A stretch of DNA of 32,000 bases, taken from Desulfobulbus propionicus DSM 2032. Its GTDB lineage: Bacteria; Desulfobacterota; Desulfobulbia; Desulfobulbales; Desulfobulbaceae. The stretch covers positions 1,650,001 to 1,682,000 of the forward strand of contig NC_014972.1 in assembly GCF_000186885.1 (NCBI RefSeq). The letters run 5' to 3'. Below are positions 1 through 32,000 of the stretch, one piece after another. The number at the start of each line of letters is the position of its first letter. Position 1 is the stretch's first letter. The notes beneath the pieces were generated by a model, which made no database searches, was not told the DNA's origin, and saw nothing but the letters and a program-made list of their open reading frames with translations. The position numbers were made by a program, and so were the translations under genes.

Positions 1-88
1 GAGCGGGGTGATCAATACCTACGCCCTGGGCAACACGCCGGTGGAAATGGTCAATGGCTCCGGCGGCCTGCTCAGCCGGCTGCACGAT
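1..88 (+). repeat. Direct repeat copy A (RHS pre-core segment), homologous to 2373-2460
   Basis: Manual alignment gives 85/88 identical, with mismatches at A6, A16 and A58. Homology may extend upstream of the window. A second block, A322-348, matches 2464-2490 (24/27). Confidence 0.9.
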
Positions 89-979
89 CCCCATCCCTCC
101 CGCTGGCACGGGACGCCACCGCAATACCGGCCACTATTGGCCCTGGCCTCGGAGTCGCTGGCCGGGATGCTGACCACCACGTCAACCCCGGTTACCGCCA
201 CGCCCCAGGTGGTCTATTATCTCAACGATCACTTGGGCACAGCGCAACTGCTCGTCGACGCCGCAGGGACCGTGATCTGGCAGGGCGACACCCAGCCCTT
301 TGGCCAGGTGACCGAGGTGATCAACCAGATCGATCACCGATTCCGCTTCCCCGGCCAGATGGTTGATCCTGAGAGCGGGTTGTATTACAACTGGCACAGG
401 TTTTATGATCCTTCCACGGGGAGGTACCTATCCGCTGACCTGATTGGGTTGAATGGGGGGATTAATCTCTTTGCTTATGTTGGTGGCGATCCGGTGAATT
501 TGATCGATTTAGAGGGACTTGCTGGTTGCAAGGTACTGTTTCCCAACATGCCTATTGATACAGGTATGGGTTTTACATCAACAAGTCTTGGAGGTCACGG
601 AGGAATTCTTACCTATGATACCAATGGTACAACTAAGTATTACGAGTATGGGCGTTATCCAGCGAGCCAAGCTGTTGGATCAGGCTTGCCTTCAGATGAA
701 GGCAATGTTCGTCGACTTAGCGTACCCAACCTACAGCTAGATAAAAACGGTCAACCAACCCCTGAGTCACTGGCGGCATTGAAAGAGTTTCTTGAGAAAA
801 AAGCTGGGAAGGATACAGATTCTGAGTTGACTTGTGACGCTAATGCTGATGAGAAAAAAATTCTTGATTATATTGATAAAATTTCCAAAGATCCGAAGCG
901 ACCTAAATATAAATGGAATCCATGGAACAGTAATCATTGTCGCGATTTTGCTACACGGGCATATAATTCAGGGCGATAA
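2..979 (+). CDS. 3' end of an RHS/YD-type polymorphic toxin (5' end upstream of window): RHS repeat-associated core followed by a variable C-terminal toxin domain
   Basis: The frame is open from base 2; the track starts it at an internal GTG at 8. YYLNDHLGTAQLLVD...FRFPGQMVDPESGLYYNWHRFYDPSTGRYLSADLIGLNGGINLFAYVGGDPVNLIDLEGL is the canonical RHS-core terminus, ending at nt 520. The 152 aa after it (521-976) are unrelated, AT-rich and end ...NSNHCRDFATRAYNSGR. Confidence 0.85.
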   Translation, partial: SGVINTYALGNTPVEMVNGSGGLLSRLHDPHPSRWHGTPPQYRPLLALASESLAGMLTTTSTPVTATPQVVYYLNDHLGTAQLLVDAAGTVIWQGDTQPFGQVTEVINQIDHRFRFPGQMVDPESGLYYNWHRFYDPSTGRYLSADLIGLNGGINLFAYVGGDPVNLIDLEGLAGCKVLFPNMPIDTGMGFTSTSLGGHGGILTYDTNGTTKYYEYGRYPASQAVGSGLPSDEGNVRRLSVPNLQLDKNGQPTPESLAALKEFLEKKAGKDTDSELTCDANADEKKILDYIDKISKDPKRPKYKWNPWNSNHCRDFATRAYNSGR

Positions 980-981
980 AC

Positions 982-1323
982 ATGAAGAAATTGACGCTGT
1001 TTCTTTTGCTTTCTCTATCTGTTAGTATAATTTGCTGTGCTTTTTTTGCCTATTTTTGGATAGATAGGTCTATCTCTCTTGACTATCTCCAACAATCTTA
1101 TGAAACTGAGCGAAGTTCTGTAGCAAATTTACAAAAATTAATTGCTTCGGAATGGAAGGGTTTACCTGAAGGGCAAGTACAAAAAAAACTAGAGCAAGTA
1201 GCAGCTAAATCGCCAGAACGTCGCATTGTTGTAAAAAAAGAGGGTTCGATCATTTGGTTCGATCAGGTTCCTTTCAATATCGAGCAAGGAAGACTCGATA
1301 GCGTGGGGCCAAGTACTCGTTAA
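982..1323 (+). CDS. Putative cognate immunity protein (small, N-terminally membrane-anchored)
   Basis: ATG lies 2 nt after the toxin stop. It shares the AT-rich composition of the toxin tip. The N-terminal hydrophobic helix is MKKLTLFLLLSLSVSIICCAFFAYFWI. The position immediately 3' of a polymorphic toxin is the classic immunity slot. No recognisable family. Confidence 0.55.
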   Translation: MKKLTLFLLLSLSVSIICCAFFAYFWIDRSISLDYLQQSYETERSSVANLQKLIASEWKGLPEGQVQKKLEQVAAKSPERRIVVKKEGSIIWFDQVPFNIEQGRLDSVGPSTR

Positions 1324-2372
1324 CCTGTTATTTAGAGGAGTTCAGGGTAAACCCGATAAGGCGGGCACAGCCCCACCGTGGCCGCCGTTACTCATCTTTC
1401 CCCCCTCGCGCGGCGACAAGCCACGGGCAATATTCTCAATCGCCATTCCCCAGGCGTGTAGGTATAGGGGGAGATCTTGAACCTTGAATCGTTCCAGAGA
1501 GTCTTCTCTGCATGACCCAACCACTCCGCATAGAACCGCCTGACGTCGCAGACCTTGCCCAAAGCAAGATAACGTCTATACGGTGTGTTGCAACGTACGC
1601 AACAAGCAGGCCGGGCTTGTCGATGCCGCACGATAAGGGGACACATTTATTTCCTCGGCCTCCGGCTCCTACCTCAATCAGTCGGTCACCACCTCCAGCA
1701 CCGGCGAGGCGGCGTACAACCTGGCCGATGGCAGTTACCGGGTCACGGCCAACTATCCGGGGTATGAATACAGCACCGATCCGTTCACCGTCCCCCTGGT
1801 CGCCTCCCAGGCCCTGGCTATTCCCCACCTGGCCCACACGGTCTCGGTGGTCCGGAGCTACCAGAACAACCGCGTGGCCTTGGCCAACATCGAGGCCACG
1901 CTGTGCACTGTGGACGGTACCCCCCTGGCGCTCACCGCCGCCACCGGAGCCGACGTCACCCTGCAATGGAGTCTTCCGGCACAGGCCTATGCGGTTCAGG
2001 CGCGCTATCTGGGGCGAACCTATCTCAGCGAGCCCTTCACCAGCGGCAACCCGACCGTGCTCATCCCCGAGGGCTTGGCCAGGATGACGCTGCTCCTGGG
2101 TGGGGCCGCCCTGCCCAACACCCAGGTGGTGGCGATCAGCGATAGCGATCCCGACCATCCCCAAAGCCTGACCAGCGATGCCAGCGGCGTGGCCTTCTTT
2201 GCGGTGGAGGCCGGGACCTATCGGGTCAAGGCCTGGCGTCTGGTGCGCTGTACACCAGTAAAGGAACGGCCCTGGGCCAGGAACTGAGCACCGGGGCCGA
2301 CGGCCAGGTCTGCTTCACCCTGCCCGAGAGCAGCTACAAGCTGCGTGTCGGCTACAACGATCAGCAGTTCTG

Positions 2373-2460
2373 GAGCGAGGTGATCAACACCTACGCCCTG
2401 GGCAACACGCCGGTGGAAATGGTCAATGGTTCCGGCGGCCTGCTCAGCCGGCTGCACGAT
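2373..2460 (+). repeat. Direct repeat copy B of window nt 1-88
   Basis: 85/88 identity to 1-88. It is immediately followed (2464-2490) by the homolog of 322-348. Copy B therefore carries a ~233-bp internal deletion relative to copy A, which is not a multiple of 3. Confidence 0.9.
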
Positions 2461-2513
2461 TCCCAACCAGATCGACCACAGGTTCCGCTTTTTCCTTCCA
2501 TGTTTGAGAGTTA

Positions 2514-2520
2514 TTATGAA
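2514..2520. repeat. Target-site duplication, left copy (TTATGAA)
   Basis: An identical heptamer directly abuts both IS ends (2514-2520 and 3767-3773). Confidence 0.75.
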
Positions 2521-2538
2521 TCACTGCTGTCTCATAAA
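2521..2538. repeat. IS left terminal inverted repeat
   Basis: TCACTGCTGTCTCATAAA is the exact reverse complement of 3749-3766. Confidence 0.9.
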
Positions 2539-2622
2539 AAATGAAGATAAGGAGGCTCGGAGAGCTGCTTGGCGGTATAATGATTTTGCATAAAGATCAT
2601 ACAAACCAAGGAGATCCGAGCC

Positions 2623-3755
2623 ATGGCCTATAGCGATACCGTCCTCAAGCAATTGCTTACACTTGTCCCAAGATATGAATTTGACACACTGGCTCAACTG
2701 CATCACGCGGGACAGAATTTCCGTTCCTACAACCGCTGGAGTCAATTCCTAGCCATGCTGATCGGCCAGCTTTCCGGCAGAAAAAGCCTCCGGGATATCA
2801 CCGATAATCTCATGGCACAGGGCAAGCGGCTCTATCATCTTGGTATGAAGCGAACCACTAAAGCAACCTTGGCTCGGGTCAACGCAGAGCAACCCGCTGC
2901 TCTCAAGCACTGTTCGCCAAGCTGCTGGACAGGTGCCAACTGGTAGCGCCCAAACACCGCTTCTCCTTCAAAGGCAAGCTGTACCTGCTTGATGCCACGG
3001 TGATCAACCTTTGCCTCGCCGCCTTTCCCTGGGCCGAATTCAGGCAGAAAAAGGGAGCCATCAAACTGCATGTCGGCCTGGATGCCGATGGGCATCTTCC
3101 GGTCTTCATGGACATGACCAAGGGGAAGGAACACGAGATCAACTGGGCCAGGACCCTGCAACTCCCCAAGGGCTCCTTTGTCTGCATTGATCGCGGCTTC
3201 ACCGATTACCGCTGGCACAGCGACCTGACCGCTAACGCCGTTTTCTTTGTTTCGCGGCTGAAAAGCAATGCCGATGTCCAATACCTGCTTAAACGGGCCG
3301 GGCGAAGGAGCGCTGGGATCACCAACGATCAGACCATCCGGCTCAAAGGGGTTGAGCAGCCGTTGCGTCTGGTCGCTTATACCGACCCGGCGACCGGCAT
3401 CGAGTATCGGTTTGTCACCAACGCCCACCACCTGAAAGCCAAGGAGATCACCCAAATCTACAAAGAGCGCTGGCAGATCGAATTGTTTTTCAAATGGATC
3501 AAGCAAAACCTGAAGATCAAGACTTTCCTCGGCACCACAAGCAACGCGGTGTTGACCCAGGTTTGGATTGCCCTCTGTGTCTACCTCATGCTGGCTTACC
3601 TGAAATTCAAAGCCAAATTAGGCAATTCCATGCAACAGATACTTCGCCTACTACAACTCAACCTCTTCGCGAGAAGAGATTTGATCGAATTGTTTAAACC
3701 TCCATCAACTCAAACAACTGTTTCTCCACAAATTTTACTGTGGAGAAATTTATGA
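2623..3755 (+). pseudogene. IS4-family DDE transposase, disrupted by a single frameshift near nt 2905
   Basis: ORF 2623-2946 (MAYSDTVLKQLLTLVPRYEFDTLAQLHHAGQNFRSYNRWSQF..., DUF4372-type N-terminus) loses frame at ...EQPAAL. The other frame continues ALFAKLLDRCQLVAPKHRFSFKGKLYLLDATVINLCLAAFPWAEFRQKKGAIKLHVGLD...YKERWQIELFFKWIKQNLKIKTFLG (DDE_Tnp_1 C-terminal signature). The local sequence ctc-aa-gca-ctg implies a 1-nt deletion. Confidence 0.85.
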
Positions 3756-3766
3756 GACAGCAGTGA
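3749..3766. repeat. IS right terminal inverted repeat
   Basis: TTTATGAGACAGCAGTGA is the exact reverse complement of 2521-2538. Confidence 0.9.
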
Positions 3767-3773
3767 TTATGAA
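3767..3773. repeat. Target-site duplication, right copy (TTATGAA); contains the ATG of the downstream gene
   Basis: Identical to 2514-2520. ATG 3769-3771 starts MNIALTTTGS... Confidence 0.75.
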
Positions 3774-4134
3774 TATTGCCCTAACGACAACCGGTTCCAC
3801 GCTCGACAGCGCGGTGACTGATGAATTTGCCCGCGCACTTTATTTGCTCCTTGTCAATGTCGAAACCATGACCTGCATTCCCATCGAACATACCATGTCC
3901 CCTGGTTCTGACTGTGAACTGGCCCGGATCGTCTTAACTCATCGTTGCGAAGCGATTATCACCGGCACATTGACCGAGGCGGCCTTTGCCATCCTCGCTG
4001 ACGACGGGGTGACCCGCTATCGGGCAAGAAACATGACCGCACGGGAGGCTTTGGACGCAATGGAAAGAAGAGAGCTGGATCTGATTCGCAATGCGGACGG
4101 CTCGGGTGCATGTTCGGGAAGCCATCATCATTGA
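3769..4134 (+). CDS. NifX/NifB-type (dinitrogenase Fe-Mo cofactor biosynthesis domain, PF02579-like) small protein
   Basis: MNIALTTTGSTLDSAVTDEFARALYLLLVNVETM...CEAIITGTLTEAAFAILADDGVTRY...AREALDAMERRELD follows the NifX_NifB family pattern (MKIAv.s.g..ld..v..hFGra..f.ivd.et......aviag.iG..a...L...Gi.vy). The track start GTG 3763 lies inside the IS right IR, so ATG 3769 is preferred. Confidence 0.65.
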   Translation: MNIALTTTGSTLDSAVTDEFARALYLLLVNVETMTCIPIEHTMSPGSDCELARIVLTHRCEAIITGTLTEAAFAILADDGVTRYRARNMTAREALDAMERRELDLIRNADGSGACSGSHHH

Positions 4135-4218
4135 TTAACCCTCCCCGCAACCTGTCCGTAATGAAGGGAACGACTGCGTGGCAATCGCTTTCTTTTTTCA
4201 GGAGGGGTTACGGGGGCG

Positions 4219-5649
4219 TCATTTTACACCCGCTGCACTCGGCTGATTCCGTTGGGCGTGTTCTTTATCGGGCACAGGGAGCAGGAGCATCCCGTCCAGT
4301 CGGTCAAGGGTCGTCCCTTTTGACAAGGACAATTCCTTGCCAGCCTCCAAGGTGCTTACAATGGTCCTGCCGATGATGAATTTCTGCTCGGGGCAGTTGG
4401 TGGGCCTGTAGGCCAGCCCCCAGGCGGTATGCAAGATGACCGGCTTGCTGTTGTGGAGACCCACGTACAGCATGATATGGCCTTTATGATGGAGAAGGGT
4501 TCGAAAGGGGATGCCCTGCTCTCGGATGCGGAGTTCCTTGTCGCTGGTGGAGAGACCCGCCAGCGGCACAAACGGGCCTGAAGTAATCTGTTTGTACGAA
4601 TTGCGCGGCAACCAGATGCCGAAGGCAAGGAAGAAGTCTCTGGTGGTGGCCGAGCAGTCGCGGTTTCGGTACAGCTCGCCCCAGCCGTAGTCGGTTTTGA
4701 GGAGTTCGTTGCCGATGAGCGTCACATTTTCGGAGTTGAGCGGCAACGGATGGCGGCGGGCGTCATTCTTGGCGATGCGCGCTGTGGCGAGGGTGGCATG
4801 TTGATCGTCGCCAACTACCGCCACATCGACCAGCCAATGATCGGCCTCTTCCTTCACCAATGGGTAGAGGGTGCCGATTTTCGGCTGGGGCAAGATCTTG
4901 CTCTGTGTGGTCTGAATCGATGAATAGTCCCTGACGACAACGAGTTGCGGTGCATTGGCCAACCGGTTTCGCACCGATTCATCGACCAGCCTGATGGCCT
5001 CGGGATCCACCCACCCGTTGGCATAGGACGTTTCGATGTACAACCAAGCGCCATCCGTGGTTGCATGCAGGAGGCGAACAGGTTCGTTGGGCTTGATTTC
5101 TGCGAACTGGAGATGGTCAAAGGGAACGTCGTCCGGGGTTTCGTAAAACGGCCTCATGGTGGGCAGGATTCGGATGAACGAGGGTTTGATCGCGATCCCC
5201 AATTGATTCATGGAAGGAAAACGCTCCAAGTCAGCAAGAGCCAAGAGATGCTGCATGCGGGTTGGCTCAACGATCAGCCGATTCTCCCCATACCATGTTT
5301 GTGCGGCGAGCTGCCTGACCCCCTCGGCCACTGTCGTGGTCTCGAAAAGTGGTGCGGTCGTTGTCCATGGAGTAAAATATTGCTGATGAAATTGCCGCGC
5401 TGCCTGGCGCTGCTCATCGGCACGCATGGTTTGCTTGAACACCGCGGCGAATGGACCGATGTCCTGGGGGATGGTCTGCAAATCGTTGATCGTGGTACTG
5501 GTCGCAAGCGTCTGCGGACAGGTCGCTTTTTCGGGAGACGAGGCGCGCTGCCGCGGAGACGGTCGATCCCAATGCAATAGTGAGACGGCCCAGATGAAGA
5601 GCGCCAGGGTTACGGCGGCAATCAACCAGGTGCTGAGCAAGCGGTTCAT
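4219..5649 (-). CDS. NlpC/P60 (C40) cell-wall peptidase with N-terminal membrane anchor and SH3b-type modules
   Basis: The C-terminus DYGWGELYRNRDCSATTRDFFLAFGIWLPRNS...HHKGHIMLYVG...VILHTAWG shows the Cys/His/His arrangement of NlpC/P60. The N-terminal TM segment is MNRLLSTWLIAAVTLALFIWAV. The 476-aa length matches the N_NLPC_P60 + SH3 + C40 subfamily. Confidence 0.85.
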   Translation of the reverse strand: MNRLLSTWLIAAVTLALFIWAVSLLHWDRPSPRQRASSPEKATCPQTLATSTTINDLQTIPQDIGPFAAVFKQTMRADEQRQAARQFHQQYFTPWTTTAPLFETTTVAEGVRQLAAQTWYGENRLIVEPTRMQHLLALADLERFPSMNQLGIAIKPSFIRILPTMRPFYETPDDVPFDHLQFAEIKPNEPVRLLHATTDGAWLYIETSYANGWVDPEAIRLVDESVRNRLANAPQLVVVRDYSSIQTTQSKILPQPKIGTLYPLVKEEADHWLVDVAVVGDDQHATLATARIAKNDARRHPLPLNSENVTLIGNELLKTDYGWGELYRNRDCSATTRDFFLAFGIWLPRNSYKQITSGPFVPLAGLSTSDKELRIREQGIPFRTLLHHKGHIMLYVGLHNSKPVILHTAWGLAYRPTNCPEQKFIIGRTIVSTLEAGKELSLSKGTTLDRLDGMLLLPVPDKEHAQRNQPSAAGVK

Positions 5650-5814
5650 GCCATTCTTGTGTGCATAAAAGGAGGAAAGGGCGGCTGAAAGGCGACAACG
5701 GCGCGTTCTAGTCGAAGCGCCCGGCTGTCATCCGTTACAAGATGCAAGGGCACGCGATCAACGGCTCTGCAATGAAAAAAGCAGGGCAAGCTACCCGGAC
5801 GATTGTCGAGGCTG

Positions 5815-6276
5815 TCAGTCACGGATCGTCCTTTTTTGCTCCGCTGCATCGTCGTTCGGCCGCGCCCGGCAGCCAAAGGCACTTCGCAACAACTGCTTCA
5901 CGGCATGGCGATCGCCAGCGGTCAGGGAGACGATTTTCGCGCCCGTCTGCATGAGGGCCATGGTCAGCAAGGCGCTCAGCAGCACGCCGAAGCAGTAAAT
6001 GAGCAAGGCGATGAGGTTGGCCAGGGGAATGGTTCGTTCGGTCAGCTTGATATCGAACGCCTTGCCGCCGAAGCTTGTCGCCAACTGCGCAATGGGATCG
6101 GTCAGGGAAGCCGGGGTGTGCAGCAGGGTAAAAATGAGCCGAAACACGTCAACGGCATAGTTGAGCCCGATGACGATCACCGCCAAGCCGATACAGGTGG
6201 CCAGAAGACTGATCATCTTTTTCAAGGTTTCCACTCCGGACACCGCGTTTTCTCTCTGTTCCGATAACACCTTCAT
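5815..6276 (-). CDS. Hypothetical integral membrane protein (153 aa)
   Basis: This is the 3' part of the 631-aa track ORF. ATG 6276 is preceded by GGAGGTG. It reads MKVLSEQRENAVSGVETLKKMISLLATCIGLAVIVIGLNYAV...LANLIALLIYCFGVLLSALLTMALM, with at least two clear hydrophobic helices. The remainder of the 631-aa ORF is antisense to real genes. Confidence 0.5.
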   Translation of the reverse strand: MKVLSEQRENAVSGVETLKKMISLLATCIGLAVIVIGLNYAVDVFRLIFTLLHTPASLTDPIAQLATSFGGKAFDIKLTERTIPLANLIALLIYCFGVLLSALLTMALMQTGAKIVSLTAGDRHAVKQLLRSAFGCRARPNDDAAEQKRTIRD

Positions 6277-6309
6277 CACCTCCGTCGAACCGGTATTGAG
6301 GAAAAAAGA

Positions 6310-6732
6310 ATGGAATTGGACATACGTTTGAACTGCCTCGATGTGGACTGGGCAACTGTCGCCGCAACTCTCAAAAGCGTCGGGATGGCGCATTTTCCGC
6401 CCGAGGTGCACAAAAAATCGTTTGAAGCCAGTCATGCCACCGTCTTTGTCCGGAACAAGGGCCGGCTCGTCGGCTTTGGCCGGGCCATTTCCGATGGGAT
6501 TCGCCAGGCCGCGGTCTATGATGTCGCGGTGGTTCCCGAATATCAAGGGCAGGGGATCGGCACGGTGATCCTGCGAACTATCCTGGGGAATGTGCCAAAT
6601 TGCAATGTCATTTTGTATGCATCCCCCGGCAAGGAGGATTTTTATCGCACCCTCGGGTTTCGGCGGATGCAAACGGGCATGGCCCTGTTCACGAACCCCG
6701 AGTTGATGGCGGAGAAGGGATTCACCGAATAG
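6310..6732 (+). CDS. GNAT-family N-acetyltransferase
   Basis: AVYDVAVVPEYQGQGIGTVILRTIL...ILYASPGKEDFYRTLGFR is the acetyl-CoA binding motif A (Q/R-x-x-G-x-G/A) plus motif B of GNATs. Confidence 0.85.
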   Translation: MELDIRLNCLDVDWATVAATLKSVGMAHFPPEVHKKSFEASHATVFVRNKGRLVGFGRAISDGIRQAAVYDVAVVPEYQGQGIGTVILRTILGNVPNCNVILYASPGKEDFYRTLGFRRMQTGMALFTNPELMAEKGFTE

Positions 6733-6897
6733 CGCTTCCGGCGGGCCCGCGCATTTGGGCGGGAAGGAATCGGGCGTTGCCGCGCGGTCGCCAACAGCCT
6801 CTTCGCCCTGGCGGGTCTTGGCCGCGTATATTATAGTGCGCCGCCCCGCCAGTTCTGATCGCCGCTGGCCAAACAACCGCCAAGGAGTGCCGTTTCC

Positions 6898-8499
6898 ATG
6901 TCCCCCCTGTTGTTGACCCTGCTGCCCATTGCCGTCATTCTCATCCTTCTTCTGTTCTATCGCAAGGCCGCCGACATCAGCGGCGTCATCGGCTGGCTGG
7001 TGATCTCGCTGGTCGCCTGGGCCGGATTTCACACCTCGGTCGAGGTCATTCTTCGCTCGACCGCGGCCGGTCTCATTCGCTCCTTTTCCGTGTCGTTGAT
7101 CGTGGCCACCTCCTTGCTGCAGATGGCCATCATGGAGCGAACCGGGGCGCTGCGGCGGATCACCATTTTCATCAAGACCATTGCCAGCGGCAACCGGGCG
7201 GTGCAGATCATGATGATCAACATTGGCTTCGGCACCCTGATGGTGGCCGTCGGCGCCACCCCTGTCTCGATTCTGCCGCCGATTCTGGTGGCCATGGGAT
7301 ACTCCACCTATGTGGCCATTGCCCTGCCGGCCATTGGCTACGATTCGCTGTGCACCTACGCCCTGTTGGGCGCCCCACTTGTGGTTTTTGTCGATATCGC
7401 CAACCATTTTTTGGGCAACGGGCATGAGATTGCCCTCCACCAGGCCGGCATGATCTTTGCCCATTTTCTGCCGCTGGTGTCGACCCTGATCGGCTTTTGC
7501 ATGCTGTGGATCGCCGGCCGCTGGAAGGCGGTGCGCCGGGGATGGCTCCCTTGCCTGATCAGCGGCGCTGTGATCGGTGTCGTCTCCTCCTTCACCAACC
7601 GCTACGACAACCTGGTGGTGGTGACCGGGGTGCTCTGCGGCATGGCGGTTATTGTGGCCATGGGCGTTTATCTGCTGGTCACCGGGCGGCCGATTCTCGA
7701 TCGGCGGCATCTGACGGCCGAGGAACTCGCCTTGGCCAAACGGTATCCGCTGTGGCGGGCGGTCATGCCGTGGGCCATGCTCGTCGTCCTGATCCTGGTG
7801 CTCAATGTGCCGCAGGATCTATTCAACTGGCTGTACCGGACCATGAAACTGCCCATCATGGGGCTGACAGCCGATGGCCGGCCGCTGGACACCCGGGCGC
7901 TCTGGCAGGCCTACACCTGGATCCTGGTCAGCACCCTGTTGGCGCTTCCCTTTTTGCGGGCCACCGGCGGACAGCTCCGCGAGGCACTGGCGATCTGGCT
8001 CAAGCGGGCGCCGCGGCCGGTCTTTGCCGCCGCCATCTTTTTCGCGATCGGCGAGATCATGAACATGTCGGGTTATGACATGGCCACCCGGACCTATGCC
8101 GTGCCGAGCATGGTCAAGGTGCTGGCCGATAATTCGGCGGCACTGTTTCAGGGGGCCTACGGCCAGGTGGTCGCCTTTATCGGTCTGTTTGGCGGATTTC
8201 TGACCGGCAGCGAGGCCTCGACCATTGCCATGTTTGCCAAATACACCATGTCCACCGCCCGGAATCTGAACCTTTCCCTGGATGGCTTGCTCATCGTCAC
8301 CGCCGGACTGGCGTTTGGCGGCGGGCTTGCCAGCGTGGTTTCGCCGGCAAAGCTGCAGAACGCGGCCGCCTCCATCGACCGGATCGGTGACGAAGGCGTG
8401 GTGATCAGGGTTGCCTTTGTCTTTGCTCTCCTGCTGACGCTGATCACCTCTGTGTTTGTGGTGCTGCTCCTTTTGGTGAAAGGACAGTACGCCGCATGA
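6898..8499 (+). CDS. L-lactate permease (LctP/LldP) family transporter, divergent member
   Basis: 533-aa polytopic protein. GGFLTGSEASTIAMFAKYT...GGGLASVVSPAKLQNAAASIDRIGDEG parallels E. coli LldP GVFLTGSDTSSNALFAALQ...[27 protein letters not shown]. An AAGGAG lies upstream of the ATG. Confidence 0.75.
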   Translation: MSPLLLTLLPIAVILILLLFYRKAADISGVIGWLVISLVAWAGFHTSVEVILRSTAAGLIRSFSVSLIVATSLLQMAIMERTGALRRITIFIKTIASGNRAVQIMMINIGFGTLMVAVGATPVSILPPILVAMGYSTYVAIALPAIGYDSLCTYALLGAPLVVFVDIANHFLGNGHEIALHQAGMIFAHFLPLVSTLIGFCMLWIAGRWKAVRRGWLPCLISGAVIGVVSSFTNRYDNLVVVTGVLCGMAVIVAMGVYLLVTGRPILDRRHLTAEELALAKRYPLWRAVMPWAMLVVLILVLNVPQDLFNWLYRTMKLPIMGLTADGRPLDTRALWQAYTWILVSTLLALPFLRATGGQLREALAIWLKRAPRPVFAAAIFFAIGEIMNMSGYDMATRTYAVPSMVKVLADNSAALFQGAYGQVVAFIGLFGGFLTGSEASTIAMFAKYTMSTARNLNLSLDGLLIVTAGLAFGGGLASVVSPAKLQNAAASIDRIGDEGVVIRVAFVFALLLTLITSVFVVLLLLVKGQYAA

Positions 8500-8544
8500 C
8501 GAAGCTGAAATATCTCGCCTCCGTGGCTTTTGGATTGTTTACCC

Positions 8545-10719
8545 ATGCACTGCTACCCAAAGACCATCGCCGATGAACTCGGCATACGACCCGCGCAGGT
8601 GGAGACCGTTGCCGCCCTGCTCGATGATGGCGCGACCATTCCGTTCATCGCCCGCTATCGCAAGGAGGCCACGGGGTGCCTCGATGAGCTGCAACTCGCC
8701 GCGATTCGCGATCGGCGGATCGAATTGGCCGAGGTGGACAAGCGGCGCTCGGCCATTCTCGCTTCCCTGGACGAGCGGGGAATCCTGGATGCGGCCTTGC
8801 GCCAGGCCGTCAACGCCGCCGCTGATCTGGCCGCCCTTGAAGATATCTATCTGCCATATCGGCCCAAGCGAAGAACCCGGGCGCAGATCGCCAGGGAAAA
8901 GGGCCTGGAGCCCCTGGCAGCACTGCTCCATGGTCAGAAGACGCAACCCATCGAGGTTGAAGCCTTTGTCAACCCCGAACAGGAGGTGGCCACGGTCGAG
9001 GAGGCGTTGAGTGGTGCCCGCGACATCATCGCCGAATGGATCAGTGAAGATGCCGCCATCCGTGCCCGGCTCCGGGACATTTTTCGGCATAAAGCCGTGA
9101 TCACCTCGACCGTGGTCAAGAACCAGGAAGAAAGCGGCGCTACGTTCAGGGATTATTTTCAGTGGCGGGAACCCGTGGGCAAGGCGGCCGGCCATCGGCT
9201 GCTGGCCATGTTCCGGGGGGAACAGGCAAAGGTGTTGAGTCTTTCCTTTCGTCCCCCTGAAAACGAGGCGTTGACGATCCTGCATCGCTGTGTTGTCCGT
9301 GCCAATGGCTTTGCCGGCCAGCAGGTGACCCTGGCTGTTGACGACAGTTACAAGCGGTTGCTCGCTCCCTCGCTGGAAAATGAACTGCGGACGCAGCTGA
9401 AGAAACAGGCTGACCAGGAGGCGATCGCGGTGTTTGCCGACAACCTCCGCGAATTGTTGCTCGCCCCGCCCCTGGGACAAAAGCGGACCATGGCCCTGGA
9501 TCCCGGGTTTCGCACCGGCGCGAAGCTGGTTTGTCTGGGCGAACAGGGCCAATTGCTCGATTGGACCACCATTTACCCCACGCTTTCCCGCGCGCAGCAG
9601 GAGGAAGCGGCGCAAACCGTGCTCCGGCTCTGCCGTCGCTACCGCATCGAGGCCATTGCCATCGGCAACGGCACGGCGAGCCGCGAGACCGAAGCCTTTG
9701 TCCGCGGCCTGGACCTGCCGTCAGAGGTGGTGGTCACCCTGGTCGATGAACGCGGCGCTTCCGTGTATTCCGCTTCCGAGGTCGCCCGCGCCGAATTTCC
9801 CGACCACGATATCACGGTGCGGGGCGCCGTTTCCATTGGCCGGCGGCTACAGGACCCGTTGGCCGAACTGGTCAAGCTCGATCCGAAGGCCATAGGCGTG
9901 GGGCAGTATCAGCACGATGTTCAGCAGAAAGCGCTCAAACAGAGCCTCGATGACGTGGTCGTCAGCTGCGTGAACAGGGTTGGCGTCGAGGTGAACAGTG
10001 CCAGCAAGGAGTTGCTTGCCTATGTCTCCGGGTTGGGGGGAACCCTGGCGGCCAACATCCTTGCCTACCGTCGGGAAAAGGGGCCGTTCACCGACCGGCG
10101 GCAACTGTTGCACGTACCCCGGCTCGGCAGGAAGGCCTTTGAGCAGTGCGCCGGTTTCTTGCGCATCCACGACGCCGCAAATCCCCTGGATCGCTCGGGG
10201 GTGCATCCCGAACGCTACGGCATCGTCGAACAAATGGCCAGGGAGTGCGGCTGTACGATCTCCGCGCTGATGGAAGAGGAACACCGGCGCCAACGCATCC
10301 AGCTCGATCGGTATGTCCAGGACGGGATCGGGCTGCCGACCCTGGAGGATATTCTAGCCGAACTCGGCAAACCGGGCCGCGATCCGCGACGATCCTTTGC
10401 CGCCTTTGCCTTTGCTCCGGGAATCGAGCGGCTGGAGGATTTGCGGGAGGGCATGCGCCTGCCCGGTATCGTCACCAATGTGACCAAGTTCGGTGCTTTT
10501 GTGGATATCGGCGTTCATCAGGACGGCCTTGTCCATATCAGTCAGTTGGCCGACCGGTATGTCAAGGATCCGGCGGAAGTGGTCAAGGTCCGCCAGCAGG
10601 TGCAGGTGCGCGTGCTGGAGGTGGATGTCAAGCGAAGGCGGATCGGGTTGTCGCTGCGCGCCACCCCTGCCGATCTGTCGAGCGTGACGGATTCATCGAG
10701 AACAAACGATAATGGTTAG
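8545..10719 (+). CDS. tex: Tex transcription accessory protein (S1 RNA-binding domain protein)
   Basis: IADELGIRPAQVETVAALLDDGATIPFIARYRKEATGCLDELQL is the Tex N-terminal signature. It also has a YqgF/RuvC-like core, HhH motifs and a C-terminal S1 domain (GIVTNVTKFGAFVDIGVHQDGLVHISQLADRYVKDP). The track start at 8530 is TTG, so ATG 8545 is preferred. Confidence 0.95.
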   Translation: MHCYPKTIADELGIRPAQVETVAALLDDGATIPFIARYRKEATGCLDELQLAAIRDRRIELAEVDKRRSAILASLDERGILDAALRQAVNAAADLAALEDIYLPYRPKRRTRAQIAREKGLEPLAALLHGQKTQPIEVEAFVNPEQEVATVEEALSGARDIIAEWISEDAAIRARLRDIFRHKAVITSTVVKNQEESGATFRDYFQWREPVGKAAGHRLLAMFRGEQAKVLSLSFRPPENEALTILHRCVVRANGFAGQQVTLAVDDSYKRLLAPSLENELRTQLKKQADQEAIAVFADNLRELLLAPPLGQKRTMALDPGFRTGAKLVCLGEQGQLLDWTTIYPTLSRAQQEEAAQTVLRLCRRYRIEAIAIGNGTASRETEAFVRGLDLPSEVVVTLVDERGASVYSASEVARAEFPDHDITVRGAVSIGRRLQDPLAELVKLDPKAIGVGQYQHDVQQKALKQSLDDVVVSCVNRVGVEVNSASKELLAYVSGLGGTLAANILAYRREKGPFTDRRQLLHVPRLGRKAFEQCAGFLRIHDAANPLDRSGVHPERYGIVEQMARECGCTISALMEEEHRRQRIQLDRYVQDGIGLPTLEDILAELGKPGRDPRRSFAAFAFAPGIERLEDLREGMRLPGIVTNVTKFGAFVDIGVHQDGLVHISQLADRYVKDPAEVVKVRQQVQVRVLEVDVKRRRIGLSLRATPADLSSVTDSSRTNDNG

Positions 10720-11372
10720 AGCCCGAGGTCCTCGTTGACCAGAATGATCTTGATCCTGCCTTTGGGGTGGGATTTCTGGGTAATGGTCCAGGTGTTGCAA
10801 ATGCGGTCCGGACTGTTGCAATCCATGCAGAAGGAGGTTTTGACGCACGGCATTTTCCAGCCAGTGTGGCGGATGGCGTTCATCGGCGCGCTGTAGGACT
10901 TGATCCGGTCCATGGCGTGCTGCACGGTTTGCACCAGCTTGTTGCGGCCGATGACCAGGACCACCGTCCGTGGGCCGAAGGTGATCGCGCCGACCCGGTT
11001 GCCGATCATGTCCAGGTTGACCAGTTCCCCTGTTTCGGTCACCGCGTTGGTGCCGGTGAGGAACAGATCCACCAGCAGGGCCTGCCGCCGCCGCTCGATC
11101 AGTTCTTCTCGCGGCACGCCCGGGGCAAAGGTCTCGATCAGGTTGATGGAGGGCATTTGCCGCAGCGCATCGAGGATGGCGGTGGCGTGCAGGCTCATCG
11201 AGTCCGCCCAGGAGGCGGATCGGACGGTCAGCTTCGGCAAGATGGCATCGAGAAAGAGCGTTCTCGCCTCGTCGCAATGTTGGGCGATGAAGACCTCGAA
11301 ATGATTCTTTTCCAGGGCGCTCTTGCACTGGGCGAGCCGCAGCTGCCAAAAAGCGGTTTGCCAGGTATCCAT
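10716..11372 (-). CDS. LUD-domain (lactate utilization, LutC/YkgG-like, DUF162) protein
   Basis: LVDLFLTGTNAVTETGELVNLDMIGNRVGAITFGPRTVVLVIGRNKLV matches the LUD-domain core. ATG 11372 has AAGGAA 4-5 nt upstream, whereas the track start at 11429 is GTG. The 3' end overlaps the tex stop by 4 nt (convergent). Confidence 0.8.
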   Translation of the reverse strand: MDTWQTAFWQLRLAQCKSALEKNHFEVFIAQHCDEARTLFLDAILPKLTVRSASWADSMSLHATAILDALRQMPSINLIETFAPGVPREELIERRRQALLVDLFLTGTNAVTETGELVNLDMIGNRVGAITFGPRTVVLVIGRNKLVQTVQHAMDRIKSYSAPMNAIRHTGWKMPCVKTSFCMDCNSPDRICNTWTITQKSHPKGRIKIILVNEDLGL

Positions 11373-11429
11373 GGTATTCCTTGTGATCCGGTTCTGTTTA
11401 AGGGGTGTGGTCGAAATGGCGTCTGGCAC

Positions 11430-12449
11430 TCATGGTGTGCCGGCGGCAAGACCAACCGGCCAGACGGCAAAGGTCTTGCCGGGTTTGTAACCAACCCCGC
11501 AGGCTCCCTTGCCGAGATACAGCACCCAGGCCCAGTCGGTTTCAAAAAAGCTGGTGGTGGAGGACCAATAACCATCCTCCAGTCCGGTGAAGGGATGGTC
11601 GGCGGGCAGGGCAGGGGAACAGGCAGCGCAGTCCACCAGGGAAGCCAGTTCGTTGATGGTCGGCAACCGCCATTGCCGTCCGTCGCCGGCACGCTCCCGC
11701 TTCCAGGCGGCAACCGACTCAAGGGCCTGTTGCCAGGCAATCGGCTCTCCCCGCAGATCGGCATGTTTCGCCCACCACAGGTTGGTCAGGTGATCGTGCA
11801 CCACCTCCCCGGCAACACTAAATCGGGGAATGGGCCAGGGGGCTCCGAGGCGCAAGGCACCGTCCTGGCCGCTGCCGCTCCCGTTCATTTCCCGGCCCTG
11901 GACATCAAAACAGCGCCGCTGCCCGGTTTGGGGAAGCAGCCCGTTGCCTGTTCCACGCACCGGCCAGAACAAAGAGGCTTGGTCCTTGCGACTGTAAAAC
12001 ATCCGCGCCCCTTCGAGATGCACGGCCCAGGCATAGGCCGGATTGATGGCGGCGGTGGTCGATGACCAGTACCAGCCGAGAAAAGGGTGAACAAAGGGGT
12101 GGTCCTCGGGCAGGGCCGGCTTTTTCGCCTGATAGCTCATCAGGCTGCGCAACTCGTTGCGGTTGGGCAGGCGCCAGTCCCCATGCCCGCCATACTGTTG
12201 CCGATTCAACTCGTCGATCTGTTCAAAGGCCTCCAGCCAGGTGCAGGGAAAACCGCCGATAGTGGCATCGAGCGTCCAGGTCAGGCCGGTCAGTTGATCG
12301 ACCGCCACATCGCCCCGCACGGTGAAGCGGGGTGACGGCCACGGCGCGCCCCGGAGAAATTCGCCGTCCTGGCCGCTGCCGGAACAGTCGATCTCCTGAC
12401 CGCTTGCGTTGTAACAACGGGTCTGGCCGGTGTGCAGCACATGCAGCAT
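11430..12449 (-). CDS. Tandem DUF1566 (Lcl C-terminal domain-like) protein, no signal peptide
   Basis: Two paralogous modules, each starting TGQ(T/R)RC(Y/F)..G.E...SGSGQDG...GAPWP.PRF and ending WRLP..NEL.SL......PALP.DHPF......YWSSTT...AW. Start taken at MLHVLHTGQTRCY (12449), because the longer track ORF would overlap the hemerythrin gene. Confidence 0.8.
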   Translation of the reverse strand: MLHVLHTGQTRCYNASGQEIDCSGSGQDGEFLRGAPWPSPRFTVRGDVAVDQLTGLTWTLDATIGGFPCTWLEAFEQIDELNRQQYGGHGDWRLPNRNELRSLMSYQAKKPALPEDHPFVHPFLGWYWSSTTAAINPAYAWAVHLEGARMFYSRKDQASLFWPVRGTGNGLLPQTGQRRCFDVQGREMNGSGSGQDGALRLGAPWPIPRFSVAGEVVHDHLTNLWWAKHADLRGEPIAWQQALESVAAWKRERAGDGRQWRLPTINELASLVDCAACSPALPADHPFTGLEDGYWSSTTSFFETDWAWVLYLGKGACGVGYKPGKTFAVWPVGLAAGTP

Positions 12450-12498
12450 GTCGTTCGAGGCGTTAGCGCGGGAAATGGGCGGAATGCCGGTTTCGCTG

Positions 12499-13053
12499 TC
12501 AGCGCAGGTACAGCCGAACCATCTGTTCGAGAAAGGCGTGGAACTGCTCATGGGTGCCCTGGCCGATTCGCTCCTCTTCCAAGCGCTCAAAGGCCTGAAA
12601 AAGTTCCGCGTCCTTGTTGCCGTCCAGCTTGTCGGCCGCCAACACGAACAGGACCGAATTTTCCTTGTCGATATGCTGAAGCAAAAGTGTTTGGTATTCC
12701 TCGGCTATCGACGCGAAGGCTGCCTTGGCCGCGGCATCGCCTGCGCGCAGCGCGCTCAAGGCCTCTTGCATGCCGACGACCAGCACCCGCCCGCGCGCAT
12801 GTTCGTTCAACATAACGCCGATCGGACCGCCTTCCCGGGGGACACCGACCGCCTCCAGGGCAGGAAAGAGATACTCTTCTTCCTTCCCGTGGTGGCAGTG
12901 ATCGACGAACACGGTGAAAAACTCCATCATGCGGTCGAGATGGGCCTGCTCGACCGGCTCGTTGGCGCCCAGTTTGCGCCCAAGGACGCCGAGCACCTGC
13001 AACATCAGCTGAATACCGTGATGTTCCTTGCGCAATTCATCGGTCGCTTGCAT
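12499..13053 (-). CDS. Hemerythrin-like (HHE cation-binding) domain protein
   Basis: LRKEHHGIQLML...FVDHCHHGKEEEYLFP...MLNEHARG...LLLQHIDKENSVLF shows the His/Glu ligand spacing of hemerythrin-fold di-iron proteins. A strong RBS (AAAGGAGAAG) precedes the ATG. Confidence 0.85.
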   Translation of the reverse strand: MQATDELRKEHHGIQLMLQVLGVLGRKLGANEPVEQAHLDRMMEFFTVFVDHCHHGKEEEYLFPALEAVGVPREGGPIGVMLNEHARGRVLVVGMQEALSALRAGDAAAKAAFASIAEEYQTLLLQHIDKENSVLFVLAADKLDGNKDAELFQAFERLEEERIGQGTHEQFHAFLEQMVRLYLR

Positions 13054-13456
13054 CGTCTTCTCCTTTGGTGTCGGTGTTTGCTCGAAACAGCAGATACTCC
13101 TTCAAGGCAACGGCCTGATTGTGCTGGATGTCCCGCGCGGCGAAGAGCAGGGTGAGTCCCCGCTCCCTGGCCAGTTCGAGCAGAAGGTTGGTTATCTCGG
13201 GTTTGGCACGCAGCTCGGCTGTGTAGCGGGCCTTGAACTCTTCCCATTTATCTGGGTCGTGATGGAACCATGTGCGCAGCTGATCGCTGGGTGCAACCTC
13301 GCGCAGCCACTGATCCGCCTTGAGCTTGTCCCTTCCGACGCCCCGCGGCCAGACGCGGTCCACCAGAACACGTACCCCGTCGTCCGGTCCAACGGGATCG
13401 TATACCCGCTTGAGGGTGATACGCGGTTTGGGATGATCGATCGGCGCTTGAGGCAT
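13037..13456 (-). CDS. DUF488 family protein
   Basis: ITLKRVYDP...GVRVLVDRVWPRGVGRDKLKADQWLREVAPSDQLRTWFHHDPDKWEEFKARYTAEL...LTLLFAARDIQHNQAVALKEYL is the typical DUF488 (YeaO-like) pattern. It overlaps the hemerythrin start by 17 nt. Confidence 0.8.
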   Translation of the reverse strand: MPQAPIDHPKPRITLKRVYDPVGPDDGVRVLVDRVWPRGVGRDKLKADQWLREVAPSDQLRTWFHHDPDKWEEFKARYTAELRAKPEITNLLLELARERGLTLLFAARDIQHNQAVALKEYLLFRANTDTKGEDDASDR

Positions 13457-13462
13457 TGGTGG

Positions 13463-14641
13463 TCAGCGGAAACCGTTTGCCCGATGGTTCTGGGCAATGG
13501 CCTCGGCCAAGCGGTCGAGGGCGGCAAAGGCCTCCTGGTCGGGCATCCCCTTGCACAGCACCGGGTCCAGGACCTCCACTTTAAGGTTGCCAATCATGCC
13601 GGCCAGGGTTTCCACGGTCTTGCCGCCCCAGCCATAGGAACCGATAACGGACAGATAACGCGCCTTGGGGCGCAAGGCATTGGCCAGGAAGGTGGCATGG
13701 GCCGCAAGCGGGTGCGGTCCAGCCAGAACGGTTGGGGTGCCAACGACAATGGTGGCCGCGTCGATCAGGGCCATGGCCAGTTTGCCGATGTCGCTGACCG
13801 CCAGGTTGAACAGTTCGACGCGAACGTTTCGGGCGACCAGGGCCGCTGTCAGGTAATCGACCATGCTCCGGGTGCTGCCGTGCATGGACACAAAGGGCAG
13901 AACCACCAGGTTGTGGGGCGGATGCTGGACCCAGTCGCGATAGGCCTCGAGGATCCAGGCCGGTTGGTCGTAGAGTTGCCCATGACTCGGGGCAATCATG
14001 TCCACGGCGTAATCGCTCAGTTTGTCCAGGTTTTTGGCGATGATCGCGCGAAAGGGCAGCATGATCTCGCCAAAGTACCGCTTCGCCGCCTCATAGACCC
14101 GGCCTTGGTCGGTGACGAACAGGTCGCTGGCGGCGATGTGGGACCCGAAGAAGTCGCAGCTGAACAGAATCCGATCTTCCTCCAGATAGGTGACCATGGT
14201 TTCCGGCCAGTGGACCCAGGGCGTATGGAGAAAACGCAGCGTTTTGCCGCCGAGCGACAGGGTCTCGCCGTCGGCAACGGCGACAATGACATCTTCGGCC
14301 AGGTGGAGGTGCTCCATGAGCAGGGTCTTGGCCTTGGCGGTGGCGAGCACCTTGGCCTGGGGAAACCGCTGGAGCAGCAGGGGGATGGTGCCGGAGTGGT
14401 CTTGCTCGGTGTGATGGGAAACGATGAAATCGATCGTGGCGACATCCCGCAGCTGGTGCAGCAAGATATCTGCCATGGCGGGATCGACCGCGTCCAGCAG
14501 CACGGTCTTGTCGCTGCCTTGGATCAGGTAGGCGTTGTAGGAGGTGCCGTCGGGAAGCGGAATAAGGGAGTCGAACAGGCGCCGGTCCCAATCGACCGCG
14601 CCCAGCCAATAGATGTTGTCCTTGATTAGTCGTTTGTCCAC
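13463..14641 (-). CDS. Class A flavodiiron protein (FprA / rubredoxin:oxygen oxidoreductase type O2/NO reductase)
   Basis: The N-terminal metallo-beta-lactamase-like domain carries the di-iron motif VSHHTEQDHSG (H-x-E-x-D-H). The C-terminal flavodoxin-like domain reads ...IVVGTPTVLAGPHP...SYGWGG. The 392-aa length is typical. The start is GTG preceded by GAGGTGA. Confidence 0.9.
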   Translation of the reverse strand: MDKRLIKDNIYWLGAVDWDRRLFDSLIPLPDGTSYNAYLIQGSDKTVLLDAVDPAMADILLHQLRDVATIDFIVSHHTEQDHSGTIPLLLQRFPQAKVLATAKAKTLLMEHLHLAEDVIVAVADGETLSLGGKTLRFLHTPWVHWPETMVTYLEEDRILFSCDFFGSHIAASDLFVTDQGRVYEAAKRYFGEIMLPFRAIIAKNLDKLSDYAVDMIAPSHGQLYDQPAWILEAYRDWVQHPPHNLVVLPFVSMHGSTRSMVDYLTAALVARNVRVELFNLAVSDIGKLAMALIDAATIVVGTPTVLAGPHPLAAHATFLANALRPKARYLSVIGSYGWGGKTVETLAGMIGNLKVEVLDPVLCKGMPDQEAFAALDRLAEAIAQNHRANGFR

Positions 14642-14720
14642 GGTTTCACCTCATGATGTGAATGGAAAATGAAAAAACGGCAAAGGGACCGCACGTCCGG
14701 CACCGGACAAGAAACAGCGT

Positions 14721-15155
14721 CTATGCGGCCGGGTCGGGAGCCCCGCTCTCGCAGGCCGCGAGGCGTTGCTTCAGCTCCTTTTCCCGTTGCCAGCGCACTG
14801 TCACATCCCGCATGATCGAGGCGCATCCCTCCAAATCGCCCTGGGCATCGCGCAGCAGCACGATACTGAATTCCAGCGACAGACGGCTGCCGTCCTTGCG
14901 AACACCCGGAGAGGTCAGCAGTCCGGTGGTGTATTTCGTCCGGCCGGAGGCCATGACCCGGTAGTACCCTTCCCAGTGACGGGCGCGCAGCTTCTCGGGA
15001 ATGATGAGGTCCAGAGACTGCCCCCGGGCCTCGGCGGCGGTATGGCCAAACATCTGTTCGGCGCCATGATTCCAGAACCGGATTGTGCCGTCGCGGTCGG
15101 CAATGAGGATCGCGTCCGGAGCGTGGTCGAGCAGTTGCTGAAACAGGTGGTCCAT
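14721..15155 (-). CDS. Stand-alone PAS domain protein
   Basis: LLDHAPDAILIADRDGTIRFWNHGAEQMFGHTAAEARGQSLDLIIP...KDGSRLSLEFSIVLLRD..G...ASIMRDVT is a canonical PAS fold sequence. No output domain is present. ATG 15155 (MDHLFQQ) is preferred over the TTG at 15182. Confidence 0.8.
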   Translation of the reverse strand: MDHLFQQLLDHAPDAILIADRDGTIRFWNHGAEQMFGHTAAEARGQSLDLIIPEKLRARHWEGYYRVMASGRTKYTTGLLTSPGVRKDGSRLSLEFSIVLLRDAQGDLEGCASIMRDVTVRWQREKELKQRLAACESGAPDPAA

Positions 15156-15340
15156 GGTTCGTCCCCGAAGTAGGTTGTTCAAGCGGGATGAGAAGGGCCG
15201 GAAAAACAGGCGACCTGCCCGGTGAAAACCTTGGCGGTGTCCATGGTCTTCCGGCGAAAACGCGCCAGGCGGTTCCCCATGGACGGGGTGCGGCCTGGCG
15301 TGCCGACAGGTGAGGTTGCCCCAGCGGCATCGATGGGCGG

Positions 15341-15535
15341 TTAGTCCTCCTCGTTGCTGATGCAGCTGGCCGGGCAGGAGGCTATCGCCTCGTCGATGCA
15401 GTCTTGGTTGCCTCCCTCGGGAGTGGTGACGTAGGCCTTGTTATCCTCGTCATTCATGGCAAATACATCCGGGCACAGTTCCACGCAAGCGCCACAGCCG
15501 AGACATTCTTCCTGATCGATTTTTACCTGCTTCAT
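15341..15535 (-). CDS. Small single-cluster ferredoxin
   Basis: 64 aa. It contains CLGCGACVELCP plus a distal ...SCPASC cysteine, and has an acidic composition. GGAGAA lies 5 nt upstream of the ATG. Its position directly downstream of hcp matches known hcp-ferredoxin pairs. Confidence 0.85.
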   Translation of the reverse strand: MKQVKIDQEECLGCGACVELCPDVFAMNDEDNKAYVTTPEGGNQDCIDEAIASCPASCISNEED

Positions 15536-15613
15536 GCTGGTTCTCCATTGGATGGGAATTGATGAGGGAGGGCCATGGTGCCACCGCAGCCCTCCGGGAT
15601 GCTCCGAACAAGA

Positions 15614-17242
15614 TCAGCCAAGGATGGTCTTGAGATCCGCCTCCGGGGTATCGATGGGTTTGATGTTGAAGGTATCCACCAGGAACTGGAGCACGGCCGG
15701 GGTGATGAAGGCCGGCAGCGACGGTCCAAGGCGGATGTCCTTGACGCCAAGGTACAGCAGGGTGAGGAGAATGGCCACCGCCTTCTGCTCGTACCAGGAG
15801 AGCACCATCGACAGCGGCAGGTCGTTGACGCCGCAGTCAAAGGCCTTGGCCAGGGCCACGGCGATCTGGATGGCCGAGTAGGCGTCGTTGCACTGGCCCA
15901 CGTCCAAGAGGCGCGGGATGCCGCCGATGTCGCCCATCTGCTTGTCAAAGAAGCGGAACTTGCCGCAGGCGAGCGTCAGCACCACGCAGTCCTTGGGCAC
16001 CTGCTCGACAAAGCGGGTGAAGTAGTCGCGGCCGGGCTTGGCGCCGTCGCAGCCGCCCACCAGGAAGAAGTGGCGGATGGCCTTGGATTTCACCGCCTCG
16101 ATCACCTTGTCGGCCACACCGAGCACCGCGTTGCGGCCAAAACCGACCAGCACCTGGCCGTTGTCGACGTCATCGGTGAACCCCGGCATGGCCAGGGCCA
16201 TGGCCACCACCGGCGAATAATCCTTGTCGCTGATGTGCTTGACGCCCGGCCAGCCGACCAGGCCGTTGGTGAACACCCGGTCCTTGTAGACCTCGCTCGG
16301 CTTCTGGATGCAGTTGGTGGTGAACAGGATCGGTCCCGGAAAGGTGGGGAACTCTTTTTGCTGATTCTGCCAGGCGGTGCCGAAGTGGCCGTAAAAATGG
16401 GGATATTTCTTCAGCTCCGGATAGCCGTGACAGGGCAGCATCTCGCCGTGGGTGTAGATGTCGATGCCCTTGCCCTCGGTCTGCTGCAACAGCAGTTCCA
16501 GGTCGTGGAGGTCGTGGCCGGTGATGAGGATGCACTTGTTCTTGCGATGGCCGAGCGGCACCGGGGTGGGCACCGGATGACCATAGGTGCCGGTGTTGCC
16601 GGCATCGAGCAGCTCCATGGCCTTGAGGTTGATCTCGCCGGCCTTCATGGCCACGGGCACGCACTGCTCGACGGTCAGTCCCTGGGCCAGGAGCGCGGTC
16701 AGGGCCTCGTAGCAGAAGGCGGCCACGGCCGGATCGGTTTGGCCGAGGATGGCGGCGTGATCGGCATAGGCGGCGATGCCCTTGAGGCCGTAGAGCAGGG
16801 TCTGCTTGAGCGAGCGGATGTTGACGTCGCTATCCAGGGATTCGATCAGATTCAGGGCCTTGCCCTGGGCGGCCAGTTCGGCGACCGTGCCGGCCGGGAT
16901 GAAGGTGGCGGGTGCCTCGGTGAACTCGGTGGTGCCGCCGGCAATCCCCACCTTGGCCTTCATGGCCTCGCGCAGCTCGACCGCCCGCTGGATCAGGGCG
17001 ACAAAGCGTTCCGGATCGAAATCGACGTTGGTCAGGGTGGAAAAGATGGCCTCAAAGGTAAACAGGTCGGTGGCCTGGTCGACAATGCCCAGTTTCCGTC
17101 CTTCGTGGGCATAGAGGGCCAGCCCCTGGAGGGCATGGATCAGCAGATCCTGTAGATCGGCAACCTCCTCGTTCTTGCCGCATACCCCGGCGATGTTGCA
17201 TCCGATCCCCTTGGCCGTCTGTTCACACTGGTTACAAAACAT
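15614..17242 (-). CDS. hcp: Hybrid cluster protein (hydroxylamine/NO reductase Hcp)
   Basis: MFCNQCEQTAKGIGCNIAGVCGK is the N-terminal Cys motif of Hcp. The 542 aa are collinear with class I Hcp (...TGHDLHDLELLLQQTEGKGIDIYTHGEMLPCHGYP...GGCDG...LACGKFRF...). Confidence 0.95.
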   Translation of the reverse strand: MFCNQCEQTAKGIGCNIAGVCGKNEEVADLQDLLIHALQGLALYAHEGRKLGIVDQATDLFTFEAIFSTLTNVDFDPERFVALIQRAVELREAMKAKVGIAGGTTEFTEAPATFIPAGTVAELAAQGKALNLIESLDSDVNIRSLKQTLLYGLKGIAAYADHAAILGQTDPAVAAFCYEALTALLAQGLTVEQCVPVAMKAGEINLKAMELLDAGNTGTYGHPVPTPVPLGHRKNKCILITGHDLHDLELLLQQTEGKGIDIYTHGEMLPCHGYPELKKYPHFYGHFGTAWQNQQKEFPTFPGPILFTTNCIQKPSEVYKDRVFTNGLVGWPGVKHISDKDYSPVVAMALAMPGFTDDVDNGQVLVGFGRNAVLGVADKVIEAVKSKAIRHFFLVGGCDGAKPGRDYFTRFVEQVPKDCVVLTLACGKFRFFDKQMGDIGGIPRLLDVGQCNDAYSAIQIAVALAKAFDCGVNDLPLSMVLSWYEQKAVAILLTLLYLGVKDIRLGPSLPAFITPAVLQFLVDTFNIKPIDTPEADLKTILG

Positions 17243-17357
17243 GGCACTCCTCCTTGTTTGGTTGTGTTGCTCTCTTCGTCCCTCTTGGCCGACCGCGGCT
17301 TGTTGCCGCTGGTTCTATGGTAAGGGTTTTCTGCTCTCTCTCAATGAAATAATGGGC

Positions 17358-17398
17358 AAAAAAACAAAAACAGCGGCGGTGACATGGTCTTCACCGCC
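17358..17398 (-). terminator. Rho-independent terminator after the HPP gene
   Basis: Minus strand reads GGCGGTGA-agaccatg-TCACCGCC followed by GCTGTTTTTGTTTTTTT. The stem overlaps the HPP stop codon. Confidence 0.65.
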
Positions 17399-17930
17399 AA
17401 AAATCCGGATATTTGCGTGTTTTGGGAATATTGTTGATCAGCAGGGCGATGATCAGCATGATGCAGGCGCCCACAGCGGCCGGCATGACTACATAGAGAT
17501 AGCCCAGCCGATGGACGCTGTCGCCGCCGATCACCGCGATCAGGGCGGTGGCGCCGCCAGGTGGATGCAGGGTCCGGGTGAGATGCATGAGGGCGATCGA
17601 GGTGGACACTGCAACCGCCGCCGCCAGCCAAGGCGTGCCGCCGAGCAGTTTATAAGCGGTCACACCGATAAGCGCCGACAGCACATGGCCGCCGAGCAGG
17701 TTGCGCGGCTGCGCCAGGGGGCTGCGGACAGCGCCGTAGATGAGCACGGCCGAAGCGCCGAACGAGCCGATGAGCAGGGTCAATCCCTGCGGATCGACAA
17801 GCCGGTGGTGCACAAGGGCCACCACCGCGATGCCGAGAAAACTACCGATCCATGACCAGCATACCTCGCCCAGGCTCACCCGGGGCGGGTTTTGCCCCTT
17901 GTTGCCGCGCATTTTGTGCAGATAGTTCAT
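17391..17930 (-). CDS. HPP family membrane protein
   Basis: ...LLGGHVLSALIGVTAYKL...LMHLTRTLHPPGGATALIAVIGG contains the eponymous HPP motif, and the protein has 4 or more hydrophobic helices. GAGGAT RBS. The start lies 10 nt after the CBS gene stop. Confidence 0.85.
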   Translation of the reverse strand: MNYLHKMRGNKGQNPPRVSLGEVCWSWIGSFLGIAVVALVHHRLVDPQGLTLLIGSFGASAVLIYGAVRSPLAQPRNLLGGHVLSALIGVTAYKLLGGTPWLAAAVAVSTSIALMHLTRTLHPPGGATALIAVIGGDSVHRLGYLYVVMPAAVGACIMLIIALLINNIPKTRKYPDFWR

Positions 17931-17939
17931 GGCGATCCT

Positions 17940-18545
17940 CTAGCGGGTGAGACAGTAGGATTGGACGAGATCGGTGCGGGTGACGATCCCGATGGGCCGT
18001 CCTTCGGCATCGACAATCGGCAGGCGGTTGATCCGCCGGTCGACGAACAGGGCGGCGATGGCGCCCATGGTGATTTCCAGCCCGGCGGTAATCGCTGGCG
18101 CGGTCATGATTTCGCGCACGCAATGGTTGCGCAGTGACATGGCCATGCAGCCCTTATGGGTCAGGCAGTGGGCGACAATCTGCATGAAGGTCAAGGGCGT
18201 CCCCATCCCCATCCTCGCAAGAAAATCCTTCTCCGAAAGCACGCCGGCCACCTTGCCCTCGGCATTGACCACCGGGGCACCGGAAAAGCCCTTGTCCGCC
18301 AGAAAGGTGGCCGCTTGGATCAGGTCCATGTCCTCGCTCACACACTGGGCTGGACAGACCATGATGTCCTGGGCGCGCAACGACTCCCTGAGCCGCCGCA
18401 GCGCATGGTTGTAGGCGACCTGAAAAACCTCGCGAAAATCCCCGGTGCTGATGTCGATGTAGCCCTGGATCTCTTTCATGGCGGCGAGCACGTCGGCATC
18501 GGCCAGCTCGATGGTGGTGCAGCAGGCTGCGGGTGGATGACTCAT
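17940..18545 (-). CDS. CBS-pair domain protein
   Basis: Two CBS motifs are present (...AATFLADKGFSGAPVVNAEGKVAGVLSEKDFL... and ...AALFVDRRINRLPIVDAEGRPIGIVTRTDLV). GAGGAA RBS. Confidence 0.85.
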   Translation of the reverse strand: MSHPPAACCTTIELADADVLAAMKEIQGYIDISTGDFREVFQVAYNHALRRLRESLRAQDIMVCPAQCVSEDMDLIQAATFLADKGFSGAPVVNAEGKVAGVLSEKDFLARMGMGTPLTFMQIVAHCLTHKGCMAMSLRNHCVREIMTAPAITAGLEITMGAIAALFVDRRINRLPIVDAEGRPIGIVTRTDLVQSYCLTR

Positions 18546-18643
18546 GGGCAGTTCCTCGATTGCGGTGGTGGGATGATATGTTCCATATCCTGTTCGAGTT
18601 GGACACAGGATGCGGTCTTGGTACCGCGTAACGGGGCGCTTGC

Positions 18644-18661
18644 AATTGACCTAGGTCAATT
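18644..18661. promoter_or_regulatory. Perfect 18-bp palindrome AATTGACCTAGGTCAATT (TTGAC-N4-GTCAA, CRP/FNR-family operator geometry)
   Basis: Read directly from the sequence. It is centred about 107 bp upstream of the CBS start codon (18545, minus strand), in the 257-bp gap between the SBP-like gene stop and the CBS start. Confidence 0.45.
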
Positions 18662-18802
18662 TTTCAGCAAATTTGTGGAGCCGGCGCGATCTGGCGGCCT
18701 CTCCGAGCCTCCGGCAGCGGGTGTTCAGAGGGGTGCCCGAAGCCGCAGAATCGATCGGGATGAGCATTGTATCCCTGTGGCCGCCGGCGCGACAAGGCGC
18801 GT

Positions 18803-19729
18803 TTAAGGGATGGTGCGGAGAAAGACCTGCTGGTAAAGATGGCGATAACGTTGCTTGCTGTTGGCGTCCAACCATCGTTCATAGGCCTGCCGATATCGTT
18901 CGCTGGGTCGCTCCTGGATAAGGATGGCGTTGATTTTGTCGATAACCGCCTTTCCCCATTCGGTTTTTGCACATCCCACGGCGCACATCCAGCCCTCGTA
19001 CCCTTGTTGATTTTCCTCGATCAGCAGGGTGGCGAGCTGTTCCCGCAGTCCGAGCTGTTCCGCCTGATACAGGGCCTCGTCGGGCAGACCGATCAGGCCG
19101 TCGAGGCGATCGCGCATCAGCATGGCGAAGAAATTGGGCGGAAGTTTCTGCCCCGTGAAGAGCAGCAGATTCTCCCTCTGGCCATGGGCCTTGAGCACAG
19201 CATCGACGCTGGTGCCATAGGACCGGTCCTTGCTGAATCCAATAGCCAGATCCGGATTGCCGAGCACGGCATCAAGGCTGATGCGCGGTCCGCCGCCGAA
19301 CCGCGCCAGTTTGTCCTTGCGGACGATCAGCGCCGCAGGCATGGTCAAAAAGGTGGGAATGGAAAAATGCATGAACGCTTCGCGCTCTGGGGTCCGGTAA
19401 AGCCCGACCATGCAGACGTGTTCGCCCTTCTCGAAGGCGCTGAAACGACGGATCGCGTTGGTGACCATTTCCTGGTGGTCATACTCGGGCAGACGTTGTC
19501 GAAGGATCGCGCTGACCACGTCGCCGTAGCCTTGGTTGCGGTCTATTCCTTCCTGGATGAGAAAGGGCGGCATGTCGACTTCCATCCAGGTGATCGTGTC
19601 CCGGGCACCGGCTGGAAAGGGCAGGGCGAAGACAAGGGCGACGAGCGTCATGGCGAGAAGGTTGGCGGCTCGCCACGACACCCATGGGCAAAACCGGCTG
19701 GCGGAGGTCCGCTGGCCAACGGTTCGCAT
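18803..19729 (-). CDS. Periplasmic substrate-binding-like protein (type 2 PBP fold; TIGR02285-like conserved hypothetical)
   Basis: ...ITWMEVDMPPFLIQEG...RNQGYGDVVSAILRQRLPEYDHQEMVTNAIRRFSAFEKGEHVCMVGLYRTPEREAFMHFS...GFSKDRSYG... resembles family-3 SBP-like proteins. The signal-like segment is LLAMTLVALVFALPFPAGA. The start is uncertain (ATG 19729, GTG 19681 or ATG 19651). The upstream part of the 454-aa track ORF is implausible. Confidence 0.6.
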   Translation of the reverse strand: MRTVGQRTSASRFCPWVSWRAANLLAMTLVALVFALPFPAGARDTITWMEVDMPPFLIQEGIDRNQGYGDVVSAILRQRLPEYDHQEMVTNAIRRFSAFEKGEHVCMVGLYRTPEREAFMHFSIPTFLTMPAALIVRKDKLARFGGGPRISLDAVLGNPDLAIGFSKDRSYGTSVDAVLKAHGQRENLLLFTGQKLPPNFFAMLMRDRLDGLIGLPDEALYQAEQLGLREQLATLLIEENQQGYEGWMCAVGCAKTEWGKAVIDKINAILIQERPSERYRQAYERWLDANSKQRYRHLYQQVFLRTIP

Positions 19730-19793
19730 CCCGCAGGCGCAGCTTTCCAGGGGATGGCGCGGAAGCCGGGCGCTGCGAACCGGCAGGCAATGA

Positions 19794-20318
19794 TTATCGA
19801 TGCCGGCCACCGCCCCGTCGGTCATCGCCCCGCCGGTCATGATCATGACGTTTGCCGTTGTCCCGGTATTCCTTGTGCACATAGACCTTTTTGGGCGGTT
19901 TGTGCTTGTATTTCTTGTATTCGTAGTATCGCGGCTCGTGAACGATGACCGGCGGCGGGGGCGCAACCACTCGGCGAGGATGGTACTGGCGGTGGCGCGG
20001 CACATACACCTCGTTGTACCAGCCGTCGTCAATGAAATAGACCGGCCGGCCGCAGGCGCCATAGCGGTCGCAGTACCTGTACCACTGTTTGACATGACCG
20101 GGCGGCACCCGCAGGTAGATCGGCGGATACCAGGTGGTGACCCGCCGGACAACGATCGGTTCCTCATAGATCAGCCGGGGGGCGGGATAGCCGCCGATAT
20201 CGATGCGGCCGTAGAACCCTGGTTCGCCCACGCTGATGGAAACACCGGCATGGACCGTTCCCACCATCGTCATCAACTGGATGATCGCACAAAAAAGGAT
20301 TGCCAATACTACGTTCAT
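19794..20318 (-). CDS. Secreted hypothetical protein with Pro/Tyr-rich core and highly basic tail
   Basis: ATG 20318 is preceded by GGGAGAG. The signal peptide is MNVVLAILFCAIIQLMTMVGTVHA. The core is PGFYGRIDIGGYPAPRLIYEEP...YLRVPPGHVKQWYRYCDRYGACGRPVYFIDDGWYNEVYVP and the tail is KKYKHKPPKKVYVHKEYRDNGKRHDHDRRGDDRRGGGRHR. From memory it resembles a conserved periplasmic family with a PPGH.K.W...C..Y.ACG.PVYF motif; this is unverified. Confidence 0.6.
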   Translation of the reverse strand: MNVVLAILFCAIIQLMTMVGTVHAGVSISVGEPGFYGRIDIGGYPAPRLIYEEPIVVRRVTTWYPPIYLRVPPGHVKQWYRYCDRYGACGRPVYFIDDGWYNEVYVPRHRQYHPRRVVAPPPPVIVHEPRYYEYKKYKHKPPKKVYVHKEYRDNGKRHDHDRRGDDRRGGGRHR

Positions 20319-20710
20319 GATGCTCTCCCTGACGGCAATGCCGTCAATGGTGTTGATCTCGGGTCCCGGCAGTCTGCGGGAGACAAGGGCTTCCGCGAGG
20401 TGCCGCCTGCGAACATCAAGCGGCGCGGGACGGCAGGTGACTCTCCCCTGCGGCTCCGTTTGGTTCATGAAACAACTCGTTGAAAACGAATGATTGAAAA
20501 GTGAATATAGTCCATCTCCCACCCGTCGCATAGGAAAAACGGCGGGGAACGGCGGGCCGCGGCGGTCAGTGGCCGGATGTGGTATTGGCCTCGCACGACG
20601 TTTGCCGACCTTCGTCCTTGGCCGGCTGGGCTGCCTGTGGTATAGAACACCGCCTGGACAATGGGGAAGCAGTTGACAAGGGGCGATACGCACAACCAAG
20701 GAGAACGTCT

Positions 20711-21043
20711 ATGGAAATAACAAAGATTGTGGTGACCGACCTGATCATGGCCGGCGGTCTGTTCGCGGAAGAGGGGTATGACGTCGAGCAGAGCGCCGAC
20801 AATCTGGCCGATCTCAAGGGGCAGATTATTGTTGGGTTCCTCGAAGAGGTCTATCCCGGCGTGGAAGTCTACGCCGACATCGCCATCCAGCGGAAAGCGG
20901 GACAGACGCGTCCCTTGGAAGTGCTGGCCTATTCCGAGACCAAGGAGATCGTGCCGAGTGTTTCCGCAGCTCTTCGGGAGCAGCTGGAGCGGCGTATTGC
21001 CGAGGCTTCGGCCGATCTGGCCTGGGCCGTGCGTCAGGAATAG
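20711..21043 (+). CDS. Hypothetical small acidic protein (110 aa)
   Basis: ATG 20711 has AAGGAG 7 nt upstream. It reads MEITKIVVTDLIMAGGLFAEEGYDVEQSADNLADLKGQIIVGFLEEVYPGVEVYADIAIQRK... No family recognised. The longer track ORF start (20579) lacks support. Confidence 0.5.
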   Translation: MEITKIVVTDLIMAGGLFAEEGYDVEQSADNLADLKGQIIVGFLEEVYPGVEVYADIAIQRKAGQTRPLEVLAYSETKEIVPSVSAALREQLERRIAEASADLAWAVRQE

Positions 21044-21069
21044 CCGGCAGGAGGCGCGTGGCCCAGGCT

Positions 21070-21088
21070 GAACGGAGGCCTTCCGTTC
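21070..21088. terminator. Possible bidirectional hairpin between convergent genes
   Basis: GAACGGA-ggcct-TCCGTTC (7-bp stem). It has no U-tract on either strand, so the call is weak. Confidence 0.3.
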
Positions 21089-21100
21089 GTGGGAGGACCG

Positions 21101-22228
21101 TCAAAATTCAAATCCGATCTTGGTGGTGATCCCGTATCCTTCGTCCTCGCCCATCCCCTTATCGGTCGAATATTCCTTGTCGAGGTAATATTCGAGGGTA
21201 AAGGTGGTGGTGTCGCGCAGCACCATGGACGCCCTGGTTTTGTACCGTTCCTCGGGAAGATACAGTTGCAGTGCGTCCGATGACTTCAGATAGCCGACGG
21301 CCAGGGTTGTCTCCCTGTGCAGCAATTCGGTGGAATACGCCAGTTCGCTGTTCCAGGCAATGGGGTCGGTTTCGCCATTGGTCACGGCCAGATCCGCCGG
21401 TCCGACCTCGGAATCGATGGCCCGCAGGTAGCCGCCGGTCAGGGTGAAATCGCGGTAACTCGCTCCAAGGGTGAGATTGACTCCAGACACGCTGTCGGTG
21501 GTGTCGTCATCCCCAATCAGGGCCATTCCCTTGGTGTCGGCGATATCCTGAATCCAGGTGACGCCGGCATTGACCGTGGCTTTGTCATCCATTCGGTAAC
21601 GATAGGCAAAGGGCGACTCGGTCCTGCCGCCGGTGCCGCTGTCGGCATGGACAGCCGAGGACCGACTGGGGTTACCGCTTTCCAGGAGGGAAGTGGTCAG
21701 TGACGGCGACACATCGTCCGCGCTCAGCCGCAGGGGACCCGGAACCAGCGGCGAGAAAAAATTACCGTAAAAGGGGTCGTATGTCCCGGCGTCGAGGTCG
21801 AGTGGTTGGATCTCGATGACATTTTGCCAGGAATCGACCCATTGCGCCCAATAAACCTCGCCGCGTTCGATCCGGTCACCTCCCAATTGGGCCCAGACCC
21901 ACAACAGCCGCTTGTCGGTAAACAGACAACCAAAGTGCGCCAGATCAAAGGGGCTGGCTTCAATATCCCCGGCAATGGTCCGTGCCAGGCTGTCATCCAG
22001 GAGTTGCTGGCCGAGAAGAACAAAGGGGCTGATGGTGTTTCCACCTCTTTTTTTGGCGGAATGGGCACGGGGTTGCTTCGGGGAGCCGGTGCCGCGCTTA
22101 TGGCGCGCATTGCCGACCTGTTGCTCTTTCCCTGTCGCGGTCGCGGCCAGCGAGGGACAGGGGAGGAGAAGGCACAACAACCCGGCGATGGTTGTCGCGG
22201 CCAGGATGTGATGCGGTCGGATGGCCAT
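21101..22228 (-). CDS. Outer-membrane beta-barrel porin, LbtU-like (putative siderophore/metal porin)
   Basis: Start at MAIRPHHILAATTIAGLLCLLLPCPSLAA (signal peptide). The C-terminal half has alternating beta-strand patterns and ends ...TLAVGYLKSSDALQLYLPEERYKTRASMVLRDTTTFTLEYYLDKEYS...GYGITTKIGFEF, with a terminal aromatic residue. From memory this resembles LbtU-family porins (...ALGYQ.S.EA..LGLPE.RY...LALEY..D.DY...). The upstream 104 codons of the track ORF are not supported. Confidence 0.6.
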   Translation of the reverse strand: MAIRPHHILAATTIAGLLCLLLPCPSLAATATGKEQQVGNARHKRGTGSPKQPRAHSAKKRGGNTISPFVLLGQQLLDDSLARTIAGDIEASPFDLAHFGCLFTDKRLLWVWAQLGGDRIERGEVYWAQWVDSWQNVIEIQPLDLDAGTYDPFYGNFFSPLVPGPLRLSADDVSPSLTTSLLESGNPSRSSAVHADSGTGGRTESPFAYRYRMDDKATVNAGVTWIQDIADTKGMALIGDDDTTDSVSGVNLTLGASYRDFTLTGGYLRAIDSEVGPADLAVTNGETDPIAWNSELAYSTELLHRETTLAVGYLKSSDALQLYLPEERYKTRASMVLRDTTTFTLEYYLDKEYSTDKGMGEDEGYGITTKIGFEF

Positions 22229-22538
22229 CAACGTTCGACAGGGAGTGGGTGTGGGACGACAACAAGGAGCCGCGTCCAAGGTGGCATGCTCATAACGCAG
22301 TAAAATATAAACATGACGACCAGAATGCAAGCTATCCCATGCATGCTCCTGTCCGCCGATTTTTGCGGACGGTCTTGATCCGCGTGTTGAAAGCGTATCT
22401 CCGGCGCGGCGGCGATCTTCTTCCGGATTTTGTTGCCTTTCAGACCGCTCAGCGGGACTTCCTGGCGTTATGGGGTAGCCAAATGTATCAAGTTGCTGTA
22501 TGGAACGAGAGCAAGTATTTTGCATGACCATAAGGCCC

Positions 22539-23063
22539 ATGATGAACGAGCAGACACAACTCAGTGCCAGCCAGGAAGATTACCTGGAGGCTGTGTACCA
22601 TATCGCCAGCGAAAAAAAGGTGGCCCGCGCCAAGGACATCGCCAAACGGCTCGATGTTCGCGCCTCCTCGGTGACCAACGCGCTGCGCGTCCTCTCCTCG
22701 CTCGGCCTGATCAATTACGCGCCCTATGACCTGATCACCCTGACCGATGCCGGGTTGACGGCGGCCAGGGAAATTGTCGGCCGGCACGAGGCCTTGGCCA
22801 ATTTCTTGGTCATCGTCTTGGGGGTCGATCCGGTCGAGGCCGATCAGGCTGCCTGCAAGATGGAACATTCGGTGCCCAAACCCATTGTCAATCGCTTGAT
22901 TCAGTATGCCGAATACATCAGCCACTGTCCGCGTGGCGGCATCACCTGGGATTCGGGATTCGGCTACTACTGCAAAACAGGCTGCGCCCCCGGTCAGTGC
23001 GAGCGCTCGCGACCCGGCGTTGTTCCGTCCCACCCCAAGCCTCCGGATGGCAAACCAACCTGA
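22539..23063 (+). CDS. DtxR/MntR-family metal-dependent transcriptional regulator with Cys-rich C-terminal extension
   Basis: LSASQEDYLEAVYHIASEKKVARAKDIAKRLDVRASSVTNALRVLSSLGLINYAPYDLITLTDAGLTAAREIVGRHEALANFLVIVLGVDPVEADQAACKMEH is the wHTH plus dimerisation/metal-binding domain of DtxR-like repressors. The C-terminus is HCPRGGITWDSGFGYYCKTGCAPGQC. Confidence 0.85.
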   Translation: MMNEQTQLSASQEDYLEAVYHIASEKKVARAKDIAKRLDVRASSVTNALRVLSSLGLINYAPYDLITLTDAGLTAAREIVGRHEALANFLVIVLGVDPVEADQAACKMEHSVPKPIVNRLIQYAEYISHCPRGGITWDSGFGYYCKTGCAPGQCERSRPGVVPSHPKPPDGKPT

Positions 23064-24036
23064 AGGCCGCTGGAACGCCTGCCTGCTCTGCCTGTTGATC
23101 CTGGCCGGCATGCTGGTGCATGGCTGCGACGACGACCACCACAACAATCTCAAAGAAAATTCTCCCGCAAAACAAATCAGTATGGATCATCCTGAAATCA
23201 TGCAACTCCTGTTTCGCCCGATTCAGGTGGCGAAAAACACCCCACCCGAAGGGGCAATCGACATCGACGTGCCGGTCGCCGACGGCGTCACCATTGCCTG
23301 CCGGCTGTATGGCCACGCCCCTTCGTCCTCGACCCTGATCTTTTTTCACGGCAACGGCGAAATCATTCCCGATTACGATGAAATTGGCCCCTCTTACGTC
23401 CGCGAGGGGCTCAATTTCCTGGTCGCCGAGTATCGCGGCTACGGCTGGAGCACCGGCACCCCCCTGACCAGCACCCTGCTGCCGGACAGCAATGCGGTGT
23501 TTCTCTTTTTGACACAATGGCTCAAACAGCAGGGCTACACCGGCGCTCTGTTTGTCATGGGCCGTTCCCTGGGAAGCGCCAGTGCCATCGACGTGGCGGT
23601 CAATCACAGCGACGAGCTCACCGGGCTGATCATCGAATCCGGTTTTGCCAAAACCCTGCCGCTGGCCAAAATGCTGGGGGTCGATCTGGCGGTCATGGGC
23701 ATCACCGAGGAGCAGGGGTTCAACAACAGCGGCAAGATCGCCCGGTTCACCAAGCCCACCTTCATCCTCCACGGCCAGTACGACCAGCTGATCCCCCTGT
23801 GGCAGGCCGAAACCCTGCAGGCGGAGAGCGGCGCCAAAAACAAGGAGTTGCAGATCGTGCCGGGCGCGGACCACAATTCGCTCATTGCCGTGGCCGGGCC
23901 GCTCTACTTCCAGGCGATTCGTAAATTCGTCGACAAGGCCGCCGGCACCGCCCCGGACTGGCGTGAGCGGCGGCGGCAGTTCAAGGCGCAGCAGGCCGCA
24001 CGCCAGGCGCAACAGGCCGCCGGAAATACGCCATGA
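23047..24036 (+). CDS. Alpha/beta hydrolase (exported or lipoprotein-like)
   Basis: The N-terminus MANQPEGRWNACLLCLLILAGMLVHGCDDD resembles a signal sequence with a lipobox-like Cys. It has LIFFHGNGE (oxyanion HG), the nucleophile elbow GRSLGS, and later QYDQLIP...GADHN (Asp/His). It overlaps the regulator stop by 17 nt. Confidence 0.8.
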   Translation: MANQPEGRWNACLLCLLILAGMLVHGCDDDHHNNLKENSPAKQISMDHPEIMQLLFRPIQVAKNTPPEGAIDIDVPVADGVTIACRLYGHAPSSSTLIFFHGNGEIIPDYDEIGPSYVREGLNFLVAEYRGYGWSTGTPLTSTLLPDSNAVFLFLTQWLKQQGYTGALFVMGRSLGSASAIDVAVNHSDELTGLIIESGFAKTLPLAKMLGVDLAVMGITEEQGFNNSGKIARFTKPTFILHGQYDQLIPLWQAETLQAESGAKNKELQIVPGADHNSLIAVAGPLYFQAIRKFVDKAAGTAPDWRERRRQFKAQQAARQAQQAAGNTP

Positions 24037-24527
24037 CCAGCAAACGGACCGATTACCTGTCCTGGGACGAATACTTCATGGCCGTGGCCATCCTTTCCGG
24101 CCACCGGTCCAAGGACCCCAACACCCAGGTGGGGGCCTGCGTGGCCAACAGCCAGAACAAGATCGTCGGCGTCGGCTACAACGGCTTTCCCTGGGGCTGC
24201 TCGGACGACGAACTGCCCTGGTCCCGGGAAGGCAGCTATCTGGATACCAAGTATCCCTATGTGTGCCATGCCGAACTCAACGCGGTGCTCAACTCGATCA
24301 CCTACGACTTGCGCGATTGCCGGCTGTATGTGGCTCTTTTTCCGTGCAACGAGTGCACCAAGGTCATTATTCAGGCCGGCATCCGCGAGATAATCTATCT
24401 TTCCGACAAGTACAAGGAGAGCGATTCGGTGCTGGCGTCGAAGATCATGTTGGACAAATCCAACACCACCTATCGCCAATTTTTTCCGTCGCGGGATTCG
24501 GTGCTGCTCAAATTCAGCGTCGACTGA
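24033..24527 (+). CDS. dCMP (deoxycytidylate) deaminase
   Basis: SWDEYFMAVAILSGHRSKDPNTQVGACV...GYNGFP...VCHAELNAV...LYVALFPCNECTKVIIQAGIREIIY contains the HAE ... PCxxC zinc motif of dCMP deaminases. ATGA start/stop overlap with the hydrolase gene. Confidence 0.9.
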   Translation: MTSKRTDYLSWDEYFMAVAILSGHRSKDPNTQVGACVANSQNKIVGVGYNGFPWGCSDDELPWSREGSYLDTKYPYVCHAELNAVLNSITYDLRDCRLYVALFPCNECTKVIIQAGIREIIYLSDKYKESDSVLASKIMLDKSNTTYRQFFPSRDSVLLKFSVD

Positions 24528-24624
24528 TATTGCCGACTGCGGCGCGATCCTTGTCCGGATGCGCCGCCACGGCCCCGACGTACCGTACCCGCCATTTTTT
24601 TGTCAATATCAACCAAGGAACCGA

Positions 24625-25860
24625 ATGCAATTTGAACAACTGGCTCTGCCAGAACCCCTCGGCAAGGGTATTGCCGAAGCAGGATTCACCGAATGTACGC
24701 CCATCCAGGAACTGACCCTTCCCCTCACCCTCGGCGGCAAGGACGTGGCCGGCCGCGGCCAGACCGGCACCGGCAAGACCGCCGCCTTTCTCATCACCCT
24801 GTTTGACCGGCTGCTGAAAAACAATCCGCCCGCAAGCCCGAATCCTCGCGCCCTGATCCTGGCCCCGACCCGCGAGCTGGTGGTGCAGATCCATCAGGAT
24901 GCGCTGCTATTGGGCAAGCACTGCGGCTTTTCCATCCAGGCGGCGTACGGCGGGGTGGACTACAACAAACAGCGCGAGGCCCTGCGCACCGGGGTCGATG
25001 TCCTGATCGGCACCCCCGGTCGGTTGATCGATTTTCTCAAACAGAAGATCTACACCCTTGCTGATATCGAGATGCTGGTCATCGACGAGGCCGATCGCAT
25101 GTTCGACCTGGGGTTCATCGGCGACCTGCGCTTTCTCCTCCGCCGGCTGCCGGCCTTTGACAAGCGCCAAAATCTGATGTTCTCCGCCACCCTCAACCAT
25201 CGGGTGATGGAACTGGCCTACGAGTTCATGAACATGCCCGAGAAGGTCAGTGTCAGCGGCGACAGCATGACCGCAGACAAGATCGAGGAGATTCTCTTCC
25301 ACGTTTCCAGCAAGGAGAAGTTTCCTCTCCTGCTCGGCTTGCTGCGTCGCGAGGGCATGGAACGGACCATGATTTTCGTCAACACCAAGCGCGAGGGCGA
25401 GCGGCTGCAGGCCCGGTTGATGGCCAACGACCACCCCTGCCGCCTGATCTCCGGCGATGTGGCCCAGGAAAAACGTTTGCGGATCATGCGCGATTTCAAG
25501 GCGGGCAAGCTGCCGATGCTGATCGCCACCGACGTGGCCTCGCGCGGGCTGCACATCGAGGGGGTGTCGCATGTGATCAACTACGATTTGCCCGAGGACT
25601 GCGAGGACTACGTGCACCGCATCGGCCGCACGGCCCGGGCCGGAGCCGAAGGCAAGGCCATCTCCCTGGCCGACGAGACCGGGGTGCTTTCCCTGGAAGC
25701 CATCGAGGAATACATCGGCCACCCGATCCCCACCGAGTGGGCCGAGGACGAACTGTTTGTCATCGACTACAAGCATCCACCGAGAACGGCTCGCAGAAAC
25801 ACGAAACCCGTGAACACGACGCCCAGGGGAGGGAAGGCCCGCTCGGGCAGGCGGCGTTGA
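24625..25860 (+). CDS. DEAD-box ATP-dependent RNA helicase (RhlB-like) with basic C-terminal tail
   Basis: Q-motif GFTECTPIQ, motif I GQTGTGKTAAF, PTRELV, motif II VIDEADRM, SAT, ...MIFVNTK..., HRIGRTARAG, and tail RRNTKPVNTTPRGGKARSGRRR. ATG 24625 with AAGGAA upstream; the track start at 24559 is unsupported. Confidence 0.95.
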   Translation: MQFEQLALPEPLGKGIAEAGFTECTPIQELTLPLTLGGKDVAGRGQTGTGKTAAFLITLFDRLLKNNPPASPNPRALILAPTRELVVQIHQDALLLGKHCGFSIQAAYGGVDYNKQREALRTGVDVLIGTPGRLIDFLKQKIYTLADIEMLVIDEADRMFDLGFIGDLRFLLRRLPAFDKRQNLMFSATLNHRVMELAYEFMNMPEKVSVSGDSMTADKIEEILFHVSSKEKFPLLLGLLRREGMERTMIFVNTKREGERLQARLMANDHPCRLISGDVAQEKRLRIMRDFKAGKLPMLIATDVASRGLHIEGVSHVINYDLPEDCEDYVHRIGRTARAGAEGKAISLADETGVLSLEAIEEYIGHPIPTEWAEDELFVIDYKHPPRTARRNTKPVNTTPRGGKARSGRRR

Positions 25861-25901
25861 GCGGACAGGACAAGGCCGCGCTGAAGCGCGAGGTGCACGA
25901 C

Positions 25902-25939
25902 TCCTGTTCACATCCATCCTGAAAGGCCTGTGAACAGGA
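25902..25939. repeat. 11-bp perfect inverted repeat (TCCTGTTCACA ... TGTGAACAGGA) with 16-nt spacer; possible stem-loop downstream of the helicase gene
   Basis: Read directly: arms at 25902-25912 and 25929-25939. It lies 42 nt after the helicase stop and 53 nt before the DUF202 start. No U-tract. Confidence 0.5.
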
Positions 25940-25991
25940 TCAGGCGCACGACCACACATCCCCCCATCCCCTTAACGCACAGGAGGCCTGG

Positions 25992-26366
25992 ATGTCCGTT
26001 TTGAAAGATCCCAGAGTGTTTTTTGCAGCGGAGCGGACGTTGCTGGCCTGGACCCGCACCTCGCTCACCCTGATGGCCTTTGGTTTCGTGGTGGAACGGT
26101 TCGGACTCTTCCTCACCACGATCCTGCCCCGGTCCGAGGAAACGTTTCAGCGCGACCTCTCGTTTTGGATCGGCCTTTCGTTCATCCTCCTCGGCTCGTT
26201 GACCTCTGCCATGGCGGTCTGGCAGTACAGGAAAATCCTGCGGACGCTCAATCCCGAAGAAATTCCGACCGGCTATCTGACCAGTCTGGGCGCCTGGGCC
26301 AACCAGATCGTGGCCGTCCTCGGTCTGGCCCTGACCGTGTATCTCTTCCGGGGTTCAATGGTATGA
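25992..26366 (+). CDS. DUF202 (YidH-family) inner-membrane protein
   Basis: FFAAERTLLAWTRTSLTLMAFGFVVERF is the DUF202 signature (ERT.LAW.RT), followed by two further TM helices. GGAGG RBS. Confidence 0.85.
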   Translation: MSVLKDPRVFFAAERTLLAWTRTSLTLMAFGFVVERFGLFLTTILPRSEETFQRDLSFWIGLSFILLGSLTSAMAVWQYRKILRTLNPEEIPTGYLTSLGAWANQIVAVLGLALTVYLFRGSMV

Positions 26367-26634
26367 TTTTCACGCCGGGAATTTTTCAAGGCCGAAGAGG
26401 TTGAAGGGAAACCCACTCGCCTGCCGACTCGTGTGAGCCTGGCGCATGACCGGAGAGCTTCCATGGTTATTGAATGCCCGTTGTCGGGCGTGATTGCCCG
26501 CTGGTTTGCAGGGTCAGAGCGAGCGTCGGCCCACAAGTACAGCTGGCCCAAGATCATGAACACCCGCCACGGGCATGTGCAGGGTTTCAATGCCCGGGCG
26601 ATGATGTGACGGTGGCCCAACGCTGTTCGGAGCT

Positions 26635-26985
26635 TTATGCGGGAGGTTCGTTAGTCTCTTCAAAGATGAAACCATACCATGGCCGCCTGTTCATATAACC
26701 AAGCGAATAGCATTCCATCTTCTGTTCCGCGTGTTTTCGCGCCATGTACTCCATCCATGCCGATGCCTGCAATCGGCTCGGAAACGGTCCCACCTCGACG
26801 ATGGGGCGATGGGCTATGCCTTTCTTGTCCAAAAACCTGTTGATTTCCGTCATTTCTTGATAGATGGCCGCTTGCATGCCGCGTTGTTCCTTGCGTGTCG
26901 TCCGTTGCTGTTGATGAACATGCCCCTTGATGTCGGTCAAAGGGAAGAATAATCGTTGGTCTCTTGCTGCGGTGCGTGTGCGCAT
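26635..26985 (-). CDS. Hypothetical protein (start uncertain: ATG 26985 or ATG 26877)
   Basis: ORF in a lower-GC stretch. ATG 26877 has AAGGAA upstream. ATG 26985 lies 8 nt after the stop of the upstream ORF. The segment ...GIAHRPIVEVGPFPSRLQASAWMEYMARK... is only loosely SPOR-like. No confident family. Confidence 0.35.
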   Translation of the reverse strand: MRTRTAARDQRLFFPLTDIKGHVHQQQRTTRKEQRGMQAAIYQEMTEINRFLDKKGIAHRPIVEVGPFPSRLQASAWMEYMARKHAEQKMECYSLGYMNRRPWYGFIFEETNEPPA

Positions 26986-26993
26986 GGCCGGCT

Positions 26994-27290
26994 CTACAGC
27001 CGTGCGTACATGCGCGTCGCCCTCTTGTTCCCGCTCTTGTCGAGAACGGTTTCCTGAGATGCGCTGGCTTGTTTTGCCGGCATGACCGGTTCTGCTTGTT
27101 TGTTGCCGGTCAAATCAGCGCAGTGGAAAAAGAGATACCAATCATCCCGCTGCGCGTGCGCCGGTTTCTTTTTCCCTTCCGTGGATGAAGGGCCACCAAA
27201 CAGACGACCCGCCATCCGTCCGGCGACGGTCACTCCATGAATCAGGCAAAGGAGCAGGATGGATCCGGTGAAGAACATATTCGCTTCCAT
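26994..27290 (-). CDS. Hypothetical small membrane-anchored protein (98 aa)
   Basis: A strong RBS (TAAGGAGGAAACA) sits directly before the ATG. The N-terminal TM helix is FFTGSILLLCLIHGVTVAG, followed by a basic, low-complexity region. Confidence 0.45.
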   Translation of the reverse strand: MEANMFFTGSILLLCLIHGVTVAGRMAGRLFGGPSSTEGKKKPAHAQRDDWYLFFHCADLTGNKQAEPVMPAKQASASQETVLDKSGNKRATRMYARL

Positions 27291-27347
27291 TGTTTCCTCC
27301 TTACGGCTGAAAAGCGTTCTTCTTGAGAGGAAACGAGGCCGGTAACC

Positions 27348-28232
27348 TTATAGAGGATCGCGTACCCCGTTTTTCCCTAATCGTTTCACCACTAAAGTCG
27401 GCAAGGGCGAAATGGCGGCCACCCGTTCCACCACGCTGCCCATGAGCAGGGTCCCCAAAGCCGTTCGACCGTAGGTGCCCAGAACAATCAGATCGATGTG
27501 ATGCTTCTCGCCGTATTTGACGATTTTATCGTACGGCGCACCATGGACGATTTCGGTGGTCACCTTCACGCCCAGGCGTTCGCCCTGGCCGGCAAGGGTT
27601 TGAAGAGGCGGAAAACTCCGTCTTCGCGCCTCTTCCAGAACGCCGTAGAGAAAGCTTCGCTCCAGGGGGATGTCCAGCACGGTCAGGGCATGGACCTCGC
27701 CGCCAAAGGCCAGGGCCAATTCCAGGGCCCGTTGTCCGGCTTCCATGCTGTAGCGGGAACCGTCGATTCCGACCAGGATCCGGGAGAAGTTGATCGCCGA
27801 ATGTTCCGGAATCATCAGGACATCGCAGGGGCTGCATCCAATCACCTTGGCGGTGGTTCTTCCCAGGAAGACCCGTTCCAGCGTTGATCGTTTGGGGTAG
27901 CCCATCAGCACCAGCCCCGCGTTTTCCTGCTCCGCCGCATGCACGATCTCCTCGGTCGGATCGCCGATGGCGTGCAGGGTGCGCAACGGCTGTCCGGCGG
28001 TCAACGCCTCCTGCCTGGCGTCTTCCAGGCACTGGATGAACGGCTGGCTGAGCTGCTGGTCGGCGTTGGCGATTTTCCACCGATGCATGTTGCCCTCGTA
28101 TCGGGGCGTCACCGAGATGGCGATCAGTTGTGCTTTGAGAAAAAGGGCCAGGCGCAGCGCCTGCTGAAATACCGCCTGGCTTGATTTGCCCGGGTCCAGG
28201 GCGACAAGGATGGTGCTGATGCCTTCGGTCAT
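27348..28232 (-). CDS. Tandem universal stress protein (two UspA domains)
   Basis: Start MTEGISTILVALDPGKSS (GGGAGGAAA RBS). Each half has the Usp pattern (ILVA.D.s..s..a...A..la......l..l.V ... DLIV(L/M)G..gR..l....lGS....V......PvL(V/M)(V/I)). The first half ends ...GLVLMGYPKRSTLERVFLGRTTAKVIGCSPCDVLMIP and the second ...DLIVLGTYGRTALGTLLMGSVVERVAAISPLPTLVVK. Confidence 0.85.
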   Translation of the reverse strand: MTEGISTILVALDPGKSSQAVFQQALRLALFLKAQLIAISVTPRYEGNMHRWKIANADQQLSQPFIQCLEDARQEALTAGQPLRTLHAIGDPTEEIVHAAEQENAGLVLMGYPKRSTLERVFLGRTTAKVIGCSPCDVLMIPEHSAINFSRILVGIDGSRYSMEAGQRALELALAFGGEVHALTVLDIPLERSFLYGVLEEARRRSFPPLQTLAGQGERLGVKVTTEIVHGAPYDKIVKYGEKHHIDLIVLGTYGRTALGTLLMGSVVERVAAISPLPTLVVKRLGKNGVRDPL

Positions 28233-28257
28233 GGCGGTTTCCTCCCGGAGCTGATGA

Positions 28258-29313
28258 TTACCCGTTGGCGGCGATCCTTTCCAATCGCCTTGCCTTGAAC
28301 AGGCTGGACAGGATGATCGACGCCCCCACCAGCAAGGCAAAACACATGATGGCAAAACTGAGTTGGGTCATCAGCTTGACCGCGCCATCGCTCAACAGGA
28401 CCAGATGCAGTTCGTTGAGATACTTGGGGATGGCGAAAAACCGGCTGACCGCGACGATGAGCATGATCGTGGCCATCACGTATTTGATCATGTATTCCTT
28501 GACATAGGTGGTACCGATCGCACCCAGCTGGACGCCAAACAGCGAGCCGGCAAGGATGATCATCACTAGGCGGATGTCGACCATGCCGTAATAGGCCCAA
28601 ATCAGGGTGCCGCCCAATCCCATGACAAAGGCGATGACCAGCTCGGTGGCCGAGGCGACGATACTGGTGGCGCCGATGATGTACATCAACCCCGGCACGC
28701 CGATGAAGCCGCCGACGGCGATGGTGGCCGCCAACATGCCGGTGGCCACGGCGACCGGCACCAGGAACCAGAGACTGATGCGCAGATTGGCGGTCTTGAG
28801 GGTGAGCATCGGCCACAGTTCGATCCGCTGCAGACGCTTGGCCAGGGAGGGGACGCTTTCGCTTGTTCCGCCAGCGCGCTTCATCGTGATGGCGTCGCGC
28901 ATGACAAAGGAACCGACCGTCACCAGCACCAGCACAAAGATGAAGCTGACATACAGGTTGGAACCTGCCTGCCCCCATCTGTCGAGAATGTATTTTTGCA
29001 CCATGATGCCCGCCTGGACACCGATTTCCGCGAAAACGCCCATGATGAGTCCGAGCTTGATATCCACCTGGCCGTATTTGTAGCGCTTGATGGCGCCGAC
29101 CAGGGCCTTGGGGAATTTGTGGCACATGTTGCTGGCCACGGCCACGGTTCCGGGAACTCCGAGGCTCATCATGCCGGGAGTCAGCACAAAGGCCCCGCCG
29201 GAGCCGATGAACCCGCTGACCAGGCCGCCGATGAACCCGACCAGGAAAAGAAAGGTGATCGTGTAGACGTTGAGATCGATGAACTGTATGACTTCACTGA
29301 CTGGGCCGTGCAT
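28258..29313 (-). CDS. TauE/SafE (DUF81) family anion-exporter-like membrane protein
   Basis: FLFLVGFIGGLVSGFIGSGGAFVLTPGMMSLGVP... and a second half ...GMLAATIAVGGFIGVPGLMYIIG... show the duplicated 4-TM TauE/SafE pattern with G-rich motifs. AGGAGG RBS. Confidence 0.85.
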   Translation of the reverse strand: MHGPVSEVIQFIDLNVYTITFLFLVGFIGGLVSGFIGSGGAFVLTPGMMSLGVPGTVAVASNMCHKFPKALVGAIKRYKYGQVDIKLGLIMGVFAEIGVQAGIMVQKYILDRWGQAGSNLYVSFIFVLVLVTVGSFVMRDAITMKRAGGTSESVPSLAKRLQRIELWPMLTLKTANLRISLWFLVPVAVATGMLAATIAVGGFIGVPGLMYIIGATSIVASATELVIAFVMGLGGTLIWAYYGMVDIRLVMIILAGSLFGVQLGAIGTTYVKEYMIKYVMATIMLIVAVSRFFAIPKYLNELHLVLLSDGAVKLMTQLSFAIMCFALLVGASIILSSLFKARRLERIAANG

Positions 29314-29381
29314 GGTGTCCTCCTGTGGGCTGTTGTGACTGCATGTGGTGTGTTAGGCGTTCCATCCCGCTGCCCAGGGTC

Positions 29382-30224
29382 TCAGGCATTCAGCTGCAGC
29401 CGAGGCCGGGTATCCGGACGAGGGGCAACGACCGGCTCCGTGAGCGGACGGTCCTGCTCCACCCGCGGCGCGGCGGTTTTCCTGGAGGCTTCGATCCCGA
29501 GTGCCGACCAGAAGGCGCTGGTGAAGTTGCCGTGGAAAAAGGACACCGCAAAGACCGTTGCCACCGGCAGCACCGCGAACAAACCACCCTTGGCGAAATA
29601 GGTCATTACAACATCCTGGTTGGCAAACACAGCCGCGTACAATCCCGTTGTCAGGGTGCCAAAAAGGAAACAATTCTTCACGTGCCGTTTTCTGCTGGTG
29701 GTGGACATAGCTGTTACTCCTTTGTTGTTGGGGGGATGAATAAGGGTCCTCTTGCGCTGACCTTGGTTGGTTGTGATGACGGGAAAAACAGGAACCGGAG
29801 AATGTTTGGCGACCTCGCCCAGGCGGATGCCCTTGTCGATGATGACGAATTCGATCCGTTTCTTGGCGTGGCAGAGCCGGCTGACGACGACGCCCACCTT
29901 GCCCTCCTCGCGGAGATGCTCGATGGCCACTTTCTTGGTCTTTGCCTTGCCGCGAAACAGAGCCGTGCTCTCTTCCATGGCCGCAGCGAACAGCCGACAG
30001 CGTCTACCGCTGTCCTTGTAAAAGGGAAGGGTGTCGACATGGACCGTGACAATGCCGTAGCCCAGCCGATGGGCCACATTGAGGGCATAGTCCATGACAT
30101 GCTCGGACAGGTGTCCGTTGCGCGTCACCACGAGAATGTAAGGACGATCCTGATGGTGCTCGACCCGGTGGTCGAGGAGGGGCGGGGAGGAGGCTGACGG
30201 ATCACGCCTCTCTATGGCAACCAT
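29382..30224 (-). CDS. Usp-like (adenine-nucleotide alpha-hydrolase fold, tentative) domain fused in frame to a 2-TM C-terminal module; possibly two overlapping translation products
   Basis: ATG 30224 follows GGGAGG. The N-terminal ~165 aa (RPYILVVTRNGHLSEHVMDYALNVAHRLGYGIVTVHV...KRIEFVIIDKGIRLGEVAKHSPVPVFPV) are loosely Usp-like. The internal ATG 29708 (MSTTSRKRHVKNCFLFGTLTTGLYAAVFA...GGLFAVLPVATVFAVSFFHG) is preceded by AAAGGAG at 8-nt spacing, with no intervening stop. Confidence 0.6.
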   Translation of the reverse strand: MVAIERRDPSASSPPLLDHRVEHHQDRPYILVVTRNGHLSEHVMDYALNVAHRLGYGIVTVHVDTLPFYKDSGRRCRLFAAAMEESTALFRGKAKTKKVAIEHLREEGKVGVVVSRLCHAKKRIEFVIIDKGIRLGEVAKHSPVPVFPVITTNQGQRKRTLIHPPNNKGVTAMSTTSRKRHVKNCFLFGTLTTGLYAAVFANQDVVMTYFAKGGLFAVLPVATVFAVSFFHGNFTSAFWSALGIEASRKTAAPRVEQDRPLTEPVVAPRPDTRPRLQLNA

Positions 30225-30279
30225 GTTTCGCCTCCCAGCGGATTGTTTCTCAAGAGTTGAATGGGTTCTGCCCTGCTAT

Positions 30280-30296
30280 ACCAAGAACCGTGCCAT
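30280..30296 (-). promoter_or_regulatory. Candidate sigma-54 (-24/-12) promoter for the Usp-like/TauE/Usp operon
   Basis: Minus strand reads aaTGGCACGgttcTTGGta. The -24 element is perfect (TGGCACG) and the spacing is correct. The -12 element is TTGG instead of TTGC. It lies about 55 nt upstream of ATG 30224. Confidence 0.3.
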
Positions 30297-30575
30297 TGGG
30301 GGTTTTTTGCATATCATCCTGATGTGACAATATTTTTTTCTTGTTGTCGATCGGGCGGCCAGGACGACGATTGTTGCAAAAAGAAACACTGGTCCGACAA
30401 TAGACTATTGAGGCCCTCTGGAGTGTTGCATTGTGCAACTTTTGCTTTGCTGGGCTGCAACAGGGGCGGGTGCAAGGACGTCCTTGGCAGGGGGTGTCAA
30501 GGGCGGTGGAAGCGGCAGGAATCGTTGTTTTGCTCCCTGATCAGGGGGAAGCCCGGTCGATGCCAGACTTCGATA

Positions 30576-30591
30576 AGGCATTAGTCTTGCA
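30576..30591 (+). promoter_or_regulatory. Candidate sigma-54 (-24/-12) promoter for the REC-Lon gene
   Basis: aGGCATtagtcTTGCAa has GG-N10-GC spacing and a perfect -12 TTGCA. It matches 9 of 12 specified consensus positions (TGGCACG-N4-TTGCA). It lies about 125 nt upstream of ATG 30715. Confidence 0.3.
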
Positions 30592-30714
30592 AAAATTCTC
30601 CTGTCGTTTGTATATCCACAGAAGCCGGACGTCCTTTCATCGGGTATGGGCGCCATTCAAGGCCTCCCGGAGGATCATCGTCAATGGACAGTCAAACAAT
30701 ACGGGGAAATCGAT

Positions 30715-32000
30715 ATGTTTTTTAAAAAACGGATTGAACCTGCCGAAGAGACCTCTCGGCATCAGACAGCCCCTTCCTCTCCTTCGCCGCTGGATCTGCT
30801 GCGCGGCAGGATCAGGGAGGCGCACCTCCCCCATCTGGTCATGGAAGCGGTGACCGGCGAGTTGGAAAAGCTGGAAAAGACGGAACCGGCGGTGGCGGAA
30901 TATTCGGTGGGGTTCAACTACATCGAACTGGTGCTCAGTCTGCCGTGGAATGTCTCGTCACAGTGCACCTTCGATCTGGAGCGGGCGCAGCGTGTTCTCG
31001 ATACCCGCCATTACGGCCTGGCCCAGGTCAAACAACGCATTCTCGAGTTCTTGGCGGCCAAAACCCTGTGCAGCAAGGCACGGCAGTCCATCTTGATTGT
31101 CGATGACGAGGAAATCGCCCGCGCCAACATGGAGCATGTGCTCAAGAAGGAAGGCTATGCGTGCCATTGCGCCAGCCACGGTGCCGAGGCCCTGGAGATC
31201 ATGGCGCGCGAGGATATCGACTTGATCATCACCGATCTGAAGATGGAGCGGATGGATGGCATCGAGCTGCTGCAGCATGTCAACCGGACCTCGCCCGAGA
31301 TCCCGGTGATCATGGTCACTGGGTTCGCCACGGTCAGTTCGGCGGTGGACGCCCTGAAAAAGGGCGCGGCCCACTATCTGGGCAAGCCGGTCAACCTTGA
31401 TGAGTTGCGCAAGACGGTCAAGGAGGTGCTGGAGAAGAAATTGTTCGTGCAGATGGGCAAGGGACCGATCCTCTGCTTCACCGGCCCTCCGGGCACAGGC
31501 AAGACCTCGGTGGGCAAGGCGATCGCCGAGGCGTTGCAGCGCCAGTTCATCCGCATTTCCCTAGCCGGCCTGCGCGACGAGGCGGAACTGCGCGGCCACC
31601 GGCGGACCTATGTCGGCGCCCTGCCCGGACGGGTGATCACCGAGCTGAAGCGGGCCGGGGTCAACAATCCGGTGCTGATGCTCGATGAAATCGACAAAAT
31701 CGGCCAGGATTTCCGTGGCGATCCCGCCTCGGTCCTCCTTGAGGTGCTCGATCCGGAACAGAACACCCATTTCACCGACCATTATCTCGAACTGCCCTTT
31801 GATTTGTCGCGGGTCATGTTCATCGCCACGGCCAACGATGTGTCCACTCTGCCCCGGCCGCTGCTCGATCGCATGGAGTGCATCGAATTCTCGGGCTACA
31901 CGGAAAAGGAAAAACTGCATATCGCGCAACAGTTCATCCTCCCCCGTCAACTCAAGCTCGCCGGGCTGTCCAAATTCTCTGTCGCTTTCACGTCCGAGGC
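30715..32000 (+). CDS. Atypical Lon-type AAA+ protease (3' end beyond window): no LON N-terminal domain, and a receiver (REC) domain inserted immediately upstream of Walker A
   Basis: My own translation of frame 1; the ORF is not in the supplied track because no stop occurs before the window end. It reads MFFKKRIEP...EYSVGFNYIELVLSLPWNVSSQCTFDLERAQRVLDTRHYGLAQVKQRILEFLAAK. REC: SILIVDDEE...DLIITDLKMERMDG...VIMVTGF...HYLGKPV. Then GPILCFTGPPGTGKTS, HRRTYVGALPGRVI, VLMLDEIDKIG, VMFIATAN and LLDRMECIEFSGYTEKEK. Confidence 0.9.
   Translation, partial: MFFKKRIEPAEETSRHQTAPSSPSPLDLLRGRIREAHLPHLVMEAVTGELEKLEKTEPAVAEYSVGFNYIELVLSLPWNVSSQCTFDLERAQRVLDTRHYGLAQVKQRILEFLAAKTLCSKARQSILIVDDEEIARANMEHVLKKEGYACHCASHGAEALEIMAREDIDLIITDLKMERMDGIELLQHVNRTSPEIPVIMVTGFATVSSAVDALKKGAAHYLGKPVNLDELRKTVKEVLEKKLFVQMGKGPILCFTGPPGTGKTSVGKAIAEALQRQFIRISLAGLRDEAELRGHRRTYVGALPGRVITELKRAGVNNPVLMLDEIDKIGQDFRGDPASVLLEVLDPEQNTHFTDHYLELPFDLSRVMFIATANDVSTLPRPLLDRMECIEFSGYTEKEKLHIAQQFILPRQLKLAGLSKFSVAFTSE

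Follow-up and report, generated by a model that had tools for sequence, protein, structure and literature searches.

We analysed a window of 32,000 nucleotides from the genome of Desulfobulbus propionicus DSM 2032, at the end of which lies the 5' part of a gene for a Lon protease with a receiver domain (REC) inserted ahead of Walker A, here referred to as REC-Lon. A divergent operon lies upstream on the opposite strand, and the intergenic region carries candidate promoter and activator-binding elements. The features of the locus, with coordinates in the window, are the following:

27471..28355, minus strand: tandem universal stress protein (Usp) gene (domain match, E 1e-51; 294 aa in L001)
28258..29313, minus strand: TauE/SafE-family anion exporter (domain match, TauE E 2e-34), counterpart of DVU3299, a 'putative anion transporter' (PMC10102598)
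29382..30224, minus strand: conserved 280-aa protein with a weak Usp-like N-terminus and one TM-like segment, first gene of the divergent operon
30280..30295, minus strand: sigma54-type -24/-12 element TGGCACGGTTCTTGGT, 55 nt 5' of the divergent 280-aa gene (consensus match)
30373..30387, no strand: second palindrome copy GTTGCAAAAAGAAAC, with one mismatch, 52 bp from the first
30425..30439, no strand: perfect palindrome GTTGCATTGTGCAAC, predicted UAS of the partner sigma54 activator (matches DVU3305 sites)
30576..30591, plus strand: sigma54-type -24/-12 element AGGCATTAGTCTTGCA, 123 nt 5' of the REC-Lon ATG (consensus match)
30715..32000, plus strand: REC-Lon gene, 5' 1286 nt (428 of 715 codons), running past the window edge
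30793..31071, plus strand: LonA N-terminal three-helix bundle and AAA+ helix alpha0, residues 27-119 (LonA alignment, AF2 helices)
31072..31455, plus strand: CheY-like REC insert with short linkers, residues 120-247 (Pfam, LonA alignment, conservation, AF2 model)
31456..32000, plus strand: Lon AAA+ large subdomain, residues 248-428 (Pfam, alignment, structure)

A Lon protease gene with an inserted receiver

Translation of the window gave a frame 1 without stop codons from the ATG at 30715 to 32000 (428 codons), exactly as described in the original prediction, and a homologue search retrieved the full-length protein (P0001, 715 aa), which was 100% identical to the window ORF across 428 aa. The ORF contains the motifs IVDDEE, LIITD, MVTG, LGKP, GPPGTGKTS, HRRTYVGALPGRVI, VLMLDEIDK, FIATAN and LLDRMECIEFSGYT, and the positions originally given for them were correct, with D174 encoded at nt 31234-31236 and the Walker A residues 257-265 at nt 31483-31509. 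The N-terminus 'MFF[KR]K' is kept across about 45 relatives, and because of this conservation we regard ATG 30715 as the true start and the loss of the N domain as real. A Lon N domain hidden upstream in another frame was ruled out, since the 490 bp preceding the conserved start codon are intergenic, contain promoter and UAS elements, and are bordered on their far side by a gene on the opposite strand. An assembly or annotation artefact, by which REC and Lon would in fact be separate genes, was likewise dismissed as next to impossible. Nothing was found in its favour; the unbroken frame is identical in a complete genome, in a MAG and in several assemblies from metagenomes and read archives, the collinear REC-Lon layout is common to >240 protein clusters (90% identity), and no indels occurred at either REC junction among 39 REC-Lon sequences.

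The complete receiver that had been placed ahead of Walker A, at about 31087-31440, was borne out by domain search and alignment. Pfam Response_reg (PF00072) matched residues 126-235 with an E-value of 2.5e-31 and 108.6 bits (cutoff 30.2), a match that spans all but the last of the 111 profile positions (1-110), and alignments with structurally solved LonA proteins were split exactly at this segment. Query residues 26-119 aligned with residues 251-344 of T. thermophilus Lon and residues 248-419 with 351-522; segments 11-103 and 105-281 of a B. subtilis Lon construct aligned with query residues 27-119 and 247-423, respectively. Where LonA has about 6 residues in the alpha0-beta1 loop, this protein has about 128, a net insert of about 122 aa, and REC is thereby inserted about 10 residues ahead of Walker A, between AAA+ helix alpha0 and strand beta1. 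The AF2 structure, a monomer model with a pLDDT of 83.5 overall and of 77-91 at the REC junctions, placed alpha0 at residues 103-121, REC beta1 at 125-129, REC alpha5 at 228-248 and AAA+ beta1 at 252-256, with alpha5 modelled as one continuous helix that stops 3 residues short of AAA+ beta1. Key residues of the receiver are the acidic pair D130/D131, the phospho-acceptor D174, T202, Y221 and K224, and judging by these the domain looks catalytically competent. The best matches of this receiver were to AtoC, NtrC, NtrC1 and GlrR, and the RssB and CpdR models also scored.

From the LonA N region only residues 27-119 remain, with helices at residues 25-36, 40-55, 61-75, 88-98 and 103-121 in the AF2 model, and the first residues of REC-Lon correspond to residue 251 of T. 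thermophilus Lon. The absence of the substrate-binding N domain of about 200 aa, also part of the original prediction, was upheld: in addition to the conserved start, LON_substr_bdg (PF02190) had no match in a Pfam scan of the window ORF and of the 715-aa protein, and an N-terminal Lon domain was not found anywhere in the REC-Lon family. The AAA+ landmarks comprise Walker A (residues 257-265), pore-loop Tyr299, Walker B (324-328), sensor-1 N374 and the Arg finger R386, and Pfam AAA (PF00004) matched residues 253-392 (E 8.6e-26 in the window ORF, and about 1e-25 in the scans of the ORF and of the full-length protein). Beyond the window, the extended protein has Lon_lid (residues 416-465) and the Lon_C protease domain whose presence the original prediction had made decisive (PF05362, residues 474-674, E 1.9e-72), with the Ser-Lys dyad formed by S583 and K626, and it carries at the C-terminus a non-conserved tail of 40 extra aa. 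The score for the TIGR00763 'lon' equivalog was 705.8 bits (curated cutoff 608.05), with a listed match that spans model positions 331-795 only. The AF2 model possesses the NTD3H-AAA+-protease fold of LonA and matched solved LonA structures with target-normalised TM-scores of 0.92 (3m6a, rmsd 2.9 A), 0.90-0.92 (6v11) and 0.88 (6u5z). By its domain content, the protein is LonA-derived, yet not a canonical LonA.

Conservation, gene neighbourhood and the DVU3303 system

Conservation was assessed in an alignment of 39 REC-Lon sequences with 52-82% identity and in a wider set of 68 sequences with identities down to 51%. Residues D130, D131, D174, T202 and K224, Walker A and B, Y299, N374, R386, S583 and K626 were invariant in both sets (39/39 and 68/68), GPPGTGKTS and DEIDK were unchanged in 39/39 sequences, and conservation of Y221 was at least 90% in the wider set. 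The REC-Lon design is real and conserved in sulfate-reducing Thermodesulfobacteriota; members of the family have also been recorded in Thermodesulfovibrio, Thioalkalivibrio and Dechloromonas (Rajeev et al. 2011, PMC3333781). Long multi-stretch matches from a representative search were rejected as alternative REC-Lon architectures, being tandem-AAA+ Lon proteins without REC, and an apparent Lon-HK fusion at L046 was discarded as an alternative-frame ORF artefact in a high-GC MAG.

A neighbouring histidine kinase (HK), for which the original prediction had suggested a survey, was found in D. propionicus, and, among loci whose flanks were long enough, nearly all have an HK together with a sigma54 activator (EBP) next to REC-Lon, in three gene orders. 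Based on domain scans, the partner kinase is a membrane HK (2 TM, HAMP-HisKA-HATPase) and the partner activator an NtrC-type sigma54 EBP (REC-AAA+-HTH). The HK-EBP pair of D. propionicus is convergent to the Lon gene, overlapping its 3' end by 87 nt, and the Lon gene is monocistronic. The divergent 280-aa and TauE genes are likewise conserved at REC-Lon loci, and no HK, EBP, 280-aa or TauE neighbours occurred at the 31 canonical-Lon loci compared. The REC-Lon family is linked with a response to stress and oxyanions (chlorate, TauE exporter). The receivers of Lon and of the partner EBP align gaplessly across 119 aa, with 40% identity and 71% similarity overall and with 60% identity in alpha1 vs 43% in the remaining domain, and their likeness hints at one common kinase. 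A test of co-evolution between both receivers, in which cognate and shuffled pairs from 24 non-redundant loci were compared over all columns, over alpha1, and over alpha1 plus beta5-alpha5, yielded no significant result (p = 0.14-0.36), with little power owing to the nearly invariant alpha1.

Both intergenic sigma54 elements deviate from the consensus at 1-2 positions, and matches as close as these were not enriched across the whole window (17 found vs 20 expected); the two sites carry weight because of their position and conservation only. Position and orientation of the AGGCATTAGTCTTGCA-type element are kept in Desulfobulbaceae relatives. The palindrome at 30425-30439 is the only perfect GTTGC-N5-GCAAC match in the 32-kb window, and it agrees with the EMSA-validated DVU3305 sites GTTGCGATATGCAAC and GCTGCATAATGCAAC, the former of which is bound by DVU3305 upstream of DVU3303 in D. 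vulgaris (published sites). Paired palindromes 53 bp apart are also present at L012 and L033, and in 1.41 Mb of searched sequence 32/33 palindrome matches were located within 700 nt upstream of REC-Lon genes, vs 1.3 expected.

The original prediction named no characterised Lon with a receiver at this position, and the novelty was overstated. A REC-bearing, N-truncated Lon, DVU3303 of D. vulgaris, was described in 2011 along with the same regulation hypothesis and a three-component proposal (Rajeev et al. 2011, PMC3333781); the DVU3303-DVU3305 system is also covered by Kazakov et al. 2015 (PMC4641369); and a genetic link followed in 2023 with cofitness >0.9 for the three genes encoding DVU3303, the kinase and the sigma54 activator (Trotter et al. 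2023, PMC10102598). Database entries with this architecture are labelled 'response regulator receiver modulated ATP dependent protease'. For REC-Lon or DVU3303, the searchable literature yielded genomics and genetics papers only, and no biochemical or structural study was found. Judged by architecture, gene content and activator site, the D. propionicus locus is probably the orthologous system to DVU3303-3305. In each, an N-truncated Lon with a receiver is encoded beside the genes of an HK and a sigma54 activator, a divergent target operon includes membrane, Usp and anion-transporter genes, and a GTTGC-N5-GCAAC activator site is present in the intergenic region; the likeness to DVU3303 was drawn from its published architecture and locus, and the nearest named relatives were Nitratidesulfovibrio proteins. 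The latter (P0322, P0332 and P0335, each a singleton cluster) are 61-63% identical to the Desulfovibrio-type member and share its Pfam architecture. The gene orders differ, with Lon>HK>EBP forming one operon in D. vulgaris, whereas in D. propionicus Lon stands alone and HK-EBP is convergent. DVU3303 heads the DVU3303-3305 operon, so that the cofitness in D. vulgaris could partly reflect transposon polarity, and D. propionicus, where the Lon-REC gene is monocistronic, offers the cleaner genetic system for that reason. What is new here relative to the published record is where exactly the receiver is inserted, that its junctions are invariant, that regulon and cis-elements are conserved, and a proposed feed-forward wiring.

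Proposed phospho-control and alternative readings

The best explanation overall, in which we place somewhat better than even confidence, is that the protein is a DVU3303-family, LonA-derived protease that provides a conserved 'three-component' module (HK, sigma54 activator and REC-Lon) with its second response regulator, in a phospho-controlled feed-forward loop. The neighbouring kinase would phosphorylate both receivers, that of the EBP and that of Lon. The phosphorylated activator would bind the GTTGC-N5-GCAAC palindromes between the divergent genes (binding known from EMSA in D. vulgaris, the site here recognised by its sequence) and would fire the sigma54 promoters of the REC-Lon gene and of the 280aa-TauE-Usp operon. 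Phospho-D174 would flip the T202/Y221 switch on the alpha4-beta5-alpha5 face of the Lon receiver and, because alpha5 is continuous and ends 3 residues before AAA+ beta1 and the P-loop, ATPase activity or the competence of the hexamer would be altered and proteolysis switched on. One signal would both make the protease and activate it, which amounts to a coherent feed-forward loop. That phosphorylation gates the protease is a plausible proposal, in keeping with a kinase partner that is conserved. More tentatively, and with something under an even chance, this may be the first ATP-dependent protease to be switched directly by two-component phosphorylation, in which phospho-D174 would license ATPase activity or hexamer closure via alpha5, sigma54-dependent expression of the protease would be driven by the same kinase, and the receiver would replace the N domain as the control of substrate entry.

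Another possible explanation, which we consider rather unlikely, is that the receiver replaces the N domain in a different sense, as a phosphorylation-dependent substrate-docking module that feeds a partner to the pore and so exerts feedback control; the partner could be the EBP receiver, captured via alpha4-beta5-alpha5, or the kinase DHp. It would account for a family that lacks the substrate-recognition N domain throughout, and it is in line with the close paralogy of the Lon and EBP receivers (40% identical, gapless) and with the consistent presence of EBP and kinase genes beside REC-Lon; phosphorylated OmpR/NtrC-type receivers commonly dimerise through the same face. However, destruction of the active EBP predicts opposite phenotypes of Lon and EBP mutants, and the cofitness of >0.9 in D. 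vulgaris speaks against this, unless polarity masks the difference. The presence of two receivers with one kinase, and the high similarity of their alpha1, the usual kinase-specificity helix, would also suit a receiver that serves as a phosphate sink or competitor and tunes the output of the sigma54 activator, with the protease acting constitutively on unfolded proteins. Branched two-component pathways with such sinks exist, e.g. those with multiple CheY proteins. Such a role would not need a rigid insertion into AAA+ with invariant linker lengths, nor a REC conserved about as well as the ATPase (mean identity 72.5% vs 77.8% in 39 sequences), and the direct alpha5-to-beta1 connection in the model argues for allosteric coupling instead; we regard a sink as improbable.

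A further reading, to which we attach very little credence, is that of a pseudo-receiver which works without phosphorylation and does no more than stabilise the hexamer, filling in for the missing N domain. LonA without its N-terminal part often assembles or degrades proteins poorly, and a domain that compensates for this can be imagined. However, the five phospho-site residues and the Thr/Tyr switch, which pseudo-receivers typically lose, are invariant or nearly so across 39-68 sequences, and a kinase is consistently encoded nearby.

Comparison with known systems

REC-Lon shares the three-helix bundle, AAA+ module, lid and Ser-Lys protease with canonical LonA (MEROPS S16; E. coli, B. subtilis, M. 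taiwanensis, Y. pestis and human LONP1), with 50-55% identity over the AAA+-protease part. It differs from these enzymes by the lack of the N-terminal substrate-binding lobe of about 225 residues and of the long helix, and by the REC in the alpha0-beta1 loop. LonB and LonC, which also miss the LonA N domain, demonstrate that insertions in the ATPase module are tolerated; the insert is a transmembrane segment in LonB and a helical hairpin in LonC, in both cases located after Walker A and non-signalling. The insert of REC-Lon, in contrast, precedes Walker A, no TM segment was seen in its AF2 model, and the best sequence and structure matches were all to LonA.

The best mechanistic analogy is with the NtrC-family activators (NtrC1, DctD and NtrC), whose AAA+ module is directly preceded by a receiver of the same subfamily and in which phosphorylation of the receiver controls assembly of the AAA+ ring. 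Their output is sigma54 remodelling and their REC is N-terminal, joined via a coiled-coil linker, whereas REC-Lon is a protease with the REC inside AAA+, after alpha0, and with a linker of 3 residues. If phospho-switched, REC-Lon would represent a compact natural case in which proteolysis is gated by a signal, one that could serve as a design template in synthetic biology. RssB and CpdR are receiver-domain adaptors that tie two-component phosphorylation to ClpXP proteolysis and, to our knowledge, all well-studied links of this kind act in trans via such adaptors. Unlike these separate proteins acting on ClpXP, the receiver of REC-Lon is covalently placed within the protease's own ATPase, and would, if the proposed control is true, put an AAA+ machine under a direct phospho-switch that acts in cis.

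Architecture of the receiver-carrying Lon

The REC-Lon gene (30715-32000, plus strand, running past the window edge) encodes a LonA-type protease into which a receiver (REC) is inserted. Translation of frame 1 gave 428 codons with no stop and all of the motifs quoted in the original prediction, whose positions for D174 of LIITD (nt 31234-31236) and for Walker A (GPPGTGKTS, residues 257-265, nt 31483-31509) were both correct. The predicted receiver was recovered by Pfam as a match to the whole Response_reg profile (residues 126-235, 108.6 bits, E 2.5e-31), with AAA at residues 253-392 of the window-encoded part. Among NCBIfam models, the TIGR00763 'lon' equivalog matches in two stretches, and NtrC/AtoC-type receivers match the middle part. 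Structural relatives were sought by phmmer against all PDB chains, among which no solved chain spans both the Lon and the REC parts. The alignment with T. thermophilus Lon is split (query 26-119 to 251-344 and query 248-419 to 351-522), as is that with B. subtilis Lon (construct residues 11-103 and 105-281); therefore, approx. 128 residues stand in for about six loop residues, at a site approx. 10 residues ahead of the Walker A glycine.

The window fragment is 100% identical to P0001, a protein of 715 aa from Desulfobulbus propionicus DSM 2032 named 'response regulator receiver protein' (NCBI) and 'endopeptidase La' (UniRef). Extended beyond the window, as the original prediction had proposed, the frame carries Lon_lid (416-465) and Lon_C (474-674, E 1.9e-72), and P0001 scores above the curated TIGR00763 cutoff (705.8 vs 608 bits). 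The Lon substrate-binding N domain (PF02190), already thought to be missing, had no match in full P0001. Since the 490 bp 5' of the ATG are intergenic, with the next gene on the opposite strand, and the N-terminus MFF[KR]K is kept across relatives, both the start codon and the lack of this domain are genuine. P0001 also has a C-terminal tail of approx. 40 aa (residues 676-715; 12062-12148 of the D. propionicus locus L001, just past the 3' edge of the window), modelled with pLDDT < 50 and absent in relatives, which end at approx. 675-685 aa; at its 3' end, the gene extends 87 nt into that of the convergent sigma54 activator, an overlap suggestive of the loss of an ancestral stop codon in D. propionicus.

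In an AlphaFold2 model built on a 68-sequence alignment (mean pLDDT 83.5, pTM 0.73), helices 25-98 form a bundle and helix 103-121 is the AAA+ alpha0. REC beta1 (125-129) begins three residues past alpha0, and REC alpha5 is a single continuous helix (228-248) ending three residues ahead of AAA+ beta1 (252-256), which runs into the P-loop. Superposition of the modelled Lon part on N-truncated LonA structures (3m6a, TM 0.92, rmsd 2.9 A; 6v11, TM 0.90-0.92; 6u5z, TM 0.88) points to a Lon scaffold left intact by the insertion.

Conserved kinase and activator partners, activator site and sigma54-like promoters

In D. propionicus, the two convergent genes after REC-Lon encode an NtrC-type sigma54 activator (EBP) and a histidine kinase (HK). 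On the divergent side upstream are genes for a 280-aa protein, an exporter of the TauE/SafE type and a tandem Usp protein.

Features around the REC-Lon gene (window coordinates, except for L001)
29382-30224, minus strand: 280-aa protein (31-75% identity), neighbour of TauE at nearly all REC-Lon loci
30280-30295, minus strand: sigma54-type -24/-12 element TGGCACGGTTCTTGGT, 55 nt ahead of the 280-aa gene
30373-30387: one-mismatch palindrome copy, 52 bp from the perfect palindrome
30425-30439: perfect palindrome GTTGCATTGTGCAAC, between the two sigma54-type elements
30576-30591, plus strand: sigma54-type -24/-12 element AGGCATTAGTCTTGCA, 123 nt ahead of the Lon ATG
L001, convergent to REC-Lon: NtrC-type activator with REC, Sigma54_activat (GAFTGA) and HTH_8
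L001, convergent to REC-Lon: histidine kinase with two TM segments, HAMP, HisKA and HATPase_c

Searches of 84 fetched loci with these neighbour proteins (tblastn) placed the EBP and HK with REC-Lon in nearly every locus having enough flank. The pair is convergent to REC-Lon in Desulfobulbales, follows it on one strand (Lon>HK>EBP) in Desulfovibrio and Desulfomicrobium types, and, in two Syntrophobacteraceae, is upstream. A divergent orientation relative to REC-Lon is nearly always seen for the 280-aa and TauE genes. None of the EBP, HK, 280-aa and TauE neighbours was found at 31 canonical-Lon loci. No Pfam family reaches threshold for the 280-aa protein, which shows only a weak resemblance to Usp at its N-terminus (E 0.056) and a single TM-like stretch (209-233).

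Other genes lie nearby. An ABC-2 type transporter (one ATPase and two permease genes; L001 14927-18968, minus strand, downstream of the window) is directly upstream of HK-EBP on the same strand and may be co-transcribed with it in D. propionicus. Approx. 9 kb past REC-Lon (L001 21005-22148), a gene for a WYL-domain regulator and the beginning of one for Cas3 (HD-helicase) indicate a type I CRISPR-Cas locus close by. Upstream of the Usp/TauE operon, a DEAD-box helicase (24559-25860, plus strand) and a DUF202 membrane protein (25992-26366, plus strand) have no evident tie to the Lon system.

The two sigma54-type matches in the intergenic region face one flanking gene each. Across the window, matches as good as these are not enriched, but both keep the same place and direction in Desulfobulbaceae. 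Of 33 copies of the palindrome core TTGCA-N3-TGCAA in the fetched loci (1.41 Mb in all), 32 lie no more than 700 nt upstream of REC-Lon genes, where approx. 1.3 would be expected by chance. In several genomes, palindromes are paired 52-53 bp apart, or five helical turns (30373-30387/30425-30439 in the window, 9630/9683 in L012 and 9643/9696 in L033), a spacing that fits cooperative binding of EBP oligomers on one DNA face.

Proposed phospho-control and rival readings

The original prediction was right in the architecture; the phospho-control that it read from it is plausible, and unproven. The HK would phosphorylate both receivers, that of Lon and that of the activator, which align without gaps at 40% identity and 71% similarity. 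The receiver alpha1 helix is the usual determinant of kinase specificity, and it is 60% identical between the two paralogues vs 43% elsewhere; a test of cognate vs non-cognate receivers, which had little power, was not significant (p = 0.14-0.36). By analogy with NtrC1/DctD-type activators, the effect of phosphorylated D174 might be relayed by T202/Y221 and helix alpha5 either to AAA+ beta1 and the P-loop or to the assembly of the ring. The same activator would also serve the sigma54-like promoter in front of the gene, so that REC-Lon would be both made and activated in a coherent feed-forward loop. Candidate substrates are the 280-aa Usp-like membrane protein (also a possible protease partner), TauE, the activator and the kinase.

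That the fusion is an artefact is very unlikely: at least 240 clusters at 90% identity in a 5.8-billion-protein collection have the same Pfam content and approx. 665-685 aa, from Desulfobulbaceae, Desulfocapsaceae, Syntrophobacterales, Desulfomonile, Desulfovibrionales (including Nitratidesulfovibrio), Thermodesulfomicrobium and one Acidobacteriota MAG. In a library of 1.84 billion representatives clustered at 50% identity, only one full-length representative (P0121) and two fragments follow the query collinearly through REC. The remaining top matches are canonical Lons, each matched as two stretches, or Lons with tandem AAA+ modules, so that the family is compact in sequence. The junctions are rigid and of fixed length, with no indels at either one among 39 full-length members from GTDB genomes (52-82% identity to the query). 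As a separate observation, P0122-P0129, P0131-P0135, P0138 and P0141 are long Lon-family proteins (889-1379 aa); eight of the P0122-P0129 subset scanned with Pfam mostly have two to three successive Lon-type AAA+ and Lon_lid modules, then a single Lon_C, with no REC in any of the eight. These could be real tandem-ring Lons or assembly or gene-calling artefacts.

A pseudo-receiver is a further reading, and has to be set against the residues that are invariant in the 39 members, both in REC (D130, D131, D174, T202, K224) and in Lon (Walker A/B, pore-loop Y299, sensor-1 N374, Arg finger R386, S583, K626). The same residues hold in the 68-sequence alignment, where the aromatic switch Y221 is at least 90% conserved, and REC is conserved about equally with the ATPase (mean identity 72.5% vs 77.8%); this is the pattern of a receiver and a protease that are both functional. 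The receiver might instead serve as a phosphate sink, or as a substrate dock or feedback degrader.

Relation to the DVU3303-3305 system

The novelty suggested in the original prediction held only in part: the same architecture and hypothesis have been in print since 2011, so that neither is original to the present analysis, and database names exist, one source naming P0274 'response regulator receiver modulated ATP dependent protease'. In Desulfovibrio vulgaris, the REC-Lon DVU3303 is entered as 'ATP-dependent protease La, truncation' in the supplementary tables of Rajeev et al. (PMC3333781), who found that its partner activator DVU3305 controls its own operon and the upstream DVU3302-3298 (membrane, hypothetical and UspA-type); the DVU3305 regulon was also listed by Kazakov et al. 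2015 (PMC4641369). Among the three genes DVU3303-DVU3305, pairwise cofitness exceeds 0.9 (Trotter et al. 2023, PMC10102598), a value that could, we infer, be inflated by transposon polarity because DVU3303 is first in the operon. These genes are detrimental in chlorate, a condition that requires DVU3299, which is a target and a putative anion transporter (PMC10102598). Literature searches turned up no study of a REC-Lon by biochemical or structural means. If demonstrated, an AAA+ protease with a phospho-switch acting in cis would be a first, and the present analysis renders the idea directly testable. Upstream of DVU3303, DVU3305 binds at GTTGCGATATGCAAC and GCTGCATAATGCAAC, with an EMSA shift abolished by mutation (PMC3333781). 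The window palindrome is the same as in these published sites, and with the other published features it identifies the window locus as the D. propionicus version of the D. vulgaris DVU3303-3305 system.
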